This document shows positions 1-61,240 of a DNA stretch of 61,240 bases, in pieces. The stretch's first letter is position 1. Each line of letters begins with the position of its first letter. The stretch comes from Candidatus Bathyarchaeia archaeon (lineage in GTDB: Archaea; Thermoproteota; Bathyarchaeia; 40CM-2-53-6). The stretch covers positions 1 through 61,240 of the forward strand of contig JBEKPE010000002.1 of NCBI GenBank assembly GCA_049521055.1, given 5' to 3'. The position numbers were made by a program, and so were the translations under genes. The notes under the pieces were generated by a model. That model had not been told where the DNA came from and did not search any database. It saw only the letters and a program-made list of their open reading frames with translations.

Positions 1-14
1 AAACCTTGCTCTGC

Positions 15-791
15 TCAGATCTCTCTCCATCTTGCCTTAGTGCTCGCAACAACAAACAACGATACAGTAACAACAAGCAAAATTGCCCAGTCTAATACGA
101 TTGACGTAGACGATAGAGGAAGAAATCCAGCAGCGTTCTGCGCAAGCTCCGCAGCATAAGTTGTCGGAGAAAGATATGCTATGTATCTGTAAGGAAGTGG
201 AATGTAGGTAATCGGATAGTAGACGGGTGGGATCGTCGAGAAGAGCGTTGAAATTAGCCTCGAGAAGGCGAAGCTTTGAACGATATCGGTGGAGAATGTT
301 GAAAGAGTGAAACCGATTGCAATAGAAGTTAAGAACATTAGAATGAGCACGCCAGCAAACGCCAAAAGCCCGAAAACGCTCAAACTCATGAAGTAATACG
401 CGAGCACCCCGAGCACCACGAGGGCCGGGAGAGAATAAACAAGTTCCGAGATCGCCATCCCAAACATGTAAGCCTGCCAACTGGTTGGCGAGCTAACAAC
501 CATATCTTGAAGTTTGAAATCATTCTTCAAGTGGGAGAGGTCGCCCTGGAGCCCGATACCGGCAGAAAACATGCTCATTATGAATCCCCCCTGAATTGCC
601 TCGCCAAGCAACGTCCCGTGGCTTACGAAAACGATCACTAGTAGAAATGAGAGAGGAGAAAGAACCGTGTTGATGAGAACAACCGGAAAGTTCTGCATTT
701 CATAAATAGAATTAACCAGAATACTAGCGAGAATCTGGCTGAAAATGCTCCTCCTCCGGAGTGACTGGTTGCTTCTTACGGAATCATTCAT
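15..791 (-). CDS. ABC-2 type transporter permease
   Basis: About six hydrophobic segments. Lies directly downstream of and overlaps the ABC ATPase. The start is taken at the ATG at 791 (MNDSVRS); the ORF track extends to 872. Confidence 0.85.
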   Translation of the reverse strand: MNDSVRSNQSLRRRSIFSQILASILVNSIYEMQNFPVVLINTVLSPLSFLLVIVFVSHGTLLGEAIQGGFIMSMFSAGIGLQGDLSHLKNDFKLQDMVVSSPTSWQAYMFGMAISELVYSLPALVVLGVLAYYFMSLSVFGLLAFAGVLILMFLTSIAIGFTLSTFSTDIVQSFAFSRLISTLFSTIPPVYYPITYIPLPYRYIAYLSPTTYAAELAQNAAGFLPLSSTSIVLDWAILLVVTVSLFVVASTKARWREI

Positions 792-1704
792 CTGCTTTCC
801 GCCTTGCAAGATAGAAGAATATGTCATCGAGGGAAATTGGGTTAACAGCAAACTTGAGGCCTTGCTTGACAAGTTCTCTTGAAATCCTGTAGGCCTCGCC
901 TTCTGTTGTTAGGATCATGACGTTGCCGTCCTGTCCGGTAATCGTCTCACCTGTCTCAGGCGCAGGGATGCCTTTCAAAGGCCCTGATAGGATCTTTAGG
1001 CTGTAGTTGTAGCGAACACTATCCCGTAGCTCTTTCATTGTTCCCATACGAATTAGCCTGCCTTGATCCAAGATCCCGATTCTGTCACCGAGCTCTTCAG
1101 CCTCCTCAAGGTAGTGAGTGGTGAGGAAGGTGAAACGTTCCCTTCCGATCTCTCTGAGAGTCGCCCAGAACTCTCTCCTCGAAATTGGGTCGAGGCCTGT
1201 TGTCGGCTCGTCCAAGAAAATTACATCCGCCTCCGATGATAGAACCGTGGCAACCATTACTTTCCTCCTCATGCCGCCGGATAGCTTTCGATTCAGGTCA
1301 TTGCAAGACTTGGATAGATCAAGCCTCTCAAGCGCTAGCAGAGCTCTTCGTTTTGCCTCGGTGTAGCCGAACCCTCTCCAGAGAAGATACGCCCGAACTG
1401 TTTGTAGAGGCGTCATCCAAGGTATTGGCCTGGCTTCTTGGGGTACGATCGCGATTTTTTCTCTGAGTTTCCGTGCTTCTCTTATGACGTCAATTCCGTT
1501 TATCGTAGCGTTTCCAGAGGTTGGTTCAAGTTCAGTCGCCAATATTCGCACGAGAGTCGTTTTCCCCGACCCGTTCCTGCCGATGAGCACGAATATCCCG
1601 CGGGAGCTCAAAGAGAGACTCAAGGCGTCGAGTGCTTTGGTGGCACTCTTTCCGTAGATCTTGGTTAAGTGATCGCAGACAACGGTCTGAAGTCTTTCTT
1701 CCAT
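784..1704 (-). CDS. ABC transporter ATP-binding protein (drug/exporter type)
   Basis: Walker A GRNGSGKTT, signature LSGGM, Walker B VIFLDEPTTGLD, H-loop TTH. Start is ATG 1704 or GTG 1722. Confidence 0.95.
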   Translation of the reverse strand: MEERLQTVVCDHLTKIYGKSATKALDALSLSLSSRGIFVLIGRNGSGKTTLVRILATELEPTSGNATINGIDVIREARKLREKIAIVPQEARPIPWMTPLQTVRAYLLWRGFGYTEAKRRALLALERLDLSKSCNDLNRKLSGGMRRKVMVATVLSSEADVIFLDEPTTGLDPISRREFWATLREIGRERFTFLTTHYLEEAEELGDRIGILDQGRLIRMGTMKELRDSVRYNYSLKILSGPLKGIPAPETGETITGQDGNVMILTTEGEAYRISRELVKQGLKFAVNPISLDDIFFYLARRKADE

Positions 1705-1829
1705 TCTCCCACAGAATGCCACCCGTGAAATCGTCGATAAATAGTATGTTGACCCGCGTCCGTCCGCATAAACGGAAATCTATCCGCAAGGTTATCTACT
1801 CTCCCCAGGCTGGCTATGTTTGAACGCCA

Positions 1830-3209
1830 ATGGATCCAATCTTGTTGAAAGGACTTGAGTCGATCGTTGGGGAAGATCAGACAGTTACTAAGAGGGAAAG
1901 TATGCTCAACTATCTCTCAGATGAAAGTCCTGCAGTTATGGAACCTAAGCCTGCAAGCGACGTTGTCCTAGTGAGACCCAAGAACGCAAACGAGGTAGCA
2001 GCCATCGTTAAACTCGCTAACCAGCACAGGATTCCAGTGTTCCCTCGCGGAGGCGGTACGGGTCTTGTAGGAGGGGCGGTTCCGACAAGAAACGGCATAG
2101 TGTTATCACTTGAACGATTAAACCTGATCGAGATCGACAAAGAGAACTTGATGGCCGATGTTGGGGCGGGCGTCACGCTCGGAAAGTTAATCGAAATGTC
2201 GGGAAGAGAGGGGCTTTCCTTCCCACCACATCCAGGAGACGAAAACGCACAAGTCGGTGGGCTTGTGGCTACAAACGCGGGTGGATCCAGAGCGGTTAGG
2301 CACGGCGTCATGCGTAATCACGTTAGAGCTCTAGAGGTCATCCTTCCAAGCGGCGAACTGCTCCATCTCGGGGGGAAGGTGCACAAGGATAACGTTGGGT
2401 ACGACCTTATGCAGCTCATTATTGGAAGTGAGGGTACTCTCGGAATCGTAACAAATGCGACGATTCAGCTCTACGGCAAAGAAGGCGCCTCAATCACCTT
2501 GGTCGTTCCTTTTGCCGATCGCCACGCGGCCATAGGCGCTGTTCCAAGCATTCTCAAACAAGGTGTGGCTCCTTTGGCTATCGAGTACGTTGAAAGAGAT
2601 CTAATGGAACGAACAGCGAAGCATATCGGAAAGATTTGGCCAGTCACGACCGGCAAGTACTACCTACTGATTATCGTCGGCGAGGATACTAGGGATGAAG
2701 TGCTCTCGAAGAGTTTGAGGATATCCGAGATTTGCAAGAGGAATACCACTTTCGAAATCTTCGCTGCCGAATCAGCGGCGGATCAAGAAAACATTCTATC
2801 AATCAGGAGCAATCTCTACACCGTACTCAAACCCGACGTTCTAGATATCTTGGATATCGTAGTACCGATTTCTAAGATTGAGCAGATCGTAGAAACCGTC
2901 GAGGAAATCTCGAAGGAAACCGGCGTTTCCTTACCCCTCTACGGCCACGCGGGCGATGGCAATCTGCACGTTCACATAATGCGAAAGCAGGGAGAACCAT
3001 CCCAGAACGTGGATGAATTGACGGACAAGATCTACAAAGCCACTATGGCTCTTGGCGGAGTCATAACTGGCGAACACGGGATAGGCAAAACCAGAACGGA
3101 GAAGATCGAACATTATCTGGACAAAGGGGAGATCGAATTGATGAAGAACATAAAACGACTCTTCGACCCAAACAACATAATGAACCCAGGAACAAAGATC
3201 ACTATCTAA
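1830..3209 (+). CDS. FAD-linked oxidase, GlcD/D-lactate dehydrogenase family
   Basis: PRGGGTGLVGGAVP FAD-binding motif, GGLVATNAGG, GSEGTLG, GHAGDGNLH, GEHGIG, and C-terminal FDPNNIMNPG. Confidence 0.92.
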   Translation: MDPILLKGLESIVGEDQTVTKRESMLNYLSDESPAVMEPKPASDVVLVRPKNANEVAAIVKLANQHRIPVFPRGGGTGLVGGAVPTRNGIVLSLERLNLIEIDKENLMADVGAGVTLGKLIEMSGREGLSFPPHPGDENAQVGGLVATNAGGSRAVRHGVMRNHVRALEVILPSGELLHLGGKVHKDNVGYDLMQLIIGSEGTLGIVTNATIQLYGKEGASITLVVPFADRHAAIGAVPSILKQGVAPLAIEYVERDLMERTAKHIGKIWPVTTGKYYLLIIVGEDTRDEVLSKSLRISEICKRNTTFEIFAAESAADQENILSIRSNLYTVLKPDVLDILDIVVPISKIEQIVETVEEISKETGVSLPLYGHAGDGNLHVHIMRKQGEPSQNVDELTDKIYKATMALGGVITGEHGIGKTRTEKIEHYLDKGEIELMKNIKRLFDPNNIMNPGTKITI

Positions 3210-3347
3210 GCAGCCAGTCGATTAGGTTTGGCTTGTGGTCAGGCTGCTGAACTAAACCGGTCATCGTTAGCCTGAAATGCCTAGATTCAATTGCTCTTAG
3301 TTTGAGCCAGATGATTGAGGCTGGCCTAGGGTTAGGCTAGATTCCTG

Positions 3348-3563
3348 TCAGAGCCCTGATAGAACTGATCCGCATCTTCCGCAGAATCGTGCAACTGGTG
3401 AGTTTCTGAAATTGCATACCGGGCAAACTCCTGTCGGTCCGGCGCTGGGCTGAGCGAGCGGAGTTCCGCAACGGGGACAGAATCTGATCCCAACAGGGTT
3501 GGTGGTTCCACATACGACGCAATATCCAAAACGATACGACTGCAGCTTCGAAACCTCAGCCAC
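3348..3563 (-). CDS. Double zinc-ribbon protein
   Basis: Four CxxC pairs in the pattern CxxCG..N...RFCxxCG, twice, in 71 aa. Confidence 0.8.
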   Translation of the reverse strand: MAEVSKLQSYRFGYCVVCGTTNPVGIRFCPRCGTPLAQPSAGPTGVCPVCNFRNSPVARFCGRCGSVLSGL

Positions 3564-3666
3564 ATCGAGTATCTCTATTGATTAAAAACGTTTGCCAGAT
3601 TTTCTCATCCCAAGGCTTTTCAGTCTCATGGAAAATCATCGTGCGGCGAATTAGACGACGACAAGC

Positions 3667-4338
3667 TTGAGTCGGCCGAAGGCCATCCTCTCTTGGTCCT
3701 CTGGCAAGGATAGTGCCATGGCTCTCCACCGCACATTAGCCGCCAAAGAGCTTGAAGTCGTCTGCTTACTCACCGCGATTAGTGACGCATTCCATCGCGT
3801 GTCAATGCATGGAGTTAGGGAAGAACTTCTCGAGTTGCAGGCAGAGTCAGTGGGTATTCAATTGCAGAAAGTGATGATTCCATACCCCTGTCCTAACGCC
3901 GTGTATGAGGAGAAGATGCGTGAAGTGCTCTCGCTTTGGAAGGGTAAAGGAATTACACACGTTATATTCGGTGATCTGTTTCTAGAGGATATCCGCAAGT
4001 ACCGCGAGGAAAAAATTGCTCAGATCGATCTGACACCGGTTTTCCCAGTTTGGGGAAAAGATACAGCGACCTTGGCTAGAGAAATGTTGGGGGTCGGCTT
4101 TCGAGCCATTATTTGCTGCGTTGACCCAAGAAAACTTGATGCCCAATTTGCCGGACGCGAATTCAACTCCTCCCTCCTGAGAGACTTGCCTGAAAACGTC
4201 GACCCGTGCGGTGAGAACGGCGAATTTCACACCTTCGTATATGATGGTCCAATCCTCAAGAAATCCATCCCAGTTCAGGTAGGTGAACGAGTCATGCGAG
4301 ACGGCTTCCAGTTCGCGGACTTAACCGCGAGAACCTAG
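3667..4338 (+). CDS. PP-loop ATP-binding protein, diphthine-ammonia ligase (Dph6/MJ0570)-like family
   Basis: SWSSGKDS PP-loop, FGDLFLEDIR, DPCGENGEFHTFVYDGP. Confidence 0.88.
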   Translation: MSRPKAILSWSSGKDSAMALHRTLAAKELEVVCLLTAISDAFHRVSMHGVREELLELQAESVGIQLQKVMIPYPCPNAVYEEKMREVLSLWKGKGITHVIFGDLFLEDIRKYREEKIAQIDLTPVFPVWGKDTATLAREMLGVGFRAIICCVDPRKLDAQFAGREFNSSLLRDLPENVDPCGENGEFHTFVYDGPILKKSIPVQVGERVMRDGFQFADLTART

Positions 4339-4706
4339 CTTTGCTTTACTCTTGTCCGTGTGCTGTAAAGATAGATCGGGATGAGCACGAGGAGTACGAC
4401 TTGCAGAACCTAACCAACGATGAACGTACTGGAAGCCAAGGAAAGCCCCGCTGCTACATATGAGTAATGTTCTGGCTGCGGCAGTGAAACCGCGAGCGTG
4501 AGGATCGAGAGCACGAAAGCTAACGGATACGCTATCCGGCGTCCAACAGCAGCCAACATCGCTACCGCAACGTATGCGAGCCACCCAACGAGAACCGAGA
4601 AGAAAAGCCAAGTCGGAACCAACGCGAAGAGTTGTGGAAGCAGAACGATACCTACTGCAACGGAGAGGTAGATGAATAAATCAATCGTTCGTTTGAGACC
4701 GACCAA
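4335..4706 (-). pseudogene. Small four-TM membrane protein interrupted by an in-frame TAG at 4410-4412 (pseudogene, sequencing error or read-through)
   Basis: After the TAG the same frame continues VLQVVLLVLIPIYLYSTRTRVKQS* to a TAG at 4335-4337. That stop overlaps the stop of the convergent gene in a CTAG palindrome. Probable TTG start at 4706. Confidence 0.6.
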
Positions 4707-4759
4707 GAACGGACCCTCACACATCCTTCAAATCAGAATAACAATCGCCCAATATGAAG

Positions 4760-4790
4760 TTAGAATAGAAAAAGAAGGGAGAAAAACTAG
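4760..4790 (-). terminator. Oligo(U)-rich archaeal terminator
   Basis: The minus strand reads TAGTTTTTCTCCCTTCTTTTTCTATTCT immediately after the stop of the 41-aa ORF. Confidence 0.6.
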
Positions 4791-4795
4791 GCTAA

Positions 4796-4921
4796 TCAGT
4801 GCTTTAGTTCCTCGATTCTCTCCGTAACGCCCTTGAGTTCACTCTCTAGGTTGCTCTTGTATTCCTCAAGCCATTCAACTTTCTCTTCCTTCGTTAGAAA
4901 CCTACGACCTTCATGACACAT
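4796..4921 (-). CDS. 41-aa coiled-coil small protein, DUF5320-like (absent from the ORF track)
   Basis: Translated by hand as MCHEGRRFLTKEEKVEWLEEYKSNLESELKGVTERIEELKH*. It has a GGAGGTG Shine-Dalgarno 10 nt upstream and a U-rich terminator downstream. Confidence 0.75.
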   Translation of the reverse strand: MCHEGRRFLTKEEKVEWLEEYKSNLESELKGVTERIEELKH

Positions 4922-5051
4922 CTCGTTTCAACACCTCCCTTGCAATAATCATTTGACAGACACTGTAGTACCGAAGCTGAATTTAGCGACTGGGCGCGCC
5001 CGAACTTCGTCAAGGCCCGCATTAGTCAAGGGTTTGCAGGAAGGTTGAGTA

Positions 5052-5552
5052 CTAGTGAATCATTCCGAATTCCTTGAGCACGTACCCATGTCCGCGGGTG
5101 AAATCGTCAGGAGTCATCTCGTTGGCTTTGAGGAATTTTAGTTCAGAAAACCACTCAGGCCGTTTCACCTCTCCCTTCACCTTTCCCTCATAAACGAAGC
5201 ATATGTCCCAGTGTGCAGATTCGGGGTCATTCGGATCTTGCGATAGGTGGGATTGAACTTGACTGAACGTCAACTTCACGTCGTTGACCCCTACCAGTTC
5301 GGTAAGTATTCGATTTGCGGCGTCGTCTGGTTTCTCGCCATACTTCAGATGTGATGCAGGAAGAAGCCATTTCCCAGAAGAAGCATATTGAGGAGCAAAG
5401 TTTTCACCAACGAAGAACCTCTCAACCCATATTTCCGGTTTCGTCATTTTTCCCACAAGAATGCCGCCCTTCCCGGTGAGTACTAAGAAGGCGGAGATGC
5501 ATGTCCCGCCTTTCGGCACGTGACCCTCCATAAAGACAGCTTTCTTAATCAT
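5052..5552 (-). CDS. NUDIX-fold protein with a degenerate Nudix box
   Basis: KWLLPASHLKYGEKPDDAANRILTELVGV matches the Nudix box spacing, and SELKF follows. Start taken at ATG 5552 (MIKKAVF). Confidence 0.75.
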   Translation of the reverse strand: MIKKAVFMEGHVPKGGTCISAFLVLTGKGGILVGKMTKPEIWVERFFVGENFAPQYASSGKWLLPASHLKYGEKPDDAANRILTELVGVNDVKLTFSQVQSHLSQDPNDPESAHWDICFVYEGKVKGEVKRPEWFSELKFLKANEMTPDDFTRGHGYVLKEFGMIH

Positions 5553-5623
5553 CAGCGACCAAGCTCTAGCCCTGACAGTTCGGGCCGATATAAGAAACAG
5601 ACGCAGGGAAGACTCGACCACCA

Positions 5624-7321
5624 TTGACATCGGTGAATTCGAAAACATTGGAAGCTAAGCCCCACACTCCGGTCTACAGAATGCACAAATATTTTGCCCG
5701 ACGGCCCTGGAATATTTTCTCAGATCTTCTATCCCATTACTCGTCGGAAGGGGACATCGTGCTCGACCCTTTTTGCGGAGGAGGAGTTACCGTAGTGGAA
5801 GCCCTGAAGCTGCGCAGGAAGGCTATCGGTGTCGACGTTAACCCCATTGCTGCTTACGTAACGACAATGGAGTGTGCCCCAGCCGATCTTTTCGAATTCC
5901 GCTCCTTATTCACTCAACTAACCGATCGAGTTGGAGACGAACTTACCTCACTTTACCGAACACGCTGCGACAAATGCCGATCAGACACAGTCGCGGATTG
6001 GCTGGAGTGGGATGAGAAAACCAAGCGCATAATACGCCTCAAATGCGACTGCCCGACCTGCGGTCCATCTGAAAAAGCGCCCACCATAAACGACTATCGT
6101 CTAGTGACGCGGATTGAACGACACTTCAACAGCACCGTGAAAGAACGCCATTTGTCGTTTCCTTTAACTCGCATTCCTAGGGGGGTTAAGACAGATTACC
6201 TTCTGGCACAGAATCTCGTCAGCTTCGATCAGCTCTTTACAAAAAGAAACCTTCTGGCTCTCTCGATCCTGCGCAAAGAAATTTCCAAGTTCGCGAGATC
6301 TCCCGCGAGGGATCTACTCTCATTTACGTTCAGTGGTTCCCTGAAATGGGCCAGCCGCCAGTCACATCTCAGAGGGGCGATCGTTGAGGGGTGGGCGATG
6401 CATGCATACTGGATCTATCCGAAGAGTCTCGAACTCAATGTGTGGAACATTTTCAAACGTCGATTTACCGCAGTTCAGAAAGGGAAGAGCTACAGCAATG
6501 ATCATATTGGAAACTTCGCGAAGTTCGCGCACGATTTCAACGAACTCGTGGACGGAGACGCAACGTGTCTCGTCTTAACTCGAAACAGTGCTGATCTCCC
6601 GATCCCCGACAACTCAGTAGATGCGGTGATTACGGACCCGCCCTACGGAGGAAACGTCAACTATGCCGAACTTTCAGACTTCTGGTACGTTTGGATGAAT
6701 GATGGCAGGTTAATCGAAAAGAAAGATGAAGCCATAATCAATAGATGGCAAGGAAAATCTCTCGAAGACTACGAAAGACTTCTGAAAGGGGTCTTCGACG
6801 AATGCTACAGAGTGTTAAAGTGTAACGGAGATTTTGTCTCAACTTTCAACAGCAAGGACTTCCGCGTCGTAAGCAGTTTCATTACAGCTACTGCTAAAGC
6901 CGGATTCACTCTTGATCCCAAAGACGTACTGTATCAACGACCAATTAGACCATACATGACCACCTTTCACGCAATGCAGATCGGAGCTTTCGTCGGTGAT
7001 TTCATTTTCAGGTTCAAAAGAAGGGCCACGGAACATAACGCCCCGATTGATGATACTAAAGAACTAGAGAGTTTGAAAGACGCGATTTCCAAGATAGTTG
7101 AGCAGAGCGCTAAGAGCGGCCGACCTGAACCGACGATCAGGGAAAAGGCATACGCTCTCTTGATTCCATTTCTTGCAAAACATGCCTTAATTCAAGAAGC
7201 GAGTTGCAGAGACGCAGCCAACTTCTTCGAAAATAAAGTCAAAGCCTACGAAAGCTACTTCAAACATACACGCAAAAAACTAACCGAAACGAGAAAACGA
7301 GTATTCAGGAATCGAGGGTGA
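5624..7321 (+). CDS. Adenine-specific (N6) DNA methyltransferase with Zn-ribbon insertion
   Basis: MHKYFARRP, motif I VLDPFCGGG, motif IV ITDPPY, NYAELSDFW, and CxxC pairs CDKC and CPTC between the motifs. Confidence 0.88.
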   Translation: MTSVNSKTLEAKPHTPVYRMHKYFARRPWNIFSDLLSHYSSEGDIVLDPFCGGGVTVVEALKLRRKAIGVDVNPIAAYVTTMECAPADLFEFRSLFTQLTDRVGDELTSLYRTRCDKCRSDTVADWLEWDEKTKRIIRLKCDCPTCGPSEKAPTINDYRLVTRIERHFNSTVKERHLSFPLTRIPRGVKTDYLLAQNLVSFDQLFTKRNLLALSILRKEISKFARSPARDLLSFTFSGSLKWASRQSHLRGAIVEGWAMHAYWIYPKSLELNVWNIFKRRFTAVQKGKSYSNDHIGNFAKFAHDFNELVDGDATCLVLTRNSADLPIPDNSVDAVITDPPYGGNVNYAELSDFWYVWMNDGRLIEKKDEAIINRWQGKSLEDYERLLKGVFDECYRVLKCNGDFVSTFNSKDFRVVSSFITATAKAGFTLDPKDVLYQRPIRPYMTTFHAMQIGAFVGDFIFRFKRRATEHNAPIDDTKELESLKDAISKIVEQSAKSGRPEPTIREKAYALLIPFLAKHALIQEASCRDAANFFENKVKAYESYFKHTRKKLTETRKRVFRNRG

Positions 7322-7331
7322 CGTAAGTTTG

Positions 7332-7793
7332 CTAAGCCGTTGGGGTGACCATCGATTCACCCCTTTCCTGTCGTTCGGCATCGTCACGTCCGTAATCCCA
7401 AGATAGAACCCGATCGGGCTGAAGCTTGAAAACAACCCTTCCGTCTTGTTTCACCGCCTCCCTTAACCAACTTCTTCCTTCCTGCTCACCGTACCGGAAT
7501 GAGATTCTCTCCAACCATTTGTCCCGATCCTTCTGAACGAGCTGAGCCTTTCCGAACGCGCACACCGCACGGTACGGGCGGTTGTCAGTCGCGATACTCA
7601 GAGAGACGTTAGGATTCTGTAGAATGTGGTCACTCTTGATTCGTCCAAGCCTTGTAGTGAAGTAGAAGCATCCTTGATCGTAAACAAACCAAATTGGGCT
7701 CACCCGAGGTCTCCCCTTCGAAGATGATGTCGCGAGATGGGCCATTCTAGGTTCGCTTAGAAGTGAAGTCAACTCGGTCTTCGTTAATGGCAT
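7332..7793 (-). CDS. Pyridoxamine 5'-phosphate oxidase-like (PPOX/F420-dependent) protein
   Basis: AHLATSSSKGRPRVSPIWF, KSDHILQNPNVSLSI, RVLSWDY. Confidence 0.85.
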   Translation of the reverse strand: MPLTKTELTSLLSEPRMAHLATSSSKGRPRVSPIWFVYDQGCFYFTTRLGRIKSDHILQNPNVSLSIATDNRPYRAVCAFGKAQLVQKDRDKWLERISFRYGEQEGRSWLREAVKQDGRVVFKLQPDRVLSWDYGRDDAERQERGESMVTPTA

Positions 7794-7817
7794 AGCAATC
7801 TCCGTGATTTCGTTAGA

Positions 7818-8336
7818 TTATAATTGTTCTCGAAGCAGAGGTTTGCCAAAACGGTCGAGGAAGGCTACTTCGCTGAGTGGGCTTCGTTTCTTCTTTCCAG
7901 ATATCTTCCTTGCTGGATAGCCGAAGCCAACGATAACGCTCGGACTCAAGTCCTTCGGGATACCGAAGTCCTTCTCGAGCGCCTCTCGATTGACGCCAGT
8001 GAAGATTCTGGAGGCTACGCCGAAATTCCAGGCCGCTATCTGCATACTCGTCAGAGCTCGGCCTGCGTCGAGCAAATGGAACCCATATTTCGGGTTAGTC
8101 ACAACGATCACTGCGAAATTAGCGCCTTCAACCCACTTCCCGGTCGTGCTATCATTCGCCAGTGTCTTGAGACGATCGCTCCCCTGAACCAGTATGAACC
8201 TCCAGTGTTGCACGTTCATCCCGCTTCCTGAGAGTCGTGCCGCTTCCAAAATCTTGAGTTTAACATCGGATGGGACACTTTGCGAAGTGAAGTCAGCCGC
8301 ATCGAGTTTTGTTACGACTGCATCATACGCATCCAA
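7818..8336 (-). CDS. Nitroreductase family protein
   Basis: ILEAARLSGSGMNVQHWRFILV, DAGRALTSMQIAAWNFGV, VGFGYP. Confidence 0.88.
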   Translation of the reverse strand: MDAYDAVVTKLDAADFTSQSVPSDVKLKILEAARLSGSGMNVQHWRFILVQGSDRLKTLANDSTTGKWVEGANFAVIVVTNPKYGFHLLDAGRALTSMQIAAWNFGVASRIFTGVNREALEKDFGIPKDLSPSVIVGFGYPARKISGKKKRSPLSEVAFLDRFGKPLLREQL

Positions 8337-8414
8337 TCAAGAAACCCACATTAGATTACCTTCTCAAGTACAATAAGCTCGTGGAATTCGGAGTTAGTGA
8401 ACGGTGTGATTGGG

Positions 8415-9368
8415 CTAGCCTTGCGTAAGCATGTAGTTCTTAACCCCTTTCTGGTCGACGTTGATAATTGCCCCTCGAAGAATTCCTTCTCCATATTCGC
8501 TTCCGGGGTTGATGCATAGGGTCCGTCCGATTTTCACGAAGCCACGGGATTCATGAATATGGCCGTGGATGCCTAACATTGGCTTATGCTGTTCTATCAG
8601 TTGTCTCACGGTCTTGCTCCCAACGTGAATCATGCTCATCGCGCCGCCCTTTATCACAGGCTTCAGGTTTGCGTCAAGTTCCGGCGCAAGGTCGATTGGA
8701 GTCTCGTATGGAGGATTGTGCAGGTTGAAAATTGAATTTTCCATATTTTGAACCTTGTCTAACATTGGTTGGAATTTCTTGATCAACTCCTCATCCGAGA
8801 CTTCCCTCGGACTCTTCCAAGGGGTAGTACTTGCCCATCCACTCGTAATCATTTCATGGTGGTCATCGATTGAGACAACTTCGTCCTCCGGGTAGAGAAT
8901 CCCAGTTGAGGCTCGGAGCACTTCATCGATGTCGAAGCGGTCATCGTTACCAGGGCTAATGTAACATTTGACGTTCGTTCCCTTGAGGCGTTGATCGGCA
9001 ATATCGACCCATCTCTTAACCCCCGCTGCCATGACCTTTGAAAAGAGTTCATCGACTAAGCACTTGTCGGCTTGAAGCTTTTCAAATTCGCCAGTATCCG
9101 TCGAATAGGGATAGTACCCGCTGTTCCTAATCCTCTTTTCTAATGCCTGCCGCTCGTCAGCCGTCTTTACTACTTCACGAATCCCAAGAAAATCGGCAAC
9201 CGCACTCCCATCCCCTTGATCGACTAACGGAACAATCATCTTACCAGTAATATCCCCCCCCAATATGAGGACATCCGCCTGGTAGAATTTGGCCGCATTC
9301 AGAAATTTCATGAAGCAGACGTCCGATCCGTGCACGTCCGAAGTGAAGAAGATCCTAGTATTGGCCAT
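8415..9368 (-). CDS. Metallophosphoesterase (Icc-related)
   Basis: SDVHG, GGDITGK, PGNDD, HNPP, HGHIHE, NPGS. Confidence 0.88.
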   Translation of the reverse strand: MANTRIFFTSDVHGSDVCFMKFLNAAKFYQADVLILGGDITGKMIVPLVDQGDGSAVADFLGIREVVKTADERQALEKRIRNSGYYPYSTDTGEFEKLQADKCLVDELFSKVMAAGVKRWVDIADQRLKGTNVKCYISPGNDDRFDIDEVLRASTGILYPEDEVVSIDDHHEMITSGWASTTPWKSPREVSDEELIKKFQPMLDKVQNMENSIFNLHNPPYETPIDLAPELDANLKPVIKGGAMSMIHVGSKTVRQLIEQHKPMLGIHGHIHESRGFVKIGRTLCINPGSEYGEGILRGAIINVDQKGVKNYMLTQG

Positions 9369-9584
9369 GCGCCTTTCATTTTGGATTCGATATTAAGCTC
9401 TTACGTCCCAGGGGCGCGATTAGCAGTTAACAAGAATGCGGTCTCAGTTCGTTGCCTAAGTCGAAGAAAGACTGCCAGAATAAATTGCGGCAGCTTGACG
9501 CCTGGATCAACCGACATCTGGGTACATATCAACTAGCTTTTCAGTGGGGCACTCCAACTTCTGCAGCTCGGAGTTCGGAGTCTG

Positions 9585-11087
9585 ATGGCGGCTAAACGGT
9601 ACGTTCTCGCAATAGACCAAGGGACGACTCGAACTAAGGCCGCATTATTCGATGATCGTGGTCAGGTTTGTGGGTTCGGTTCTGCCGAAGTAAAGAGAAG
9701 TTTCCCCAGACCAGCCTGGGTCGAACAGAAGCCTGATCAGATTTGGAGATCGATTCTCCTCTCCGTTCGCACTGCCATGCGGGGTGCAAAATGTAAAGCG
9801 GAACAAATAGTGGGGGTGGGATTAGACAATCAGGGGGAGACGGTTATTGCTTGGAATAAGAACTCTGGGAACCCTGTCTATAATGCAATAGTTTGGCAGT
9901 GCCGTCGAACCGACGAAGCTTGCCGACGCCTGAAGACTCGCCCGGGACTAGAACGCATGATTCGACAGAAAACCGGGCTAGTCATCGACCCATATTTCTC
10001 AGCAACGAAAATGCGCTGGATTATCGACAACGTGAAACATGCGAAGCGACTTGCGAATTTAGATGAATTGGTGTTAGGAACCTCTGACACCTGGATCATC
10101 CGAAAAATGACCGCACGAAGCAATCCCATTACCGATTTCGCTACCGCATCACGAACGATGTTATTCAACATCCGCAAGATGAAATGGGACGAAGACCTTC
10201 TCCGAATATTCAAACTCCCCGAAGAATCCCTACCGGATATTGTTCCGAATTCCGGCGCCTTGGCCTACACAGACCCTCGATCGTTTCTTGGAATCGACGC
10301 GCCGATCTCGGGACTGATTGTGGACCAACAAGCTGCACTCTTCGGTCACGGCTGCTTCAAACAGGGGGAAATGAAGAACACGTATGGGACGGGATGCTTC
10401 ATGCTGATGAATACCGGGCGCGCCCCTAAACTGTCCGCTCACGGATTACTGACTACGGTAGCCTGGGTTCTCAACGGGGTTCGGAACTATGCGCTTGACG
10501 GAGGAGTCTACACAGCGGGGTCTGCGATTGATTGGCTTGCGAAGGGTTTAGGGATTATTAGGAATCCGAGGGAATCCGATAAACTGGCCTCGTCAATTCC
10601 GAACAATGGAGGCGTCTTCTTCGTACCCGCATTCGTCGGCTTGGCGGCGCCATACTGGGACTCATCGGCAAGAGGCCTCATTGTTGGTATCACGGATGGA
10701 ACAAACCCAGCAAGCATTGTTAGGGCCACATTGGAATCGATAGCATACCAAGTTGACGAGGTTCGGCACTGTATGGAGGCCGATTCCGGTCTCCTTGTTA
10801 GGAAGCTAATGGTGGATGGTGGTCCCACGGCTAATCGGTTCTTGATGCAGTTCCAAGCCAACATTAGCGGGATACCCGTCGAGGTCCCAAGAATCAGCGA
10901 AGTGACAGTAAAGGGAACCGCATTCCTTGCGGGGCTAGGAGTCAACTTCTGGGACGATGTATCAGAATTGATTCGTACTCAGAAGCACGATCTGTACCGA
11001 GCTAAGATGCGTTCGAGCGAACGTGCTCGGTTGCTCGTCTCTTGGAAGCGGGCTGTTGCACGTTCCCGAGGGTGGGGCGGGGAATAA
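9585..11087 (+). CDS. glpK: Glycerol kinase
   Basis: DQGTT, WVEQ, NAIVWQCRRT, DPYFSATK, DQQAALFG, KNTYGTGCF, PAFVGLAAPYWD. Confidence 0.92.
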   Translation: MAAKRYVLAIDQGTTRTKAALFDDRGQVCGFGSAEVKRSFPRPAWVEQKPDQIWRSILLSVRTAMRGAKCKAEQIVGVGLDNQGETVIAWNKNSGNPVYNAIVWQCRRTDEACRRLKTRPGLERMIRQKTGLVIDPYFSATKMRWIIDNVKHAKRLANLDELVLGTSDTWIIRKMTARSNPITDFATASRTMLFNIRKMKWDEDLLRIFKLPEESLPDIVPNSGALAYTDPRSFLGIDAPISGLIVDQQAALFGHGCFKQGEMKNTYGTGCFMLMNTGRAPKLSAHGLLTTVAWVLNGVRNYALDGGVYTAGSAIDWLAKGLGIIRNPRESDKLASSIPNNGGVFFVPAFVGLAAPYWDSSARGLIVGITDGTNPASIVRATLESIAYQVDEVRHCMEADSGLLVRKLMVDGGPTANRFLMQFQANISGIPVEVPRISEVTVKGTAFLAGLGVNFWDDVSELIRTQKHDLYRAKMRSSERARLLVSWKRAVARSRGWGGE

Positions 11088-11121
11088 AAGAATTTGAAGC
11101 CCATCTACTTAGCCGAAGATC

Positions 11122-12021
11122 GTGCCAAACTTGACGGCTACTAAGAATCTTTACGCTTATGTTGACGGGAAATACGTGAACAAAGACGAAGCCTCAATTT
11201 CAATTTACGATCACGGATTTCTGTACGGTGATGGAGTCTACGAGGCAATTCGGGCTTATGACGGGCTGATTTTCAAGCTGCGCGAACACGTCGACCGCCT
11301 CTACGAATCTGCGAAGTCGATCAAGATCGACATGCCATTCTCAAGGGAAGAACTTGGTCGATTGGTTGTTGCGGTTCTAAAGAAAAACGGACTGAGGAAC
11401 AGTTACATACGCATCGTTGTTTCGCGCGGCCGCGGTAGGATGGGCGTTGACCCCCGAAACTGTTCTACACCGACCGTGGTAATTATGACTGAACCACGTG
11501 AACCTTTGTTCGGTGAAGGGGTTAAGGGAATTTCCGCAATCGTATCATCCATCAGGCGAACACCTTCATGGTCTCTAGATCCGAGGATCAAGACCCTGAA
11601 CTATCTCAACAATATCATGGCCAAGATCGAAGCAATTGAATCCGGAGTTGAGGAAGCGATCATGCTCAACGAACAAGGCTACGTAGCAGAAACTTCAACC
11701 GAGAACATCTTCATAGTCAAAAACGGAATAGTATCAACCCCGCACCCATCCCAGGGCGTCCTGAGGGGTATAACACGAGATTCAGTTGTGACGGTAACTA
11801 AGGGCCTAGGTTACCCGGTAGAAGAGAGGCCTATCACAATACATGAATTGTACAATGCGGACGAGGTTTTCGTTACAGGAACCGCCGCAGAAATTGTCCC
11901 AATCGTGAGGATCACTGGCCGAACCATCGGTGAAGGAAAGCCTGGCCCAATCTTCGCGAAAATCTTCGCCGGTTTCAGAGAGATGATTAAGAAATCAAAA
12001 GAAGGGACCCCTATCGACTGA
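11122..12021 (+). CDS. ilvE: Branched-chain amino acid aminotransferase (PLP class IV)
   Basis: DHGFLYGDGVYE, KTLNYLNNIMAK, ENIFIVK, LRGITR, ADEVFVTGTAAEIVP. Confidence 0.93.
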   Translation: MPNLTATKNLYAYVDGKYVNKDEASISIYDHGFLYGDGVYEAIRAYDGLIFKLREHVDRLYESAKSIKIDMPFSREELGRLVVAVLKKNGLRNSYIRIVVSRGRGRMGVDPRNCSTPTVVIMTEPREPLFGEGVKGISAIVSSIRRTPSWSLDPRIKTLNYLNNIMAKIEAIESGVEEAIMLNEQGYVAETSTENIFIVKNGIVSTPHPSQGVLRGITRDSVVTVTKGLGYPVEERPITIHELYNADEVFVTGTAAEIVPIVRITGRTIGEGKPGPIFAKIFAGFREMIKKSKEGTPID

Positions 12022-12041
12022 GACGATTCTACTTATGGAAC

Positions 12042-13679
12042 GTGGAGGAAACCGTTAAAAACAGTGGATATGGGCCCCTTGCTGGGTTAAACGGTTTGGC
12101 CGGTAAAGCTGTGTTTATGCGTGACGCAACGGGCCTTGTCAAAGCAATTGGACCATTCGCGGCGTTCCTCTTTGGAGCGCAATGTATTAGCCCGCCATCA
12201 TCGGGGTTCATCACGTATGCCTGGCTTCCGTACCTTTGGCCTGGATCTGACATTCTCCTCATCTTGACTATCGGAATGATCTTTTCACTCTTTCACGCTG
12301 TGACATACAGTCAGATTGGTAGCGTGTACCCACGAAGCGGCGCCGACTACGTTTTTGCAAGCAGAACCCTGTCACCGGTCGGAGCGTTCGGCTCGAACTT
12401 CGCCTTGAGCATCTTTAGTGGTTTGGTTGCAGGTTCATTGATCGCTTGGATTCCGAGTACCCTGATGTCTAGCTACTTCTTCGAGCTCGGTACCGTGACT
12501 GGTCAATCATACTTGTTGACTTGGTCGGGCATGCTCACATCGGGTATCTGGGTTTTCATCATAGGTAGCATCGCAACTGTGATCACGCTAGTTTTGATGC
12601 TCGTTTCGCCTTCGAAGACAGTCGGCTTTCTCAAGTACTCATTTTATCTTGCCATGATTTCATGGGCCATTATCCTAATCTCATTGGCCACTATCGATTC
12701 GAAGACTTTCATAACCAATTGGAACACATTCATGGGCGCAGGCAACTTCGATCAAGTAATACCAGCTGCGCAAAAGAGCGGACTCGTATACCAGTACTCT
12801 CCAATCACGGCTTCTGTCGCGGGGCTCATTATGGCGTTCTGGATCTACTATGGATACTACATTCCAACATTCTTTGCGGGTGAAGTAAAGCGTGCGCCAC
12901 GAACTCTGATTCTGGGAAGCATTGGATCTCTGGTCTTCATGTGGGCGCTATTCGGCGTAGGCGCTGTTTTGTTGACGAGGCTTGTGCCAACAACTTGGCT
13001 GGGCGCGGAAGGGTATCTCTTCTACGGTGCTCCGGGCGTGATGACGGCGATGCCATTCATTTCCTTTTACGCCGCTGTGGCACAACCAAACCTGATTCTG
13101 GGAGGAATAGTCTTCATCGGATTCTTCCTGTCGCTGATCGGGCTGGCCGTCACTTACTTCTATTACGTTAGTAGGAACATTTTCGCATGGTCATTCGATA
13201 GGCTGGCACCAGCGAAGCTAGCTGATGTTAGGCCAAACGGCGCACCGTGGGTTTCTGTCATCATGATAACGGTGTTGGCGGAAATTGGCCTAGCCCTGAG
13301 CCAATATACCACCATATTCGTTCAACTCAACTTCACGTTATTCGCCGTACTCTGCATGATGGTCCCGGTCCTGTCAGCGATCATACTGCCTTGGAAGAAT
13401 AAGCAAGCATTCCAACAATCGCCGGCCCTTGTGAGCAAGAGAGTTGCAGGCATCCCAATGATTACCCTGTTCGGCAGCATAACCTTCGCATACTTACTCT
13501 GGATGGTTTACGCAAGCTACGCGTACCCATCGGTTGGGGGATATGTTGGTCCAAATATGATCTTACTATTCGTGAGCGTTCTTGTCGCCGGCATAGTCCT
13601 ATTCTACGTCGCAAAAGCGGTGCGCGCCAGGGAAGGCCTCGACCTGAAATACATTTACAGCAGCATCCCGCCCGAATGA
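12042..13679 (+). CDS. APC-family amino acid permease
   Basis: About 12 TM segments, VFMRDATGLVK, PRSGADYVFASR, AGEVK, RNIFAWSFDR. The exact start is uncertain. Confidence 0.88.
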   Translation: MEETVKNSGYGPLAGLNGLAGKAVFMRDATGLVKAIGPFAAFLFGAQCISPPSSGFITYAWLPYLWPGSDILLILTIGMIFSLFHAVTYSQIGSVYPRSGADYVFASRTLSPVGAFGSNFALSIFSGLVAGSLIAWIPSTLMSSYFFELGTVTGQSYLLTWSGMLTSGIWVFIIGSIATVITLVLMLVSPSKTVGFLKYSFYLAMISWAIILISLATIDSKTFITNWNTFMGAGNFDQVIPAAQKSGLVYQYSPITASVAGLIMAFWIYYGYYIPTFFAGEVKRAPRTLILGSIGSLVFMWALFGVGAVLLTRLVPTTWLGAEGYLFYGAPGVMTAMPFISFYAAVAQPNLILGGIVFIGFFLSLIGLAVTYFYYVSRNIFAWSFDRLAPAKLADVRPNGAPWVSVIMITVLAEIGLALSQYTTIFVQLNFTLFAVLCMMVPVLSAIILPWKNKQAFQQSPALVSKRVAGIPMITLFGSITFAYLLWMVYASYAYPSVGGYVGPNMILLFVSVLVAGIVLFYVAKAVRAREGLDLKYIYSSIPPE

Positions 13680-13790
13680 ATACAACACTTCAGCCGAATC
13701 ACCAATAGATTCCCACATCAGGAACCAATGTCTCGTCACTAGATACTCTAGAGTCGGCACGCTCAGATGGTCTTATTTTGTAATTTCGTG

Positions 13791-15074
13791 TTAGAATCTA
13801 AATGCTGCGATACCAGGGAAGCGTGCACTGGGTCCTAGTTCTTCCTCTATCCTGAGCAGCCGATTGTACTTGGCTGTGCGTTCGCCTCTGCAGGGCGCTC
13901 CTGTTTTGATTTGTCCACAGTTCAACGCTACCGCTACATCAGATATGGCAGAATCCTCGGTCTCTCCTGATCTGTGACTGGTCACCACGTGATAGTGGTT
14001 TTTCAATGCAAGTTTTGCAGCATCAACTGCTTCCGTAAGCGAACCTATCTGATTCACTTTCATGAGGAGCGCATTAGCGGCTCCAACACTGATTCCCCTC
14101 TTTAACCTGGAGACATTGGTTACGAAGATATCGTCTCCCACGATTTCGACTTTGCCTCCTATCTTCTTAGTCAGTTCTGATGTGTGCTCGAAATCTTCTT
14201 GCTCGAATGGGTCTTCGATATATAGGATTGGAAAATCTTGGGTTAGTTGAATATAGAACTGCATCAACTCTTCTGGAGTTTTGGTTTCGCCATCGAGCTG
14301 GTACGTCCTGTTTTCATAGAATTCGGAGGAAGCCGCGTCGACTCCCAAGAACGCGTCTTTGCGTGCGGAATATCCTGCTTCAGAAATCGCTTGGAGAATA
14401 AGTTCGAGCGCTTCGGTAGTTTTGCTGAGTGGAGGGGCGAAGCCTCCTTCGTCACCCACATTGATGGCTGACTTTCCATGCTTTGCCAAGATCACGCTCT
14501 TGAGTGCGTGGTAGATTTCGACTCCTATCCTAAGCGATTCACTGAATGTCTTTGCTCCGGTCGGGATGATCATGAACTCTTGCATCTTCAAGCCCGTGCC
14601 AGCATGTTTTCCACCGTTTATGACATTCATTACGGGTACTGGAAGTGTTCGCCCCTTGCCTTTGCTTAGATAGTTGAAGAGGGAAATGCCTTCCAATTGA
14701 GCTGATAATTTCGCCACGGCTAGGGATACTGCCAGTATCGCGTTTGCTCCGAGGCGCGACTTGTTAGGTGTACCATCGAGTTTGATCATGAGCTCATCTA
14801 ACTTTGATTGTTGGCGTGGGTCAAGGCCTCTCAGCTTTGGCCCTATCAAATCGTCAATGTTCTTGACAGCGGTTAACACTCCCAATCCGTTGTAACGTTT
14901 TGAGTTTCGATCGCGAAGTTCAAGAGCCTCATGTGTGCCGGTTGATGCGCCAGATGGTACGGCTGCGGTGGCAGATACGCCGCGGGCCGAAGCGATTGCT
15001 TCGACAGTAGGGTTTCCCCGAGAATCCAGAATCTCTCTTCCAATCACTTTCGTTATTGATGTTGTACGGGGCAT
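13791..15074 (-). CDS. eno: Enolase
   Basis: EILDSRGNPTVE, SGASTG, GDEGGFAP, SHRSGETED, IKTGAPCRGERTAKYN. Confidence 0.98.
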   Translation of the reverse strand: MPRTTSITKVIGREILDSRGNPTVEAIASARGVSATAAVPSGASTGTHEALELRDRNSKRYNGLGVLTAVKNIDDLIGPKLRGLDPRQQSKLDELMIKLDGTPNKSRLGANAILAVSLAVAKLSAQLEGISLFNYLSKGKGRTLPVPVMNVINGGKHAGTGLKMQEFMIIPTGAKTFSESLRIGVEIYHALKSVILAKHGKSAINVGDEGGFAPPLSKTTEALELILQAISEAGYSARKDAFLGVDAASSEFYENRTYQLDGETKTPEELMQFYIQLTQDFPILYIEDPFEQEDFEHTSELTKKIGGKVEIVGDDIFVTNVSRLKRGISVGAANALLMKVNQIGSLTEAVDAAKLALKNHYHVVTSHRSGETEDSAISDVAVALNCGQIKTGAPCRGERTAKYNRLLRIEEELGPSARFPGIAAFRF

Positions 15075-15088
15075 TTGTCTCATCGGAG

Positions 15089-15110
15089 AAGTGAAAATCG
15101 AAAGTCACTT
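15089..15110. promoter_or_regulatory. Inverted repeat AAGTGA-N10-TCACTT upstream of eno, a candidate operator
   Basis: Perfect 6-bp arms at 15089-15094 and 15105-15110. Confidence 0.3.
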
Positions 15111-15251
15111 ATCAATCATTGTGAGGCGAGCTACCTAATTATTTGGCAATGTCTTCAACCGTACTGGCAGATAGAACTTCGTCTAGAGCGTGAGTAGGTC
15201 AAGTCGTTTACCTTATTTGGAAATGCATGAAACAATAAGCGTCAGAGATCA

Positions 15252-15848
15252 TTGCGTAAGAAACGCGGCGTGCTCATCGCCATCGAGGGAATCGATCAAG
15301 CGGGGAAGAGAACACAGGCCGGACTCCTCGCCAAGAAAGTTCGAAATCTTGGCCTGCCGGTATCCGTATGGAGTTTTCCCGATTACACAACCCCGCTAGG
15401 CAGACAATTGAAGGCTTACTTGGCAGGGAAGATCCAGTTCGACTTGCATTCAGTTCATCTTCTCTATGCGGCGAACAAATGGGAATTGGCAGATAAACTA
15501 ACTCGTAGAATCGGGCGTGGTGGGGTTGTTATCGTAAATCGCTACAGCCCTTCAAACATGGCGTACGGGGTCGCGCATGGCCTTTCCCCGGTTTGGCTTA
15601 ATTCCCTTGAGGAAGGTTTGCCGAAACCTGACGTGGTCGTCGTGTTGGACGTATCACCTCGAACATCATTCAAGCGTAAGATCCGAGAACGTGATCTCCA
15701 CGAGGGCGATCTCACCTACCTCAGGACTGTGAGGCGAGCGTACCTGCGACTGGGACGGAAGTATGGTTGGAAGATCGTTGACGGGCAGCGAGATTCTGTA
15801 ATTGTCCGAGGATTGGTTTGGGGTCAGGTCTGTGGGTTTCTACGGTAG
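15252..15848 (+). CDS. tmk: Thymidylate kinase
   Basis: IAIEGIDQAGK P-loop, LLYAANKWE, RYSPSNMAY, PKPDVVVVLDV. Confidence 0.92.
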   Translation: MRKKRGVLIAIEGIDQAGKRTQAGLLAKKVRNLGLPVSVWSFPDYTTPLGRQLKAYLAGKIQFDLHSVHLLYAANKWELADKLTRRIGRGGVVIVNRYSPSNMAYGVAHGLSPVWLNSLEEGLPKPDVVVVLDVSPRTSFKRKIRERDLHEGDLTYLRTVRRAYLRLGRKYGWKIVDGQRDSVIVRGLVWGQVCGFLR

Positions 15849-15866
15849 CAACTGCGATTTTAATGA

Positions 15867-16817
15867 TCAGAACTTCTGAACTACTTCTCTCCCAAAGAGT
15901 TCTAGCGCTTCGAGTTCACGCTGCGGTTCGAGGTTCACGATGAAATATTCGATCCCCGCGTCTCTGAAACTCTCCACTTGACGTTTAACTTCCTCAGGGG
16001 TTCCGAAGGTCAGAAATTCCCTAACCCTTTCTTCAGGCACATCTTTCATCGCCTTCGAGACCCTCGCCTGGAGGGCGTCCTTATCCTTGTCAATCATTAC
16101 CCGGCCTAGCTTTGTTTTCAAAACGGACTCGTAATCTCGCCCGGCGGAATTACAGTGGTCCCGTAGGACTTTCAGTTTCGTTTTCACCGTGTCGGTTGAA
16201 CCGAAAATGTTGCAGGCGTCAGCATACTTAGCCACAATCTTCAATGTTTCACGTTCACCACTACCGCCGACCATTATCGGTGGGTAGGGTTTTTGGATTG
16301 GTTTCGGGTTACAGTAGGCGTTCTTAATTTGGTAGAATTTTCCTTCGAAGCTTGCTCGGTCCTCTGTCCACATTGCTCTGATGACCTGTACAGCTTCTTC
16401 AAGCCGACGCAGACGCTCTTTCAGGTTTGGGAACGGTATCCCGTAGGCTGAGGCTTCATCTTCATTCCAAGCGGCCCCGATGCCCATGAAGAGTCTACCT
16501 TTACTCAGTACGTCCAGAGTGGCGCCGATTTTGGCTAGGACGGACGGGTGCCGGTACACATTTCCGGTCACGAGTGTTCCTAGTTTGATCTTCGAGGTGA
16601 ACCCCGCAACGACGGCTTGGGTTGTCCATCCCTCAAGCATGGGTTCTTGAGGTTCGCCAACGTAGGGGATCTGGTGAAAGTGATCCATAACCCAGAACGA
16701 ATCGAAACCAAGACTCTCTCCACGTGTCACGAGTCGTCTCAGTGAATCCACGATAGCTGGGCCTTGGCCGTCGTAGGTGAAATTGGGATGCTGAAAACCG
16801 AACTTCAATTCAACCAC
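15867..16817 (-). CDS. LLM-class F420-dependent oxidoreductase
   Basis: DSFWVMDHF, KLGTLVTGNVYRHP, GRLFMGIGAAW, PKPIQKPYPPIMVGGSGE. Confidence 0.92.
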   Translation of the reverse strand: MVELKFGFQHPNFTYDGQGPAIVDSLRRLVTRGESLGFDSFWVMDHFHQIPYVGEPQEPMLEGWTTQAVVAGFTSKIKLGTLVTGNVYRHPSVLAKIGATLDVLSKGRLFMGIGAAWNEDEASAYGIPFPNLKERLRRLEEAVQVIRAMWTEDRASFEGKFYQIKNAYCNPKPIQKPYPPIMVGGSGERETLKIVAKYADACNIFGSTDTVKTKLKVLRDHCNSAGRDYESVLKTKLGRVMIDKDKDALQARVSKAMKDVPEERVREFLTFGTPEEVKRQVESFRDAGIEYFIVNLEPQRELEALELFGREVVQKF

Positions 16818-16938
16818 TGAAAAATCGAAAGTCTACCGCCCTAAATAGCGTTTGCCGATTTGTGCCCACTGCACGCAGCTTGTATAGGTGTGTGGGCTAT
16901 GGTTCAGATGAAATTCAAGGATCAAAAGTGAGCTCAGC

Positions 16939-18216
16939 TTGAACGAACAGGCTTTTTGGGGGTTCATCAAGGATCCACTATACGGGTACATTCGTCTTAC
17001 AGAAATCGAACGGAATGTTATCGACACTCTTGCAGTCCAAAGGTTGCGTAGAATTAGGCAGCTTGCAGGAGCGGAGTTCGTCTACCCGGCTGCAAACCAC
17101 ACAAGGTTCGAGCACGTTTTGGGCACGATGTATCTCGCGGGCGTGGTGTCCGACAATCTGCCTGTTCAATTGACAGCCGATGAGCGGCAGAGGATACGAC
17201 TGGCCGCGTTGCTTCATGACGTCGGGCATGCGCCTTTTTCTCACCTCTTCGAGCCATTACTGTTGAAGTACATGGGTCGAAATCATGAGGACATGTCAAG
17301 GTGGATCATTGCAGATTCAACCCTAGCAGATGTCATAAACAAGCAGGGTATCGACGCGAAAGAGTTGAGCGGACTAGCAGTCGGGAAACCGTCAAAGACT
17401 GAGAAGCCGTTCCTCGGGCAAATAATCAGCAGTTCGTTTGATGTCGATAAGATGGATTTCGTCGTGCGGGACTCTTATCATACTGGAGCTGGCTACGGGT
17501 CGGTTGACGTCTTCCGTCTCATTTACACGATGGATGTTCTCAACGGCAACTTGGCAGTTGACATCACAGCCCTACCCACTCTCGAAAGCCTAATCCTTGC
17601 ACGACTTGAATCTTTCAAAACAATTTATTTTCACAGGGCTTGCAGAGCCGTCCAAATGATGCTCGTCAAAGCCCTGGAAGCGGCTAAGGACGATCTGGCT
17701 ATACTACAAGCCAAGACTCCAGATGAATACTTGGAATGGGACGACTATACAGTTTGGTCAAAGCTCTGCCAAAACAAACTCTCACGCGAAATTGTAAAAG
17801 AAATCTCCTCGAGGAGGCTCCTCAAATGCGCATATGAGAGAACTTTCTACGCCCGAGATGAACTCGTTTCAAGCGTGTTTACAAACGAAAATGTGCGTCT
17901 CAAACTTGAGGAAGAGATCGCCTCGAAAGCAAAAGTTCCAAGATCCAGCGTTGGGATCGATGTACCCTCCCTACCCTCGGTGCCCTATCACTACGCAATG
18001 GACATTGGCCCAATCGACATACCAATGTTCTCGCGGAACCGTTCTGGTGAGAAGATCCCGGAGAAGATAGCGAAATTATCAAGAGTCGTGGATGATCTTC
18101 AAGTTTTCATGAACATAATACGGGTATACACGAACGATCAGTATAGAGAGCAAGTCAGTGACGCCGCGGCGAAGGTCCTCGGCGAATCGCTTCTCTCAAA
18201 CGTTTTGTCGTATTGA
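16939..18216 (+). CDS. HD-domain phosphohydrolase (dNTP triphosphohydrolase-like)
   Basis: IKDPLYG, QRLRRIRQL, HTRFEH, LLHDVGH, DVDKMDFVVRD, IYFH. Confidence 0.9.
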   Translation: MNEQAFWGFIKDPLYGYIRLTEIERNVIDTLAVQRLRRIRQLAGAEFVYPAANHTRFEHVLGTMYLAGVVSDNLPVQLTADERQRIRLAALLHDVGHAPFSHLFEPLLLKYMGRNHEDMSRWIIADSTLADVINKQGIDAKELSGLAVGKPSKTEKPFLGQIISSSFDVDKMDFVVRDSYHTGAGYGSVDVFRLIYTMDVLNGNLAVDITALPTLESLILARLESFKTIYFHRACRAVQMMLVKALEAAKDDLAILQAKTPDEYLEWDDYTVWSKLCQNKLSREIVKEISSRRLLKCAYERTFYARDELVSSVFTNENVRLKLEEEIASKAKVPRSSVGIDVPSLPSVPYHYAMDIGPIDIPMFSRNRSGEKIPEKIAKLSRVVDDLQVFMNIIRVYTNDQYREQVSDAAAKVLGESLLSNVLSY

Positions 18217-18579
18217 AGAATTGAGCGGCCCAGTCTTCTCGTCGGAAGGTTGAGCCAATTGAATCTGGTCGAGCAGTTTAGTGTAAACTCTTAGAGCCTC
18301 AGCTTCGTCGAGTTCGGTGAATAAAGAAACCAGTGCGATGCGTCCGCTTTTTCCCGCAAGTTTCTCCGCTAAAGCTCTGGTCGTCATAAGGTACTTGCCG
18401 CCCACCAATACCGAAGAACGTCCGACTGCAACTTCACGGAGACCAGGCATCGCGATCGCGACCGTTCCCAGACGAATGCGGTCCTCGAACAGAAAAGCTA
18501 CTATGGCGTTCTCCAATTGGCTGTAGTTGGCTCTGAAAGTCCTAGTTCCGACTTTCAGTGTTGCTTCAGTCATTTCCAT
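18196..18579 (-). CDS. Hypothetical protein, possibly proteasome assembly chaperone PAC4-like
   Basis: LGTVAIAMP...SSVLVG...RALAEKLA...ALVSL resembles the remembered PAC4 pattern. Overlaps the HD gene by 21 nt. Confidence 0.5.
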   Translation of the reverse strand: MEMTEATLKVGTRTFRANYSQLENAIVAFLFEDRIRLGTVAIAMPGLREVAVGRSSVLVGGKYLMTTRALAEKLAGKSGRIALVSLFTELDEAEALRVYTKLLDQIQLAQPSDEKTGPLNSSIRQNV

Positions 18580-18758
18580 TGAACATCATCATGGTCCTTC
18601 AGGTATAGGGTACTTAACTAGAGCGACGAAAAACCCCTGAAATTGCTATGTCTAGGTTCTTTTCCCTTGACGTTCCATGGGCTTTTTTGATGCTGCGAAG
18701 CAATACATCTTATCATCAAAGCTATTCAGGACTTTACCGTTCCCTGAGGTCTCCTTGA

Positions 18759-19346
18759 TTGGCGTCGCTTCCTGTGCCGGATGACATGAGGCATCTCGTC
18801 AATTACGATGAGAAAGTCATTTGGGTTCTCAAGGGCAGCGAGATAGTAGTTGTGAGCGACCAAAGAATCATTATCCGCAAATCCGGGGGCCTAGGGCTCA
18901 AGAAGAGCTTCGTGGATTATCCATACTCGAACATGGTCAACATCAGGCTTGAACGTGGGGTCGTTAAGGCGAGCGTCGAAATTCTCATGCGCTCTGGAGT
19001 TCAGAACATAAAGATCGGGAGCCTCACGAAAGCAGATGCTTACCAGCTTCACAGAGTTCTAAGAGAGAACATAATCAAAGGTTCCCCATCAGGCGTAATG
19101 CAACCGCCTTCCGTAATCATTCAGAGCCCGTTGCAACCGAAACCAGAGGAAGAGGCGAGCGGGGAACAGACCTGTAAGGAATGTGGCCACAAGGTTTCGG
19201 ATGATTTCGCACTATGCCCATTCTGTCGATATCCGCTCAAGGTAGAGTGCCCCGAATGCGGGAAGAGAGTAGACACGAAATTCAAATCGTGCCCCTACTG
19301 CGGAGAAGATCTTTCCTACGTCCAACAAATGAGCCAGGGTCTCTAG
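18759..19346 (+). CDS. Bacterial-type PH domain protein with C-terminal double zinc ribbon
   Basis: VVVSDQRIII...DYPYSNMVNI PH-like N-terminus, a Pro/Gln linker, and four CxxC pairs. Confidence 0.8.
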   Translation: MASLPVPDDMRHLVNYDEKVIWVLKGSEIVVVSDQRIIIRKSGGLGLKKSFVDYPYSNMVNIRLERGVVKASVEILMRSGVQNIKIGSLTKADAYQLHRVLRENIIKGSPSGVMQPPSVIIQSPLQPKPEEEASGEQTCKECGHKVSDDFALCPFCRYPLKVECPECGKRVDTKFKSCPYCGEDLSYVQQMSQGL

Positions 19347-19398
19347 CTTCACCACCAAGCCTTTCTCAAGGAAGACAGCCCCCTTCGTAGAACCCTTA

Positions 19399-20091
19399 AT
19401 GATAATCGCCATCATTTCCGACATACACGCCAACCTAACTGCTCTTGAAGCAGTAATCGATAAACTCCCAAAACACGATGAGCTATTCTGCCTCGGCGAT
19501 ATTGTAGGATACGGGCCTCAACCAAACGAAGTAATCGCAAGACTTGTAGAACTTCAACCTTCAGTCACCCTACAAGGCAACCACGACGCCGCAGTCGTAA
19601 GTGGTGACGTGCAAGGATTCTCTGCTAACGCCGCGACAGCTGTTGAATGGACGAGACGGAAGTTGGACCATGCAAGTCGTGGCTATCTTGCCGGACTGAA
19701 ACCATACGCAAGAATACAGCGTGGGGAGCACACACTCGCACTCTATCACGGCAGTCCACATGATCCTTTGAACGAATACGTCTTCCCTGGCGTGACTGCT
19801 AGCGTCGGGCGGAGCATGATGAAGGCTGCCTCAGCAAGTATTGTCCTTCTTGGACATACTCACATGCCCATGCTTTACAGATTCGAAAATGGTGTTCTGG
19901 CAAACCCCGGGAGCGTGGGCCAACCTAGGGATGGCGACCATCGAGCAAGTTTCGCTATTCTTACCGTATCTCAAGGAGATGTTAGGTTCGAGGTTCAGAG
20001 AGTTGAGTACAACGTCGGTCTCGTGGCAGATCGGATCATTAGCAGTGGCCTTCCAAGTTTTCTAGCTGAACGATTGTACATGGGCGCGTAG
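19399..20091 (+). CDS. Metallophosphoesterase (YfcE/MJ0912-like, PPP fold)
   Basis: SDIHAN, GDIVGYGP, GNHD, HGSP, GHTH, NPGSVGQPRDGD. Confidence 0.9.
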   Translation: MIIAIISDIHANLTALEAVIDKLPKHDELFCLGDIVGYGPQPNEVIARLVELQPSVTLQGNHDAAVVSGDVQGFSANAATAVEWTRRKLDHASRGYLAGLKPYARIQRGEHTLALYHGSPHDPLNEYVFPGVTASVGRSMMKAASASIVLLGHTHMPMLYRFENGVLANPGSVGQPRDGDHRASFAILTVSQGDVRFEVQRVEYNVGLVADRIISSGLPSFLAERLYMGA

Positions 20092-20154
20092 ATGACTTCT
20101 CGACGTTAGATTATGCTGATTTGTTGAGCTATTCTTTTAAGAGACTGAAGCATC

Positions 20155-20268
20155 ATGCGCAAAATCAACAACGGGCGAGGCATGAGGCAATTGAGAGGGT
20201 GTAACTTCGGTGGTCGCATTTACGGTGACCGCTACTGGCTTGCCCACGCTAGACTCTTCCCGAACTAG
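20155..20268 (+). other. Candidate upstream ORF / leader peptide of the lysC-asd-aro operon
   Basis: Reads MRKINNGRGMRQLRGCNFGGRIYGDRYWLAHARLFPN*, with a second ATG at 20182. It overlaps a hairpin at 20210-20232 and is followed by TTTTT. Confidence 0.35.
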
Positions 20269-21565
20269 TTTTTCGCGCAGCGCGACGCTGGAAGAAGCCG
20301 AGACCAAACCGAGTGCAGTTGTCGCCTTGAAGCACGGTTCGAAGACACTAGTGGTCAAGTTTGGTGGGTCCAGCCTTCGAGACAAAGACCGATTGAACAA
20401 CGCGGCGAACCTGATCGCGAAGGAAAGCGAGAAGGGCACACGGCTAGTCGTGGTGGTATCGGCTATGGGAAAGATGACTGATCAACTCTTGAACTTGATC
20501 CGTCAAGATTCAGCAAACAGCCTCGACAAAACCGACTCAGATGACATCCTAGCGATGGGCGAGAGAACAAGTGTCAGGATCTTCGCAACCGCCCTCAAGG
20601 CTGCGGGAGTCGAAGCAAAATACTTCGACCCAGGGGAACCCAATTGGCCCATCATAACTGATGATAACTTCTCTGATGCAAATCCAATCGTTGAACTATG
20701 TTTGCAGAAGGTTCGCGAACACGTGGTTCCTCTCCTCGATTGGGGGACTGTTCCAGTGATCGCGGGGTTCGTGGGACGTTCTACAGCAGGCAAGGTTAGT
20801 ACAATTGGCCGAGGGGGAAGCGACACAACCGCTTTCATAATCGCGAAAGGAATTGGGGCGGACGAGGTCGTTCTCGTCACCGACGCAGACGGAATTCTTT
20901 CCGCAGACCCAAAACTCATCCCGGACGCCCGTAAGTTGGAAAGGATAGATGTCAGAACTCTCATTGGGCTGGCGGATTCTGGGACGAAGTTCATCCATAG
21001 AAAAGCTCTCAGGTATAAGGACCCAGATATTCCGGTTAGAGTCATAAACCATGAGAAGAATGATCTCGAGGCCGACGGGACGATTATCACCGGCGGTATC
21101 TCGAGCGAGATTGAAGTTACCTTTGAAGAAGATCGACAGATTATGGCTGTAACGATCGCCGGCAAGGGAATTTCCGAGAACCCACACATACTTACCGACG
21201 TAATCAAGGAAATACGCAAACACTCAACGCTAGACGGCCTCTCTGAAAACTTCGATTCATTAATCTTCTACGTTCCACAAACAGGATCGAACCCGGTTCT
21301 AGCCGCGGTACACAACGTCGTTATGAAATATGGCGAGGCGATGGCGTTGGCTGTCCAACCCAACTTGGCATTTCTCAAGGTGAAGGGCGTAGGCTTGGAG
21401 GATACTCCTGGGATAATTGGTAGAATTTCATCCCATCTGCTTGAGAATCGAATCAACATCTATGGGATGCTTACACTTGCTTCTAGCATCCTCGTATTTG
21501 TTGCGTGGGAGGACAAGGAGCTGGCCCTGCGCTTGATGAAACAGATTGCCAAGAGGGAATTGTGA
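20210..21565 (+). CDS. lysC: Aspartate kinase (ACT domains)
   Basis: VVKFGGSS, VVVSAMG, GERTS, GRGGSDTTA, TDADGILSADP. Start is GTG 20210 (SD GAGGGTG) or TTG 20327. Confidence 0.93.
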   Translation: MVAFTVTATGLPTLDSSRTSFSRSATLEEAETKPSAVVALKHGSKTLVVKFGGSSLRDKDRLNNAANLIAKESEKGTRLVVVVSAMGKMTDQLLNLIRQDSANSLDKTDSDDILAMGERTSVRIFATALKAAGVEAKYFDPGEPNWPIITDDNFSDANPIVELCLQKVREHVVPLLDWGTVPVIAGFVGRSTAGKVSTIGRGGSDTTAFIIAKGIGADEVVLVTDADGILSADPKLIPDARKLERIDVRTLIGLADSGTKFIHRKALRYKDPDIPVRVINHEKNDLEADGTIITGGISSEIEVTFEEDRQIMAVTIAGKGISENPHILTDVIKEIRKHSTLDGLSENFDSLIFYVPQTGSNPVLAAVHNVVMKYGEAMALAVQPNLAFLKVKGVGLEDTPGIIGRISSHLLENRINIYGMLTLASSILVFVAWEDKELALRLMKQIAKREL

Positions 21566-22596
21566 TGAAGGCCGCAATTCTCGGAGCAACAGGGCTGGTG
21601 GGACAACGTTTCATACAAATGTTGAACGATCACGAATGGTTCGAGATCGCCGCGTTAACTGGCTCCGAAAGAAGTTCGGGCGTCGAATACGGAGACGTGG
21701 TAAACTGGAGAATGGAGACACCATTGAAGAAAGAAGTTGCAGAGCTTACAGTACAGCCCTCGGAACCTAAATCGGTAGACGCAGACGTAGTTTTTTCCGC
21801 CCTACCTGCTGAACAGGCGCAAGGAATCGAAGAAGACTTCGCAAAACAAGGTTTCGCAGTAGTTAGCAACGCCTCCTCCCATAGGATGGACCCAGATGTT
21901 CCACTGATGAATCCAGAGGCCAACTTCACTCATCTCTCACTGATCGACGAACAGAGACGAAAACGAAAATGGGACGGATCGATCGTAACCAACCCCAACT
22001 GCACGACGGCAGTACTAACCCTGTCCCTCAAACCCATCTTTGACGCGTTTGGACTAAGAAATGTCGTCGTGTCCTCCATGCAGGCAACCTCCGGGGCAGG
22101 ATACCCAGGCGTGTCTTCGTTGGACATAATCGACAACGTAATCCCATTCATTAACGGAGAAGAAGAGAAAGTTCAACGAGAGACCGCGAAGATCCTAGGT
22201 CAAGTGGGACGTTCGGCTGAGTTCGTTCTGTCCGCGAGTTGTCATCGTGTGGCAGTACTTGACGGACACACCGAAGCCGTCTTCGTTCAAACCGAGAAAC
22301 CAGCGACGCCTGCACAGGTGGAGCATTGCATGGAGGTGTTCACGGCGGAGCCGCAGAAACTGAAGCTCCCGACAGCCCCGGAACGTCCCATAGTTGTGAG
22401 GTCGGAGCAAGATCGGCCTCAGCCACGTTTCGATAGAAATGAGGGGCATGGCATGTCAGTGGTAGTCGGGAGGGTTCGCAGTGACCCCGTGTTCTCAGGC
22501 GTCAAATATGTGGCCCTAGGGCACAATACGATTCGAGGAGCGGCTGGTTGCGCTCTGCTAATAGCTGAGTCAATGAAATCACAAGGATACCTCTGA
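21565..22596 (+). CDS. asd: Aspartate-semialdehyde dehydrogenase
   Basis: LGATGLVGQ, SNAS, NPNCTT, QATSGAG, GHNTIRGAAG. Confidence 0.96.
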   Translation: MKAAILGATGLVGQRFIQMLNDHEWFEIAALTGSERSSGVEYGDVVNWRMETPLKKEVAELTVQPSEPKSVDADVVFSALPAEQAQGIEEDFAKQGFAVVSNASSHRMDPDVPLMNPEANFTHLSLIDEQRRKRKWDGSIVTNPNCTTAVLTLSLKPIFDAFGLRNVVVSSMQATSGAGYPGVSSLDIIDNVIPFINGEEEKVQRETAKILGQVGRSAEFVLSASCHRVAVLDGHTEAVFVQTEKPATPAQVEHCMEVFTAEPQKLKLPTAPERPIVVRSEQDRPQPRFDRNEGHGMSVVVGRVRSDPVFSGVKYVALGHNTIRGAAGCALLIAESMKSQGYL

Positions 22597-22609
22597 GAGT
22601 GATCGAATA

Positions 22610-23398
22610 ATGGAATCCGGCAAGACCAGAAGGTTACGAAGAATCATGAGAACTGATTCCAAGAGTTTCATAATTGCCATGGACCACGGCGTCACCCTTG
22701 GCCCCGTCCGAGGATTAGAAAACATGCAGGAAACCGTAAAACGTGTAGTGAGCGGCGGAGCGGACGCCGTCTTGGTGCACAAGGGCATAGCGAAACATGT
22801 GGACACACAAGGCTCGGGATTGATAGTTCACGTCTCCGCCTCCACCAAACTCGGTGGCAAGCCCAACTTGAAAGTGGGCGTGTGCACTCTCGAAGAAGCA
22901 GTTAGACTCGGGGCCGACGCAGTTTCAGCGCACATCAACATAGGTTCGGAAGACGAGGACAAGATGCTTGAGTTTCTCGGCAGCCTCTCAGAACAGTGCG
23001 ATTCCTACGGGGTTCCCTTGCTCGCAATGATGTACCCACGCGGCCCGAACGTAAAGGACGAGAACGAATACGAAGTTGTGTCGCATGCGGCGAGGATCGG
23101 GGCGGAGCTCGGAGCCGACGTAGTCAAAACCGTTTACACAGGGGACACCAATAGTTTTCGACGAGTGGTGCAAAGCTGCCCGGTCCCCGTCGTCGTAGCT
23201 GGCGGGCCAAGAATGAAGACCGATATGGATGTTCTTGAGCTTGGTGAGAGCTCGATGAAGGCCGGGGCGGCCGGGCTTTCATTTGGAAGGAACGTCTTCC
23301 AACATGATAAACCTGAAGCAATGAGCAGAGCCCTAGCGGCGATCGTTCACGAGCATGCGAACGCAAAGGACGCTTCAAGACTGCTCGAGGGGTCTTAG
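22610..23398 (+). CDS. aroA': 2-amino-3,7-dideoxy-D-threo-hept-6-ulosonate (ADH) synthase, class I aldolase, MJ0400 type
   Basis: IAMDHG, HKG, AMMYPRG, ADVVKT, AGG, GRNVFQH. Sits directly before DHQ synthase II. Confidence 0.88.
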
Positions 23399-24453
23399 TG
23401 AAAGAACTCTGGCTTCGACTAGACCCCAACATAACGCAGGCTAAGAAGAAGGAACTGCTCAAAATAGCCGAAGGACATTTCAGCGTAGCAGTGCTTTCTC
23501 CCGAAGATCTATCACTCGCAAGCGGCCTGAAACTGAAGACTGCCTCAACAGAGGAACGATCCGACATCAGACTTCTATCAACGCGGGCTGGAATCGGCAA
23601 CACAATTCCTAAGAACGCTGCTGTGGAGGTCGTCGTGAAAGATAGTTCAGACGAAGAGAAAGTTCTGCAGCTAGCAGAAGCCGGGATACGTTATGTGCTG
23701 GTGAAATGCCCTAATTGGAAGATTATCCCGCTTGAGAACCTCATCGCGAGGACTAGGAACAAAGTTAGCCTGCTCGCTGATGTGGCCAGCAAGAGCGAAG
23801 CTCAAGTTGCATTGCAGACATTAGAACTAGGAGTGGATGGCGTCGTCCTTACCGTCGCTTCGCCAAAGGATCTCGAAGGGGTAGACGAACTTGCCACACA
23901 TGACAACAATGTTTCCCTCATTGGGGGAAAGGTCGTTGATGTCCAGCAAATTGGTCCGGGGGCTAGAGTCTGTATCGATACATGCGAGCTACTGGAACCG
24001 GGGGAGGGAATGCTCGTTGGTTCACAATCGTCTGGGTTGTTTTTGGTGGAGGCCGAGGTTCATAGAAATCCGCACGTTGAGCCTAGGCCCTTTCGCGTAA
24101 ATGCAGGGCCTGTCTCCTCTTACGTTCTCGCGCCTGGGTTGAAGACTCGTTACCTTGCTGAACTGAAGGCGGGAGAAGAAATACTGATCGTAAGTCGCGC
24201 AGGAGCGACGAGAACAGGGCATGTTGGACGCGTGAAAATAGAACGCAGGCCAATGGTTCTCGTCGTAACCGAAGCCAACAGTCACACTTTCTCCATAATT
24301 CTTCAAAACGCAGAGACAGTTCGCCTAGTGTCGAACGCAGCTTCGACCCCAGTATCTGAACTAAAGGCGGGCGATGAGGTTCTGCTCAGGGTAGAGGAAG
24401 GCGGCCGGCATTTCGGCACCCTGGTAGCGGACGAAATGGTGATCGAGCGCTGA
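23398..24453 (+). CDS. aroB': 3-dehydroquinate synthase II
   Basis: WKIIPLENLIA, ARVCIDTC, GEGMLVGS, RPFRVNAG, KIERRPM, ILQNAET. Confidence 0.95.
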   Translation: MKELWLRLDPNITQAKKKELLKIAEGHFSVAVLSPEDLSLASGLKLKTASTEERSDIRLLSTRAGIGNTIPKNAAVEVVVKDSSDEEKVLQLAEAGIRYVLVKCPNWKIIPLENLIARTRNKVSLLADVASKSEAQVALQTLELGVDGVVLTVASPKDLEGVDELATHDNNVSLIGGKVVDVQQIGPGARVCIDTCELLEPGEGMLVGSQSSGLFLVEAEVHRNPHVEPRPFRVNAGPVSSYVLAPGLKTRYLAELKAGEEILIVSRAGATRTGHVGRVKIERRPMVLVVTEANSHTFSIILQNAETVRLVSNAASTPVSELKAGDEVLLRVEEGGRHFGTLVADEMVIER

Positions 24454-25112
24454 AGTGCAAAGTATGTCTGTCGGTCGCGGTAGATGACGAAGCGAATGTT
24501 ACTAAACTAGTCGAACAGATCTCTGCCAAGAAACCCGACCTCGTTGAATTTCGACTTGACAAACTACATGAACCTAGACTCCTCGAAGAGATTGTGAACG
24601 CGAAATCCTTCCCTGTCATCGCTACCGACAAATCGGATCGTGGCTCGAAAGCTACGGTGGAACTTCTATCACATGCTGCGGCTGCGGGTTTCGACTTGGT
24701 GGACATCGAACTTTCAGTCGCGTCATCCAACCCCATAGTGAAAAAACTGAAATCCCAAGGGAGTGACGTGATCGTATCGTTTCATGACTATTCACGCACG
24801 CCTTCTTCTGAAGAGTTAAGGAAGGTTTTGCAAGCCGAGAAGAATGCTGGTGGTGATGTTTGTAAGGTTGTAACCACGGCGGTCAAACCGAGCGATAACT
24901 TGGCCATTCTTGGTTTCGTGGCAGATGAATCAGCCAATACGAGGTTGGTTTCCTTCGCGATGGGAACCTATGGCATCCCATCGAGAATTCTATCGCCTTG
25001 GTTTGGTGCGGAATTCACGTTCGCAGCGATTTCGGAAGAATCGAAAACCGCCGATGGCCAATTGAGCGTAGATGCACTTCGGATGGTTTGGCAAACCCTT
25101 GGAATCCAATAA
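24450..25112 (+). CDS. aroD: 3-dehydroquinate dehydratase type I
   Basis: DLVEFRLD lies upstream of the ORF-track start. Also DLVDIEL, IVSFHDY, DVCKVV, FAMG, ADGQL. The frame is open back to CTG 24450, which overlaps the aroB' TGA, giving 220 aa. Confidence 0.9.
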   Translation: MKCKVCLSVAVDDEANVTKLVEQISAKKPDLVEFRLDKLHEPRLLEEIVNAKSFPVIATDKSDRGSKATVELLSHAAAAGFDLVDIELSVASSNPIVKKLKSQGSDVIVSFHDYSRTPSSEELRKVLQAEKNAGGDVCKVVTTAVKPSDNLAILGFVADESANTRLVSFAMGTYGIPSRILSPWFGAEFTFAAISEESKTADGQLSVDALRMVWQTLGIQ

Positions 25113-25965
25113 ACAAAACGTCTCAGGAAGAACTATCGTGTTTGCTCTCATCGGCGATCCAATTGACCACTCTATGAGCCCCACAATCCAAAACGCTGCC
25201 TTTCGATCGACCGGCCTGAAAGCGATCTACGTCCCATTTCGCGTGGAGAGTTCGGGGCTGCGGTTCGCTATTCAAGGCATGAAATTTCTTGGAGTAAGAG
25301 GGTTCAATGTCACCACTCCATACAAGACTGCGATGCTTCGGTACCTAGACGAAGTTGAAACTAAAGCAGCCGAAATTAAGTCGATAAATACTGTGAAGTC
25401 TGTTGGGGGCACCTTGACTGGATTCAACACCGACGGAGCCGGCGCACTCAACGCTCTGAAAGAAGCTGGAATCTCACCTGACGGCAAATCAATCCTACTT
25501 TTCGGAGCAGGCGGTGCAGCGCGAGCAATTGCACACACCCTAGCTGGACACCGGTGTGAGATCAATATTGTAAACCGCACAATTTCAAGAGCTCAACGGT
25601 TGGCGAGCCTATTGCGTGTGAAGTTTAGCATCGAAGCCAATTGTGTCTCCCTTTCTAGTCGATCATTGCGGAGGCAAGTAGAGAGTGCGGACGTAATCCT
25701 GAACGCATCCTCAATGGGTATGGCCGGGAACGAGAACCTCCCTGTCCACAAGAAATGGCTGCGGCCTGATCAATGTGTTTTCGACATCGTATACAGGCCC
25801 GTCAGAACCGTGTTACTTCGGAATGCCGTCCTAGCGAGGGTTCGGACGATTAATGGACTTGACATGTTAGTGAATCAAGGCGCATGCTCATTCACGATCT
25901 GGACTGGAAAGAAAGCTCCCATTTCAGAGATGCGCCGGTCAATCGCTCGGTTCATCGGAGATTGA
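25099..25965 (+). CDS. aroE: Shikimate dehydrogenase
   Basis: GDPIDHSMSP, GFNVTTPYK, NTDG, GAGGAARA, DIVYRP, GLDMLVNQG. Start taken at TTG 25099; the ORF track gives 25072. Confidence 0.94.
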   Translation: MESNKQNVSGRTIVFALIGDPIDHSMSPTIQNAAFRSTGLKAIYVPFRVESSGLRFAIQGMKFLGVRGFNVTTPYKTAMLRYLDEVETKAAEIKSINTVKSVGGTLTGFNTDGAGALNALKEAGISPDGKSILLFGAGGAARAIAHTLAGHRCEINIVNRTISRAQRLASLLRVKFSIEANCVSLSSRSLRRQVESADVILNASSMGMAGNENLPVHKKWLRPDQCVFDIVYRPVRTVLLRNAVLARVRTINGLDMLVNQGACSFTIWTGKKAPISEMRRSIARFIGD

Positions 25966-25967
25966 CC

Positions 25968-26849
25968 ATGGCTCGGGTTGCCGAAGCCGTAAGTTACGGT
26001 GCTATAACCATCGTTAACGCCATGGCGACTGGAAAGGGGGCAGCCCTAGGCACCAAACTGTGGACCCGAGCCAAAATAACTCTGACAACTCAGAGCGGAT
26101 TGATCTCAGTAAGGAACCTCACCGAACCTAAAGAGAATGGTCAGTTAGCGGAGGCAACAGTGAAGCAAGTCCTCCGTCGGTTTGGCTACACCAAACGTTT
26201 GGGAGCCATTGTGGAAACTCAATCGAACATACCGATTGCGGCGGGCCTTAAGAGCAGTAGCGCCGCCAGTAACGCTGTGGCTCTCGCATGCGTAAAGGCG
26301 CTTGGCAAAAAAACAAGCGATATCGAAGTAGTCAAACTCGGAGTTGAAGCAAGTCTGCACGCAGGAGTGACACTCACAGGCGCCTTTGATGATGCATGCG
26401 CATGTTACCTAGGCGGAGTCGTGATAACTGACAATTTGAAGCGCAGGATTCTGAAACGGTTCAAGCCGGAGGGTAGATTCCGGATTCTCATTCATGTGCC
26501 AAAACAGAAAAGATACACCCATGACGTCGACCCCGCACCTCTGAAAGAAATCAGGCCGATAGTTCGACTTGCCCACAGAGAAGCATTACGAGGTAATTAC
26601 TGGGACTCGTTGACACTCAACGGACTGGCCTACTCAAACGCATTTGGAATTGACACGGAATCTACTATGGCCGCATTGAACGCTGGTGCAGTAGCAGCCG
26701 GGTTGACAGGAAAAGGACCTGCGGTCGTTGCGATCGTGCGAGAGTCAGGCAGAGATAGTGTTCTGGATTCTTGGCGCAGACTGGGTGGTCGGATCATTGA
26801 AACCTCAATCAACCTTCAAAAAGCAAAGGCCACGAGGCTTACAGATTGA
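25968..26849 (+). CDS. aroK: Archaeal shikimate kinase (GHMP family)
   Basis: GAITIVNAMATGKGAA, PIAAGLKSSSA, TGAFDDA, GLTGKGP. Confidence 0.94.
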   Translation: MARVAEAVSYGAITIVNAMATGKGAALGTKLWTRAKITLTTQSGLISVRNLTEPKENGQLAEATVKQVLRRFGYTKRLGAIVETQSNIPIAAGLKSSSAASNAVALACVKALGKKTSDIEVVKLGVEASLHAGVTLTGAFDDACACYLGGVVITDNLKRRILKRFKPEGRFRILIHVPKQKRYTHDVDPAPLKEIRPIVRLAHREALRGNYWDSLTLNGLAYSNAFGIDTESTMAALNAGAVAAGLTGKGPAVVAIVRESGRDSVLDSWRRLGGRIIETSINLQKAKATRLTD

Positions 26850-28114
26850 ATGTCACAATCGCTCCAACTCCAGCTCTTTCAGGAGCGGTAAGAGCACCTC
26901 CTTCGAAGGCACTGACACATCGTGCACTCTTTGGAGGGCTACTATCAAACGGCTTGACAACAATACACAACCCCCTCTCATGCGACGACACGAACGCGAC
27001 GGCTAGTGCTGTTGAGTCTCTGGGGGCCAAACTAGAGAGGAAACAGGGGATCTGGGTCGTAGAGAGTATCGGCCGAGTAAGTGCTCCGCAAGAAATGATT
27101 GATTGCGGAGAGTCTGGAGTGACTCTTCGGTTTGCAATCCCCATTTCGTCGCTCGTAGAAAAGGATGTCTGGCTGAGGGGCAGCGAAACGCTCATGCGGA
27201 GACCAATTCAACCCCTAATCGACTGCATGAAGCAGCTGGGAACAGAAATCACCTCCAAGGGACCAGAGATCCACATTAAGGGAGGGCCGGCTAAAGGTGG
27301 GAGTATTCAGTTACCGGGCGACGTAAGTTCTCAGTTCATTTCAGGCCTGCTTCTCGCTGGTCCTCCCATGCGAGAAGGACTAAGAATGAAACTAATTTCA
27401 CCCTTGGAATCACGCGGGTACGTTTCAATGACAATTGAAACCATGAAACGTCACGGAGTCAGTGTCGAGACCAATGATGATATGTCATTCTATCAAGTTA
27501 TGCCAGGTCAAATCTACAAACCTACGGAACACAGTATCCCCGGCGACTATTCATCGGCCGCATTTCTCATGGCTGCTGCCGCCGTGACTAGGTCGAAAAT
27601 TCTAATCCTCGGTCTCCCGCGCGACCGCGCTGATCCTGATTCAGTCTTCTTGGAGGTTTTAGATCGTATGGGATTTACGACTCGGTTCACCTCCGATGCG
27701 TTGCACGTGGAAGGACGACCGCTTAAGGCAGTGGACGCTGACGTCACTGATTGCCCCGATCTAGGCCCGGTTATCGCAGTGCTGGGCTGTTATGCCGAAG
27801 GAGAGACGAGAATTACTGGAGCAGAAAGGTTACGCTATAAGGAGTCTGACAGGCTTTCGGCGATTAGGTCTGAGTTGAGAGTCCTTGGGGCAGAAATTGA
27901 GGAGACTGACGATGGTTTGCGTGTTTCTGGGCCGGTTTCTCTCCACGGAGGGACTGTTGATTCGCACGGTGACCATCGAATCGCTATGGCCCTTTCAATT
28001 GCGGCCCTTAACGCAAGAGGGCCAGTCCTGATCAAAAATGCGGAGTGTGTGAATAAATCGTACCCAACATATTTCCACGACATTCGAACCTTGGGAGTTG
28101 ACGTGATTGAGTGA
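26846..28114 (+). CDS. aroA: EPSP synthase
   Basis: PPSKALTHR, CGESGVTLRF, SSQFISGLL, PGDYSSA, KESDR, DHRIAM, KSYP. Confidence 0.97.
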   Translation: MNVTIAPTPALSGAVRAPPSKALTHRALFGGLLSNGLTTIHNPLSCDDTNATASAVESLGAKLERKQGIWVVESIGRVSAPQEMIDCGESGVTLRFAIPISSLVEKDVWLRGSETLMRRPIQPLIDCMKQLGTEITSKGPEIHIKGGPAKGGSIQLPGDVSSQFISGLLLAGPPMREGLRMKLISPLESRGYVSMTIETMKRHGVSVETNDDMSFYQVMPGQIYKPTEHSIPGDYSSAAFLMAAAAVTRSKILILGLPRDRADPDSVFLEVLDRMGFTTRFTSDALHVEGRPLKAVDADVTDCPDLGPVIAVLGCYAEGETRITGAERLRYKESDRLSAIRSELRVLGAEIEETDDGLRVSGPVSLHGGTVDSHGDHRIAMALSIAALNARGPVLIKNAECVNKSYPTYFHDIRTLGVDVIE

Positions 28115-29216
28115 TAGTTCGTTTGGAAAGCAGTTCCGAGTGACAATATTCGGAGAGAGCCACGGCCCGGGAGTAGCTGCTGTCGTTGATGGTTGCCCGG
28201 CCGGGCTCAAGCTTAGCCCTGAAGACGTCAACGAGGAACTCGCAAGGAGAATGCCACCCGACCCAAGCATCACATCGGCCCGACGCGAGCGAGACGAGGT
28301 CCAAATTCTTTCAGGAGTATTCGAAGGTTATACGACGGGTGCTCCGATCGCGATGCTTACGCTGAACAAGGATGTTAGGTCGCAAGATTACGATAAATTG
28401 GTGTCCATCGCTAGGCCAGGCCACGCAGATTATCCAGCGAGAATCAAGTACGGCGGGTTCAATGACCTACGGGGTGGAGGACGTGCAAGCGGAAGGCTAA
28501 CGGCTCCAATAGTCATGGCGGGCGCAATCGCGAGAAAACTTCTGAACTTGATCAGTGTGGAGGTTTTTGCACACACGGTACAGATTGGATCAATAAAACT
28601 GGATAAGCAATTACCACATGATGCAATAAAACGTAACACGTACGCGAACTCAGTTCGCTGCGCTGACCCGGATATCGCCCAGAAAATGCAAGAAGCAATT
28701 CTGAAGGCTCGGAATGAAGGCGATAGCCTCGGAGGCGTCGTCGAATGCATAGCGGACGGAGTCCCACCTGGAATTGGTGAACCCTTCTTCGACAGCCTAG
28801 ACGCCGACCTGGCAAAGATCGCGTTCAGCATTCCCGCGGTCAAGGGCTTTGAAGTAGGGTTAGGATTTGAGGCCTCGGCAGTAACGGGTTCAGTGAACAA
28901 CGATTCCTATGCCATCAAGGACGGTAGGGTGGTTACGTTGACAAACAATGCTGGCGGGATACTGGGGGGTCTGTCAAACGGAATGCCGATCGTCGTACGT
29001 ATAGGGTTTAAACCACCTTCTTCAATTCCGAAAGAACAGAATACGGTGAACCTGAAGGAGATGCGGGACACGACGGTTCAAGTTACTGGCCGGCACGACC
29101 CGTGCATAGTTCCGAAGGCCGTCCCGGTTGTCGAAACCTCAGTAGCAGTTGTCTTGGCGGACCATTGCCTTCGATCTGGAGTAATTCCACGAACCCTAGG
29201 TAAGAAAAATGTCTAA
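28107..29216 (+). CDS. aroC: Chorismate synthase
   Basis: FGESHG, RPGHADY, GGGRASGR, TNNAGGILGG, FKPPSSI, GRHDPC. Confidence 0.97.
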   Translation: MSDSSFGKQFRVTIFGESHGPGVAAVVDGCPAGLKLSPEDVNEELARRMPPDPSITSARRERDEVQILSGVFEGYTTGAPIAMLTLNKDVRSQDYDKLVSIARPGHADYPARIKYGGFNDLRGGGRASGRLTAPIVMAGAIARKLLNLISVEVFAHTVQIGSIKLDKQLPHDAIKRNTYANSVRCADPDIAQKMQEAILKARNEGDSLGGVVECIADGVPPGIGEPFFDSLDADLAKIAFSIPAVKGFEVGLGFEASAVTGSVNNDSYAIKDGRVVTLTNNAGGILGGLSNGMPIVVRIGFKPPSSIPKEQNTVNLKEMRDTTVQVTGRHDPCIVPKAVPVVETSVAVVLADHCLRSGVIPRTLGKKNV

Positions 29217-29220
29217 GAGC

Positions 29221-30108
29221 TCATGGGGAGTTCGAGGCTTCAACGGCAGCCGTAAACCGGTCGTATGCTGTGCTGAACAGGTTGTCCTTTCGAACGTAGG
29301 CTGCTCCCTCGCGTAGGTTGCGGATCAAATTACTTCGGGTTCTGTTGTGAATTGTGTTTCGCATTGTGTTGGTATGTTTGACGAATTCCTTGAAGAGTTG
29401 CGTTGAGTATTTGTTGTCGGCCAGAATCGAGACTTCGTTCTCAAGTCTTTCATGGTAGAGCTCTTCCGCTACAAGGAGTTGTAGCCTGAAAGTTGTTCCA
29501 GCAATGGCTCGGGCTTGGTTAGGTGTCAGCCCGGTGCCCTTCAGAGTGTTGATGAATGCAAAGTTCATGAAATGTGGCAAGGCCAATGTTGCAGCAACAA
29601 TTTGGTCGTGGTCCTCCAGGTTGCTTGGAATTATGTTTGCTTGCCTTTTCCTAAAGAGCGATAGGAAATTGCTCGCAGCTTTACTTCCCCGCGGTTGATG
29701 TGCGATTATGATTGCTTTACCCGCTAAGTTTTTCGCTGGTCCGGGCCCAAACATGGGATGAATGCTTAGAATCTGGAAGCCGCGCTTTGCTAGACCCCTA
29801 ATCGTTCTCTTGATAGGTTCTTTTACCGAGGAGATTTCTACAAGAAGAGTCCGTCGGGATATATGCGGCTCGATACGCTTGAGGATTGGTACGGTTACAT
29901 GTGTGGGCGTAGTTAGGATGACTAATTGAGAGAGTTGGGCAGCCGCGATTTCGTTCGTCATGAATTCGAATCCTTTCCGATTGGCCGACCCTCGTGCGAG
30001 GCGGTTTTCTCTGTCACATATTATGATCCGGTATCCATTTGCCGAGAGAAAATCTGCGAACCAGGACCCCATTCGTCCTGCGCCGCCGATTATGGTTGCT
30101 ACTGCCAT
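29221..30108 (-). CDS. tyrA: Prephenate dehydrogenase
   Basis: IIGGAGRMG Rossmann motif, EISSVK, SIHPMFGP, HDQIVAATLALPH. Confidence 0.9.
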   Translation of the reverse strand: MAVATIIGGAGRMGSWFADFLSANGYRIIICDRENRLARGSANRKGFEFMTNEIAAAQLSQLVILTTPTHVTVPILKRIEPHISRRTLLVEISSVKEPIKRTIRGLAKRGFQILSIHPMFGPGPAKNLAGKAIIIAHQPRGSKAASNFLSLFRKRQANIIPSNLEDHDQIVAATLALPHFMNFAFINTLKGTGLTPNQARAIAGTTFRLQLLVAEELYHERLENEVSILADNKYSTQLFKEFVKHTNTMRNTIHNRTRSNLIRNLREGAAYVRKDNLFSTAYDRFTAAVEASNSP

Positions 30109-31514
30109 GCGTCAATCGCCCTTCCGATAGCCTTGATTGCGCGTGGAATTTGCGCTCGCGGTAATGACACGGCGAGCCGGAAGAATTCCGGGTAGTCACC
30201 GAACGATAGGCCAGGAGTAATGCTTACATGATGTTCCTCTAGGAGTCGTTTCGCAAACTTCACGGAGTCGAAGTTGTGTTTGTTGGCCTTGGGGAAAACG
30301 TAGAATGCACCCTCTGGCCTGTGGAATGAAACATCGATCTTTTCGAGCTCTCCGCAGGTGAGGTCTACTTTCTTCATGATCGCCTTCACATTTCGTTGTG
30401 CCTCAGCCCCGGCATGTTTGATCGCGACTAGGGCGGCGTTCTGGATGAATTCCGGTACGCAGGTTATAGCTGTCTGCAGCACTCGTCGAATTCGCATGGC
30501 GTTTGATTTTGTAGTGACGAGGTAAGCTATTCTCCAGCCGGTCATCCCAAACTGTTTGGAGAAACTATTGATGTAAACAAAGTTATCGTAGCTACTGTCT
30601 AACATGCTCGGGGCTGGAGAACGAACATATCGATCGTAGACTTCGTCTGAAAGTATCATGGTATTGCATTTTGCAGCCATGGCTACGATTTGTTCGAATT
30701 TCTCCTTACCAATGACTCTGCCCGTGGGGTTGCATGGACTATTGAGAACCAGGAGCTTAGTGCCCTTCTTGAGTTCCGACTCTAGCGTCGTTAGGTCAAT
30801 GTCCCAGTGATTTTCAAAAGTCGAGTTCAATGGAATTACTCGGCCTTTGACGAAATTCACACATTCTTCGTAGGCGGGCCAGCTTGGTTGAGGTATCACG
30901 ACTCGTTCTAGGGACGAGACGAAACTGGTGATTGCCGCGAAGATGCCGAACCTACCGCCAGGTGTGATTAAGATTTGATCAGGCTCAATCTCAGTTCCAT
31001 GCCGCTGGTTCAGCTCAGCTGCAAGCGCTTCTCTTAACGGGGGTAATCCTGCGGCGGGTCCGTAGCCGATAACGTTCTTCTTCCGGAATGTGGAACTCAA
31101 CGCACGTATTACTTGAGGAGGGGCGGGGAAGTTTGGTTCCCCGATCTCGAATCTTGTGACCTTAGTGCCTTGTGATATGAGTTTCTGGGTTAGTTCGAAA
31201 ATCTCCTTCGCCAATTGGTCTTTCGACTGTTGCGGTTGAGCAATGTCCTCTACTCGAACTGTTTCTTCGATGAGTAGCTCGCCTAGGCGTCTCGTGAGGG
31301 ATCGATCTAGGCCAAGTTGTGCCCCAAATTGCGTAAGGCTGTGCATTGTGACCGTTTCGGCATCGGAGTCTATCGTCGGCAGGCCTTTGCTATGTTTGAC
31401 GTCGGCAACTTGGCTCCCAATCGTCAACCGTTCCTTGATCAGGGATAGGATTTGTTTGTCGGTTTCACGTATCTTCATCCGGTAATCTTCGAGCGTGTTC
31501 AAGACAGACGCCAC
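30099..31514 (-). CDS. Chorismate mutase (AroQ) - class I aminotransferase fusion
   Basis: The N-terminal ~85 aa (YRMKIRETDKQILSLIKER...K) are AroQ-like. The C-terminal part has FEIGEPNF, NSPCNPTG, SDEVY and the PLP lysine in SFSKQFGMTGWR. Confidence 0.88.
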   Translation of the reverse strand: MASVLNTLEDYRMKIRETDKQILSLIKERLTIGSQVADVKHSKGLPTIDSDAETVTMHSLTQFGAQLGLDRSLTRRLGELLIEETVRVEDIAQPQQSKDQLAKEIFELTQKLISQGTKVTRFEIGEPNFPAPPQVIRALSSTFRKKNVIGYGPAAGLPPLREALAAELNQRHGTEIEPDQILITPGGRFGIFAAITSFVSSLERVVIPQPSWPAYEECVNFVKGRVIPLNSTFENHWDIDLTTLESELKKGTKLLVLNSPCNPTGRVIGKEKFEQIVAMAAKCNTMILSDEVYDRYVRSPAPSMLDSSYDNFVYINSFSKQFGMTGWRIAYLVTTKSNAMRIRRVLQTAITCVPEFIQNAALVAIKHAGAEAQRNVKAIMKKVDLTCGELEKIDVSFHRPEGAFYVFPKANKHNFDSVKFAKRLLEEHHVSITPGLSFGDYPEFFRLAVSLPRAQIPRAIKAIGRAIDAWQ

Positions 31515-31574
31515 AGTAAATGAGTTTACTGCAACTATTCTACGCTCGATTAAAGATAATCGTTACCGAACGAT

Positions 31575-32654
31575 TTATCTTTCCACGAATCCGAGTTCGT
31601 TTCCGTTGGTCGCCAGTTTGACATAGCCTAGCTCTATCGTATGGATTCCCTCCGCAGGCTTGGCGTAGACTCTGATTATGCTAGAATCGAGAGCTAGTAA
31701 GATCCCGATCTGTACCAAGTATCGTTTTTCGTCGAGAAGACCAACGATAATATTCCTCAATTCACTGCGCTTTGATTTGCCCAGGAAAGAGAGGTTTTCG
31801 GGAATAGACAATTGCACTTCTGGTAGAGTGAAAGTTCTCACACTCCCTCCATCTAGGAATCTACGATACCCATCGATCCGTATCTTTCGCCTGTCGCTGC
31901 TGGACCGTGATAACACTTCCTTGGCCGGTTCGACGGACATTGATTGTGCCCCACTTCCGGCCAAGATGGGTTGAAGTTCATTTCTGAAGCCTAGCCCAAT
32001 TACTAGGTCGGGTTTGGTTTGAGCGATCAGCTCGATCTTATACTGGATCGCCTCGGGATCCGCGACCCACCCGTCGGTGTTTATGATCGTGAGTGAATCT
32101 TCCGCTCGAGCAGATAGTCTTCGAATGCCATCAATTAGTTTCCCTTTAACCTGGCCCGGGCTTGTGTTCCCGATGAAGATCCGGGCGTCGGGAACTAATT
32201 CCGTTAGAGATGTAATCAAGTTCCTTGTCTCTGCTCTAGCTATCGTAGTTGGTGGACCCAGATCCGCCTGCCCCACGTCCGCATCGATGATGGACAGTTT
32301 CTGCCCTAGCAGCTTGTTAACCAAATAGACGCACAGAGTGGTCTTTCCCACGTCGGTCGGTCCTATCACTGCCACCTTTCCTTGATCCATTTCGCTTAGG
32401 GCTTCGGCTGCAATGCTCCATGAAGGAGGGATAGTGCTGCCTTGAATCTCGAATATTTCAGCGGATTTTCCAAGAGCTATCTCTAATTTTGCACCTTGCG
32501 CCGCTTCAATCGGAAGTTGTTTCTCGTTCAAGATGGTTGTTCGTTGATGCGGTTGAATGGTTGCTCCCAAAATTGACGCTTGACCGTCGAGAAGGACTAT
32601 GGTAGCTGGTCCACGAACGAGCAACGTCTTGTTGGGAAGTAATTCACGGAGCAT
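31575..32654 (-). CDS. Clp1/Nol9-family polynucleotide 5'-OH kinase
   Basis: VRGPA N-terminal domain, Walker A GPTDVGKTT, DADVGQADLGPP, INTDGW. Confidence 0.88.
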   Translation of the reverse strand: MLRELLPNKTLLVRGPATIVLLDGQASILGATIQPHQRTTILNEKQLPIEAAQGAKLEIALGKSAEIFEIQGSTIPPSWSIAAEALSEMDQGKVAVIGPTDVGKTTLCVYLVNKLLGQKLSIIDADVGQADLGPPTTIARAETRNLITSLTELVPDARIFIGNTSPGQVKGKLIDGIRRLSARAEDSLTIINTDGWVADPEAIQYKIELIAQTKPDLVIGLGFRNELQPILAGSGAQSMSVEPAKEVLSRSSSDRRKIRIDGYRRFLDGGSVRTFTLPEVQLSIPENLSFLGKSKRSELRNIIVGLLDEKRYLVQIGILLALDSSIIRVYAKPAEGIHTIELGYVKLATNGNELGFVER

Positions 32655-32761
32655 TATGGGTCATGTGCGAACTTGGTGTAACATTTACGGGTATAGGAGC
32701 CAGTGAATATTGCTAAATACAGTATCGGACCTTCTCGATTGCTTGGCTGGCTGGTTCTCTA

Positions 32762-33175
32762 ATGAAGGTTGACGATTATGACGTTCCCGATGGACTCCAT
32801 TATACTAAGGAGCATGAGTGGGTGAGCGTGGAAAACGGTCTATGTCGTGTTGGAATAACAGATTATGCGCAAAAGTCTCTGCACGAGGTCGTTTATGTCG
32901 ACTTGCCGCAGTTGGGTAAGAATTTGGCTCAAAACGCAGCGTTCGGCACGGTGGAGTCGGTTAAGGCGGTTTCGGAGCTTTACTCTCCGGTATCCGGTGA
33001 TGTTGCGGAGCGTAACGAGAAATTAATCCAATCACCTGAGTCAGTGAATCAGGATCCGTATGGGGCCGGCTGGATTGTCATAGTTAAGCCTTCGCAGTTA
33101 GAAGCGGATATGAAGACGCTCTTGGGTGCCGAAAGTTACTCAGCTTTTCTGATGGAAGTTATCAAGAAGAAGTGA
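32762..33175 (+). CDS. gcvH: Glycine cleavage system H protein
   Basis: YTKEHEW, VGITDYAQ, lipoyl-Lys motif VESVKA, NQDPYGAGW. Confidence 0.96.
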   Translation: MKVDDYDVPDGLHYTKEHEWVSVENGLCRVGITDYAQKSLHEVVYVDLPQLGKNLAQNAAFGTVESVKAVSELYSPVSGDVAERNEKLIQSPESVNQDPYGAGWIVIVKPSQLEADMKTLLGAESYSAFLMEVIKKK

Positions 33176-33263
33176 AGACTCCACTTGACGTAGACGATGA
33201 TCTTCCATCGTTCATGCATTAATTTAAAAATGGGCTGGAAGGGAATAGCTGGACTGAACCCGC

Positions 33264-33629
33264 ATGAATTTAACGCAAAATTCTACCCTCGACGAGCGGT
33301 TGAAGCAGTCACGTGTGTTTAGGCGAGTCGCTCTGAGAAAGCTACAGCAGCGAAAACTGAAGGAAGGGCAGGAGCAGAGGGACGTGTACTCTACCGTCGC
33401 GTCAGAATTCCTCAGTCTTCCCTCTCTTGACAACGTCGATCGCCTTTCAACCGTCTACGGCTACTCAAGGGTTCGCAGAGCGATCAGTCTCCTCGACAAC
33501 TTGGTCTTTGAAGAATTCTTTTACGGAAAACTCTACCTTTACCCACTGTGGATCAAACAGTTCGCTCGGCTACTCGACGCAGCCAGACCGCGGGCCATTG
33601 TAAAGGAATTAATGTCCAGCCAAGAATAG
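33264..33629 (+). CDS. Hypothetical protein
   Basis: Fills the gap between gcvH and radB on the same strand, with a TTTAAAA TATA-like box upstream. No family recognised. The start may be the GTG near 33314. Confidence 0.55.
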   Translation: MNLTQNSTLDERLKQSRVFRRVALRKLQQRKLKEGQEQRDVYSTVASEFLSLPSLDNVDRLSTVYGYSRVRRAISLLDNLVFEEFFYGKLYLYPLWIKQFARLLDAARPRAIVKELMSSQE

Positions 33630-33729
33630 ATCTCCCGAGGATTAGGGAGACCTGATTCCGAGCCTTGGATTAGATACGGCACCCAGGCCGGAAGAATCTA
33701 TGTTTCGTACGGGAAGGGTAGTTTGATAG

Positions 33730-34434
33730 TTGCCCGCAGCGGTGGAGAAGATTCCCATTGGTTGTGCCAGCCTCGATAGGATGATTCGGGGAGGTTTCGC
33801 TAGAGGAGAGGTGGCGTTGATTTATGGTGAAGCCGCAACAGGAAAAACAACCACTGTAATCCAAGCCGCCGCTTCCTCTGCTAAAATGAGACTGAAAGTG
33901 ATCTACATTGATTCCGATCGCTCCTTCACCCAACAGAGGTTTGGCCAAATTGCAGGGAGCCAATCCCAGGACATCAGCGAACTAATCTCGCTATTCTTTC
34001 CCGATACGTTTTCAGAGCAAAGAGCAATGATAGAATCACTCGAGAATTATGTTACGCCCTCACTTGGAATGGTGGTAGTTGATTCGGTCAGCTCGGTGTA
34101 TCGCGCCGCCTTTTCCGACACGGCTAGCATCTTCAGTTTAAACCGAGACTTGGGTGGACAATTAGCATACTTAGGTGAACTAGCTTCATCACACAACATT
34201 GCATGCATAATTACGAGCCAGGTTCATTCTCGCCTAAAGCCTCCCGTGACCGATATCGAACCCGTCGCACGCCGAACCCTTTTTCATTTTTCGCGAACGA
34301 TCCTTAGGACCAGAAACACTCCGAAACCAAGCGTCAGAGAATTTGTTTTGGAGCGGATCAACGGGACGGATATCCCTAGAACTAGCTGTTTAGTGCGGTT
34401 GCAGGAAAGTGGACTAGCCGATACTGCAGCCTAG
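33730..34434 (+). CDS. radB: RadB/RadA-paralog RecA-family ATPase
   Basis: LDRMIRGG, Walker A GEAATGKTT, YIDSD, Walker B VVVDS, ITSQV. Lacks the RadA N-terminal domain. Confidence 0.75.
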   Translation: MPAAVEKIPIGCASLDRMIRGGFARGEVALIYGEAATGKTTTVIQAAASSAKMRLKVIYIDSDRSFTQQRFGQIAGSQSQDISELISLFFPDTFSEQRAMIESLENYVTPSLGMVVVDSVSSVYRAAFSDTASIFSLNRDLGGQLAYLGELASSHNIACIITSQVHSRLKPPVTDIEPVARRTLFHFSRTILRTRNTPKPSVREFVLERINGTDIPRTSCLVRLQESGLADTAA

Positions 34435-34475
34435 TTTTTATTTCCACGATCTAAGCGTTAGCGGCATTCCACCTG

Positions 34476-34985
34476 GTGAAAGAATTGTGGCCGCAACCGC
34501 AGGATTGGCTCTCAGCTCTCTACATAATCCTGCCCACATACTGCGCGAACGCTGCCCCAGTAATCTTCGGAGGCGGACGCTCGATCGATTTTGGAAAGAG
34601 GCTGCCTGACGGGCAAAGAATTCTCGGAGACAACAAGACATTTCGAGGGTTCATCAGCGGAATCATGGTCGGGGCATTAGTTGGTTTGCTCTGTTCCTAC
34701 GTACTCTCTATGAATCTGATGATCATCGCACTCCCGGCTTCACTAGGAGCTTTGCTGGGAGATTTGGCGGGGGCGTTTCTTAAGAGAAGATTGCATATTA
34801 GACCTGGAGGATCGTTGCCTGGGGTGGATCAACTGGACTTCGTCGTAGGATCGGTACTCCTTGTTTCGCTATTTTCGCCGATCCCTGCTTTGGTCATCCT
34901 GATCTTACTTGTCGTTACTCCACCGATTCACTTTCTAACGAATGTCGGTGCCTATCTTCTGGGTTTGAAGGAGAACTACTGGTAA
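34476..34985 (+). CDS. carS: CDP-archaeol synthase
   Basis: ANAAPVIFGGG, IDFGK..DG.RILGDNKTFRG, LLGDLAGAFLKRR, PGVDQLDF. Confidence 0.92.
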   Translation: MKELWPQPQDWLSALYIILPTYCANAAPVIFGGGRSIDFGKRLPDGQRILGDNKTFRGFISGIMVGALVGLLCSYVLSMNLMIIALPASLGALLGDLAGAFLKRRLHIRPGGSLPGVDQLDFVVGSVLLVSLFSPIPALVILILLVVTPPIHFLTNVGAYLLGLKENYW

Positions 34986-34991
34986 ACGAAG

Positions 34992-35447
34992 TCAGCCGAT
35001 TTTGGTGTTGATCAGTGAAGTGGAGTAGAATACAACTATGAGAACGGTGAGGGTCCCGAGAATCAGGAGCAGGTATGCGTTGCGCGGTCTGTAGGCGTAC
35101 CTCGTGCTACGAAGCAGCATGTAGAGACCGGCTAGACCAAGAAAGTATAGGAACATAGCAATCAAGCTCTCATTCAAGGTCTGTTGTCCAAGAGTGCCCT
35201 GGATTACCACCGAGTATCCGTATGATGTAGGTAGAAGCGAGATTGGATGTTCAAGTATATCATAAATGCCACCAGCCAAAACGAACCCAACGAAGATGAC
35301 AACCGCCAGCGCCAAAACTGTTGTCGAAGGTTTCATCCTCCGCGTGGTCGGTCCTCTGAAAGACCGGAATGAGTAGCCGAAGTTACCAAAGAGCCGCTGC
35401 ATCTTCCATGGCACTCTACGTAATCTGATGCGAAGACCTTCGAGCAT
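34992..35447 (-). CDS. OSTC/DC2-like (OST3/OST6 family) oligosaccharyltransferase accessory subunit
   Basis: Three TM helices, 151 aa from ATG 35447. The segments PSTTVLAL, GGIYDILEHP, Q..NES....FLYFLGLAGLYMLLRS and AYLLLILG line up by eye with the remembered human OSTC sequence. Confidence 0.75.
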   Translation of the reverse strand: MLEGLRIRLRRVPWKMQRLFGNFGYSFRSFRGPTTRRMKPSTTVLALAVVIFVGFVLAGGIYDILEHPISLLPTSYGYSVVIQGTLGQQTLNESLIAMFLYFLGLAGLYMLLRSTRYAYRPRNAYLLLILGTLTVLIVVFYSTSLINTKIG

Positions 35448-35531
35448 GTCGCAGTTCACTAGCAGTGGGAACGACCAAGAGGCTAAAATATGTTGCCTTG
35501 CTTGTTGGGTGCCCTTAAGCGTGGTTCAATT

Positions 35532-35708
35532 TTGCCCCAGAAGATTTTCTGTCAAGAGTGCGGCTCAGTCCTCTATCATGGGTTGGAGCTTGAAACTCCA
35601 ACAGAAATCATACAGAGGCATAACGGCATATGCCCTCAATGTAAGAGGAAACTCGACTTCGAAACCGAGAATGTCAAAATAGCCCCAAACGAGGAAGTAG
35701 CGAAGTAA
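35532..35708 (+). CDS. Small Zn-finger protein
   Basis: MPQKIFCQECGSVLY...CPQCKRKLDF, with two CxxC pairs. TTG start at 35532. Confidence 0.8.
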   Translation: MPQKIFCQECGSVLYHGLELETPTEIIQRHNGICPQCKRKLDFETENVKIAPNEEVAK

Positions 35709-35757
35709 GCCGCGTCATATCGAAGCTATTGCCGTAAGAGTACCTCAGTGAAGTGGT

Positions 35758-36885
35758 TTGCCCAAAAGCGTGCAAATCCAAGCTTTTCACGATAACCATG
35801 GACATTTGACTGAATTCGCCGGTTTCAACCTCCCGCTTTGGTTCAAGGGAATAATTCCAGAATCACTCGCAGTCAGGAACGCGGTCGGAATCTTTGATGT
35901 TAGCCACATGGGTCGAGCGTTGGTCCGAGGGCGGGACTCGCAACGGTTCCTAGACTACATTACGACAAACGACGTCGCCTCTCTCAACAAAGGCTCGGGT
36001 CAGTATTCCCTACTCTGTAATTCAGTCGGCGGAATCAAAGACGACGTTCTAGTCTTCAACCTGCAGCAGGATCAATACTTGATCGTGTATAACGCCGCCA
36101 ACCGTGTAGGTGACTACGAATGGTTCGGCTCGACCAAGGGAAGGTTTGACGCGGAGGTTCAGGACGTGTCCGATGATATCACAATGTTCGCAGTACAAGG
36201 CCCGAAGGCCGTCCCCTTAATCACCAAACTAACCGACGCGCCCCTCGGCAATTTGCCGCGTTTCGCCTGCGATTGGGCGGAGATTGCGGGATCTAAAGTT
36301 CTGATTTCGAGAACCGGTTACACCGGTGAAGATGGGTTCGAAGTGTTCGTTTGGAACGCCCCTATCGGAAGCGCAGTGAACGCACAGAGAGTTTGGGATA
36401 AGATACTGGAGGCGGGCAGACCAATAGGCCTCGAGCCATGCGGCCTAGGTGCAAGAGATCTGTTGCGACTTGAGGCCGGACTCTGCCTGTACGGCACGGA
36501 TATGGACGAGAACACAAACCCCTTTGAAGCAAAATTAGGATTCGTTGTCAAACTGAACAAGGACTTCATTGGAAGAAGCAGCTTGCAAGAAGTCAAAGAA
36601 AAAGGCCCCCAGAAATTGCGAGTTGGTGTTGTAACAGAAAATCGAGTGATACCGAGGCACGGATTCAGCATTCTCCTCAATGAAGAAGAAATAGGTCGAG
36701 TAACAAGCGGCACCCTCTCCCCAATCCTGGACAAGGGCATAGCAATGGGTTACGTAACCCCACAAAACGCCAGCCAGAGTAACGCGGTCAAAATCAAGAT
36801 CAGGGACAGGATTGAAGGAGCAAAATTCGTGAAACCACCGTTCTACGATACCAGCAAGTATGGTTACTCACGAAGAACCCAATAA
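35758..36885 (+). CDS. gcvT: Glycine cleavage system T protein (aminomethyltransferase)
   Basis: FAGFNLP, FDVSHMG, AVQGP, SRTGYTGEDGFE, GLGARDLLRLEAG. Confidence 0.96.
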   Translation: MPKSVQIQAFHDNHGHLTEFAGFNLPLWFKGIIPESLAVRNAVGIFDVSHMGRALVRGRDSQRFLDYITTNDVASLNKGSGQYSLLCNSVGGIKDDVLVFNLQQDQYLIVYNAANRVGDYEWFGSTKGRFDAEVQDVSDDITMFAVQGPKAVPLITKLTDAPLGNLPRFACDWAEIAGSKVLISRTGYTGEDGFEVFVWNAPIGSAVNAQRVWDKILEAGRPIGLEPCGLGARDLLRLEAGLCLYGTDMDENTNPFEAKLGFVVKLNKDFIGRSSLQEVKEKGPQKLRVGVVTENRVIPRHGFSILLNEEEIGRVTSGTLSPILDKGIAMGYVTPQNASQSNAVKIKIRDRIEGAKFVKPPFYDTSKYGYSRRTQ

Positions 36886-37212
36886 CCTCTGTCGGTTCTG
36901 GTCACGTTCCAGTTTGGATCGAAGCCACTTGAGCGGACCTTCCTCCTCAGTACCCACGTAAGGGACCGTGTCTCTTCTCTCAGTCATCGCAGAGGTTGGA
37001 TTAAGGACCGTAACGATCGGATTCCAACGGTAACCCTTCAAGCTCGGCATAGGCGCACCGCATTCTAGGCACTGCTCTAATCCATCCGGGTTGGAGGTTC
37101 CGCATTGGGAACAGAATATTGGGTTCAGAATCGAACCGCAATTAATGCAATACCTACCATCGCTGACGTTCGGCTTTGCGCAAGATGGGCATGACAGGTA
37201 GGCATCAGGCAT
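36868..37212 (-). CDS. Double zinc-ribbon protein
   Basis: CPSC..N...YCINCG...CSQCG..N....CLECG followed by a charged tail. Confidence 0.75.
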   Translation of the reverse strand: MPDAYLSCPSCAKPNVSDGRYCINCGSILNPIFCSQCGTSNPDGLEQCLECGAPMPSLKGYRWNPIVTVLNPTSAMTERRDTVPYVGTEEEGPLKWLRSKLERDQNRQRLLGSS

Positions 37213-37421
37213 GGTATGATTACCAATCCCCACTGAAATCAGTGATTCGACCTGACAAGGTTTTCGGACACTGATGACTCGAAACTCGAACTAGCTCGCA
37301 TTGGTATCGCAAGCAGGTACGTCCAGAGTGTGAATGACATGGTGTTTGAATCGGTCGTTCTGCTTCATCAACCTTTTATAACGCGCTCAAAGTCTACCTT
37401 CGAAAATCTGCGGGTGCATAA

Positions 37422-40193
37422 ATGTCAGCTACCGGCCGAGCCCTGAGAAAAGCTCGAAGCGTCATGGGCAAGTACGTAAACCGCGAAGTACTCGCGGAAC
37501 GAGTCGACGGCATCCGCAAAGCAGCGTCAGGAGTTTCACGTGGGACCGTTCTTGAATACATAGCCCTCGGACTGATTGTGATCATCGCCCTAGCTGTTCG
37601 ATTGATGCCGATTCGCTGGGGATACTACCTCAACGAATTTGACCCATACCTCCAGTGGCGGATGGCACAATTCACGGTCGATCACGGTTTTCTCGCTTGG
37701 TTCCAATGGCATGACAGCATGAGCTGGTTCCCGTACGGTGCCGACATGCCGACTTGGAACTTGTACGGCGAAGCGTTCGTTGTCGCTGCCATAGTAATGT
37801 TGCTACGTTTCATGGGGATAGGAGTTGCAGTGTTCGACGTAGCCATGGTCTTTCCGATTGTTGCAGGAACAATTACAGTGTTGATCGCATATTTCCTTGG
37901 AAAGGATTTCTGGGGAAAAGGCGCTGGGATGTTAACTGCCCTGTTCTTAGCATTGAACCCTAGCAGCATCGGTCGAACTCAACTTGGTTTCCTGCGTCAC
38001 GAGCCCCTTGGGATTCTTCTAATGCTTGTGATCTTTCTCTCCTTCCGTCGAGCAACAGTTTCCAGTTCCTCAACACGCAAAACAATCGCGTACTCAGTGA
38101 TAGCGGGCTTCTCGCTTTTCTATCTCGCAGCAGAGTGGGCAGGGTCCCTCTTCCCGCTAGATTTGATCCCCCTTTACGTCGTTATCCTCGTCTTGATTGG
38201 GCGCTACTCGAAGAAACTGTTCCTCAGCTATTCCCTATCAATGGGAATCTTCCTTCTCTTCACTCCGTTTCTGGTCCCGAAACTCGGATTCGGTTCACTT
38301 ACTGACCTCACGTGGTTGGCGGTTCTCGCCGGGGAACTCGTACTGGTAGCTCGGGAAGCATCCTCATACCTCGAAAGTACCAGGATGCGGCTGTACACGT
38401 TAGCAGCCGTTGTATTGGGGACTGGAGCACTAGTCTTAGCCCTTTCTTACTTCAACATCGCTCTAATACCGTACGGCAAATTCTACGCAGTTATCAACCC
38501 CTTCGTTCGCGGCGATGTTCCGATAATCGCTAGCGTCGCAGAGCACCAACCTGCAACTTGGGGGAGTTTCTTCTATGAATTCGGTGCCATAACTTTTCTA
38601 ATTCTATTCGGAATAGTGTTCGTAATCCAGAGGGGTAGAAACGAAGACATATTCACCATCCTCTGGGCTGTAACTGGGGTCTACTTCGCCGCTTCATTCG
38701 TGCGACTGACATTGTTACTCGCCCCCGTCTTCTGTATTCTGGGTGCAATTGGTACGGTTGAGTTAGGCAAGCCCGCCGTTGACATCGTGCGGGAAGCCGT
38801 CATCTATCCAAAACGCAAAACTCGAGTAATCTCCAGAATAGGACGAGAGTTTGGAGTCGCCATCTTCCTCATTTTACTGATCGCCATAATTCCAACCTTC
38901 TGGACCGCCGTGCGTGGATCATACCAACCCGCAACCATAGTCACATCCAGCATCCCGACGGCACCCGCAGCCGGAAATGAGCTGAAATACCAGGATTGGC
39001 TCGAAGCGTTATCGTGGATGCGACTGAACACGCCCCCAGGCTCAGTTGTTTTCGCATGGTGGGACTATGGCTACTGGATAACGGCACTCGGGGATCGCAG
39101 TACAATTGCGGATAATGGAACTCAAAACTCGACTCAGATAGGAATGATTGCCCAGACTTTCCTCGATAACATCACGTTTGCACTCCCTAACCTCCAACGT
39201 TACAATGTCTCGTACGTAGCGATCTTCATCACCCCCTCGGGCGGTACCTCGGGAGGTTGGCAAGGGTTCGGTGAAGACGGCAAATGGTATTGGATGGCGC
39301 GCATCGGGAACAATACCATGTGGAACAACAAATATCAAATCACGTTCAAAGAAACAAGCACTAATCCTCAGACCGGAGCAAGCGATTACGCACGGATAGT
39401 CACGGACCCAAAAACTAAGACGATCGTAAGCAACGACACAATCACGACCAGTGCACAGCTGAACACGAATTCGATGCTCGGTTACATGATGACCGTAACC
39501 ACAGCGAATACGCAAACTACACCATCCCCTTACCTCACTCAAGTATTCTCGTCCTCAAACAAGTTCGTATACTTGTTCAAAGTGAACTTGATCAAATCAA
39601 GCTTCATCACGATGCGCCCAGTCAAAACGCCAATCGTATACGGCACTCCGGTGGTCATGTCAGGAAACATTACCGATACTAATGGAGCCCCGCTCTCCTC
39701 GCAACCCGTGCAAGTCGTCTTGGAATCGTCTGTCGATAGCGGACAGTCGTGGCAACAAATCGGGACCGTTAATGCTGCACCAAACGGCGCGTATAACTAC
39801 ACGGCGCTCCCGAACGCGGGCACATACTTAATCCGTGCCCATTACGTTGGCACCGTAACTTACGGTGACGTCGTCTCAACGCCCGAATCGATCTTCGTCG
39901 CAAAAGCGAACGCCACCCTAACCCTATCAACCTCACCCGCTACATTCAGCCAGGGTCAAAACATCACAGTGACCCTAACACTTTCACCCTACGTCACGGG
40001 CACGAACGTAACCGTTGCATACACTTTCGACAACAAGACGTTCACCCCGATCGACACGGTATTCATGACCGCACAGACAATGAGCTTCACCTGGAAAGCC
40101 GATGTTCCAGGAACTTTCATGTTGGTTGCGACGCTGCAGGCAGGTGTGAATTATAACCCTGCCACCGCATACCTCACGATCCGCAGATCGTAA
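37422..40193 (+). CDS. aglB: Oligosaccharyltransferase STT3/AglB with C-terminal Ig-like extension
   Basis: EFDP, SVAEHQP, WWDYG, DNGT, EDGKWYWMARIG (DK-type motif), about 13 TM segments, and a beta-rich C-terminal ~200 aa. Confidence 0.95.
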   Translation: MSATGRALRKARSVMGKYVNREVLAERVDGIRKAASGVSRGTVLEYIALGLIVIIALAVRLMPIRWGYYLNEFDPYLQWRMAQFTVDHGFLAWFQWHDSMSWFPYGADMPTWNLYGEAFVVAAIVMLLRFMGIGVAVFDVAMVFPIVAGTITVLIAYFLGKDFWGKGAGMLTALFLALNPSSIGRTQLGFLRHEPLGILLMLVIFLSFRRATVSSSSTRKTIAYSVIAGFSLFYLAAEWAGSLFPLDLIPLYVVILVLIGRYSKKLFLSYSLSMGIFLLFTPFLVPKLGFGSLTDLTWLAVLAGELVLVAREASSYLESTRMRLYTLAAVVLGTGALVLALSYFNIALIPYGKFYAVINPFVRGDVPIIASVAEHQPATWGSFFYEFGAITFLILFGIVFVIQRGRNEDIFTILWAVTGVYFAASFVRLTLLLAPVFCILGAIGTVELGKPAVDIVREAVIYPKRKTRVISRIGREFGVAIFLILLIAIIPTFWTAVRGSYQPATIVTSSIPTAPAAGNELKYQDWLEALSWMRLNTPPGSVVFAWWDYGYWITALGDRSTIADNGTQNSTQIGMIAQTFLDNITFALPNLQRYNVSYVAIFITPSGGTSGGWQGFGEDGKWYWMARIGNNTMWNNKYQITFKETSTNPQTGASDYARIVTDPKTKTIVSNDTITTSAQLNTNSMLGYMMTVTTANTQTTPSPYLTQVFSSSNKFVYLFKVNLIKSSFITMRPVKTPIVYGTPVVMSGNITDTNGAPLSSQPVQVVLESSVDSGQSWQQIGTVNAAPNGAYNYTALPNAGTYLIRAHYVGTVTYGDVVSTPESIFVAKANATLTLSTSPATFSQGQNITVTLTLSPYVTGTNVTVAYTFDNKTFTPIDTVFMTAQTMSFTWKADVPGTFMLVATLQAGVNYNPATAYLTIRRS

Positions 40194-40230
40194 GCAAGGA
40201 ACAGCGGTTCCGGAGCGGAACGAGCCGTTC

Positions 40231-40383
40231 TCACGGGTTCTCTGGTTGACGTAGTTTGGCGTATTTGTCGTGCGGGGAGAATCTAGTCGGGTGTGGGGTA
40301 ACGGTTTGTGTTCCGCATTTAGGGCAATTAGGCTTCATTGTATATGTTTTGCAGGTAGGACATTTTCTTATGAGCCACTTCAA
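40231..40383 (-). CDS. nop10: H/ACA RNP protein Nop10 (absent from the ORF track)
   Basis: Translated by hand as MKWLIRKCPTCKTYTMKPNCPKCGTQTVTPHPTRFSPHDKYAKLRQPENP*. The TTG start overlaps the aIF2a stop. Confidence 0.95.
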   Translation of the reverse strand: MKWLIRKCPTCKTYTMKPNCPKCGTQTVTPHPTRFSPHDKYAKLRQPENP

Positions 40384-41162
40384 CCTAGTTTGCGTCCTTC
40401 GCCGCCGAGGCCCTTGATCGCGTTTAATGCTTCCTCCAAGGCGAGGTTCAGCGTAGCCTGAGCGTCCGTTATTTCCTTGCTTCTGACCTCAAACCGGTAT
40501 TTCGGGGACCCAAGCGTGTAGACTTTAATCGTGGTCCCGCGCGATTTCTTGACCTTTTTCGCCCCACGCAATGCTTGTCGAATCGCTTCAACGCCATCAG
40601 TCTTTACGCATGTGAGTTCTACCGTCCCCGTAACCTTAGCTTTCTCCAGCCTGATCTTGCTTCTAGCCACCTCGGTTAGTGCCTTGGCCCAATCCTCAGC
40701 TATTCCCAGCTTGGTGAAAGTTTCTTCTCCCTCATCCGTTGCCTCCTCAAACGCGTCGAAGGGATTGTCGAATTTCTCGTAGATCACGTCTCTAATCTTT
40801 GCTACGTCTTCGTCTCCGACTTGCAGTCGTTCAGCTGCACCTTTGATTATAGAGTCCGCCTTCTTCACTTTCTTCCATTCAAGCATCTTCTCGGATTTTT
40901 CACGTCCGGTGACTCTGCGGAGTGAAAGGTCAACTTGGAAGCGTTGGGGGCTTACCCGTAAGACTTTCAGGGCGAGTTTTTGGCCTGGCCTCACGTGGAC
41001 TCTAATGTTCTTTACGTATGTGCTTGCGATTTCTGAAATGTGGATTAAGCCTTCGACGCCGTCGTACTCGTCGAGTTTGACATATGCCCCGTAATCCACA
41101 ACACGTGTGACACTGGCTACAACTAGGTCGCCGACTTCAGGATATTCAACGGGGCTCGACAT
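40380..41162 (-). CDS. eif2a: Translation initiation factor aIF-2 alpha
   Basis: YPEVGDLV, S1 domain GAYVKLDEY..EGLIHISE, VDLSLRRV, YTLGSPKYR. Confidence 0.97.
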   Translation of the reverse strand: MSSPVEYPEVGDLVVASVTRVVDYGAYVKLDEYDGVEGLIHISEIASTYVKNIRVHVRPGQKLALKVLRVSPQRFQVDLSLRRVTGREKSEKMLEWKKVKKADSIIKGAAERLQVGDEDVAKIRDVIYEKFDNPFDAFEEATDEGEETFTKLGIAEDWAKALTEVARSKIRLEKAKVTGTVELTCVKTDGVEAIRQALRGAKKVKKSRGTTIKVYTLGSPKYRFEVRSKEITDAQATLNLALEEALNAIKGLGGEGRKLG

Positions 41163-41175
41163 CGTTTTCACCAAT

Positions 41176-41370
41176 TTATCCGAGGACTTGAACTACTTCA
41201 GACTTGAGCGTTGCTTTTCCGCCAGTGGGATCCGCTAGCACTTCATTGCAGACTGAGCAGTGCGGGGCGAGGGATGGCCGGTCAAATATAACTTGTTCAT
41301 TCGCACACTTCGGGCACTTGACTCTGATGAAGTTGCTCTGAGGTTTCGGGATTAATTCTCCTTTAACCAC
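41176..41370 (-). CDS. rps27e: 30S ribosomal protein S27e
   Basis: SNFIRVKCPKC.NEQVIF...C..C...LA.PTGGKA. Confidence 0.96.
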   Translation of the reverse strand: MVKGELIPKPQSNFIRVKCPKCANEQVIFDRPSLAPHCSVCNEVLADPTGGKATLKSEVVQVLG

Positions 41371-41533
41371 TTCTCATTCCCAACCTACTGAAGAAGCTGC
41401 CAGAGAGGAACCATGCAACATAAGGCTTCTGTTACCTCTACGGTTGACGGGCTGGTTTAACAGAACCCAACATGCGTATTCTGCTCAGGTAATCGATTAC
41501 AGGCAGAGTCGCCTGACGCAAGGCGGATAATGC
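41371..41533. ncRNA. Candidate structured RNA in the L44e-S27e spacer
   Basis: Three stems: TTCTGTTA/TAACAGAA; TCTGC/GCAGA enclosing the palindrome GTAATCGATTAC; and CGCCT/AGGCG. Confidence 0.35.
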
Positions 41534-41809
41534 CTAAGTGAGGTCTAGCTTGCGCAGCCTAATTCCCAATCTGAAGACCACCGAATCGCAAGTTCGGCAG
41601 GTAAGTCTGAGCAACATTTTCTTCGTAGTCTTAGCCGTCCTTTTGAGTTTCGGAAACTTTTGGCCGCCATACCCGTGTTCATCGCGATCGTGACGTCTAT
41701 TGCCGACGGCCATTGCCCTATCCTTGCCTTTCTTGTATATCGACACTTGGTGATCAGTATGGGTTTTGCATTTAGGACAGAAGGTCCTCATTTCTTTAGG
41801 CGCTTTCAT
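41534..41809 (-). CDS. rpl44e: 50S ribosomal protein L44e
   Basis: RTFCPKCKTHT, GYGGQKFP, AKTTKK..LRL.C..C. Confidence 0.97.
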   Translation of the reverse strand: MKAPKEMRTFCPKCKTHTDHQVSIYKKGKDRAMAVGNRRHDRDEHGYGGQKFPKLKRTAKTTKKMLLRLTCRTCDSVVFRLGIRLRKLDLT

Positions 41810-41850
41810 ACTGATCCGCTCGAATTTAGTACTAGCCCTGCGCGTTCTAT

Positions 41851-42441
41851 TTATTGTTGATGGCGGTTCGCGTCATCTTCCTTCGCGGTTTTGTGAAAGT
41901 TTCTTACTTCAATTTCCTTCGCGGCACCTTGCATAACCAAAGCCCGGGCATTTTGGTTAGGTAGCGAGCCGACATCTTCTTTCTTGTAGGGCCCGTAAAT
42001 TTTCAAGTCAGTCCCAACTATTTCGGGTATGTCCTGCAGAAATCTCACGACTGACAATTCAATTGGTTCTTCAAATGCAGCGTCTCCGGTGCGAGCAGGC
42101 TCGTTTCTTCCTTGCCCGAAAGCTTTCATCGAGTCCTCAATACCTTTGACCAGAGTCTTTTCTTCATCCGTTAGACCTGTGGCGTCCATATCGCCTTGGC
42201 GTTTGGTGATGCTGACGAGTTTCTGAAGCCTCGCCTCCTTCAATTCCCGTAGAAGCCTGGTTACGACTTCCTTTTCTTTTAGGGCGAGGCGGCCCTGAAG
42301 TGTGTGTTCCTCCAAAGATGCGGAATCCTGCTCCAAACCATTCAGGTAAGCCTGAACCCTTCGATAGAAATCGCCCGCGAGAGGTTGAGCCTTCTCAGAA
42401 CTCTTCTCGGACTTCCATGCCTTGTACAGCTCGTTATACAA
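41851..42441 (-). CDS. gins15: GINS complex protein Gins15
   Basis: Helical A domain followed by the B domain VRFLQDIPEIVGTDLKIYGP...NARALV. Canonical position next to priS. Confidence 0.88.
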   Translation of the reverse strand: MYNELYKAWKSEKSSEKAQPLAGDFYRRVQAYLNGLEQDSASLEEHTLQGRLALKEKEVVTRLLRELKEARLQKLVSITKRQGDMDATGLTDEEKTLVKGIEDSMKAFGQGRNEPARTGDAAFEEPIELSVVRFLQDIPEIVGTDLKIYGPYKKEDVGSLPNQNARALVMQGAAKEIEVRNFHKTAKEDDANRHQQ

Positions 42442-42443
42442 GC

Positions 42444-43775
42444 CTAGTTCACCGGTGATGCTACACCTTTTGCTACAAGCAGTACGGCGGCAGCAAGTGG
42501 CAATTCAACTTTCTCATCGGCGTAGGGACCGAAGGTTTGACCCCGAAGCCTCAGTTCGGGGGCTTCCGTAATCTCAACTTTTTGTGTTCCTTCAAAAACG
42601 ACGGGTTCATAGAATGGGTCAAATTCCTCTAGGCGGTCCAATTTAACTACTGTAGCTTTCAGGCCGGTCTTTCCATTTAGCGTGCCCGGCATCCTGATCA
42701 ACCTGTGAACGTCGGTAGTGACGACAGTGTCTATCTTCGCGGGTAGCGCGACTAGGCTCATCGCTTTTTCGACAATGTTCCTCCAGATTTTTTCGTTGAT
42801 TCTCCATTTATCTTGAAATGAGCTCCATAGCATCTTTCTCGACCATTCAGTTCTAATTCGTTGACGGTCGTTCAGGATCTGGGTGGCTGCGCCACGCGTG
42901 AAGCCAAGCTCAACTAGTGAATTTTGATCCCACTCTGTGAGAATCTGGTATACACCTCGCGCCAGCCTGCCCCGCCAACCTAGATCGGTTAGGTCAGGGC
43001 CAACTATGATCGGGTGTTTGCTGTCGAATAGGTCCTGGTACAAACCCTGCTCCGCAGGGTCTAGCCCCAGCGCCATCACATAATCCACTATCTCTCTTCT
43101 TTGCACGTCGTCTAATGTCTTCAAACTGTCCGAGACCACGTGAAGGTGGTATCCCCTGTGGCCTGAAAAGAAAAGATGTATTTCGTTTGATTTGATCCCG
43201 AAATCTTCCCCGAGAAATTCTAGAAGCTTTAGTACCTCTTCCTTAGCCGCGATGAGGCAACGGTCGCAAAGCCACGCTTTTTCATCGAGCTTTTCGTTCC
43301 CACATTTAGGACATTTTAGAGGTTTTTTTCCCCTCCTTGTTTCTTTGCAGCTCGTGCAGACCCACATGTCATGCGTCTCCTTGCATGGGGTATCAATATG
43401 GTCCGCGTCGACATCGAAAACCACGTCCGAGCCCAGCCACCCTTTTCTTTCCATCTCAAGGTCCGGGTGCTGATAGTAAGCCGTTGAGTAGTAAACGTCG
43501 GAGGGCGCGAGTGATAGCAGCGAGTTGGTAAACAGACTGAAATCATTGAACGCCTTATGTCTCACCATCACACGTTCGCGGAAGAGTAAGAAACCGAATT
43601 CTCGTTCCACCATTGACGGTGGAGGACTAAGGGACGCAACATTTTCTTTGTAGTATTCTTGGAATTTGAGTTTGAGAAATTCGAAGCGTTGCGTTTGCGT
43701 ATTGGCTTGCAAATTCTTCCCATCGATTCGTGGAGGTCTCAGATCTTCGCGAATGCCGTGTGGGGCGTCGAGCAT
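42444..43775 (-). CDS. priS: DNA primase small (catalytic) subunit with Zn-binding insertion
   Basis: REFGF, VYYS.AYY, FDVDAD, FSGHRGYH, IDTVVTTDVHRLIRMPGTL. The start may be TTG 43712. Confidence 0.94.
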   Translation of the reverse strand: MLDAPHGIREDLRPPRIDGKNLQANTQTQRFEFLKLKFQEYYKENVASLSPPPSMVEREFGFLLFRERVMVRHKAFNDFSLFTNSLLSLAPSDVYYSTAYYQHPDLEMERKGWLGSDVVFDVDADHIDTPCKETHDMWVCTSCKETRRGKKPLKCPKCGNEKLDEKAWLCDRCLIAAKEEVLKLLEFLGEDFGIKSNEIHLFFSGHRGYHLHVVSDSLKTLDDVQRREIVDYVMALGLDPAEQGLYQDLFDSKHPIIVGPDLTDLGWRGRLARGVYQILTEWDQNSLVELGFTRGAATQILNDRQRIRTEWSRKMLWSSFQDKWRINEKIWRNIVEKAMSLVALPAKIDTVVTTDVHRLIRMPGTLNGKTGLKATVVKLDRLEEFDPFYEPVVFEGTQKVEITEAPELRLRGQTFGPYADEKVELPLAAAVLLVAKGVASPVN

Positions 43776-43838
43776 ATAGCTTTACCATGCGCTCAGTTCA
43801 TAAGCGGGCTCAGAGACTCATTTGAATGGTTGATTGAG

Positions 43839-44153
43839 ATGAGCGAAGGCTACGCAAAGGTCGGCCAAGTTGCCGATTTTCCAGCAGGATCTCTCAAGAA
43901 AGTAACAGTGGGTGTGGATGAAGTGGTCGTCGCCAACGTTGGAGGTAAGCTGTATGCAATTACGGATAAGTGCACTCATAGGGGAGGCCCCCTCAACGAA
44001 GGGGAACTTGAGGGCAACACTATAATCTGCCCCTGGCACGGCGGCAAATTTGATGTTACCACCGGAAAAGTCGTTAGCCCGCCTCCTATGAAGGACGAAG
44101 TCTCCTTCTCCGTAAGAATCGAAGGCACCGACGTACTGCTCAAGAAGATGTAG
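43839..44153 (+). CDS. Rieske [2Fe-2S] ferredoxin
   Basis: CTHRGGPL and CPWHGGKFD. ATG 43839 used as the start. Confidence 0.92.
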   Translation: MSEGYAKVGQVADFPAGSLKKVTVGVDEVVVANVGGKLYAITDKCTHRGGPLNEGELEGNTIICPWHGGKFDVTTGKVVSPPPMKDEVSFSVRIEGTDVLLKKM

Positions 44154-44161
44154 CCGCGGAA

Positions 44162-46534
44162 TTAGCTAAGCTTTCTTCTCGCAAATACAACAGCCGAGAG
44201 CACAACAACCGTCGAGATTACAATTACCTCAGAGAATGTTTGCTCTGAAATGGTTAGAGTGTAAACTGCGGTTATGGATTTCGGACCATCCATCAAAATC
44301 AGATTCGAACGGGTAACGCCGTTAGTTGTAGCCCAGTAGCTCAGAACGTACGCGGAACCTAGATAACCTGAAAGGCCGGGGGCGGGCACAATTTCTGGTG
44401 CGGCTACAGTCGCGTTGCTGTTTGCGGCATACCATCCGCTGCCACTAGTCGGACCAAAGCGTGAGATGACTGTGAGCAAATATTGTGGATTGTAATTGAT
44501 TATGATCAGAGGATTCGATGTGCCCGTGGAACTCGCGTTCTGATATTCGTAGCGAGTATCGGCGCTTGCTTGGATTTGGTGGTCGAAAGAGACATTTGGA
44601 GTCGACCCTTTGAGATAGTAGACGTCAGCCCACGAACCTCCAGAAATTTGCATGATTTCACTGCCGTTCACGCGGACGGGAACCTGGAGCGCGGAAGGAA
44701 GTCCAATGATCACCAATGTCTGTCTGAAGAGACCTGTTGCGGTCCGTGCGTCTAGTTTTCCGAAGCCCCAGATTGCGGAACCATCTGTAACTATCCCAGT
44801 GTTCGAATCAAGCCGTGCTGTTTCCCGGAGTATTCCCGGAATATCGGTCGCTTGAATGTTGGGCGCGTATTGGAGCATGAGAGCGATGGTGCCGGCCACG
44901 TGTGGGGTAGCCATGCTAGTGCCCGCCAGAACCCTGTGGTATCGGTCGGGGTCACTCTGAGTTTGGGGTACGGCGCTTGACCTTGCCGAGACTATGACTT
45001 CACCCGGAGCAACGATATCAGGTTTGGTCCGGCCGTCCCTGGTTGGGCCGAGAGAGCTGAAAGACGAGATCCCACCTATGGGAATATCCGTTCGCCCGTA
45101 GGTGTTTCCGTCCATTCCCACCCACGAAGTCTTTGTGATGTATGAGCCAACGGTTACGACGTTCCTAGCTGTGGCGGGTATACCGATCGTATCCTGAGAA
45201 TCAACCATGTACCCATCTCCCGGGAGGAAGACTGAGCCCGGAAAAGTGCATGTTGCGGAATCGGTCCACGCGTTCCAGAATCCCTGAGAGTGAACTTGGT
45301 CCGCTACCAAGCTCACTCCCCAACCATCAAGTGGTAAGGGATTGGTCGAGTTAACCTCGATATAGAGTTCGTTGCCGTTAGGGAAGGAGGTTGTGGTTGT
45401 GTTGAGTAGGCCGAAGCTGGTAACTATTCCTCCGGGCACGGTTAACACCGGGTAGGATCTACCGTCAGGTGCGTGTAGTGTCGCCGAGATTTGATCCTGT
45501 GAGGAATACCAAATGTCTATGGCTACGTCGATGGTTGTTTGCTTAAACTCAAGTTGGAAGGTAGTGTTTTGGCCTTGGGATATTTGCCCGTCGATGTGGT
45601 CTTGATCCTCCGCTGCGTTGCCTGCAGCAACAACGATTGGTGTCCCGGCTTTGACGAAGGCGTCGAGGGCACGTTCGAATGGGTCGGTGCCGTCGTGGGC
45701 GCCAATGTTGCCGCCTAAGCTCAGGCTGACGACTAAACGCATCCTAAGTGAGGCAGCTTTCCTGACCATGTAGCTTATGCCGTCGAGAATCTGGTTCGTG
45801 TTGAAGGTCCAGCTATCCCCATTACACACCTCATAGCCGCTCTTCACGAAGATTATGCTTGCACCCGGCGCGACGCCGGTGTAGTTACCAGTCGCCATAC
45901 CAGAGCTGGCTGCGATTCCGGCCACATGTGTCCCATGCCCAAACGTGTCCTTCTCGGGGCACGTTCTCGCTTGTATGTCCGCCGATGTGCACTCGTAGCC
46001 GTAGTTGAACCCTGACGGCGGGCGGCCTGTCGTGGTCTGGTCCCACACGTACAGAATTTTGGTCGTGCCGTTGGGGAAAGTGAAATCGGGGTGGGCCGTG
46101 TCGATTCCAGTATCCACAAACCCAACAATCACACCTGCCCCGGTAACGTTCTTTCCGAAAGGATCTTTCACCTCATCCCAAACTTGAGGAGCGCCAACAT
46201 CGGGCACGCTCTTGTCGAGTCGGACACTGAGAGGGTACGATTTCTCGATACGAATGATGAATGGAAGCCGGGCCACCTCAGCCAACGCCGCCGAGCTAAT
46301 TTGGATAACCGCCACGGGACCGGCTACGGTGGTAACCGTGCCGTAACTTTCAAGAAGTTGCATATCCGTCGGGGTGAGGTCGTGTTGACTCTCTACCAGA
46401 ACAGAAAAATGGCCAGCACGCGGGATTGAGCCTTGGATGATTACTGGGGCTTGGTGTGAGGGAGTTAGAGGAACCATTCCCCCGAGAAGGATCAGCGTGG
46501 CCAATGAGAGAAGGACTAGGCTTTTCTTGTTCAC
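44162..46534 (-). CDS. Membrane-anchored subtilisin-like S8 serine protease with a split catalytic domain
   Basis: Signal peptide, then VDTGID (Asp), GHGTHVAG (His), AAGN, GTSMATP (Ser), and a C-terminal TM helix plus RRK. Confidence 0.93.
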   Translation of the reverse strand: MNKKSLVLLSLATLILLGGMVPLTPSHQAPVIIQGSIPRAGHFSVLVESQHDLTPTDMQLLESYGTVTTVAGPVAVIQISSAALAEVARLPFIIRIEKSYPLSVRLDKSVPDVGAPQVWDEVKDPFGKNVTGAGVIVGFVDTGIDTAHPDFTFPNGTTKILYVWDQTTTGRPPSGFNYGYECTSADIQARTCPEKDTFGHGTHVAGIAASSGMATGNYTGVAPGASIIFVKSGYEVCNGDSWTFNTNQILDGISYMVRKAASLRMRLVVSLSLGGNIGAHDGTDPFERALDAFVKAGTPIVVAAGNAAEDQDHIDGQISQGQNTTFQLEFKQTTIDVAIDIWYSSQDQISATLHAPDGRSYPVLTVPGGIVTSFGLLNTTTTSFPNGNELYIEVNSTNPLPLDGWGVSLVADQVHSQGFWNAWTDSATCTFPGSVFLPGDGYMVDSQDTIGIPATARNVVTVGSYITKTSWVGMDGNTYGRTDIPIGGISSFSSLGPTRDGRTKPDIVAPGEVIVSARSSAVPQTQSDPDRYHRVLAGTSMATPHVAGTIALMLQYAPNIQATDIPGILRETARLDSNTGIVTDGSAIWGFGKLDARTATGLFRQTLVIIGLPSALQVPVRVNGSEIMQISGGSWADVYYLKGSTPNVSFDHQIQASADTRYEYQNASSTGTSNPLIIINYNPQYLLTVISRFGPTSGSGWYAANSNATVAAPEIVPAPGLSGYLGSAYVLSYWATTNGVTRSNLILMDGPKSITAVYTLTISEQTFSEVIVISTVVVLSAVVFARRKLS

Positions 46535-46537
46535 TGA

Positions 46538-47611
46538 TTAATCCCTGTTTCTTCGGGGTTGTTCGTGAGGGGGTTTGTTTCGTTCCCGACGCATGATGAA
46601 TCGTGCTTTCCTTCGGTAGTAGGATAATGGATGGGTTATGCTTGCGCAGAGTTCGTCGGGGTTGACGCATACGCCGTGGGTCCGCATCGTAGCGCAGTTA
46701 GGGGCTGTGTACTTTCTTCTTGAACCACGTTTACCAGCTATGTGCTCAACCTGATACCGGGCGATGCGTTCATCAAAATCGCTGAAGGCCTTGAACATTT
46801 TGAGGAGATCCTCCTCGTTGGTTCCAATGTTGAGAAGGAATGCTGCCATAGCGAAGCGTCCCATGTGCGATATGTGCTTGCTAGTCTGAAGGAGGCTGAG
46901 CAGGTTCCTCATGCAAGGCGGCATCGCCGAAGCCATAACCGCATGAGGCATTTCATCCGCAGCCAGGTGCTGAGACCTGGCCCTGAGCATGGAACGGAGC
47001 GGTTCGACTCGTCGCGCAAGTTCGTCAGGCAGAGCCACAGTTTTGTCGGCCGTCTTCTCCAGAACTCGTCCCTGAACCTCCTCTTCGAGAAGTCTAGCGA
47101 AGTCCTCGCGGGGAAGAAGAACGTACCCTTCCGTCAAGACCCTGTTGACTAGTTTCCACCTCAAATCGTGAATTCTAGCGGAATTTCGCACGTAGAACCT
47201 AAAGTGCAGCGCAAACTCGAAATGTGTTCCTCCCACATCTCTTTCAACGAGCTTCGCATCCCAACCGAAGGAGCCAGTGGCGATCTGAAGCAATTTTTCG
47301 GGAGTTTCATACCGGAGGAGCTCGTATGCCCGCTTGGCCTCGGCGAGCGCATATCGTCGTCGAGTTCTATCGTCCCCCACCGAGCTGATCAGCATTAGGG
47401 CGGTTGGGTATGTGAGGATGTCGACATCCTCCTGTGTTAGGTCAGCTGATATTTTCCCGCCGAACACTCCCTGCCTAATCCGTTCCATCGCGCGTTCAAG
47501 AATCGGGACTAGTTCCGGTCGAGTCAGCTCTATCGGGTCGATGTTTCGGGACTTTATGTAGCTCGACGCTTCTGACGTGAACGGAAACTTTGCAAGATCA
47601 AGCTTCGTCAG
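46538..47611 (-). CDS. priL: DNA primase large subunit
   Basis: PPCM, HMGRF, YQVEHIAG, YTAPNCATM...C (Fe-S ligands). The conserved-looking N-terminus LTKLDLAKFPF lies upstream of the ORF-track ATG 47488; CTG 47611 is proposed as the start. Confidence 0.92.
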   Translation of the reverse strand: MTKLDLAKFPFTSEASSYIKSRNIDPIELTRPELVPILERAMERIRQGVFGGKISADLTQEDVDILTYPTALMLISSVGDDRTRRRYALAEAKRAYELLRYETPEKLLQIATGSFGWDAKLVERDVGGTHFEFALHFRFYVRNSARIHDLRWKLVNRVLTEGYVLLPREDFARLLEEEVQGRVLEKTADKTVALPDELARRVEPLRSMLRARSQHLAADEMPHAVMASAMPPCMRNLLSLLQTSKHISHMGRFAMAAFLLNIGTNEEDLLKMFKAFSDFDERIARYQVEHIAGKRGSRRKYTAPNCATMRTHGVCVNPDELCASITHPLSYYRRKARFIMRRERNKPPHEQPRRNRD

Positions 47612-47686
47612 AAGCGTCTGCGTGCTAACCGCCCCTACGTAGTGGAAGGTAGATGAAAGGGGTCTTGCATTCGGGCGTTTATGCGT

Positions 47687-48439
47687 CTACTCCGCTTCAA
47701 TTCTTGGTGCGAGGAAGTAGAGCAGCTTGCCCTGCTGGGGCATTTCATATTCTAGTTTTACTGGCATATTCGTTGAGAATTCAAGCGTTACGAGTTCCGC
47801 GGCTGATGATCCGGCTTTCGATATTTCCGCGAGGTAGTTGAGATTGAAAGTTGCCTTGCAAGGTTCCTTAGCCTCAAGTTCCAACAGAACATCGCTACCC
47901 TTCTCCAATTCGATCTTCGCGCCGCTCAGTTCCGTAACAGCTTCGGCGATAAATTTCTCAGGAGTACTTTCGAACCTAACGTTGTCGCTGACGGTCTGGA
48001 TTTGGTCGATTATGTCCTTGAAGCTTGAGCTAATCATCTTGATCTTCGTGTTGAAAGCAATCTTGGGCGTCGGGACTTCCTCGTCGCCCGGATCGAGGGT
48101 TGGCAGAGTGAATGTGGTCTTCCACTTCCCCTTGATCACCATGTTCAGCTTGCGGGTTGTTTCGTCGTAGGACATCTCAAGGGGTTCTTGCCCGGCGCCC
48201 CTAAGTTTCTTGACAATATCGGTTACGTTGAGTCGAATTTTCGTGGGTTGAAGGCAGGTGTACTCTTCAAACGCGGATTTGTTCCATTCGAAGTCAACCA
48301 TGGCCACATGGGACGGATCCATCGAGCGCATTTTGATGCCTTCCGGCGAAGCGTTAAAGTCCGCCTCCTCGATCAGCGTTGATACGGCGGCGAGCATGTT
48401 CCTCCAGAGTCTAGCATCACTAATCGTTGCCTTGAACAA
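47687..48439 (-). CDS. pcn: PCNA sliding clamp
   Basis: MRSMDPSHVAMVD, FNLNYL, LEFSTNMP, YFLAPRIE. Confidence 0.97.
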   Translation of the reverse strand: MFKATISDARLWRNMLAAVSTLIEEADFNASPEGIKMRSMDPSHVAMVDFEWNKSAFEEYTCLQPTKIRLNVTDIVKKLRGAGQEPLEMSYDETTRKLNMVIKGKWKTTFTLPTLDPGDEEVPTPKIAFNTKIKMISSSFKDIIDQIQTVSDNVRFESTPEKFIAEAVTELSGAKIELEKGSDVLLELEAKEPCKATFNLNYLAEISKAGSSAAELVTLEFSTNMPVKLEYEMPQQGKLLYFLAPRIEAE

Positions 48440-48524
48440 TCATTAACCACCGGGTATTCGACGGTGCCCTAGTGAGCCTAGCTTACGCATTTTAATTGAG
48501 CGGTGGCACTTGAAACCGGAGGTT

Positions 48525-48848
48525 CTAGGAATTCTCCCGCCAGGTTGATCCGCAGCTTGTACACCGGAAAAACTGTGTTGACGACTCATCTGCGCCACGA
48601 GTTTGGACCAGCCAGTAGAATGCTTCCTTGTGCCCGCACTTTGGACAATCAACTTTAGTCTTGGGCAAGGTTCGAATCTTCTGTTCTTCCTTGCCGATCA
48701 CGACTACGTTCTCTTTCTGCTGCTCAAGTTTCTGCACGGTGCGGTCTGAGCGATGGGTTTCGTAGCCGCATTTTGGACAGCTAAGCACGATCGTCTTCTG
48801 CTTCTTGGTGGGCAGAAGCGCGAGGCCGCACTTTGGGCAAAACTGCAC
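48525..48848 (-). CDS. tfs: Transcription factor S (RpoM/TFS)
   Basis: FCPKCG N-terminal ribbon, C-terminal CPKCG...QTRGADE..TQFFRC..C with the catalytic DE hairpin intact. GTG start at 48848. Confidence 0.94.
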   Translation of the reverse strand: MQFCPKCGLALLPTKKQKTIVLSCPKCGYETHRSDRTVQKLEQQKENVVVIGKEEQKIRTLPKTKVDCPKCGHKEAFYWLVQTRGADESSTQFFRCTSCGSTWRENS

Positions 48849-49046
48849 TTTTGATAACGACCGCGAGCCCAATCAATACGAGTTCCATTTAAGCGTTACT
48901 TGGTTTCGGCTCGTCTTAACTGAAGAAATCGTGTTTCGTATCATCTGTTGGGCCTTTCGCGCCGCCTTCAATCTGATTCTTCACAATAGAGGCTACTGAA
49001 GACTACTGACTGAGAGCAGAAAACGAGCGGCGTTGTGAGCGAACCT

Positions 49047-49424
49047 TCAGCGGCTGCTAGCGGGTGTTAGCCGTCGAATCATGGGTTCGACCTCTTTGAA
49101 AACAGCAGCCGCATCGGCTCTGTCTGCTGAGATCGCTAGATACCCACCTCGAAGCGGGGCTAGCAACACGGCATCTTTCTCCAGATTTACGATGAGACTT
49201 TGCACCTTCCCCGCGCCGCCCGTGGGGGAGAGTCGTTCAGCAATCCCGGTCATTAACTGCGGTCCGAACTCCATGAACGTCCTATCATCCTGTTCAGGAG
49301 TATAGCTGGTAAGTCCCGGCCGCATTTGAGAGAATGCGATTCTGCCGGACTCGGTGGAGAATGATGCCCACCTGATCTTTGGGTGCAGCTGAAAAACTTC
49401 TTCGGCAGAAATAAGTGTAGACAA
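49047..49424 (-). CDS. DUF6659-like protein (roadblock/longin-like sensor fold)
   Basis: LHPKIRWA....GR....MRPG pattern resembles the remembered TACK family. Confidence 0.6.
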   Translation of the reverse strand: MSTLISAEEVFQLHPKIRWASFSTESGRIAFSQMRPGLTSYTPEQDDRTFMEFGPQLMTGIAERLSPTGGAGKVQSLIVNLEKDAVLLAPLRGGYLAISADRADAAAVFKEVEPMIRRLTPASSR

Positions 49425-49455
49425 ACTCTCAAGGATCTCCGGAGATATCCCTCAT

Positions 49456-50037
49456 TCAAACGGACTTAATCCTTGGATGTCTGGTATGGCTTGGGCCAAT
49501 CTTAAGCTTTCGCCGCTGCCACAGAAATCTGCACCTTGAACTTTCCTGAGCCAGTAAATTTGCAACCCTGACTGCTTCGGGTATGCTGCTAGCGGGACTG
49601 CAGCCTACGTTGAACACTTGCTCCACAACTACTCTGCTTATCCGAACCGCTGACACGGAAAGATCGTGTTCATTCACGATAATATCATAACGCTGTGGGC
49701 CACGTTGGCCCATCTCCTTTTTCGGCGCCTTTGAGATGTGTAGGTTGGTGATCGCGATGACTGGAAGATTCACTCGGCGAGCCAAATCATCCAGGTCTAG
49801 TTCGAACCCGGGAACGAACTGTTTTTTCACGATTATGGCATGAAGCTGTGAATACTGTTTTGATCCCTTGATTGCTCCGGATAAGGTGGAATTCTGGTTT
49901 GTTCCATTCATTTCTAGGAGGCAGCTGATTACTCCATCTAGCCATAGGGAGCCCCTGAAGACCACGCCCACCACTAATATTGTGCGGCCTTTCCGGCGGG
50001 CGCTCAGGCCCAGTATTCTAGCTTCTCTCTTAATCAA
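49456..50037 (-). CDS. DUF99 (endonuclease V-like) protein, apparently catalytically degenerate
   Basis: RILG, VGVVFRG...LDGV, LPVIAI, IPEAVRVANLLA, at the usual rpoL-DUF99-tfs position. Confidence 0.8.
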   Translation of the reverse strand: MIKREARILGLSARRKGRTILVVGVVFRGSLWLDGVISCLLEMNGTNQNSTLSGAIKGSKQYSQLHAIIVKKQFVPGFELDLDDLARRVNLPVIAITNLHISKAPKKEMGQRGPQRYDIIVNEHDLSVSAVRISRVVVEQVFNVGCSPASSIPEAVRVANLLAQESSRCRFLWQRRKLKIGPSHTRHPRIKSV

Positions 50038-50047
50038 CCTCTAACCG

Positions 50048-50416
50048 CTACGCCCGCGGAAGACGTTCCGCCGCTAGTTTCAAGAGGTCGGATAATCCCG
50101 CTTGAGGCCCATCTGGGTTCTGGGTTAGTACGTGAACGCTTTCTTCGATTGTTAGGAGCTGTTTGCGGTAAGCTTCCATTAACAACGATTCGGAAGCGTT
50201 TGCAAGGTCCTTCTTCGATAATCGCGTCCCAAGGTATTGCCTTAGGCCGGCTATCTTGAACGCTTCGGATAGGATCTTGTCGCTGACCTTCACCCCTTTT
50301 GGGTGGCCGCTGATCTGTGTTAATGCGAGTGAGTATACGAAGTTAATGAAAGCGTCTCCCAAGCTCGCAAGCTGCCGATCGCGCACGGCGCGTTGAATTG
50401 GTTCTACGCTACTCAT
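50048..50416 (-). CDS. Archaeal RNase III-like domain protein
   Basis: LASLGDAFINFVYSLA, KVSDKILSEA, KKDLANASESL. Confidence 0.75.
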   Translation of the reverse strand: MSSVEPIQRAVRDRQLASLGDAFINFVYSLALTQISGHPKGVKVSDKILSEAFKIAGLRQYLGTRLSKKDLANASESLLMEAYRKQLLTIEESVHVLTQNPDGPQAGLSDLLKLAAERLPRA

Positions 50417-50700
50417 CAGGCAGGCTCGACGGCCTTAGCGAACTTCTCGTTGAATTCCTTGTTGAGTTCCTGCACGTTCGCGAGTGCGTTTAACAGTGTC
50501 TTCTCGGGTGAGACTTCACGTTTCGTTCTGACATAGACGATGCTCGAGCGAATGAGGGGATGCGGTTGATCGTAGCCGGCCAGCTCAACGTTCTTGTCTT
50601 CGAGCAGAACGTTTTGTAGTAGATTGCAGAATGTGTGATCTTCGCCGATTATTTCGAGCCTAAGCTCATTTTTCGACTTTGATAGAACCTTAACTTCCAC
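50416..50700 (-). CDS. rpoL: RNA polymerase subunit L (Rpo11)
   Basis: GEDHTFCNLL, AGYDQPHPL. Confidence 0.96.
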   Translation of the reverse strand: MEVKVLSKSKNELRLEIIGEDHTFCNLLQNVLLEDKNVELAGYDQPHPLIRSSIVYVRTKREVSPEKTLLNALANVQELNKEFNEKFAKAVEPA

Positions 50701-51286
50701 TTCTCTCCACCTCTACCTCTGGTTTCATTAGATCTTCTGCGAGTCTTCTCCTTTCAATGTTTCCACAAGAGGGGCATTGTAGTCTCCGGTTCGTAAACTC
50801 CAATACACTACCACACCTTGAACAGAACGCTTTGATTACACCTAACCCGCGTCCCGCCGTTGTTAGTTGTGGGATTCGGTTAGCCATGTCGATTACTCGA
50901 GCGCGAATAATGTCTCCAGCCTTACAAACATCCGACATGCTCCGTTCATACCTTGGGCTGGATGAAGAGATGTAAAGTATTGCTGTGAATGGAGTTTGGA
51001 TGGCCTTATCGTCAATTTTCCAGATGTTTACGGTAGCCATCTTCTCTGAAGTATGAATTACGGAGGCAATGATTGTTGTTCCTTCCTTCGGAAGTAGAGC
51101 CGTCCGCGTTACAGGCACAACTGTCACCCTCTTGTTCTTCAGATCGATTCGTGCGTTACCGGTGTAGTTGGCGTATATTGTGCCCTCAGTTTCATATGTC
51201 CCGGCACCGGGCAAGAATTGTTCTATCACGCCTATCTTATCGCCCGGTAGTACGGGTTGAACCATTTCATTTGGTGCCTTACTCAA
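50690..51286 (-). CDS. csl4: Exosome RNA-binding protein Csl4
   Basis: VLPGDKIG..EQFLPGAG, S1 domain GDIIRARV, LGVIKAFCSRCG...CPSCGNIERRRLA. Confidence 0.95.
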   Translation of the reverse strand: MSKAPNEMVQPVLPGDKIGVIEQFLPGAGTYETEGTIYANYTGNARIDLKNKRVTVVPVTRTALLPKEGTTIIASVIHTSEKMATVNIWKIDDKAIQTPFTAILYISSSSPRYERSMSDVCKAGDIIRARVIDMANRIPQLTTAGRGLGVIKAFCSRCGSVLEFTNRRLQCPSCGNIERRRLAEDLMKPEVEVERSGS

Positions 51287-51307
51287 ACCTCATTACCCTT
51301 TACCTAG

Positions 51308-51369
51308 GCAATCACCCCTCGAATTATCACGTGCCGACTGGATGTCGGCTGAGTTGGGTTGGTGATTGC
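51308..51369 (-). ncRNA. Candidate structured leader RNA / sRNA upstream of csl4
   Basis: A 9-bp perfect stem GCAATCACC/GGTGATTGC encloses a 6-bp hairpin GCCGAC/GTCGGC, just downstream of a TATA box. Confidence 0.45.
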
Positions 51370-51398
51370 GCAGATTCGCGTTCGTTAGCTGCAGCCCA

Positions 51399-51407
51399 CT
51401 ATATAAG
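51399..51407 (-). promoter_or_regulatory. TATA box for the csl4-rpoL transcript
   Basis: CTTATATAG on the minus strand, about 30 nt upstream of the hairpin. Confidence 0.6.
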
Positions 51408-51425
51408 CACGGATTAAAATTCCGG

Positions 51426-52070
51426 TCAAGCTCGGAGGATTCGGAACACGTCTACCTCAACAAATCGTTTCGGTTTTCTGTGGAACGAGAATTGATGCGG
51501 TATCTCCATCTTCGGGCTCATAATTCGTTCCCCCTTGAGCCCTTGATTTCCTAACCAATGCCCGAGAAAGCTGCGCGTTGAGGATTTGTGAATACTGTAG
51601 ATGACGGATGCTAGGTTTTGGGCGCATTGTAGGAATTGAAGGTCTGCGTGAGGTTGCTTGGTCCCGAAGGGCGGGTTCATGAGAACCGTATCAAAGCTAC
51701 CTCGAATGATCCCGATATCTCCCACGACCCAATCCACATCTACGCCGAGAACCTTCGCGCTTTGTGACGCGACGCGAATGCTTGAGGAGTCTATGTCTAC
51801 ACCAACAATTCTACTAGCGCCGAGAATTGAGGCGCCCAACGCCAGCCTACCGGTTCCAGTTCCAAGATCGAGCACGCGTTTCTCTTCGATGTCATCGTGC
51901 GTATAACAAGCGGTGAAGAGAATTTCGGCGGCTAGGTTGGCTGGGATGGTGTATTGTTCGAGGGCGACTTCGGGTTTCGGGTGGGGTTTCACTTTCTGTA
52001 ACGCGATTGCCAAGTCGTGTTTGCGGATTTGGATGGGTCGGGTCGGCAAGGCAAGCTGCCTTAATGCCAT
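51426..52070 (-). CDS. METTL5-family RNA N6-adenine methyltransferase
   Basis: LEQYTIP, VLDLGTGTGRL, MNPPFG, FHRK. Confidence 0.92.
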   Translation of the reverse strand: MALRQLALPTRPIQIRKHDLAIALQKVKPHPKPEVALEQYTIPANLAAEILFTACYTHDDIEEKRVLDLGTGTGRLALGASILGASRIVGVDIDSSSIRVASQSAKVLGVDVDWVVGDIGIIRGSFDTVLMNPPFGTKQPHADLQFLQCAQNLASVIYSIHKSSTRSFLGHWLGNQGLKGERIMSPKMEIPHQFSFHRKPKRFVEVDVFRILRA

Positions 52071-53071
52071 TCTTCCAGCGTCATTCCTTTAGTGTAATCC
52101 TCCCAACTCTTCTTCCCTAGTGCTATCATGACCTCCTCAGGGTTCAACATCGGTTTGCGGTACCGTTCTTGGTCGTCGGTGCTTATTCGTGGGCAGGAGA
52201 TCTCCACGTAGGCCTCGAGGTCTGTGAATGACTCGAGGGTTTCAGGAATCACTTCTGCGGCGCATATGAGAATGGTTGATTGGCCGTTCGCCTCCAAGAG
52301 GTCCTTGAGGCGGCGCGCTAGGGCGATGTTCATCTGGCTACTCTTCATGCCCACAATGACGCCAACCCTCTTTGTCTCCTTGAACCTCTCAATGTTGATC
52401 CATCTCTTCCTGAGCAGCCTGCGGCAGTCCTCGGTCATGTCTTTGGCCGTTTGTTGAAAGGGATCGACTACGATTGTCCGTTTTCCTGTGGCTAAGGGTA
52501 TTCCGAGGGCGTGAAAGTCCCCTCCGCTCAACACGACGATCGCATCCACTTTCTCTGCAATCGCGCGTACGCCACCATAATCACACCCCAGCACCTGACC
52601 GGGATATCGCAGCCAGCCCGACGCTCTCCCAATCACCACTTCCTTACCGCCGTTCTCCAGAATTTCTTTCGCCTTGCCAAGTTGGTGGATGTGTTGAATG
52701 TTGGAAGCAAGGCCGATCCTGTGTTCTTTCCCTAACATCTCTACTGCTCTCTTCATTGGTTCCTCTACGGGTACATCGGAATGCGCTTCCACGTACAGAA
52801 CATTCTCATCGGGGAACTCTCCCGGTATCTCTGCGTGGCCGATGTGCACGAGAAGGTCGGCGTTAATGTGTGCTTTCGGGTTTAATGCGAGGTCGCAAGC
52901 CCCATAGCATGGATCGCCCGAGACGAAAACTTCAACACCCCCTTCGTTCTCGAGAAATCTCGCGAGTTTGAACCCGATCGGTTTTAGGCCCTCGGGCATT
53001 TGGAGAAGGATGCGTTTCGAGCCGCGCCTTCTAACCTCCTCAATGATCTTAGCTTCCTCAAGTTGATACAT
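52061..53071 (-). CDS. dph2: Diphthamide biosynthesis protein Dph2
   Basis: LQMPEGLK, PCYGACD, GQVLGC, SCPRISTDD (three Fe-S cysteines). Confidence 0.95.
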   Translation of the reverse strand: MYQLEEAKIIEEVRRRGSKRILLQMPEGLKPIGFKLARFLENEGGVEVFVSGDPCYGACDLALNPKAHINADLLVHIGHAEIPGEFPDENVLYVEAHSDVPVEEPMKRAVEMLGKEHRIGLASNIQHIHQLGKAKEILENGGKEVVIGRASGWLRYPGQVLGCDYGGVRAIAEKVDAIVVLSGGDFHALGIPLATGKRTIVVDPFQQTAKDMTEDCRRLLRKRWINIERFKETKRVGVIVGMKSSQMNIALARRLKDLLEANGQSTILICAAEVIPETLESFTDLEAYVEISCPRISTDDQERYRKPMLNPEEVMIALGKKSWEDYTKGMTLEEWH

Positions 53072-53137
53072 GGTTAAACGGATGTTAGCAGACTAACTGC
53101 CCAACTTAACCGTTCCCTCGCAACGGAGTCACCAGCC

Positions 53138-53866
53138 ATGTCCATGGAAATCCCAACTAAATTCGTCGAAAAAGTGAAGTTCGTTCAAACTATCTTCACG
53201 GATGTCGAAACTGAATATGACCGTCTTCTTCACTTGATGACCTTCACGTTCGACTCTGTTTGGAGAAGTAGGATGTTATCTAAGATTGACTTCCGCCACG
53301 AAATCATGGTATTGGATCTCGCGTGTGGAACGGGACTGGTTACGTTCGAACTTGGACGTCGCGCGAAGCCGGGAAGTTTGGTGGTGGGTCTAGATCTAAG
53401 CCCCGCGATGCTCAGCATCGCTATACGAAAGAAGACAAGGAACCTGAGTAATTGTTCCATAGAATTCGTTAGGGCAGTAGGTGAATCCCTACCGTTTCGC
53501 GACGACTCCTTCAGCTACATTACTGTGGGCTTGGCGTTACGTAATTTCGCAAACAAGCTGGCTGTCTTCAAAGACAGTCTTCGAGTTCTGATGGGATCGG
53601 GATGGTTCTTATCGGTTGATTTTGTTCACCCCGACAACAATACCGTGTGGTTGATCTACAGATTTCACATATTCCACATCCTCCCAGCCCTCGGCCGCAT
53701 CGTGTCCACCTACTGGAACAGAACCCTGATCTATCTGGCAAACACGATCCTGATCTCGATGCGGGTGCCTGAGATATGCAAGCTTCTCGAAGAGGCAGGC
53801 TTTCGGAGCACGTTGGTGGAGAAAATGAGTCTGGGAATTGTGGCGTTAATTGGTGCACGAAAATAA
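53138..53866 (+). CDS. UbiE/MenG-family methyltransferase
   Basis: IFTDVETEYD, VLDLACGTG, GLDLSPAML, LPF, GLALRN. Confidence 0.85.
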   Translation: MSMEIPTKFVEKVKFVQTIFTDVETEYDRLLHLMTFTFDSVWRSRMLSKIDFRHEIMVLDLACGTGLVTFELGRRAKPGSLVVGLDLSPAMLSIAIRKKTRNLSNCSIEFVRAVGESLPFRDDSFSYITVGLALRNFANKLAVFKDSLRVLMGSGWFLSVDFVHPDNNTVWLIYRFHIFHILPALGRIVSTYWNRTLIYLANTILISMRVPEICKLLEEAGFRSTLVEKMSLGIVALIGARK

Positions 53867-53875
53867 CGCGGTATC

Positions 53876-54568
53876 TTAGATTAGTTTTGGAATGATCAAG
53901 CCGATCGCGAGTGCAATCATCGCGCAACATTCCAATTGCACAACCGTCCAGACCGCCTTTCGTGCATAACGTGAAAACTCGATCAGCTCCGAGTTTGGGA
54001 CGGTGCAAAGTTTATTGGATAACTGTTGCGGGCGAAATCTGTGCGTTAGAAGGACAATGCTGATCCCTAGAAGCGCCGCCATCAATGACGCTAATAGCGG
54101 TTGGAAGGTGATGGTTGGAGACTGAATATAGAAGCCTGCGAATGTTGTCAAGCCGCCCCAGCTCACACCGAACCAGCCTACATTATGAAATCGGCCGCCG
54201 AAGAGTTCCAAGTTATAGGCTAGGATGAAGAAGGCCGCAACAATTGCGAGAATACCAATTCCAATACTAACAGTCCACGATAGGTAAATGGCCACTAAAG
54301 CCCCACCAGAGATTCCAGCCACAGCCAAACAGCGAAGCGTCGTGTCCCGGAATCGCGTGTGGAGGGGTCTGCCGCGGAGTTCGTCGAGGCTATACGCCCC
54401 TAGGCAGAGGGCGAGCAAGATTCCGAGGTAGGTTAAGAGCAAACGATCCAAGAAGACCGTTTCTGAAAGCGCAGCGCCAATCGTTGCAAATGCCAAGACG
54501 CAGAGTGGGAGCGGAAGATGCATCAGCCTAACGAAGTCCGAAAAGGCTGAACGTTTCACATTGGTCAT
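53876..54568 (-). CDS. Multi-pass membrane protein, distant UbiA prenyltransferase-like
   Basis: Seven to eight TM segments with degenerate acidic motifs AYSLDE and AYNLELFGGRFH. Confidence 0.55.
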   Translation of the reverse strand: MTNVKRSAFSDFVRLMHLPLPLCVLAFATIGAALSETVFLDRLLLTYLGILLALCLGAYSLDELRGRPLHTRFRDTTLRCLAVAGISGGALVAIYLSWTVSIGIGILAIVAAFFILAYNLELFGGRFHNVGWFGVSWGGLTTFAGFYIQSPTITFQPLLASLMAALLGISIVLLTHRFRPQQLSNKLCTVPNSELIEFSRYARKAVWTVVQLECCAMIALAIGLIIPKLI

Positions 54569-54622
54569 AGGCCAGTTTTCGACTGGCAGCGCTAAAGAAG
54601 CTTCTTTTCCAACTAGGCTGAG

Positions 54623-55057
54623 TTACTTTACTGCCTGTTTCGCGAGTAGGCCGTCGAGGCTCAACTTTTGACTGCCGTTCACTAGCAGGACTAATGCTCC
54701 AGCCATCAGCCCAAAATCCTTGATCAACCCTCCCTGCCCTATCGTAAGGCCAATGGTTCCAGTAATGGCGAATTCTACAACCGCCCACACACTCACCAAC
54801 CTGGTCAGCAAGCCCAAAATGAGGGCAACCGCTCCCAGAGTTTCCAGAAGCGTAAAGAGATAGGTTAGCGACACGACCATACCTGTACCGAAGAGGCCGC
54901 GAACCATACCGTTGGCTACCGGATGCCCCATCGTCAAAGCAATCCAACGCGGCATGTCGGAGTTCAACCAGAAGGCTGCGATAACTATCCTCAGGACGAC
55001 GTACGCGTATTGTCCCCAAGGCTTTGGGGCCCCAAACATGAATGATCTTAGACTCAA
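54623..55057 (-). CDS. DoxX-family membrane protein
   Basis: VLRIVIAAFW, ETLGAVALILGLLTR, KDFGLMAGAL..L..G. Confidence 0.82.
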   Translation of the reverse strand: MSLRSFMFGAPKPWGQYAYVVLRIVIAAFWLNSDMPRWIALTMGHPVANGMVRGLFGTGMVVSLTYLFTLLETLGAVALILGLLTRLVSVWAVVEFAITGTIGLTIGQGGLIKDFGLMAGALVLLVNGSQKLSLDGLLAKQAVK

Positions 55058-55164
55058 GGTCCTCGTCAGAGAGCCTTGACGAAAAATCGGTATTTGAGTC
55101 TTACCACGTACTCAGGAGATGTTTCCACTCGACTGAGAGGGTTTCTGGTTTCATCGATTGGTGT

Positions 55165-55569
55165 TCATGGGATGAAGATGAACATGATGAACTCTACCGC
55201 TGCCACGGTCATCGTAGCTAACATGGTCCAGTTCGAAATTCGCATGCCATCACCGTGCTTCCACATGAAGGATGCTAGAAGCCCGGTTACTGCGACCACA
55301 ACCCCGGTCACCATTACAATGACACCGAGTCCCAAGCGGTACAATTGAAGTATCCAAATTATGCCATTAACCATGAAGAGGAAGATTGCGTCGGAGTACG
55401 TGACTTGATGAAAGTGTGGGCCTAGAAGCTTCTTCATTTTCTGAAAATGCGCACGATCGACTTCCTGAACCTCATCATAGATAACTTTCTGGAACAGATA
55501 GCCCCAAGCGACCGTAACGAAAAAGAACAGTGTGGGTACAAGGAGTAAGATTCGCTCTTCCAAATCCAA
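55165..55569 (-). CDS. Hypothetical membrane protein (about 4 TM)
   Basis: Hydrophobic helices, co-oriented with its neighbours. Confidence 0.65.
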   Translation of the reverse strand: MDLEERILLLVPTLFFFVTVAWGYLFQKVIYDEVQEVDRAHFQKMKKLLGPHFHQVTYSDAIFLFMVNGIIWILQLYRLGLGVIVMVTGVVVAVTGLLASFMWKHGDGMRISNWTMLATMTVAAVEFIMFIFIP

Positions 55570-55685
55570 TACTCAAACCCGCCAATAACCAAGGGTTGTT
55601 CACTATAATTATCATTCCCCAGACGAATTGCATTCTCGGCTCTGGCCCGGCAAATCGTGAGATTCGTCTTCGAGTTCGCCGAAAG

Positions 55686-56585
55686 CTAATGCTTGTGTGT
55701 GGCGAGGGCGGTTCCGGCGAGCAAGAAACATGCGCCAATTATTGTGAATATGGACCAACTCTCGCCGAGGAGCAATATTCCGCCAACTAAGCTTACGAGT
55801 GGGACTAGGTAGAGCTGCACTGAGAGCCTTGACACTGCCCTGCTGGAAATTAGCGTGTAGAGGATCATGTTCGCGACCACTGTACTCAAAATTGCCAGGT
55901 AGAGAACCGACAACCATCCCGTAGGAGACAAATTGGAAACCTGCGTGAAGAAGTTCCAGGAGAGTAAGGGTAAGGTGAAGATCGTGCCAATTACGGCGAC
56001 CCAGATCGCTACGGGACGGGCGCCGTATGATTTTACTAGCGGCTTTGAACCGACAGAAAACACACTATACATGAATGCCGCCAATATCACCGCAAGGGGC
56101 CCTGTAATCTGAAGAAAGGTAAGATCTGAACCCACCGAAAGAATGAAAGCCCCAACTACCGCCAACCCCAATGCGAACATTAGACCCTTACCGACGTGCT
56201 CCTTCAAGAAAATCGCCGACAGCAAAACAACAAAAATAGGAGCGAAAGAAATCAGAAGACCAGCCAAGCCTGACGATACAATTGTCTCCGAGTAGTTCAG
56301 CGAGAGATGATAACCGACAACGCTTGCGAAAGAAACTAGTAATATTCGCGGGATGTCTCGTCTCTGAACGGGCTTCGCGGGCTTTCCATAGACGGGGGCA
56401 AGAACAAGGAAACCAGCTGAAGCTATCAACCATCTGAGTATGGTCAGATTAGGTGGGCTTAGCTCAAACTCTGCCCTTCTTATCGCAACAAACGCTAGGC
56501 CCCAGATGACGCTTAGCGTTAGTACTAGCCCATAACCCAGTATGACGACTTTTGGAGACCAGTGTACTCGTGACGTCGTGTCCAC
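55686..56585 (-). CDS. EamA/DMT family transporter
   Basis: Ten TM segments in two repeats, IWGLAF, LTILRW. Confidence 0.9.
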   Translation of the reverse strand: MDTTSRVHWSPKVVILGYGLVLTLSVIWGLAFVAIRRAEFELSPPNLTILRWLIASAGFLVLAPVYGKPAKPVQRRDIPRILLVSFASVVGYHLSLNYSETIVSSGLAGLLISFAPIFVVLLSAIFLKEHVGKGLMFALGLAVVGAFILSVGSDLTFLQITGPLAVILAAFMYSVFSVGSKPLVKSYGARPVAIWVAVIGTIFTLPLLSWNFFTQVSNLSPTGWLSVLYLAILSTVVANMILYTLISSRAVSRLSVQLYLVPLVSLVGGILLLGESWSIFTIIGACFLLAGTALATHKH

Positions 56586-56624
56586 TTTGAAATCGCCCGT
56601 CTGTGAATTCTGGGTAGCTTTGTT

Positions 56625-57752
56625 TTACGGATTTGAGCGTGGGGTGGTCCGTGGATCGTGGGTGCGTTCGAGTGTCAGTAGATCTTTCTTTCTTTTTTCG
56701 CCCCAACGGTAACCTCGCAATTCACCATCTTTCCCGACCACTCTGTGGCATGGTATAACGAGGGAGACGGGGTTCGTTGCACATGCTTTCGCCACCGCTC
56801 GCGCGGCGTTGGGCTCGCCTAATTCGAATGCGATTTGACTATATGTGCTAGTGCTGCCGTAGGGTATTGATTGGATTTCCTTCCAGACTCTGCGTTGGAA
56901 GGTGCTTGCTTGGATGTCGAGGGGTAGGCTGAGATGCGTTTGTTGGCCGGCGAAATAGTTCATGATCACCGTGACCCATTGCTGAAGCCCAGAGTTGGTG
57001 CGGTAGAGGTCAGCGCGCGGGTATTCTTTGGATAGTGCGGATTCGACTATGGCGTCGGTGTCTCCCATGAAAACGGCACAGATCCCTTTCGGTGTCGCCG
57101 CAACTAGGAGACGCCCCAATGGGCAGTTCACGATTGAGTAGGTAACTCGTAAACCTTTGGCACCCCGGCGAAAGGATCCGGCACTCATGCCAAATTGATT
57201 CGAATTTCTGTAGAACCGGCTCCTCGAGCTGAACCCGGCACCGTAGAGTGCTTTCGTTACCGTGTGTCCGTTCTTCAGCAAGAGCTTCATCTTCGCTAGC
57301 CGGCGGGTTTGGATGTATTCGCGAGGAGAGAGACCAACCGCCTGCTTGAAAGTTCGTTGCAGGTGGTACGGACTAATCCCAACGTGAACGCTAAGTGTTG
57401 AGAGTGTAAGTTTGCGATCCAAGTTGGCTTCAATGTACTTGCACACATGATCGACCATCGCAACCCCAGGATACGATTCGTTGTCTTTCGGGTGGCATCT
57501 TTGACAGGGACGGAATCCGGATTGTTCCGCTTCGATGGGCGCAGAGAAGAAGACCACCTTGTCCCTGCTGGGCCGTTTGGCCGGGCAAGACGGCTTGCAG
57601 TAGATTCCGGTCGATCGAACCGCGAAGACGAAACTTCCATCGCAGCGGTTGTCCCTGGCTAGGACGGCTGCCCACATTTGAGAGTCCGTGTCCAAACTCT
57701 CTTGACTTGGGATCAGTTGCGGTTGAACCTCGATCGGGTTGATACTTGACAT
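56625..57752 (-). CDS. ada: Bifunctional Ada protein: Zn-binding methylphosphotriester repair domain, AraC-type HTH, and O6-methylguanine methyltransferase
   Basis: STGIYCKPSC, FRPCQRC, SPYHLQRTFK, FQRRVW, PCHRV. Confidence 0.92.
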   Translation of the reverse strand: MSSINPIEVQPQLIPSQESLDTDSQMWAAVLARDNRCDGSFVFAVRSTGIYCKPSCPAKRPSRDKVVFFSAPIEAEQSGFRPCQRCHPKDNESYPGVAMVDHVCKYIEANLDRKLTLSTLSVHVGISPYHLQRTFKQAVGLSPREYIQTRRLAKMKLLLKNGHTVTKALYGAGFSSRSRFYRNSNQFGMSAGSFRRGAKGLRVTYSIVNCPLGRLLVAATPKGICAVFMGDTDAIVESALSKEYPRADLYRTNSGLQQWVTVIMNYFAGQQTHLSLPLDIQASTFQRRVWKEIQSIPYGSTSTYSQIAFELGEPNAARAVAKACATNPVSLVIPCHRVVGKDGELRGYRWGEKRKKDLLTLERTHDPRTTPRSNP

Positions 57753-57780
57753 GGGCGGTTATTGGGGCTGACGAAATAAG

Positions 57781-57811
57781 TAGTTTGACTCCGAATCTTG
57801 CGATCAAACTA
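57781..57811. promoter_or_regulatory. Inverted repeat TAGTTTGA-N15-TCAAACTA between the divergent ada and dinB genes
   Basis: Perfect 8-bp arms at 57781-57788 and 57804-57811. Confidence 0.45.
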
Positions 57812-57852
57812 TCCCTTTTCTAGCTGTGGCACGATAAATTGCTACTTGCCTC

Positions 57853-58365
57853 GTGGGGATCCGCTTGTTTACCATAACTGAATTGTATTCATATTCCGTC
57901 CGAGTGAGGAGAAACTTCGCCGAGAAACTCGCCGAACTGCCCGCCGATGTCGTTGTCAAGAACAGGGAGGCCAGCTTCTACACTATGAAGAACATTCTAG
58001 TCCATATAATCGACAACGAGGATTGGATCGTCAACTGGGTGATCCATGGTAAGTCGCGAGAATACGTGCGGAAGAAGTCAGAAGAATACACTGACATGAC
58101 ACATGTCCTTCGGCATCTGGACGAGATCGAAGGGAAAACCCGCGCCTTCCTGAAAACAGCTAACGAAAGAGAATTCAATAGACGGGTTGACTTCGTTCTA
58201 TCCTCAGGAACAACCTTCAACCTCTCGGTCGAGGAATGTCTCTTCCAATCATTTACGGAACAGCTCTACCATATGGGCGAACTCATCGCCCTTCTATGGC
58301 AGGAGAACATTGAGCCGCCTAAGATGCAATGGTTCTGGAACAACCCCAGAGAACACCCAACCTAG
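57853..58365 (+). CDS. DinB/YfiT family protein
   Basis: SFYTMKNILVHI, YHMGEL metal-site His pattern, four-helix bundle size. Confidence 0.8.
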   Translation: MGIRLFTITELYSYSVRVRRNFAEKLAELPADVVVKNREASFYTMKNILVHIIDNEDWIVNWVIHGKSREYVRKKSEEYTDMTHVLRHLDEIEGKTRAFLKTANEREFNRRVDFVLSSGTTFNLSVEECLFQSFTEQLYHMGELIALLWQENIEPPKMQWFWNNPREHPT

Positions 58366-58523
58366 AACGCATCTCTCAACATCCGTCCTTTCTCGTAGCA
58401 CGGAATTGGACATGTGAAATTTGAACAACTAAATAGCACCAAACCGACCGTGGGTCGTGAGTGCGTTGACTTCTCAATGACGGTAGGCGTCTTCAACAGA
58501 AAGGACTGAGCGAACTAGCCCCT

Positions 58524-58608
58524 TTCGAACACGCGCTGCATGAATGATTCATTCATTCTGCTTATCACCGACCATTGAAGCTTCGTTCGTTTGGTGGGTG
58601 TGTTCGAA
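58524..58608 (+). ncRNA. Candidate three-way-junction structured leader
   Basis: Closing stem TTCGAACAC/GTGTTCGAA encloses ATGAATG-ATT-CATTCAT and CACCGA/TTGGTG. Confidence 0.35.
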
Positions 58609-58646
58609 GTTGGACTTTCAACTAGTGATAGGAGCCGAGAGGGTGA

Positions 58647-60062
58647 GTGGAAGTGTTTGATCGAAAGAGTGTGGTTATGATTCTGGCGACCCTCATCATA
58701 GCGGGTTTGCTAATAGGTGCGGTAGGCACATGGATTTACTTTGCGACGCCCGCTTCAGACAATAACAGCTTTACCGGTTCATCTTCGTTTTCAATCGCAA
58801 CGCCAACTTCAGCCCAAGGACCTGTATGCTCCAATGCCGCTCAGTATGACGAGAGCATACCTCCTGCCTACCAGTCTATGTACACGACGTTGAGCCAGAT
58901 TCTTGACAACTTCAACCAGACCCTAAGTGAAGCTCCGCCTGCGGCAAGCCATGGGGTGATTTATGCTACTGAATTGCTTCCGGCGGATTCAAACTTAGGC
59001 GAAAGGCTGCTTTCTCCGCAGGCTATGCAAGGCGTCGTCAACTATCTAGACGCAATTCAGAAACTAGGCATTGATGGCGTCACCATCGACGTATCGTACC
59101 CGATCCTGACTCCGACGTTTCCGAATTACGATCAGTACCTCAATTTCTACGAGAACGTTGTCCAGCAGGTCCGTGCAAGAGGAATGAAAATAGACATCGA
59201 GTCGGAGACTCCCCTTTTGGTTGGGTATCCGGGACTCTCGCTGGGTTCCGTAAGCTACGCGAACTTGACCTACAGTACGTACGTGAGTGAGGATAGGGCC
59301 ATGATTCAAACTGTGATCAGCGACCTACACCCGGACTACTTGAACATAGGAACCGAAACCGACACCTTACAATTACTACTCAATTACCCAGAGATCGGCA
59401 CACCCCAAGGATGGGGCACGTACATCAACTCCTTACTCACAGGTTTGAATAAGGGTAGCACGAAGATTAATGTTGGAATCGGCTCCTGGGATCCTATCAG
59501 CTACCTATACGCGACACTCAACGATTCAGCGATAGATGCCATCGACGTCCACATCTACCCAGTATACGGCAGCTACCTTTCAATTCTGATACAGATAGGC
59601 CAGCTCTCACGAGAGTACGGTAAGCCAATCGTCATAGATGAAATGTGGCTCCATAAGAGCACCATGAATGAAGGCCACAACTTCGCCACCGACGCAGGAA
59701 TCTCGGCCCGTAACATGTTTGCCTTCTGGGTTCCGCTCGACGAGGAATTCTTGAAGGTCATGGGGATGTACTCGCAAGTTTACAATGTTGCCTTCATATC
59801 GCCTTTTGAATCCACTTACTTCTTCGCGTACGTGAACTACACGTCTAGCTCGGCTAGCGTGCCATATTCCGAAGCACGGCAGGTGTCATCTCGAGCCGCA
59901 GCTTACGATATCGCAAACGGCCTCATATCGCCTCTAGGCTGCTACTATCAAAGCATGATAGATGGCATGACGCCACTAAGCATTTCATTTCTCGCAACCG
60001 AGACCGCGATGAACCCGGCTGGACGATATGAAATCCCGTCGATCCAATTCGAAAAACAATAG
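58647..60062 (+). CDS. Membrane-anchored secreted protein with a clan GH-A-like TIM barrel
   Basis: N-terminal TM and Ser/Thr linker, then LNIGTET, IDVHIYP and KPIVIDEMW. The start may be GTG 58653. Confidence 0.6.
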   Translation: MEVFDRKSVVMILATLIIAGLLIGAVGTWIYFATPASDNNSFTGSSSFSIATPTSAQGPVCSNAAQYDESIPPAYQSMYTTLSQILDNFNQTLSEAPPAASHGVIYATELLPADSNLGERLLSPQAMQGVVNYLDAIQKLGIDGVTIDVSYPILTPTFPNYDQYLNFYENVVQQVRARGMKIDIESETPLLVGYPGLSLGSVSYANLTYSTYVSEDRAMIQTVISDLHPDYLNIGTETDTLQLLLNYPEIGTPQGWGTYINSLLTGLNKGSTKINVGIGSWDPISYLYATLNDSAIDAIDVHIYPVYGSYLSILIQIGQLSREYGKPIVIDEMWLHKSTMNEGHNFATDAGISARNMFAFWVPLDEEFLKVMGMYSQVYNVAFISPFESTYFFAYVNYTSSSASVPYSEARQVSSRAAAYDIANGLISPLGCYYQSMIDGMTPLSISFLATETAMNPAGRYEIPSIQFEKQ

Positions 60063-60134
60063 AATGGACTTGCACGAGGCTATGTATGCGCACCACGATA
60101 CACGCAAAGAAGAACTGGAATTACAGATTGCAGC

Positions 60135-60770
60135 TCAACCTACAGCCAATATGGTCTGCGCAAAGTCTCCCTGATTCCCCGTAACCTGAATAACATATGA
60201 ACCAGGTAGAACGTTCCCGATAATGAAACCACCATAAGCAACCCCCGTCCCAGCTTGGATCACGCACGCGGCCGTACCGGGTAGGATCACGTTGGGGGAA
60301 GAGGAGCTGGAGAGTTGGCAGGTCGTATCCGTTGGAAGTAAGCCATTGGCTTGAACCGAGACTCTAGATCCGGCCTGAAGACCGGCTATATGGCCCATGC
60401 CCGATTGGCCATTGCCACCATCTACTTGGATGATTGCTTGCGCGAAATCCCCGTCATTCCCCGTGACCTGAATCACGTACGAGCCGGGTAGAACGTTTCC
60501 AACGGTGAAGCCACCATAGGGTGCACCGGTTCCCACTTGAACGACGCAGGCTGAGGAGAGGAGGACCAGGTTTGATGAAGGACTTGAAACATTGCAGATT
60601 GTGTCGGTTGGCAGGAAGCCGGTGCCAGTGAAGGAGACATTGTGGCCCGAGCCGCCACCAAACCAGATCACAGGTTCAGATCGAACGGAGATGAGTAGGG
60701 TGCTCGCTGAGGAGATGACCAACGCACAGATCAAGAGCGTACTGATGAGTCTCAATGGCAACCCATCCAT
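60135..60770 (-). CDS. Secreted protein with two tandem ~80-aa beta-rich repeats
   Basis: Signal peptide. G(F/L)LPTDT.C...SS...C.(V/I)Q.GTG..YGGF..GNVLPGSYVIQVTGN.GDFAQ occurs twice. Confidence 0.8.
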   Translation of the reverse strand: MDGLPLRLISTLLICALVISSASTLLISVRSEPVIWFGGGSGHNVSFTGTGFLPTDTICNVSSPSSNLVLLSSACVVQVGTGAPYGGFTVGNVLPGSYVIQVTGNDGDFAQAIIQVDGGNGQSGMGHIAGLQAGSRVSVQANGLLPTDTTCQLSSSSSPNVILPGTAACVIQAGTGVAYGGFIIGNVLPGSYVIQVTGNQGDFAQTILAVG

Positions 60771-60837
60771 TCCGTAAACATCGAATTATTGGTTGTGATG
60801 AGAACGCAAAACTGGAATCATGTCGGACGGCAATGGG

Positions 60838-61233
60838 TCAATTCTGCTTTATTGTAACGGCTCCGTCCTCACTTATCTTGATCTTAACGACCGCTGTTAG
60901 GTGGTGCCCTCGGATCCTTCCCTTACATTTTGATCGGATCGCTGCTAGGAGAGAATCAGCACTAATTCTCAGTTTGATTCGTAAAATGTCAGCCCTGAGA
61001 ATCACCATGGACACGGCCTCAAAAATACTGGTACCGCTTGGGATTATCAATTCTCTAGAATCTGAGAGGTGTTCTATGGCGACAATGGTAGCCTTAGCTG
61101 CTCTTACGTTTGCGTGAGCGCGGTGTTCGATGATGCTTATGTTCTCACGTGAAGTGTGGAGTCTGCTTGCTACTTGAGTCTGAGTTAATCCTGTTGCTCT
61201 AAGTTGAAGTACCTTCCATTGCCTTGGTGTCAA
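60838..61233 (-). CDS. tfx: Tfx-family DNA-binding protein (5' end may lie beyond the window)
   Basis: LTPRQWKVLQLRATGLTQTQVA..LHTSRENISIIEHRA HTH. The frame stays open to the window edge. Confidence 0.85.
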   Translation of the reverse strand: MTPRQWKVLQLRATGLTQTQVASRLHTSRENISIIEHRAHANVRAAKATIVAIEHLSDSRELIIPSGTSIFEAVSMVILRADILRIKLRISADSLLAAIRSKCKGRIRGHHLTAVVKIKISEDGAVTIKQN

Positions 61234-61240
61234 GATGGTG

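Follow-up and report, generated by a model that had tools for sequence, protein, structure and literature searches.

The window analysed here, a stretch of 61,240 nt from a Bathyarchaeia genome, carries a nine-gene operon headed by lysC (lysC-asd-aroA'-aroB'-aroD-aroE-aroK-aroA-aroC), which ends at about 29216 and in which the stop and start codons of adjacent genes overlap. The lysC gene lies in a 451-codon ORF opened by GTG 20210, and the following features are found around its beginning:

20125 to 20142, plus strand: BRE/TATA region TGAGCTATTCTTTTAAGA (genus consensus TGAGGAAYTCTTTTAAG), with TCTTTTAAG in 18 of 18 genus sequences
20182 to 20268, plus strand: leader uORF of 28 codons, MRQLRGCNFGGRIYGDRYWLAHARLFPN, from ATG 20182 to the stop TAG 20266-68, with conserved start and stop
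20194 to 20208, plus strand: array unit 1 (AGAGGGTGTAACTTC), Phe codon UUC at 20206-08; TTC kept by 16 of the 18 genus genomes and by 79 of the 87 unique sequences
20195 to 20341, plus strand: lysC (+1) frame ahead of the kinase domain, opening after TGA 20192-94 and running through the array and an S/T/P-rich linker
20209 to 20223, plus strand: array unit 2 (GGTGGTCGCATTTAC), with SD-like GGUGGUC 20209-15, AUU 20218-20 and Tyr codon UAC 20221-23; NTT-TAY conserved
20209 to 20233, plus strand: predicted unit-2/unit-3 hairpin of 9 bp (20209-17/20225-33), its loop AUUUACG containing the putative slip site
20224 to 20238, plus strand: array unit 3 (GGTGACCGCTACTGG), with SD-like GGUGACC, Tyr codon UAC 20233-35 and Trp codon UGG 20236-38; TGG conserved
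20269 to 20284, plus strand: T5 run (20269-73) and CGCG-CAG-CGCG (20274-84), inside the translated linker and shared with the closest relatives only
20342 to 21565, plus strand: aspartate kinase proper (lysC; AA_kinase and ACT domains, from Pfam matches)

The leader was compared among 18 genomes of the same genus and another 69 unique sequences from metagenomes (87 unique sequences), all relatives being MAGs or metagenomes. The promoter predicted in an earlier note on this DNA is conserved in the genus, where the TATA element TTTTAAG is kept beyond chance expectation, and the TATA spacing would place the transcription start at about 20162-20166. Rfam covariance models, including those of riboswitches and the T-box, gave no match at a permissive threshold (E <= 10) in 19900-20600, a scan of the leader for sigma-70 promoters and intrinsic terminators returned no sites, and the leader-wide fold is of ordinary stability (z = +0.5). 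The T-run and CGCG hairpin reported earlier are present, but the 18-sequence genus alignment shows them not to be conserved, and a terminator role is not borne out by the scan; as they lie within the translated linker and are not conserved, they are probably non-functional.

Judged from these alignments, the 28-codon uORF, with its start, aromatic codons and stop, is conserved more than expected by chance, in all 18 genus genomes and among the 87 unique sequences. Its start falls at -27 in 54 and at -18 in 53 of the 87 sequences, with at most 16 for any other in-frame position, and the start codon alternates between ATG, GTG and TTG among relatives; in the window, TTG 20191 offers an alternative start (25 codons). 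The stop occupies a single aligned column at +57 in 17 of the 18 genus genomes (TAA in seven, TAG in five, TGA in five), and all 87 sequences end the uORF at or before this position, never later. End-product codons are present in most genus genomes (Phe in 16, Tyr in 18 and Trp in 15 of 18). The Tyr (TAC/TAT) and Asp (GAT/GAC) codons change synonymously in the uORF frame and non-synonymously in the lysC frame; wherever the two frames disagree it is the uORF frame that is conserved, TAC/TAT always encoding Tyr while the lysC frame reads Thr or Met. From the conserved start and stop and this synonymous variation we infer that the uORF is translated. The 37-codon form noted earlier (20155-20268) does exist in the sequence, but its extension is not conserved, as several relatives have in-frame stops between -54 and the conserved start, and ATG 20155 falls upstream of the predicted transcription start. 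Beyond the genus, uORFs rich in Phe, Tyr and Trp precede lysC order-wide with unrelated sequences, sister families having runs such as YYYYYYYCFF and FFDFFYYYFYFE; sensing of aromatic amino acids through a translated leader ORF, one of the two readings offered in the earlier note, is the best supported. No aromatic leader was seen before tyrA/CM-aminotransferase genes.

The uORF overlaps the lysC reading frame by one base, and the lysC frame is always +1 to the uORF, both in g1 and g2 and in six genera of family f2. Between array and kinase domain, 71 of 72 g1 sequences keep it in frame and open, across 12 linker lengths and a poorly conserved linker sequence. Stops occur in the lysC frame in none of 84 sequences, in the uORF frame in all 84 and in the third frame in 64. 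The N-terminal extension of lysC is predicted to be disordered, its residues 1-42 having AF2 pLDDT values of 25-31, on which ground we rejected a structured N-terminal domain. The other earlier reading, sensing of Thr through this extension, does not hold: the Thr and Val codons of the lysC frame arise from His/Tyr (NAC-N) and Gly (GGU-G) codons when these are read in +1, so that the Thr-richness of the N-terminus results from the frame offset from the uORF, and a Thr/Ile-sensing leader (thrL-like VVTFTVITTG) was dismissed as the same by-product. In four variants (G034, G313, G035 and G026) the +1 ORF is unfused, with 50-67 codons, and ends a few nucleotides from the lysC start. In run-type (type A) leaders the +1 ORF reaches lysC in only 6 of 16 cases, and no such relationship is claimed for them.

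The array of three 15-nt units is invariant even at third codon positions, and its Gly codons are GGT in 61 of 63 cases as against 19% in genome usage. Each unit has GGUGRYC, complementary over 7 nt to the 3' end of the lineage's 16S rRNA, and then 2 nt, NUU and a U-initial aromatic codon; with GGUGAUC the match to that 3' end, whose sequence GGAUCACCUCCU comes from G004, G005 and G025 (two same-genus genomes among them), is perfect over all 7 nt. The SD-like GGUGGUC/GGUGAUC sits 2 nt before NUU, a gap of 5 nt compared with the genome's initiation optimum of 7 nt; it pairs deeper in the 16S tail than that of prfB, and the effect of the spacing is uncertain. A slippery NUU-U P-site codon is found in this window at the Tyr site only (AUU-UAC, 20218-23), the Phe site (AAC-UUC in unit 1) and the Trp site (UAC-UGG) being non-slippery, and we propose unit 2 as the main +1 shift site. 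NTT-TAY is present at unit 2 in 18 of 18 genus genomes (TAC in ten, TAT in eight), and the TGG of unit 3 is shared by 15 of the 18 genus genomes and by 82 of the 87 unique sequences. The number of units varies, with four in L009. Outside the genus the nucleotide motif of the array has matches at chance level only. The genome holds the two-unit motif only once, so that it is not a regulon site, and single units elsewhere lie inside ordinary genes; an operator shared by a regulon was rejected.

A second case of this arrangement is found at trpE. The cassette start-RGG-NAT-MGY-NTT-TGG (or, written with ATG as the start, ATG-RGG-NAT-MGY-NTT-TGG) opens trpE in 58 of 58 genomes, which cover 17 genera of the order, with trpE always in the +1 frame. 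Before its conserved LLES region the trpE frame has no ATG, GTG or TTG in 26 of the 58, and in many genomes it opens at the TGA of ATGA. These observations point to the trpE cassette as independent, parallel evidence for +1 frameshifting. The +1 frame of the cassette looks more conservative (G-I-A/V-F-G) than the 0 frame; we attribute this to the SD-like nucleotides, although the +1 frame being read earlier could also account for it. Termination-reinitiation at a CTG after the trpE uORF stop was rejected, as the Leu codon alternates between CTG and CTA and the stop position varies between families. We also considered aroD as an additional +1 case and set it aside, as it has a CTG start in a CTGA overlap that is homologous to GTGA in family f2; this non-canonical start, one at least in use by the lineage, weakens the argument from missing start codons at trpE.

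The position of lysC in +1, the prfB-like cassettes and the parallel at trpE lead us to hypothesize, with somewhat better than even confidence, that the lysC leader is a +1 frameshift switch acting at hungry codons, a ribosome-read sensor of aromatic amino acids that turns lysC on; frameshifting did not figure in the earlier note. Transcription would begin about 25 nt past the conserved TATA, and ribosomes would start the uORF at ATG 20182 or TTG 20191 and read three five-codon units, the first closed by UUC (Phe), the second by UAC (Tyr) and the third by UAC-UGG (Tyr-Trp). As long as charged tRNAs abound, they would terminate at TAG 20266-68, leaving the lysC frame unentered and the tightly coupled nine-gene operon low. 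Should an aromatic aminoacyl-tRNA run short, the A site would stay empty and the peptidyl-tRNA on AUU (20218-20) could re-pair with UUU one base downstream, a slip that the 16S 3' tail would assist by pairing with GGUGGUC, which lies 2 nt upstream. The shifted ribosome would then read the +1 frame through the disordered linker into aspartate kinase, while the unit-2/unit-3 hairpin would bar free 30S subunits from the GTGs in the array. A broader proposal, for and against which we see the balance as even, is that Bathyarchaeia of this order control the lysC-asd-aro and trpE operons by modular 'frameshift attenuators' made of an SD-like GGNGAUC, 2 nt, NUU and a U-initial codon for the operon's own product, with a shortage of charged tRNA causing the +1 shift; the three serial cassettes of lysC would then form an OR gate for Phe, Tyr and Trp.

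An unlikely alternative, close to the translational attenuator of the earlier note, is that the uORF overlaps a lysC gene that is initiated independently at GTG 20210, GTG 20225 or an ATG at +13 behind a masking hairpin, translation of the uORF opening or occluding the site and stalling at aromatic codons altering its availability. In-frame GTGs for lysC are always there, one in every unit (G-GTG-R..), and 8 of the 18 genus genomes have an ATG at +13 whose SD gap of 9 nt is usable. In favour of the frameshift switch, on the other side, 7 of 72 sequences have no start codon in the lysC frame downstream of the uORF stop, and in many g2 and f2 genomes the sole in-frame lysC start is the GTG inside ATGGGTGA. 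The SD spacing points the same way: in f2 the SD AGGTGA has the uORF ATG 6-8 nt downstream, at the spacing that the genome prefers (peak 7 nt), and the GTG of ATGGGTGA 10-12 nt downstream, and in-array GTGs follow the preceding GGTG by 12 nt. That none of the in-array GTGs is ever replaced by ATG or TTG argues against their use as starts, as does the trpE cassette, which lacks such a start in the genomes mentioned above. The hairpin described earlier is indeed predicted, with 9 bp and -13.4 kcal/mol in the window, where it buries GTG 20210 and GTG 20225, and in 15 of 18 relatives (-8 to -14 kcal/mol), with a weaker alternative pairing between units 1 and 2. Covariation, on the other hand, is absent: 94% of cells pair with no compensatory changes and shuffles give equal values, the L008-L010 clade has lost the central pairs and f2 does not retain the palindrome. 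The geometry of an ermC/cat-type attenuator does not fit either, because the stall codons (20206-08, 20221-23 and 20233-38) all lie within about 25 nt of the candidate starts and, by geometric inference, within the ribosome footprint of 20210 and 20225; a stalled ribosome would cover these starts, so that starvation would repress the operon, which is the wrong sign.

The sign would be right for an arrest peptide, in which FGGHIYGDHYW stalls the ribosome at high free aromatics in the manner of TnaC and blocks the overlapping lysC start. We regard this as highly improbable. The logic fits overlapping starts and the non-aromatic residues G, H and D are conserved too, but the fixation of Gly codons as GGT places the constraint at the nucleotide rather than the peptide level, the peptide has reached a length of only 16-19 residues by the last aromatic codon, sister families have plain Phe/Tyr codon runs typical of tRNA-charging sensors, and the missing start codon of trpE is left unexplained. 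Least probable of all is an untranslated, incidental uORF, with the array serving as a protein- or RNA-binding element (an operator or TRAP-like repeat) or as a conserved N-terminal peptide of aspartate kinase: the nucleotide-level invariance and the 15-nt repeats of variable number with palindromic cores (GTGATCAC) would suit it, but not the conserved start and stop with alternating codons, the synonymous variation specific to the uORF frame, the single occurrence of the motif in the genome, the negative Rfam search, the AF2 prediction of an unstructured extension, or the aromatic uORFs of unrelated sequence throughout the order.

The proposed frameshift switch has its closest counterpart in prfB (RF2) of E. 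coli, where AGGGGG-UAU-CUU-UGA likewise lies in a short 0-frame ORF that ends soon past the site, with the main product in +1. The lysC leader shares this organization (the +57 limit holds in 87 of 87 sequences and the +1 frame is open in 71 of 72), the NUU P-site codon followed by U and, upstream, an SD-like stimulator whose sequence complements the 16S 3' end; in both, the shift would be set off by a slowly decoded A-site codon and would be sensor and effector at once. A main ORF without a canonical start of its own is seen at trpE in 26 of 58 genomes, whereas lysC has a GTG in every unit and lacks any other start in 7 of 72 sequences. The lysC leader differs further in that a sense codon (UAC, UUC or UGG) occupies its putative A site and would respond to aminoacyl-tRNA supply rather than to release factor, its SD-like element pairs with GAUCACC rather than CCUCC, it has up to three serial sites, and its host is an archaeon. 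With the trpL, pheL, hisL and thrL attenuators it has in common a short, probably translated ORF before a biosynthetic operon, enrichment in end-product codons and a presumed readout of tRNA charging by the pioneer ribosome. It lacks their terminator/antiterminator pair and a conserved T-run before the first gene, and, unlike bacterial leaders, which precede the gene, it overlaps the first structural gene in another frame and lies inside the lysC ORF; its output is probably translational, through frame choice, rather than termination of transcription.

To our knowledge, RNA-level sensing of amino acids in archaea is largely unknown; the literature searched contained no case of leader-peptide control in Archaea, and a leader control device of the frameshift type is probably undescribed for them. 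A 2021 review lists for Archaea a single case of programmed frameshifting in a cellular gene, the -1 shift of fucA1, and +1 frameshifting has been suggested only for a haloarchaeal virus. Frameshifting at hungry codons (Gallant and Lindsley) has so far been met only as an error or in laboratory settings, with no known use for starvation-specific products (reviewed in PMC5009743, PMC8211752). In ketolide-induced frameshifting in the ermC leader, the shifted ribosomes run on and activate the downstream gene (Atkins et al. 2016, PMC5009743). The four unfused variants, with a +1 ORF ending at the lysC start, resemble this system, in which, however, a drug acts as inducer and all that the shifted ribosome does is unfold the mRNA; in the lysC leader the inducer would be amino-acid shortage, and in this genome the shifted ribosome would itself make the enzyme.

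If true, the proposed switch would be the first case in nature of a metabolic sensor built on hungry-codon frameshifting, and the first cellular +1 programmed frameshift and first leader-ORF amino-acid control in Archaea. By joining the logic of attenuation (end-product codons) to the effector of prfB (the +1 shift), it would constitute a new regulatory principle, and such a sensor needs no terminator, alternative RNA fold or protein factor. It predicts a trans-frame junction peptide whose abundance is set by the supply of Phe, Tyr and Trp: for lysC the junction would be ...FGGRI-TVTATGLPTLDSSR, giving the peptide ITVTATGLPTLDSSR after ...FGGR for a shift at AUU-UAC, and for trpE it would be MGNSF-GHGVQTVTQTDHR. 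Independent initiation of lysC predicts instead the N-termini MVAFTVTATG... or MTATGLPT..., i.e. (M)VAFTVTATGLPTLDSSR or (M)TATGLPTLDSSR. As to annotation, the N-termini that gene callers now assign to these aspartate kinases are arbitrary, and the trpE start codon is unassignable by them in about half of the genomes.

The window belongs to a Bathyarchaeia genome, a name that its homologues also bear. The leader precedes a packed operon, with overlaps of 1 to 8 nt between adjacent genes, in which the DeoC-family aldolase and DHQ synthase II form the two-enzyme archaeal entry to the shikimate pathway. In the ORF opening at GTG 20210, the Pfam kinase domain of LysC does not begin until residue 45.

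Leader and operon features in the window
20182-20268, plus strand: 28-codon leader uORF, lysC being in frame +1 to it
20194-20208, plus strand: array unit 1, AGTGGTTACATTTTC, 15 nt, SGYIF in the uORF frame
20209-20223, plus strand: array unit 2, GGTGGTCACATTTAY, 15 nt, GGHIY in the uORF frame
20224-20238, plus strand: array unit 3, GGTGATCACTACTGG, 15 nt, GDHYW in the uORF frame
about 20210 to about 29216, plus strand: lysC (aspartate kinase), asd (aspartate-semialdehyde dehydrogenase), DeoC-family aldolase, DHQ synthase II, aroD, aroE, GHMP-type shikimate kinase, EPSP synthase and chorismate synthase, in this order

There is no ATG, GTG or TTG ahead of residue ~48 of the conserved AroD N-terminus (24450-24594). 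A CTG overlaps the aroB' stop (CGCTGAAG), the counterpart position in f2, another family of the same order, is GTGA, and aroD probably starts at the CTG of this CTGA overlap by termination-reinitiation. A 100-codon antisense ORF on the minus strand (20137-20439), lying over the leader and the 5' part of lysC, bears no sign of being a gene.

The leader was compared among the lysC loci of 18 genomes of the same genus, a protein-anchored and hence unbiased sample, and a further 69 unique sequences taken from a pattern scan of metagenomes, giving 87 in total, all from MAGs or metagenomes. Every feature named in the earlier note is present in the sequence, though their standing differs. The uORF is conserved in its 28-codon form (start, aromatic codons and stop; 87 sequences) but not in the 37-codon form also proposed, whose ATG lies ~10 nt upstream of the TATA-predicted TSS and which in several relatives meets in-frame stops before the conserved start. 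The promoter TCTTTTAAG is invariant in the alignment of the 18 genus sequences. A uORF-frame start codon, alternating between ATG, TTG and GTG, occurs at -27 from unit 2 in 54/87 sequences and at -18 in 53/87, other in-frame positions having one in at most 16/87. The aromatic codons are retained in 16 (Phe), 18 (Tyr) and 15 (Trp) of the 18 genus genomes, the stop occupies one aligned column in 17 of them (TAA 7, TAG 5, TGA 5), and no uORF-frame stop falls later than that column in any of the 87 sequences. Conservation of the array acts on the nucleotides themselves: 61 of 63 Gly codons in it are GGT, against 19% usage in the genome. Two loci (L009 and L147) carry four 15-nt units rather than three, so the array grows or shrinks by five codons with both frames kept. 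At another locus of the genus (L051; G001:C11, about 5000-5400), the promoter, the uORF (with Gln in place of Trp) and ~60 +1-frame codons are retained; lysC through most of aroB' is lost, and the leader now lies ~50 nt upstream of aroD.

Where the two frames conflict, the uORF frame is, on alignment evidence, the conserved one. For Tyr, 10 genus genomes have TAC and 8 have TAT, which the lysC frame would read as Thr or Met, and the Asp codon alternates between GAT and GAC, which it would read as Ile or Thr. As these changes are synonymous only in the uORF frame, the Thr/Val-rich stretch VVTFTVITTG is what His/Tyr (NAC-N) and Gly (GGU-G) codons yield when read at +1, and we reject Thr sensing by the LysC extension, which the earlier note had considered. 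That the lysC frame is translated downstream of the array is certain from its record among relatives: unit 2 and the KFGGSS motif are separated by 12 different distances, and lysC is in frame and open in 71/72 sequences. Before the kinase domain, stops occur in 0/84 sequences in the lysC frame, in 84/84 in the uORF frame and in 64/84 in the third. The sole exception among the 72 is a single-base linker indel (L017 in G006 versus L018 in G010) that throws lysC out of frame in one MAG and deprives its kinase domain of any preceding start codon; it is probably an assembly error. In 7/72 sequences, no ATG, GTG or TTG occurs after the uORF stop and ahead of the kinase domain. Residues 1-42 of LysC have a predicted pLDDT of 25-31 and no secondary structure (AlphaFold, 62 homologues), which argues that the extension, as modelled, is a spacer rather than a domain.

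Each unit consists of GGUGRYC, 2 nt, NUU and then a U-initial codon, and GGUGAUC is perfectly complementary, over all 7 nt, to the 16S 3' end GGAUCACCUCCU, as read in one f2 genome and two genomes of the window's genus. Because the aromatic codons are all U-initial, NUU-U lets the P-site tRNA re-pair on UUU at +1; within the window, the Tyr site alone (AUU-UAC, 20218-23) is slippery. We lean towards the leader being a +1 frameshift switch, in which a shortage of charged aromatic tRNA would cause a +1 shift at the hungry codon and entry into the lysC frame. Such a shift would have the right sign, with starvation inducing the operon, and would explain together why the +1 relation is constant, why the lysC frame opens immediately ahead of the first sensor codon and why the 0-frame stop comes early. 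Independent lysC initiation governed by a hairpin or by occlusion is considerably less likely, though in-array GTGs are always available and in 8/18 genus genomes an ATG stands at a usable distance from an SD. Its unmasking version, the ermC type in which a stalled leader ribosome exposes a downstream start, fits badly, as no aromatic codon is farther than a ribosome footprint from the candidate starts of lysC; a ribosome stalled on one would hide those starts, and starvation would repress the operon. The hairpin formed by units 2 and 3, proposed earlier to sequester the lysC GTG, is real (-13.4 kcal/mol here, predicted in 15/18 relatives) but has no covariation support: the relatives' alignment contains no compensatory changes, column shuffles match its pairing and covariation values, and its central pairs are absent in one clade. 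The T5 run and CGCG hairpin behind the uORF are confined to the closest relatives in the alignment of 18 genus sequences. An arrest peptide is improbable, and an untranslated element marginally more so.

A search of the genome for the cassette revealed the same arrangement at trpE (L249; contig C31, minus strand, about 3019-2960), headed by ATG GGG AAT AGC TTT TGG (MGNSFWTW...), with a 17-codon uORF (MGNSFWTWRPNSYTNRS*) and trpE in +1. Across 58 genomes of 17 genera and 8 families of the order (relatives L250-L308), the cassette start-RGG-NAT-MGY-NTT-TGG is present in 58/58, its start codon being ATG in 52, GTG in 4 and TTG in 2, and trpE is always in +1. The trpE frame opens at the TGA of ATGA in many genomes, and in 26/58 it lacks ATG, GTG and TTG from its opening to the conserved LLES region. 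The cassette shares nucleotides with the lysC units (AGGGAUCGCGUUUGG versus GGUGAUCACAUUUAY), which accounts for the conservation of AU and G as SD-like positions. When the whole genome was scanned for this design, trpE was the sole convincing match. The trpE cassette lends independent support to the +1 frameshift reading of the lysC leader, though exotic initiation of trpE is a conceivable alternative, given the non-canonical aroD CTG start in this lineage.

The leader does not belong with the trpL/pheL attenuators, as it has no terminator/antiterminator pair; its proposed sensing step is like theirs, and its proposed output step resembles the programmed +1 frameshift of E. coli prfB. The prfB anatomy is the same (SD-like element, short spacer, CUU-U), except that an aromatic sense codon replaces UGA here. 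No examples of hungry-codon frameshifting for starvation-specific products are known, ermC-leader frameshifting being the nearest leader-ORF case (Atkins et al., PMC5009743). A 2021 review of archaeal recoding has a single -1 case among cellular genes and no confirmed cellular +1 case, with one suggested for a haloarchaeal virus, and does not list attenuation. We found no description of lysC/trpE leaders of this kind in the literature searched.

Beyond the genus, aromatic uORFs precede lysC in nearly every family of the order. Leaders built of units occur in the window's genus and a second genus (g2) of family f1 and in most f2 genera (g4, g16, g17, g21, g22, g23), for example M-G-D-H-L-F-G-D-G-V-Y... 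and M-G-G-H-L-Y-W.... Throughout this group lysC is +1 to the uORF and open from the array onward, and in many g2 and f2 genomes its sole in-frame start is the GTG within ATGGGTGA. Four lineages (G034, G313, G035, G026) have an unfused +1 ORF of 50-67 codons that ends a few nt from the lysC start. In f2, the SD AGGTGA precedes the uORF ATG by 6-8 nt and the +1-frame GTG by 10-12 nt; the GGTG-to-ATG gap in the genome peaks at 7 nt, an optimum that the uORF spacing fits. Leaders with plain aromatic runs (f5, f6, f8, f9, f10), for example ...NPYYYYYYYCFF*, ...FFDFFYYYFYFE* and ...FYGCFYYYFFKN*, have the uORF in any frame relative to lysC, which has its own start. At three such loci of f8 (...YYYYYYYCFF*; L023, L024, L222), the stop TAA adjoins an 11-bp hairpin (GCTTCGAAACC/GGTTTCGAAGC), after which come TTTTTGTTTT and, next, the lysC SD. 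The leader's +1 frame reaches the lysC start in two of these three and in 6/16 run-type leaders overall.

Follow-up and report, generated by a model that had tools for sequence, protein, structure and literature searches.

The spacer between a METTL5-like methyltransferase gene and csl4 in a Candidatus Bathyarchaeia archaeon carries a TATA box followed by a long hairpin, and the question raised by this locus is what purpose the hairpin serves. The original prediction, made for a 61,240-nucleotide stretch of contig JBEKPE010000002.1 (hereafter the window, meaning the whole stretch analysed), placed the structure in the promoter-proximal leader of csl4-rpoL and proposed that it is either an autoregulatory 5' UTR or a separate guide RNA, possibly one bound by L7Ae. 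Our comparative analysis confirms that the hairpin exists; it is probably a control element specific to its lineage, located at the 5' end of the csl4-rpoL mRNA. We favour a reading in which the structured leader RNA of the csl4-rpoL-(RNase III-fold)-Endo_dU operon would act in cis and post-transcriptionally, on translation or mRNA stability. To this reading, with its inferred mechanism, we assign a probability of roughly 0.5.

All coordinates proposed for the hairpin, its stems and the TATA box match the minus-strand sequence (Table 1), and the position in a promoter-proximal 5' leader is borne out by the TATA box upstream and the csl4 start codon downstream. The hairpin (51308-51369) is 62 nucleotides long, begins 30 nucleotides downstream of the canonical TATA box, and is followed 21 nucleotides past its 3' end by the TTG start codon of csl4 (51286). 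Archaeal transcription usually starts some 26-27 nucleotides from the TATA box, and the csl4 transcription start site (TSS) was predicted from this distance, which yields a leader of about 90 nucleotides. A rough genome-wide profile places TATA-like motifs at -36 to -45 and Shine-Dalgarno (SD) motifs at -11 to -15 relative to start codons. Thus, typical leaders in this organism are about 10-15 nucleotides long, and the csl4 leader is exceptional in its length.

Table 1. Features of the csl4 leader and its flanking genes, listed from upstream to downstream on the minus strand (coordinates are those of the window)
Feature	Coordinates	Strand	Basis or remark
METTL5-like methyltransferase gene, upstream	51426..52070	-	Stop codon 51426-51428; synteny with csl4 kept in genus
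TATA box CTTATATAG, csl4 operon promoter	51399..51407	-	Read from sequence
Conserved block TGGGCTGCAGCTAACGAA (genus consensus approximately GGGCTGCAATCTAACG), TATA box to predicted TSS	51381..51398	-	Most genus members
Predicted TSS zone (G51377/A51376) and conserved 5'-terminal CGAAUCU	51372..51378	-	TATA distance
P2 5' arm GCAAUCACC (GCAATCACC as DNA), like the 16S 3' tail (anti-SD-like)	51361..51369	-	Read from sequence, folded
CTC, complementary to GAG	51351..51353	-	
Apical stem-loop GCCGAC-AUCCA-GUCGGC	51333..51349	-	Read from sequence, folded
GTGATA	51325..51330	-	
GAG, complementary to CTC	51318..51320	-	
SD-like tract GGGGUGAU, overlapping P2 3' arm	51311..51318	-	Best anti-SD complement in leader
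P2 3' arm GGUGAUUGC (GGTGATTGC as DNA)	51308..51316	-	Perfect 9-bp complement; covariation
Proximal GAGGU abutting csl4 TTG	51284..51291	-	Read from sequence
csl4, exosome cap subunit	50690..51286	-	Pfam ECR1_N, E = 1.9e-12; weak EXOSC1 match
rpoL	50416..50700	-	Pfam RNA_pol_L_2, E = 1.1e-21
RNase III-fold protein gene (PF11469), third operon gene	50048..50416	-	Pfam E = 3.9e-20; homolog of PDB 1ZTD

The hairpin consists of a 9-bp basal stem, called P2 here, and an apical stem of 6 bp (GCCGAC at 51349-51344 and GTCGGC at 51338-51333) that closes an ATCCA loop. These two helices are separated by an asymmetric internal loop. A 79-nucleotide stretch including the hairpin folds with a free energy of -29.8 kcal/mol, compared with -17.95 +/- 3 kcal/mol for dinucleotide shuffles (z = -3.95), and none of 200 shuffles was as good. 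When the whole leader is folded by partition function, pair probabilities are 0.87-1.0 in P2 and in the apical stem. The predicted CUC/GAG pairing fares less clearly, wherein the two trinucleotides are indeed complementary and pair in 91% of cells in the nearest clade, but the pair probability is only about 0.03 and the pairing is not thermodynamically predicted. There is no second copy of the element in the genome, as both arm words are intact at the csl4 leader only. Elsewhere in the window, a 12-bp palindrome, GTAATCGATTAC, in the L44e-S27e spacer (41480-41507, plus strand) resembles the P2 arm words G[CU]AAUC/GAUU[GA]C.

A strong promoter located directly upstream of a stable structure, together with the word GUGAUA, could indicate an independent small RNA that is transcribed from the TATA box and ends before csl4. 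It would be a box C/D or H/ACA guide, or a K-turn RNA bound by L7Ae. Archaeal L7Ae carries an autoregulatory K-turn in its own 5' UTR, and the csl4 hairpin resembles this element and the guide RNAs in being an archaeal, promoter-proximal structured RNA with a GUGAU-like word. However, the hairpin lacks the K-turn geometry, box motifs and ACA of these RNAs and matches none of them in Rfam. The original prediction had placed the C-box-like GUGAUA in the 3' arm, but it sits instead in the 3' strand of the internal loop, and the word is kept only in the immediate clade. A K-turn has a 3-nucleotide bulge followed by tandem sheared G-A/A-G pairs, for which GA is needed on both strands beside the canonical stem. 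In the csl4 internal loop, AACCCAACUCA faces ACGUGAUAAUUCGAGG, with no GA beside either stem and none opposite GUGAUA. In box C/D RNAs a terminal stem unites two boxes, RUGAUGA close to the 5' end and CUGA close to the 3' end. Neither UGAUGA nor CUGA is present on the minus strand between 51300 and 51380, and there is no Rfam snoRNA or sRNA match at E <= 10. In archaeal H/ACA RNAs an ACA triplet immediately follows the basal stem, and the upper stem carries a K-turn or K-loop. In this case the basal stem is followed by CCUAGGUAAAGG, which contains no ACA, and the upper stem is a simple helix of 6 bp capped by a 5-nucleotide loop.

The search of RNA families that had been recommended returned nothing for this region, in that Rfam 15 gave no match at gathering thresholds in the whole window and none at E <= 10 in 51150-51550. 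In addition, the window sequence has no T-run 3' of the hairpin, and no other promoter-like element is found in the 21 nucleotides before the csl4 start. We consider an independent small RNA barely credible at this locus.

To evaluate conservation, csl4 leaders of the same Bathyarchaeia genus were compiled from genomes and from peat or soil metagenomes, which yielded 83 distinct sequences. A DNA similarity search of 40 relatives gave only 5 alignable matches, and therefore leaders were collected through Csl4 synteny. Csl4 homologs are present in 60 of 61 related genomes, and the METTL5-csl4 arrangement is kept at 22 genus loci from 23 genus genomes; no orthologous csl4 match was found in G004, whose genome is incomplete (75%). 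Common to the 83 leaders are the TATA box, the block between this box and the TSS, the sequence CGAAUC[UA], a variable middle and a conserved start. The TATA box is of the CTTATATA[CG] type (TTATATA), with CTTAAATA (TTAAATA) as the minority form, and lies at a similar distance from the hairpin in 83 of the 83 leaders kept, where extraction retained only leaders with a TATA match and dropped those without one. There are just 3 occurrences of CTTATATA[CG] in the 2.36-Mb genome. The conserved block may be a promoter-proximal element or a factor-binding site. Its GCAATC word is directly repeated in the P2 5' arm, 23 nucleotides downstream. At the predicted TSS, CGAATC[TA] is kept across the genus leaders.

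The start region TTGAG[TC]AA is likewise kept across the genus. In about 8 lineages ATG replaces TTG at the same position, which confirms the TTG as the start codon of csl4. There is no conserved upstream open reading frame (uORF) or N-terminal extension of Csl4 in the window or the genus leaders. An in-frame stop is located 2 codons upstream of the TTG in the window, and the ATG of a 4-codon uORF is not conserved.

Covariation in P2 was computed on a MAFFT alignment of the 66 long leaders. Standard pairs make up 81.5% of P2 cells, whereas displacing the 3' partner by 1-3 columns lowers this figure to 30-50%. Double substitutions are observed at 7 of the 9 pairs. The number of double-change cells is 49, versus 25 +/- 4 after shuffling, and none of 500 shuffles reached 49. 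There are 34 distinct arm pairs in which at least 7 of the 9 positions are paired. Examples are GCAAUCACC/GGUGAUUGC, GAAAUCACU/AGUGAUUUC, GAAACCACU/AGUGGCUUC and GCAACUACU/AGUAGUUGC, and further variants are GCAAUUACU/AGUAAUUGU, GAAAUUACA/UGUGAUUUC and GUAAUCGCU/AGUGAUUGU. The structural conservation in relatives on which the original prediction depended is thus found for the basal stem, which compensatory and wobble changes have preserved in most of the genus's lineages. Whole-leader folding z-scores are unremarkable in most relatives, indicating that what is conserved is the P2 helix rather than the overall fold. With a promoter and a start codon on its flanks and compensatory substitutions in its arms, P2 has the features of a generic conserved cis-regulatory 5' UTR helix.

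Conserved inverted arms near a promoter could also be a DNA operator for a transcription factor. In line with this explanation, the arm sequences are conserved, and the GCAATC word is also present between the TATA box and the TSS. However, P2 contains 73 G-U cells and 35 A-C cells under a strand-neutral inclusion rule, and the spacing between the arms, about 25 nucleotides in leaders with a deleted or replaced apical stem, reaches about 45-50 nucleotides in others, with no helical phasing. The excess of G-U over A-C and the widely varying spacing argue for an RNA helix on the mRNA strand rather than a DNA operator. Moreover, the double changes preserve complementarity and not a fixed half-site. 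We therefore regard a DNA operator as very improbable, and both this and the guide RNA interpretation as largely excluded.

The components of the hairpin have been retained to different extents. In the nearest clade, pairing is maintained in 94% of cells for P2 and in 83% for the apical stem. The apical stem is deleted in L062 and replaced in L025, and other clades carry different, unrelated hairpins in its place. P2 itself is not universal, and a short-leader clade, L043/L045 and the L031-type clade have each lost or remodelled it. In a midpoint-rooted Csl4 tree, lineages with P2 are found on both sides of the root and carry at least 8 distinct arm versions. This distribution suggests that P2 was probably ancestral to the genus.

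No P2-type hairpin was found among the csl4 leaders examined from other families, in which csl4 overlaps the METTL5 gene, sits behind a different gene, or is preceded by a leader with unrelated sequence. The absence from other families and the losses in several clades indicate that the element is genus-specific and dispensable. In several other Bathyarchaeia families (L050, L053 and L153-L179), csl4 overlaps or abuts the METTL5-like gene and has no promoter or leader, and in some genera csl4 is found instead behind a double-zinc-ribbon gene. In one other family (L046 and L048), the csl4 leader has a basal stem, GAUGCCAC/GUGGCA..AUC, around an inner 7-bp hairpin. Its sequence is unrelated to P2, and a single, apparently compensatory change separates the two genomes. 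Judging by these sequences, the leader may have an analogous architecture.

The relation of P2 to the SD sequence suggests where the helix might act. No SSU rRNA was found in the organism's own genome (G000, a 193-contig MAG), and the 16S rRNA 3' end was taken from three relatives of the same genus, in which it is GGAUCACCUCCUU. In the window, the tract GGGGUGAU pairs with the anti-SD at -12.9 kcal/mol, versus -6.8 kcal/mol for the tract adjacent to the start. The latter, GAGGU, has zero spacing to the csl4 TTG. In most lineages that carry P2, its 3' arm is the best anti-SD complement, at -9 to -13 kcal/mol, and the SDs near the start are weak, with a mean of -5.9. Clades without P2 have a good SD at the canonical distance. 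The SD-like tract held by P2 is more than 20 nucleotides upstream of the TTG, and the near-start SD is located outside P2. Across the genus leaders, P2 has a fixed position relative to the TATA box and the start codon and ends 14-21 nucleotides before the latter, which we take to be close to the upstream edge of the ribosome footprint.

These observations suggest a model in which P2 would act post-transcriptionally on the csl4 operon mRNA alone, most likely at translation initiation. In this model, P2 locks the strongest SD-like tract of the leader, GGGGUGAU, against its anti-SD-like 5' arm (AAUCACC). The ribosome would be left with a weak SD and a TTG start, directly at the 3' foot of the helix. 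The helix would then form the 5' boundary of the ribosome-binding region, wherein an upstream SD-like or standby tract is sequestered.

Hairpins that sequester the SD or provide a ribosome standby site are a general class in bacterial mRNA leaders. The csl4 element resembles them in that a stable 5' UTR helix, just ahead of the ribosome-binding region, joins an SD-like purine tract to an anti-SD-like strand. It differs in that its host is archaeal, in that the tract is more than 20 nucleotides from the start and hence is not a working SD, and in that some csl4 lineages keep the helix without SD-like sequence. In L095, L105 and L072 the arms are not SD-like, yet the helix has been kept by compensatory changes. 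This suggests that the helix itself is under selection, and that this outweighs any mimicry of the SD.

RNAalifold suggested an additional long-range pairing of the 5' CGAAUCU with the SD and start codon. Tested against a background of coding sequences, this pairing reached p < 0.05 in just 27% of the long leaders, and in the ensemble computed for the window its probability is zero. Attractive in individual clades but lacking statistical support overall, it is at most a possibility.

Additionally or alternatively to an effect on translation, burial of the transcript's 5' end in the helix might shield it from 5'-end-dependent decay. In its strongest form, this possibility would make the hairpin purely a 5'-terminal stabiliser against exonucleolytic decay, wherein its SD-likeness is incidental. 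Stem-loops of this kind are known from the E. coli ompA leader and from the aprE and ermC leaders of B. subtilis. Like them, the csl4 hairpin lies near the 5' end, which here is predicted, and has a conserved helix with a loop whose contents are unimportant and free to vary; the difference is that the decay machinery is archaeal. P2 begins 8-9 nucleotides past the predicted TSS in the genus leaders. In the minimum free energy (MFE) fold of the window, AUCUG pairs with UAGGU (51306-51302), which lengthens the basal stem and brings pairing to within 0-2 nucleotides of the predicted 5' end, with extension possible to +1/+3. However, such a basal extension by the 5'-terminal nucleotides is weak and is not significant overall across relatives, despite being good in some clades (GAAUCA/UGAUUC and AAUCUGA/UCAGGUU). 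Furthermore, a pure stabiliser leaves the sequence conservation of the arms unexplained, and its 5' end rests on a predicted TSS. A solely stabilising role is thus unlikely in our estimation.

The main rival to the post-transcriptional helix that we favour is a protein-binding RNA operator for feedback control, in which an operon product binds or cleaves the hairpin and thereby sets the stability or the translation of the mRNA, by analogy with the E. coli rnc leader or with ribosomal-protein operators. Conservation of the P2 arm sequences (G-N-A-A-U-C-A-C) exceeds what pairing requires, and this excess would fit a sequence-specific protein site equally well. The operon offers two candidate ligands. 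One is the PF11469 protein, which could bind the interrupted duplex of about 18-21 bp, and the other is Csl4, which has S1 and Zn-ribbon domains. Throughout the taxonomic order the arrangement csl4-rpoL-PF11469-Endo_dU is kept, with Endo_dU/DUF99 also downstream in the operon and Dph2 upstream beside the METTL5-like gene according to Pfam. Also in keeping with a protein site, the stacked stems of the window and of the L073-type clade add up to some two turns of helix.

However, the PF11469 gene is present in the operon at 30 of the 30 loci examined, including those of the family without a leader (L050 and L053), and hence provides no co-occurrence signal. In addition, the loops and bulges through which such sites are usually recognised show no conservation from clade to clade. 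The PF11469 protein has 122 amino acids and is a homolog of P. furiosus 1ZTD. It has an Asn aligned to an Asp of 1ZTD that is presumably a catalytic position in RNase III, and the Glu residues that we take to open the RNase III signature also appear to be missing from it. Judged by these residues, its cleavage activity is doubtful. Overall, we consider a protein-binding operator to be rather unlikely.

A special case of this rival recalls the rnc operon of E. coli, whose leader is cleaved by RNase III to autoregulate its own operon. The csl4 leader is likewise a long interrupted duplex that leads an operon with a gene for an RNase III-fold protein. It differs in that the PF11469 protein appears from its sequence to be short of part of the catalytic acidic set, and in that its gene is found at loci without the hairpin as well. 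We judge it decidedly unlikely that the duplex is a feedback target that the PF11469 protein binds or cuts to set the level of csl4-rpoL mRNA. If true, this would give the archaeal PF11469 family its first function and would represent an archaeal counterpart of rnc autoregulation.

In a limited check of the literature, we found no report of a csl4 leader element, and a paper on iCLIP of the archaeal exosome does not mention one (PMC7667871). The restriction of P2 to one genus and its repeated loss suggest that it fine-tunes expression and is non-essential. To our knowledge, few structured archaeal 5' UTR elements with covariation support are known, and we know of none in the uncultured Bathyarchaeia or before an operon for exosome and RNA polymerase subunits. 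The csl4 leader helix, being supported by covariation, adds a new candidate to the familiar kinds of cis-regulatory RNA motif. It provides a compact and testable case of post-transcriptional control in a lineage where most leaders are about 10-15 nucleotides long, and its natural compensatory arm variants constitute a ready-made mutational data set.
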